Shown: in pieces, positions 1-7,227 of the stretch
Position numbering within the stretch: position 1 is the first letter of the stretch
Layout: every line of letters begins with the position of its first letter
Source: Elusimicrobiota bacterium
Lineage (GTDB): Bacteria; CG03; SLGR01; JAGXOG01
DNA: 7,227 nt
Direction: 5' to 3'
Assembly (NCBI GenBank): GCA_051745145.1
Contig: JBNJDT010000067.1
Span: 1 to 7,227, forward strand
Notes under the pieces: generated by a model
The model's database searches: none
Seen by the model: only the letters and a program-made list of their open reading frames with translations
What the model was told of the DNA's origin: nothing
Position numbers and translations under genes: made by a program

Positions 1-216
1 CATGCTATAGCCGGGTATGACCAGGAAAAAGCAAAGGATGTTTTAAATATACCTTCTGATATGGAGCTTATCACTTTAATTATTGTAGGTAAAAAATCCA
101 GGGATCCGGGGAATAAATTAACTGAAAAACAAAAAAAATCGGAAAAGAGAAGACCTTCGCGTTTAGAAGTAAGTGAATACGTATATTATGAAAAATACGG
201 GAAAGGAGATAAGTAA
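1..216 (+). CDS. Nitroreductase family protein, C-terminal fragment (5' end outside the window)
   Basis: Not in the ORF track. Frame 1 is open from base 1 to TAA at 214-216 and reads HAIAGYDQEKAKDVLNIPSDMELITLIIVGKKSRDPGNKLTEKQKKSEKRRPSRLEVSEYVYYEKYGKGDK. The pattern H-x-x-x-G-[FY]-D...L-x-I-P...G...R is typical of nitroreductase C-termini. The stop overlaps the next start (TAATG). Confidence 0.82.
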   Translation, partial: HAIAGYDQEKAKDVLNIPSDMELITLIIVGKKSRDPGNKLTEKQKKSEKRRPSRLEVSEYVYYEKYGKGDK

Positions 217-731
217 TGGGTAAAAAGATAGCGGCAATAGTTACTGATAAATTTGAAGATACAGAATACAGCGCCCCGGTTAAAGCTTTTAAAAGAGCAG
301 GGCATGAAATTGTAAATGTAGGTATTAAAAAAGAGGGAAAATCCGTTAAAGGTAAGTCAAAAGGCACAAAAATAATAATTGATGAAGAAGTTGAAAATGT
401 TAACTTCAAAGATTACGATGCCCTTTTAATACCCGGCGGCTATTCTCCGGACAAACTGAGAGTAAGTGCCGGTGCGGTAGAATTCGTAAAAAGTTTTGTA
501 AAAAATGACAAACCGGTTTTTTCCATCTGCCACGGCCCCCAGCTTTTAATAACCGCCAGAGTTTTAGAGGGTAGAAAGGTTACCGGATACAAATCCATAA
601 AACAGGATATAAAAAATGCCGGTGCTGAATTTATAGATAAAAAAGTGGTTGTTGACGGGAACCTGGTCTCCAGCAGGAATCCACAGGATTTACCGGCTTT
701 TATTGAAGCGTCTTTAAAAAAATTAAAATAA
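216..731 (+). CDS. PfpI/DJ-1 family (YhbO/YfkM-like) type 1 glutamine amidotransferase-domain protein; putative deglycase/glyoxalase or protease
   Basis: 171 aa with FEDTE (conserved Glu), YDALLIPGG-x-SPDKLR, nucleophile elbow ICHGPQ, and VVVDGNLVSSRNPQDLPAF. AAGGAG at 203-208. Confidence 0.95.
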   Translation: MGKKIAAIVTDKFEDTEYSAPVKAFKRAGHEIVNVGIKKEGKSVKGKSKGTKIIIDEEVENVNFKDYDALLIPGGYSPDKLRVSAGAVEFVKSFVKNDKPVFSICHGPQLLITARVLEGRKVTGYKSIKQDIKNAGAEFIDKKVVVDGNLVSSRNPQDLPAFIEASLKKLK

Positions 732-752
732 AGGAGGAAAAATATTCAGAAA

Positions 753-1895
753 ATGATACGGAAAATAAAGTTGATTTTTAAGAAGAATTATTTCTTCTTT
801 TCGATAATTTTTCTTTTATCCGTCATATTTTTTTCGGTGACCGTTTGTAATGCGGATTCTCTGCCTTTGGAGAAAATTGAGTTACCCCCGGGTTTTAAAA
901 TATCTTTATTTGCAGAAGATGTGCAGGGGGCAAGATCTCTTTGTAAGACTCCCGGGGGCACAATTTTTGTAGGTTCCCGGGGAGCGGGGAACGTATACGC
1001 CCTAACTGATAAAGACGGGGACGGGAAATCAGATAGAAAATTTTTAATTGACGGAGGACTATTTTCCCCTAACGGGGTGGCTTTTAAAGACGGAGATCTT
1101 TATGTGGCCGAGATAGATAAAATTTTAAAATACCCGGATATTGAAGAAAAACTATCTTCGCCGCCCGAACCGGTAGTTGTGAATGATTCTTTCCCGTCTG
1201 AAAGATCTCACGGCTGGAAATTTATTAAATTTTCGCCGGAGGGAAAGCTGTTTATCCCGGTAGGAATGCCGTGTAATGTCTGCGACCCCGAAGATGAGAT
1301 ATTCGGCACGATTATGAGAATGGATCCGGACGGATCAAATTTGGAACTATTTGCCCAAGGCATAAGGAATTCCGTGGGTTTTGACTGGCACCCGGAAACC
1401 GGCAATTTATATTTTACAGACAACGGAAGGGACTGGCTGGGGGATAACCGTCCGCCAGATGAATTAAACAGGGCCCCCGAAAAAGGAATGCATTTTGGTT
1501 TTCCCTACTGCCACGGAAAAGATATACCGGATCCAGAATTTGGAGAAAAAGGTAATTGTGATAATTATGTGCCGCCGGTTAAAGAGCTGGGCCCCCATGT
1601 TGCCGCCCTGGGAATGAGATTTTATACCGGTGAAATGTTTCCGGAAAAATACCAAAACCGGATATTTATAGCCGAACACGGGTCCTGGAATCGCTCCCAG
1701 CCCATAGGTTACAGAATCACCAATGTACTGTTAAAAGATGATGAGGAACCGGAATACAAAGTTTTTGCCCGGGGGTGGCTTGACGGTGGCAATAAATGGG
1801 GCCGTCCGGTTGATATTCAGGAGCTGGATGACGGATCTATGCTTGTATCGGACGATAAAGCCGGAGTAATATACAGAATTGTTTACAGAAAGTAG
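753..1895 (+). CDS. Exported PQQ-dependent glucose/sorbosone dehydrogenase-family beta-propeller protein
   Basis: Basic then hydrophobic N-terminal signal peptide. Family motifs IELPPGFKISLFA, PNGVAF, HGWKFIKF, PCNVC, GIRNSVGFDWHP, DNGRDWLG, PDELN, HGSWNR, GRPVD and SDDKAG. Confidence 0.9.
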   Translation: MIRKIKLIFKKNYFFFSIIFLLSVIFFSVTVCNADSLPLEKIELPPGFKISLFAEDVQGARSLCKTPGGTIFVGSRGAGNVYALTDKDGDGKSDRKFLIDGGLFSPNGVAFKDGDLYVAEIDKILKYPDIEEKLSSPPEPVVVNDSFPSERSHGWKFIKFSPEGKLFIPVGMPCNVCDPEDEIFGTIMRMDPDGSNLELFAQGIRNSVGFDWHPETGNLYFTDNGRDWLGDNRPPDELNRAPEKGMHFGFPYCHGKDIPDPEFGEKGNCDNYVPPVKELGPHVAALGMRFYTGEMFPEKYQNRIFIAEHGSWNRSQPIGYRITNVLLKDDEEPEYKVFARGWLDGGNKWGRPVDIQELDDGSMLVSDDKAGVIYRIVYRK

Positions 1896-1907
1896 GTAGT
1901 TTAAAAA

Positions 1908-1916
1908 TAAGGAGGT
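1908..1916 (+). promoter_or_regulatory. Shine-Dalgarno site for the SHOCT gene
   Basis: TAAGGAGGT, 7 nt upstream of ATG 1924. Confidence 0.8.
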
Positions 1917-1923
1917 AAAATTT

Positions 1924-2160
1924 ATGTATCCGATGCACTACGGAGGGAGTATGGGTTATGGGGGATATAGTGGTATATTCATGTGGGTAATATTTATCAT
2001 TGTAATAGGGCTGCTGGTATACATGGTAGTTAAAGTTTCCAAGTCACCGGAAAATGATGAGAAAAGTAAAGAAAGCGCCCTGGATATTTTAAAGAAAAGA
2101 TATGCGTCCGGAGAAATTTCCAAAGAGGAATTTAAGGAAAAGAAAAAGGATATACTTTAA
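1924..2160 (+). CDS. Small single-pass membrane protein with a C-terminal SHOCT domain
   Basis: Gly/Met/Tyr-rich N-terminus, one hydrophobic helix, then ALDILKKRYASGEISKEEFKEKKKDI (SHOCT signature). Strong RBS TAAGGAGGT at 1908-1916. Confidence 0.9.
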   Translation: MYPMHYGGSMGYGGYSGIFMWVIFIIVIGLLVYMVVKVSKSPENDEKSKESALDILKKRYASGEISKEEFKEKKKDIL

Positions 2161-2184
2161 AGTAATAATAAGAGAGGAGAAATT

Positions 2185-2379
2185 ATGAAAGTAAAAGTAG
2201 ACGAAGATCTGTGTACGGGTTGTGAGCTGTGTGTGGGTATAAGTCCGGATATTTTTAAGATGTCCGGGGATGTAGCGGTAGCTTTTGATAATAACGATCC
2301 GGTTCCCGGGGATATGGAGGCAGATGCCGAAGAGGCGGCATCCATGTGTCCGGTAGAGGCTATTATCATTGAGGAATAA
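2185..2379 (+). CDS. Monocluster [4Fe-4S] ferredoxin
   Basis: 64 aa, acidic. CTGCELC (CxxCxxC) plus distal CPVEAI gives four Cys for one cluster. GAGGAG at 2174-2179. Confidence 0.93.
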   Translation: MKVKVDEDLCTGCELCVGISPDIFKMSGDVAVAFDNNDPVPGDMEADAEEAASMCPVEAIIIEE

Positions 2380-2421
2380 GATACAATTTGTTAAATATAT
2401 AATTATAAAATGAAATTTAAT

Positions 2422-2428
2422 AGGAGGT
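2422..2428 (+). promoter_or_regulatory. Shine-Dalgarno site for the CuA lipoprotein gene
   Basis: AGGAGGT, 8 nt upstream of ATG 2437. Confidence 0.8.
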
Positions 2429-2436
2429 AATTTTAA

Positions 2437-2862
2437 ATGGGAAGACTTAAACTTCTGTTGATACCTATTTTTTTGCTGGCCGTCGGCTGTGAAAATAATC
2501 AAGTTGATACCGGTACTGAACTGAACAAGAGCACAGCCGCCGAAAGCATGGGAGAAGCCAGGTTTTCCGGAACTTTCAAAGACGGGGTAAGAGAAATTTC
2601 AATGAGTGCTTACCAGTTTGCTTTTGACCCGGATGAGGTTCTGGTAAAAAAGGGTGAAAAAGTAAGGCTGGTAGTTAAAAGTACGGATGTTACCCACGGC
2701 ATAGCTATAGAAGATTTGGATATAGACCGAAAATTACCTCCGGGGGAAGAGGTAGTTATAGAATTTACTCCCCAAAAATCCGGGACTCTTCATTTCCACT
2801 GTTCTGTATATTGCGGATCGGGTCACGGGAGAATGCACGGAGAAATTATAGTAAAAAAATAG
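2437..2862 (+). CDS. Cupredoxin-domain lipoprotein with a CuA-type binuclear copper site (CoxII/NosZ C-terminal-like domain)
   Basis: Lipobox LAVG-C (Cys18, 2488-2490). AYQFAFDP start of the cupredoxin fold, DVTHG (His ligand) and CSVYCGSGHGRM (CxxxCxxxHxxM). No CoxII transmembrane helices. AGGAGGT at 2422-2428. Confidence 0.88.
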   Translation: MGRLKLLLIPIFLLAVGCENNQVDTGTELNKSTAAESMGEARFSGTFKDGVREISMSAYQFAFDPDEVLVKKGEKVRLVVKSTDVTHGIAIEDLDIDRKLPPGEEVVIEFTPQKSGTLHFHCSVYCGSGHGRMHGEIIVKK

Positions 2863-3858
2863 TTGAAACTTACGGATAAAATAAAAACGGTTAAAATTAA
2901 AACTTTAATGGGGGGGTTTTTAGTAATACTGGCCGTTGCCGGGATTAGAGAGCTCGGTGTAAAACAGACCCTGCCCCAGCTTGTTATTGCCGTAATTTCG
3001 GCCGGATTTTTAGATTTTGGGATTCTTTTTGTAAAAAAACGAAATTTGATCTTCCCCTCATCCGCCATTATTTCCGGGTTAATAATTTCTCTGGTCTTAA
3101 AACCGGGAACCCAGCCGGCGGTTGCAGTCTTTGCCGCTTCTGTGGCCATATTGTCAAAACACATAATAAAATTGGACAATAGACATATCTTTAATCCTGC
3201 GAATTTCGGGCTCCTGGTCACTGTGCTCATTTTCAATACCTATCTTTCCTGGTGGGGAGGAGTATCTACCTGGCCGGTAGTGGCCATGGGACTGTTAATC
3301 GGAATAAGATACAGGAGATTGCATTTACTTTTTTCTTTTTTTATAACCGGAATAACAGTTATGGGAATTCATTCCCTGGTCCGGGGAATACCTTTAAAAA
3401 ATTCCCTGTTTATGTTAAATTATTTTTTCTTATTTGTAATGGTTGTTGAACCGAAAACTTCGCCGGTAAAAAAAGGGGGAAGAATTATTTACGGAGTACT
3501 GGCTGCTTTATTCTCAACGGGTTTTTTGGTTTTCGACCGTGCTGGCGGCAATTACTGGGTTGCCGGGCTGGCCGGGGCTAATATTTTAGTCCCTGCTATA
3601 AACCGGTTAACATTACCCAAATCCACGGCAGGAAGGGTGGAAGATACTAAAAGAAATGTGAAAATTTGCGCTGAGTACTGCGGGAGTTGCCCCTCCTTTC
3701 CCGATGACGGGGGTGGAATACTTTACTGTGCCCGGGGCAAAAGCAGCGTTGACGCTGGTTCAATAGGGAAGAAAGGGTGTATGTGTCCGGACTGTGAGGT
3801 GCAAAAAGATTCCGGGAGTACGGGGACTTACTACTGTATATACAAAAAGAGTAAATAA
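2863..3858 (+). CDS. RnfD/NqrB-like (NQR2_RnfD_RnfE family) membrane protein fused to a C-terminal Cys-rich DUF2769-like domain, copy 1
   Basis: Multiple hydrophobic helices with SAIISGLII, AILSKH, HIFNPANFG, FVMVVEPKTSP, GRIIYG and ANILVP. C-terminus VEDTKRNVKICAEYCGSCPS...LYCARGKS...KKGCMCPDCEV...YYC has 8 Cys. The TTG start is supported by N-terminal alignment to copy 2. Confidence 0.8.
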   Translation: MKLTDKIKTVKIKTLMGGFLVILAVAGIRELGVKQTLPQLVIAVISAGFLDFGILFVKKRNLIFPSSAIISGLIISLVLKPGTQPAVAVFAASVAILSKHIIKLDNRHIFNPANFGLLVTVLIFNTYLSWWGGVSTWPVVAMGLLIGIRYRRLHLLFSFFITGITVMGIHSLVRGIPLKNSLFMLNYFFLFVMVVEPKTSPVKKGGRIIYGVLAALFSTGFLVFDRAGGNYWVAGLAGANILVPAINRLTLPKSTAGRVEDTKRNVKICAEYCGSCPSFPDDGGGILYCARGKSSVDAGSIGKKGCMCPDCEVQKDSGSTGTYYCIYKKSK

Positions 3859-4001
3859 TAACGGGAAAATAGGTTGTCGTTTCTGATAAATTTAAAATAA
3901 GCCGTTTTGCGAAGGGGTAATGGAAATGAATAAGATATCAAAAGAACATCCGGGTTGAGCTTTACAGCCGCATAGAATTTTAGAAAATTTGGGAGAAAAA
4001 A

Positions 4002-4991
4002 ATGAATAAACTTACTAAAATAAAAACACTAAAAATTAAGCCGGTAATAATGGTCTCTTTACTGATACTGGCGGGAGTGGGTACCGCTACATACGGGTTG
4101 CAGTCAACAGGATATCAGCTTTTAATTGCAGCTGGTGTGGCGGGATTTTTGGATTTTGTATTTATTTTAATGAAAAAGGGGGATTTAGCTTTTCCGTCGT
4201 CCGGTATTATTACCGGTTTAATAATAGCTCTGGTATTAAAACAGGGAACAAATCCGTCAATTGTAGCTTTTGCTTCTACGGTAGCTATATTGTCAAAATA
4301 TATAATAATATATAACAGGGGCCATGTTTTCAATCCGGCAAATTTTGGAATTCTTATCTCCTTACTGGCTTTTGATATAACTCTTTCCTGGTGGGGAGGT
4401 ATTCCTACATGGCTTGTTGTAGCTCTAGGTCTTATGATTATTTTTAAGTATCAGAGAGTATCTCTGGTTATAATATTTTTTATTACCAGTCTGATAGTTA
4501 TGAGTTATTTTACATTACCAAGAGGGGGTATACTGGCTAATAATCTCCGGTCCTTTAATTATTTTTTCTTATTTTTTATGGTGACGGATCCGAAAACTTC
4601 TCCGATAAAAAAGTCTGGGAGAATTTTCTATGGAATAATGGTGGCAGTTTTTTCAGCGGTATTTTTTGCTCTTGATATAATAAATATTAATTACTGGATA
4701 GCTGGCCTGGCCGGTGCCAATCTTATAGTCCCGGTTATAAACTGGCTAACCGTGAAAAGATCTGCTGTAAATCGAGTAGAAGATACTAAAAAGAATAGAA
4801 AAATATGCGCCCAAAATTGCGGTAAGTGTCCCACTTTCTCCCAGATAGACGGGGAAATACTTTTTTGTGCCCGGGGAACAAGCGCTGACAAGACTTTAGA
4901 GAAAAAAGGATGCTGGTGCCCGGAATGTGATGTACAAAAAGCCAGCGGATGTACGGGTACTTATTACTGCATATACGGTGAAAACAGTTAA
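4002..4991 (+). CDS. RnfD/NqrB-like membrane protein fused to a C-terminal Cys-rich DUF2769-like domain, copy 2
   Basis: Colinear paralogue of 2863-3858 with HVFNPANFG, SWWGG, FFMVTDPKTSP, GRIFYG and ANLIVP. C-terminus CAQNCGKCPT...LFCARGTS...KKGCWCPECDV...YYC. GGGAG at 3991-3995. Confidence 0.82.
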   Translation: MNKLTKIKTLKIKPVIMVSLLILAGVGTATYGLQSTGYQLLIAAGVAGFLDFVFILMKKGDLAFPSSGIITGLIIALVLKQGTNPSIVAFASTVAILSKYIIIYNRGHVFNPANFGILISLLAFDITLSWWGGIPTWLVVALGLMIIFKYQRVSLVIIFFITSLIVMSYFTLPRGGILANNLRSFNYFFLFFMVTDPKTSPIKKSGRIFYGIMVAVFSAVFFALDIININYWIAGLAGANLIVPVINWLTVKRSAVNRVEDTKKNRKICAQNCGKCPTFSQIDGEILFCARGTSADKTLEKKGCWCPECDVQKASGCTGTYYCIYGENS

Positions 4992-4999
4992 TTTATAAG

Positions 5000-5005
5000 A
5001 GGAGG
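5000..5005 (+). promoter_or_regulatory. Shine-Dalgarno site for the tautomerase gene
   Basis: AGGAGG, 8 nt upstream of ATG 5014. Confidence 0.8.
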
Positions 5006-5013
5006 AAAATAGT

Positions 5014-5202
5014 ATGCCCACAGTAAAAATTGAAGGACCAAAAATTGATAGCGTGGATAAAAAGAGAGATTTGACAAAAAAAGTTACCGATGCCCTGGAG
5101 GAGACTTACGGTTTACCCCGCCAGGCTTACGTGGTACTTATTAAAGAAAATAAATCGGAGAATGTCTCTGTAGGAGGAAAACTTATAATAGATCAACAAT
5201 AA
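5014..5202 (+). CDS. 4-oxalocrotonate tautomerase family protein (DmpI-like)
   Basis: 62 aa with Met-Pro start (catalytic Pro1), KKRDLTKKVTDA and VLIKENKSENVSVGG. AGGAGG at 5000-5005. Confidence 0.9.
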   Translation: MPTVKIEGPKIDSVDKKRDLTKKVTDALEETYGLPRQAYVVLIKENKSENVSVGGKLIIDQQ

Positions 5203-5217
5203 ATAGTTTTTAAAAAT

Positions 5218-5805
5218 ATGGCGAAAGAAATTAGTATGAACCGTTTTCTCAAAGAGGGTATGCCTTCTTTTGAACTTCCAATTAAAGAAGAACGCCTGGC
5301 CGAGTACCTGGGCAAAATTGTTTCGGCCGCTTCGTTTATTGATACGGGAGGAAAACGGCATACTCCTTTAAAATGCAGAAAAGAAGAGTGCAGGGGCAGG
5401 CTTGTGGTACGCCGTAAACCTCCGGGAAAAATAAGATGGCACTGCCCCGGGTGCAAAGATAGTGGAATTATTTCCGGTTGGGAAGACAGCCCCTGGGATT
5501 ACCAAAGATATAAAAAAGACGGCCCGGGCGATAAAATAATTTCTCTTGTTAAACCCCAAATAGTTAAGTTAAAACTTACCCCGGCCGAATACGATACTCT
5601 TTTCAATATTTTAATTATCGACAATACTGTAGAATCACTACTGTATAAAGCAGAATATGAAGACAACAAAATAATTATCCGGGCGCCGTATGAATTATTT
5701 GAAGAATTATTAGGTTATGTCGGTTCCGAAATCAATCACGACTCCTCTGATGAGAAAAAGCGGATACTGGAAAACATATTTTGTAAAATAGAAGACATTT
5801 TATAA
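5218..5805 (+). CDS. Hypothetical protein with a putative Zn-ribbon
   Basis: 195 aa ORF co-oriented with the cluster. Four Cys in CRKEEC...WHCPGC, followed by GIISGWEDSPWD and an acidic C-terminal domain. No clear RBS. Confidence 0.75.
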   Translation: MAKEISMNRFLKEGMPSFELPIKEERLAEYLGKIVSAASFIDTGGKRHTPLKCRKEECRGRLVVRRKPPGKIRWHCPGCKDSGIISGWEDSPWDYQRYKKDGPGDKIISLVKPQIVKLKLTPAEYDTLFNILIIDNTVESLLYKAEYEDNKIIIRAPYELFEELLGYVGSEINHDSSDEKKRILENIFCKIEDIL

Positions 5806-5885
5806 CTAAATTTGTTGAGCAACTATTTTTGATAATCATACTCTACCTATCTTCCTCTAAAGCAAAAGTGATTTAATAAAATATA

Positions 5886-7223
5886 TTACAGTATGGGCAG
5901 ATAAGTTTTTAGTTCATAGTCTGTAATCTGAGTTCTGTATCTGTCCCATTCTATCTTTTTGTTTTCAATAAATTTATTGAAAACATGTTCGCCCAGGGCA
6001 TCTTTTAGAAATTCAGATTTTTCGGCGACCTGGATAGCTTCTATGAGGCTGCCGGGAAGAATTTCTATCTCCTTTGCTTTTCTTTCATCGTTGCTGAGAG
6101 CAAATACGTCGTTTTCCATCGGGTCAGTCAGGGAATAGTTGTTTTTTATCCCTTCCAATCCAGCGGCCAGCATTACGCTGAAAGCCAGATAGGGATTACA
6201 GGCCGGGTCCGGGAATCTCAGTTCAATCCGGGTTGCGTTTTCCTTTCCCGGCTGATAATGGGGAACTCTTATCAGTGCAGACCGGTTTTTCTGTCCCCAG
6301 ACCAGGTAAACGGGTGCCTCGTATCCGGGCACCAGACGTTTGTAGGAGTTTACCCACTGGTTTGTTATAGCACAAATTTCCCGGGAACGCTTCATCACTC
6401 CGGCAATAAAATTCCTGGCTGTTGAAGTTAGATGGTATTTATCCTGTGCATCAAAAAAGGCGTTTTTACCGTCTTTAAACAGGGACATGTGAACATGCAT
6501 TCCGCTGCCGTTTTCCCCGTAAAGGGGTTTGGGCATAAAAGAGGCGTAGGCATTGTGATTCATAGCTATGGCTTTGACTGTCACTTTGTAACTCATAACA
6601 TCGTCGGCCATTTCCACCGCCGGAGCGTATTTAAGATCAATTTCGTGCTGGCTGGGGGCCACTTCGTGATGGGAGTATTCAACGGGAATCCCCATCTCCT
6701 CCAGGGATAGAATAGTATCTCTTCTTAAATCATGTCCCAGATCCAGCGGCATAAGATCAAAGTATCCCCCTTTGTCTATGACTTTAGCTTTTTTGTCATT
6801 TTCAAAGTAAAAATACTCTACTTCCGGGCCCACGTTGAAAACGTCGAATCCCATTTTCTTCATTTTCTTTAAATTCTTTTTTAGAATATATCGGGGATCA
6901 CCGACATAGGGTTTTCCGTCCGGGGTTTTTATATCACAGAACATTTTGGCCACTTTATGCTCTCCCTCTCTCCAGGGAAGCAGGGTGAAAGTAGAAGGGT
7001 CGGGTATGGCTACCAGATCACTTTCGTAAATACGGGCAAATCCCTCAATGGATGATCCGTCAAACCCCATTCCGTTTTCAAAAGCCTCCTCCAGTTCACC
7101 GGGAGTAACTGCAAAAGATTTTAACTGACCCAGGATATCGGTAAACCAGAATTTAATGAATTTTACATTATTTTTCTCCACTTCTTCCAATACATCATTT
7201 TTTGTAAGATTTCTCTGTCTCAT
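5886..7223 (-). CDS. glnA: Glutamine synthetase type I (GSI-alpha size class)
   Basis: 445 aa with FTDILG, FDGSSIEGF, HHEVAPSQHEID, FMPKP, NGSGMHVHMSL, NSYKRLVPGYEAP, NRSALIRVP and RIELRFPDPACNPYLA. The start is 4 nt from the window edge, so its RBS is not visible. Confidence 0.98.
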   Translation of the reverse strand: MRQRNLTKNDVLEEVEKNNVKFIKFWFTDILGQLKSFAVTPGELEEAFENGMGFDGSSIEGFARIYESDLVAIPDPSTFTLLPWREGEHKVAKMFCDIKTPDGKPYVGDPRYILKKNLKKMKKMGFDVFNVGPEVEYFYFENDKKAKVIDKGGYFDLMPLDLGHDLRRDTILSLEEMGIPVEYSHHEVAPSQHEIDLKYAPAVEMADDVMSYKVTVKAIAMNHNAYASFMPKPLYGENGSGMHVHMSLFKDGKNAFFDAQDKYHLTSTARNFIAGVMKRSREICAITNQWVNSYKRLVPGYEAPVYLVWGQKNRSALIRVPHYQPGKENATRIELRFPDPACNPYLAFSVMLAAGLEGIKNNYSLTDPMENDVFALSNDERKAKEIEILPGSLIEAIQVAEKSEFLKDALGEHVFNKFIENKKIEWDRYRTQITDYELKTYLPIL

Positions 7224-7227
7224 TTTT

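Follow-up and report, generated by a model that had tools for sequence, protein, structure and literature searches.

What might a ferredoxin, a copper lipoprotein and two RnfD/NqrB-like membrane proteins accomplish when their genes lie side by side? Such a set occupies positions 2185-4991 of the window, by which we mean the whole stretch analysed, an entire 7,227-bp contig. All four ORFs were confirmed on the + strand with their Pfam domain matches, bearing out the preliminary description of four consecutive, co-oriented redox genes. They encode a 64-aa ferredoxin (2185-2379; Fer4_15, Fer4_13), a 141-aa predicted CuA-type cupredoxin lipoprotein (2437-2862; Cupredoxin_1, COX2), and two fusions of a short RnfD/NqrB-like membrane domain to a DUF2769 tail (PF03116, PF10967), paralog 1 of 331 aa (2863-3858) and paralog 2 of 329 aa (4002-4991). 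The 143-nt gap before paralog 2 contains a promoter-like site (3961-3988, promoter scan) and a GGGAG Shine-Dalgarno sequence. RNA libraries of two studies contain contigs that agree with portions of both RnfD-like genes at 0-1 mismatches, a weak hint that both are expressed, DNA carry-over being possible.

The preliminary description treated the flanking genes as unrelated, which could not be established. The flanks share the orientation of the four genes and are densely packed, with gaps of 15-57 nt and the single exception of 143 nt. Upstream on the + strand lie an exported, 380-aa GSDH-type beta-propeller (753-1895; GSDH 55.8 bits, plus DUF7133) and, between it and the ferredoxin, a small SHOCT-domain membrane protein (1924-2160; SHOCT 43.1 bits) with one hydrophobic segment at residues 18-36. 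Whether either belongs to the unit is uncertain. In G024, a relative from the same taxonomic order, a GSDH gene lies immediately before a DUF2769 that stands alone and a CuA cupredoxin. Neither rnfA/B/C/E/G, nqr, apbE, FMN_bind nor COX1 genes were found in the window by ORF reading and by Pfam and NCBIfam profiles. This absence, correctly described for the window, says little because the window is a whole short contig, and it does not extend to the genome (92.6% complete), which encodes a canonical RnfD on contig C13 (341 bits) and a sole ApbE on contig C51.

The membrane domains identify the family to which the two largest proteins belong. Paralogs 1 and 2 are 55-56% identical to each other and score 50.7 and 50.6 bits against PF03116 (gathering cut-off 27.7), and in paralog 1 the match is split in two and leaves out profile positions 137-177, the membrane domain ending at about position 3651. 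The module is a member of a widespread family of short RnfD proteins of about 245 aa. An AF2 model of paralog 1 reached a pLDDT above 90 for residues 1-250, and its best Foldseek matches in the PDB are RnfD chains, 9eri_D (E 5.5e-7, TMq 0.63), 8ahx_D and 7zc6_D, followed by NqrB, so that the domain is predicted to adopt the ten-helix RnfD/NqrB fold. It is not an rnfD or nqrB equivalog, as the NCBIfam rnfD models score 40 against a required 400 and 26-28 against 207. Compared with the RnfD and NqrB subunits of Rnf and Na+-NQR (7zc6_D, 9eri_D, 8ahx_D, 7xk3_B), the short proteins share PF03116, the fold, the FNPA and (D/E)P.T.P motifs and the riboflavin-flanking Asn and Asp/Glu, but they are ~80-170 aa smaller, and the window paralogs have no adjoining rnfA/B/C/E/G genes.

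One difference concerns a flavin site. The canonical RnfD of the same genome carries a ~63-aa loop containing ..SKATPL.., and this loop is missing from both paralogs and from all seven short relatives aligned. In a profile alignment to 7zc6_D, residues 147-183, including Thr153, likewise have no counterpart; the periplasmic loop bearing the ApbE-flavinylated Thr (S/T-G-A-T type motif) is deleted. In RnfD, described as the ion-coupling subunit of Rnf, riboflavin is flanked by Asn124 and Asp248 (Vitt et al., 2022). Counted by hand in the 7zc6_D alignment, these residues correspond to the Asn of FNPA (N111) and the Glu of EPKTSP (E196; Asp in paralog 2), columns at least 90% conserved among 122 family sequences, whereas the FMN-proximal Asn90 and Glu185 of RnfD align to non-equivalent residues. 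Both paralogs thus appear to keep a pocket for a non-covalent riboflavin, the flavin itself being putative.

The C-terminal tails are less readily interpreted. DUF2769 spans 3667-3840 in paralog 1 and 4806-4973 in paralog 2 (PF10967, 42.7 and 45.0 bits; cut-off 22.8), and all eight of the conserved Cys columns of the family are present in both. Because the domain is modelled unreliably by AF2 (pLDDT 46 in one model and below 50 in another), an Fe-S centre is only a guess, and Zn or Cu(I)-thiolate sites are just as plausible. In two of the papers that name DUF2769, it is mentioned in passing, with no biochemistry. The sequence beyond the last helix is K/R-rich (13-15 K+R), and a relative, P0004, carries an FNR-type NAD(P)H domain (PF00970 + PF00175) at the matching C-terminal position; both features suggest that the DUF2769 of each paralog is cytoplasmic. 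The fusion of RnfD-like domain and DUF2769 was seen in a single genus, in the window paralogs and in one further copy, G015, which adjoins a desulfoferrodoxin and a CDGSH/Fer4_19 protein.

The two smaller proteins look like redox carriers. The ferredoxin scores 62.6 bits for Fer4_15 (cut-off 22.4) and 55.2 bits for Fer4_13, has a Shine-Dalgarno-like GGAG 5' of its gene, and contains four Cys (C10, C13, C16 and C55-P) in a CxxCxxC...CP pattern that predicts a single-cluster type. The lipoprotein scores 49.1 bits for Cupredoxin_1 and 32.4 bits for COX2, and begins with a signal peptide that has the lipobox LAVG|C. Its CuA ligand set is complete, axial Met included (H87...C122-x3-C126-x3-H130-x2-M133), and is predicted to hold a binuclear copper site. 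The same H/C/C/H/M set is kept by all 10 bacterial partner cupredoxins of short-RnfD loci, and in a second cupredoxin alignment its columns are either invariant or conserved at 90% or more; the archaeal partners at L039, L077 and L085 have a differing C-x2-C...H pattern.

The CuA domain does not look like part of a heme-copper oxidase or a nitrous-oxide reductase. The NosZ and CoxB models of NCBIfam match it only through their own C-terminal CuA domains, the L-NosZ model at its CuA end alone (positions 375-479). The protein is the only COX2-type domain of its genome, and profile searches of that genome, 92.6% complete, found no COX1 and no NosZ catalytic domain. It shares the cupredoxin fold family and the C-x3-C-x3-H(-x2-M) motif with the CuA domains of COX subunit II and NosZ and with the "nosZ-like", CuA-only cupredoxins described from DPANN archaea (Zhang et al., 2024, mBio, PMC10936187). 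It resembles the latter in being exported and in its host lacking oxidase subunit I and the NosZ catalytic domain, but is a bacterial lipoprotein genetically coupled to a short RnfD; neither RnfD nor Rnf occurs in the text of Zhang et al. (2024).

The preliminary description did not recognize this gene combination as a described system. The principle, at least, had already been proposed: the closest described arrangement is the two-subunit "Nqr/Rnf-like" system of extracytosolic electron transfer, a prediction based on genome sequences and AlphaFold modelling (Meheust et al., 2021, eLife, PMC8238504; Huang et al., 2024, mSystems, PMC11334425). That system and the window locus both possess a stand-alone NqrB/RnfD-like membrane domain without the flavinylated Thr, a cytosolic C-terminal redox module and an exported redox partner encoded alongside, and one-way outward electron movement is proposed for both. 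The window locus swaps both accessory modules. Where the Nqr/Rnf-like C-terminus is a PF00175 NAD-binding domain, a cytosolic NAD(P)H-type domain also described in relatives by Meheust et al. (2021), the window has the eight-Cys DUF2769 and a separate ferredoxin; where the exported partner is an NqrC/RnfG-like FMN_bind protein with ApbE, the window has a CuA cupredoxin. The window also encodes two paralogous membrane subunits. The words "cupredoxin" and "copper" do not occur in the main text of Meheust et al. (2021), nor does "cupredoxin" in that of Huang et al. (2024).

To place the locus among its relatives, neighbours were tabulated for 80 loci of the short RnfD-like family. A secreted desulfoferrodoxin-like protein adjoins the module in 28 of the 80 loci, and a Fer4_15 ferredoxin does so in 10. 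CuA cupredoxins are neighbours in 11, nine of them encoded immediately upstream in the same orientation, and FMN_bind proteins in five, four of which also have ApbE. The linkage to CuA is highly non-random: all 11 CuA matches lie within 860 bp of the short-RnfD module, none was found in the 483 kb of these loci more than 1.5 kb away from it, and the association occurs on at least three separate branches of the tree. A quick tree placed both window paralogs and the G015 fusion in one clade (SH-aLRT 99), sister to the CuA-linked L008 and G007, with L009 next. The family extends into CPR and DPANN lineages, and some of its loci have no other rnf gene in view. In the ESM Atlas, 68% of the members of one archaeal cluster carry cytochrome b561 (PF03188), and the cluster's model matches the desulfoferrodoxin-like partner domain (TM 0.84 by query); this suggests, as a lead only, that such a domain can join another kind of transmembrane electron carrier.

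These results bear on the earlier proposal that CuA replaces the FMN-carrying subunit, which is supported in part: the swapping of partners across the 80 loci fits it, the flavinylation loop is deleted and the riboflavin-flanking Asn and Asp/Glu are kept. The linkage to CuA and ferredoxin that had been anticipated recurs for the short RnfD module, but not for its fusion with DUF2769, as no CuA neighbour was found at the G015 locus.

The census also revealed a setting that the preliminary description did not consider. In six of the eight bacterial CuA-linked loci outside the window (L008, L009, L051, L079, L087 and G007/L099, the exceptions being L012 and L068), the pair of CuA and short RnfD adjoins CusB and/or CusA, and four of the five RND pumps tested exceed the CusA/CzcA cut-off of TIGR00914. 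The order at L008 is CsoR / YHS / OEP / CuA / RnfD-like / CusB(HMBD) / CusA. A YHS metal-binding domain is fused or adjacent to the cupredoxin in five of these eight loci, and a YHS-ArsP permease lies directly upstream in another nine loci of the family. Neither a CuA protein nor an RnfD-like protein is known as a Cus component. The nearest relatives of the window's CuA and RnfD-like genes (L008, L009 and G007) are embedded in CsoR/CusCBA operons, which points to copper handling. The window itself shows no such adjacency to CusB or CusA, and because profile searches of its genome found no CusA/CzcA-type RND pump above the cut-off, no CsoR and no YHS, the copper link of this locus is by descent only.

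We hypothesize, at about even confidence, that the locus encodes a ferredoxin-fed variant of the Nqr/Rnf-like one-way systems that passes electrons outward for periplasmic copper or oxidant handling. Reduced [4Fe-4S] ferredoxin would give electrons to a metal or Fe-S centre of DUF2769, from which they would move to a non-covalent flavin embedded in the membrane and finally to the binuclear CuA site that the lipoprotein would provide on the outer side of the membrane. We infer the cofactors, docking, direction of flow and terminal acceptor. Redox potentials are about -400 mV for ferredoxin and about +250 mV for CuA, and outward flow is favoured because the path from one to the other is strongly downhill. 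The end use is probably periplasmic chemistry on copper or oxidants: the incorporation of the closest CuA-linked relatives into CsoR/CusCBA operons suggests reduction of Cu(II) to Cu(I) feeding efflux, and in another large clade of the family the partner is secreted and resembles superoxide reductase.

Several observations weigh against reading the locus as an electron wire. First, for FMN_bind partners the tethered flavin is proposed to enter the pocket (Huang et al., 2024), which CuA is unable to do, and with the periplasmic FMN gone the gap between the riboflavin pocket and a CuA centre docked outside may exceed what a single tunnelling step can bridge. Second, the G015 fusion has no CuA neighbour, and at G024 DUF2769 adjoins CuA without any short RnfD. 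Third, the genome has a canonical Rnf at another site, which could in principle recruit these proteins. Finally, the copper-efflux setting of the sister clade and the YHS domains of the bacterial CuA-linked loci also fit non-redox copper trafficking.

This last point underlies the main alternative, unlikely in our judgement, in which the RnfD-like protein would carry Cu(I) across the inner membrane as a channel or antiporter for ions or metals, the Cys-rich DUF2769 would bind metal in the cytoplasm, and the "CuA" lipoprotein would accept or chaperone copper in the periplasm. RnfD and NqrB are built like urea and Amt channels and carry a Na+ path, and copper ATPases have N-terminal metal-binding domains that offer an analogy for DUF2769. 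The Cus, CsoR and YHS neighbours described above favour such a role, and urea and Amt channels do appear in the Foldseek list, weakly, at E >= 0.04. However, the membrane domain has no conserved Cys/Met cluster typical of Cu(I) pathways, its conserved residues being those common with RnfD, and no energy source is evident that would drive cation export against the membrane potential. The full CuA ligand set with its axial Met, the ferredoxin directly upstream here and adjacent in 10 of 80 loci, and relatives that carry an FNR-type NAD(P)H domain in the same chain or have FMN_bind and ApbE as partners also count against it, the last being arrangements sensible for electron transfer only.

An improbable alternative is that the genes form no single unit, being either adjacent stress genes or, in the case of the short RnfD paralogs, substitute or auxiliary subunits for the canonical Rnf on C13. 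The presence of that RnfD, the separation of the parts within the phylum at G015 and G024, and the DJ-1/PfpI, tautomerase and further stress-type genes of the window (Pfam) are consistent with this view, but it sits poorly with the tight CuA linkage on several branches of the tree, with the CuA stop codon that abuts the start of paralog 1 (start codon TTG), and with a family that occurs in CPR and DPANN and in loci lacking other visible rnf genes. Very improbable is an inward flow that starts at a dehydrogenase in the periplasm, with the GSDH-type propeller as a candidate, and passes through CuA, the RnfD-like proteins and DUF2769 to ferredoxin, driven by an ion gradient as in reverse Rnf. The propeller is co-oriented upstream and has a counterpart at G024, and RnfD couples ions in Rnf, but the step from CuA to ferredoxin is very steeply uphill, the window and G024 propellers share only distant similarity (phmmer E 1.7e-14), no GSDH was matched in the 80 family loci at E <= 1e-3, and the short proteins have lost the FMN half of what RnfD uses for coupling.

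We suggest, tentatively and with more doubt than conviction, that a single-subunit, flavin-only RnfD-type "wire" may be the general route for powering extracytoplasmic metal and oxidant chemistry in prokaryotes without respiratory chains, among them Omnitrophota, CPR, DPANN and the lineage of the window. Its cytosolic donors would be interchangeable (an FNR domain, DUF2769, ferredoxin or a Zn-ribbon protein), as would its exported acceptors (FMN_bind, CuA or a superoxide-reductase-like protein). In copper-efflux operons, electron-driven reduction of Cu(II) to Cu(I) would then be an integral step of CusCBA export, and in the locus described here DUF2769 would connect the wire straight to ferredoxin, which would make it a new domain for electron entry by way of Fe-S.

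The window is a complete contig of 7,227 bp from a 1.8-Mb genome with a completeness of 92.6%. A series of closely spaced ORFs occupies positions 1-5805 of its + strand, and glnA is encoded on the other strand. The series opens at the contig edge with a 71-aa C-terminal protein fragment (1-216) that matches no Pfam or NCBIfam family and overlaps the next gene by 1 nt. Genes identified with Pfam and NCBIfam follow, encoding a DJ-1/PfpI protein (216-731), an exported GSDH-type beta-propeller (753-1895), a SHOCT membrane protein (1924-2160), a 64-aa Fer4_15 ferredoxin with a CxxCxxC...CP pattern (2185-2379), a 141-aa cupredoxin (2437-2862), two RnfD-like + DUF2769 fusions, paralog 1 (331 aa; 2863-3858) and paralog 2 (329 aa; 4002-4991), and a 4-oxalocrotonate tautomerase (5014-5202). 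A 195-aa ORF (5218-5805) with a C-x4-C...C-x2-C stretch, again without a Pfam or NCBIfam family, closes the series. The preliminary description of four consecutive redox genes at 2185-4991 is therefore correct, both in the positions of the ORFs and in their domain identities. The cupredoxin carries a lipobox and the CuA ligands H87/C122/C126/H130/M133, and its NCBIfam matches are the CuA ends of NosZ and CoxB. A split clade III L-NosZ, composed of the propeller and the CuA protein, was considered and rejected: the L-NosZ model matches the CuA end only and leaves the propeller unmatched. The two fusions share 55-56% identity, and both match PF03116 (~50.6 bits, cut-off 27.7) and PF10967 (DUF2769). 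Shine-Dalgarno-like sequences precede the ferredoxin, CuA and paralog 2 genes, and paralog 1 has a TTG start immediately after the CuA stop codon. Scans of the window returned no intergenic terminator-like site between the + strand genes, no significant promoter-like site and no Rfam RNA family.

The membrane module of the fusions is a short form of RnfD, its PF03116 match falling in two pieces with profile positions 137-177 skipped. The canonical RnfD encoded elsewhere in the genome (contig C13, 341 bits) contains a ~63-residue loop with ..SKATPL.., the type of motif that bears the flavinylated threonine; in an alignment with this protein, neither paralog has the loop, and nor do any of the short relatives included. 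An AlphaFold2 model of the RnfD-like protein, built on 122 sequences, is confident over residues 1-250 (pLDDT >90), and the PDB structures that it matches best are chains of RnfD (9eri_D, E 5.5e-7; 8ahx_D; 7zc6_D) followed by NqrB, with urea and ammonium channels appearing only at E of 0.04 or worse. According to the available passages of Vitt et al. (2022), RnfD of Clostridium tetanomorphum holds a covalent FMN on Thr153 at the outer side, and a non-covalent riboflavin at the cytoplasmic side between Asn124 and the strictly conserved Asp248. In a profile alignment to 7zc6_D, by our own count, Asn124 corresponds to the N of an FNPA motif (N111 here) and Asp248 to the E of EPKTSP (E196; Asp in paralog 2), both in columns at least 90% conserved among the 122 sequences. 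Residues 147-183 of 7zc6_D, including Thr153, have no counterpart in the paralogs, and Asn90 and Glu185, near the FMN, stand opposite non-equivalent residues. With the loop and Thr153 unmatched and the counterparts of Asn124 and Asp248 kept, the short RnfD is, as judged from these alignments, a protein that has lost the FMN site and retained the polar residues of the riboflavin site. The tail beyond the last helix is K/R-rich by hydropathy and charge count, and DUF2769 is hence predicted to be cytoplasmic; relatives such as P0004, in which an FNR domain of the NAD(P)H type stands where DUF2769 does here, agree with this placing. Co-folding of RnfD-like residues 1-262 with mature CuA scored 0.56, 0.72 and 0.63 in separate runs, but one unrelated control scored 0.50, and the scores count neither for nor against an interaction.

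A word-indexed search with the DUF2769 domain gave no candidates, and phmmer was used instead in an exhaustive search over 1.84 billion representatives, returning 71 DUF2769-matching proteins at E <= 1e-3. Almost all of them are 69-154 aa long and stand-alone, and three (P0140, P0149 and P0153; 460-482 aa) contain 5-6 tandem copies. The 14 partial matches in one 3,928-aa protein (P0121) come through Cys-rich repeats and probably do not reflect true homology. Only one of the 71, a protein of 329 aa, is an RnfD-like fusion, and a search of 5.8 billion proteins found PF03116 and PF10967 together in just two matches, both the window's own. Eight cysteines are conserved in an alignment of 37 DUF2769 sequences, five of them invariantly, and all eight are present in both paralogs; the predicted structure of the domain reaches a pLDDT of 45.9 alone (37-row alignment) and stays below 50 in the full-length model. 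In the available passages of the literature DUF2769 receives only passing mention, and the locus offers a first functional context for it.

To place the module in a wider setting, relatives of the short RnfD were collected by a motif scan of species-representative genomes, in which 594 of 599 stretches examined were confirmed and from which ~1,100 are estimated for the whole collection. This short-RnfD family is found chiefly in lineages whose genomes are tiny and which lack a respiratory chain; to our knowledge, how such lineages power redox chemistry outside the cytoplasm is not understood. Neighbours were counted in the best 80 of the 594 confirmed loci by crude greedy ORF calling, BLAST clustering and Pfam searches on 2-3 representatives per cluster, and partner-family HMMs were then searched against all ORFs of at least 45 aa in these loci. 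The DUF2769 HMM had no match there. A secreted ~115-aa protein was the most frequent of the counted partners (28/80 loci, 27 directly downstream), and a CuA-type cupredoxin was found at 11 loci, always within 860 bp and at nine of them directly upstream on the same strand; the HMM search found no CuA match in the 483 kb of sequence beyond 1.5 kb from the module. Other upstream partners are a Fer4_15 ferredoxin (10/80; Woesearchaeota and Nanoarchaeota records), a 66-aa zinc-ribbon protein with CxxC...CxxC (8/80, mostly directly upstream), FMN_bind (5/80, within three genes; Chloroflexota/Thermomicrobiota and CPR), ApbE (4/80, directly upstream; Thermomicrobiota/Chloroflexota records) and a YHS-ArsP permease (9/80, mostly directly upstream). 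CitMHS/ArsB occurs at 10 of the 80 loci, Rrf2 at eight, Hcp and CusA at five each and CusB at four. All ten bacterial partner cupredoxins aligned have the full H/C/C/H/M set; in the three aligned archaeal sequences, its place is taken by C-x2-C...H. At a group of DPANN loci from Woesearchaeota and Nanoarchaeota (L014-L021, L041, L044, L046 and L057), the short RnfD is preceded by a 100-aa Fer4_15 ferredoxin and the zinc-ribbon protein, here with a basic tail. Genes for DHFR and thymidylate synthase lie back to back with it.

The ~115-aa family lies directly downstream of short RnfD in loci L027-L082 (e.g., L036:6744-7094 and L047:6660-7007), and is recognized by the motifs AHPPSDI..H..SNP..HYIKKVD..GYCSISGKL with invariant H23, H45, H53 and C102. 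Pfam searches with three representatives gave no match, and a PDB profile search gave chance lectin matches only (E of 0.4 or worse); the desulfoferrodoxin-like assignment is therefore a lead from the ESM Atlas label alone. It points to a family that may be a periplasmic superoxide-reductase-like (SOR-like) enzyme. In an ESM Atlas archaeal cluster whose model matches the domain, 68% of members carry cytochrome b561 (PF03188), likewise a lead only. Around this clade (L027, L033, L036, L061, L065 and similar loci) a larger operon is conserved in the order radical SAM, EamA, CitMHS/ArsB, YHS-ArsP permease, short RnfD, SOR-like protein, Rrf2, Fe-S protein and Hcp, an arrangement that resembles an island for metal(loid) or nitrosative stress.

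In a quick maximum-likelihood tree with SH-aLRT support only, both paralogs cluster with the fusion of a genome of the same genus, G015 (support 99). The sister of this clade is L008 together with the short RnfD of another genome of the phylum, G007, followed by L009; all three are CuA-linked, and at least three branches, each with its own support, include CuA-linked members. L008 has the order CsoR-type repressor, YHS, outer-membrane efflux protein, CuA, RnfD-like protein, CusB with HMBD and CusA; the G007 locus (L099) reads CusB, CusA, DUF4190, His-rich protein, YHS-CuA, RnfD-like protein and DUF302; and L009 and L087 share the order CusB, CusA, (YHS) CuA and RnfD-like protein. The His-rich protein of the G007 locus, between CusA and the YHS-CuA gene, is secreted and 176 aa long (L099:6229-6759), and the region downstream of the short RnfD (L099:8460-8858) is the site of the DUF302 protein and a DsbD-type membrane protein. 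Among the eight bacterial CuA-linked loci outside the window, CusB and/or CusA adjoin in six and a YHS domain is over cut-off in five, and four of five RND pumps tested score above the CusA/CzcA cut-off. From these CusB/CusA genes, YHS domains and CusA/CzcA-type pumps, the ancestral setting of the CuA and short-RnfD pair is, on gene-content grounds, taken to be copper efflux, and the placing of the CuA-linked clade in CsoR/CusCBA operons suggests that anaerobic copper resistance involves a redox step. The window's genome encodes three RND pumps, all under the CusA/CzcA cut-off, and neither CsoR nor YHS was found in its 92.6% complete sequence, so the pair here appears detached from that setting.

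A comparison of 26 genomes of the phylum found DUF2769 in three (the window's own, G015 and G024, the last of the same order), a CuA homologue in three (the window's own, G007 and G024) and a short RnfD in three (the window's own, G015 and G007). The G015 locus (L090:6509-8686) encodes GGDEF, a desulfoferrodoxin with a rubredoxin-like N-terminal domain and a SOR centre, a CDGSH + Fer4_19 iron-sulfur protein and an RnfD-DUF2769 fusion, and no CuA was found in that genome. A masked stretch (X) ends its CDGSH gene, so a 61-aa ORF at 7515-7700 may be unreal. The G024 locus (L091:6254-8167) encodes a Pyr_redox_2/dimerisation flavoprotein of the disulfide-reductase type, GSDH, a stand-alone 71-aa DUF2769 protein and CuA; no short RnfD was found in that genome, so the association of DUF2769 with CuA does not depend on the membrane module being present. 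The components can thus be combined in different ways, and their distribution is patchy.

We hypothesize, with confidence that is roughly evenly balanced, that the four proteins perform one-way, outward electron transfer. Ferredoxin would donate electrons to DUF2769, which would pass them to a non-covalent flavin in the RnfD-like protein and from there to the CuA lipoprotein, for use in periplasmic copper or oxidant chemistry. This reading is favoured because donor and acceptor modules swap around a constant membrane core, and because the riboflavin-site residues are kept and a ferredoxin is adjacent. The weakest point of the model is that, with the outer FMN gone, the flavin pocket may be too far from a docked CuA. 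Non-redox copper trafficking, the main rival, would suit the Cus, CsoR and YHS context of the relatives, but it fits poorly with the FNR, FMN_bind and ApbE relatives and with a membrane domain that has no Cu(I)-type ligands, and we consider it rather unlikely.

Both RnfD-like genes are matched in part, with 0-1 mismatches, by contigs from RNA libraries (four runs from two studies). One contig spans paralog 2 and the tautomerase and others span the tautomerase and the 195-aa ORF, a hint at possible co-transcription of the downstream genes with paralog 2. None of the listed contigs connects ferredoxin with CuA, CuA with paralog 1 or paralog 1 with paralog 2, and cover is missing over much of 1929-2900 and 3134-3374, a gap that proves nothing. 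Since DNA carry-over into RNA libraries is possible, these contigs point only weakly to expression of the locus. We give little credence to the alternative that the genes form no functional unit or are accessory to the canonical Rnf complex. Inward electron flow from the propeller seems very improbable.

As defined in two papers, 'Nqr/Rnf-like' systems have an RnfD-like domain without the threonine, PF00175 at the C-terminus, and FMN_bind as the partner together with ApbE, and are known from genomics and AlphaFold models (Meheust et al., 2021, PMC8238504; Huang et al., 2024, PMC11334425). Neither 'cupredoxin' nor 'copper' occurs in the main text of Meheust et al. (2021), and its supplementary text, outside the large table of 127 clusters, contains no PF13473, PF00116, PF10967 or Cupredoxin; 'cupredoxin' is likewise absent from the main text of Huang et al. 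(2024), the only paper in our literature search to use the term 'RnfD-like'. In that search 'RnfD' and 'cupredoxin' never occurred in one paper. The present locus adds a bacterial case whose CuA set is canonical, a fusion to DUF2769 that is also duplicated, the ferredoxin, the proposed copper-efflux ancestry and the putative superoxide-reductase-like partner clade.

If outward transfer is correct, the locus would encode roughly the most compact device yet proposed for moving electrons across a membrane: a single membrane protein with one non-covalent flavin, ferredoxin as its source of electrons and the CuA protein as its outlet. Orphan CuA-only 'nosZ-like' proteins have been described in DPANN by Zhang et al. 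(2024, PMC10936187), whose available text does not mention Rnf, and short RnfD is a candidate electron supply for these proteins, which have puzzled DPANN genomics.
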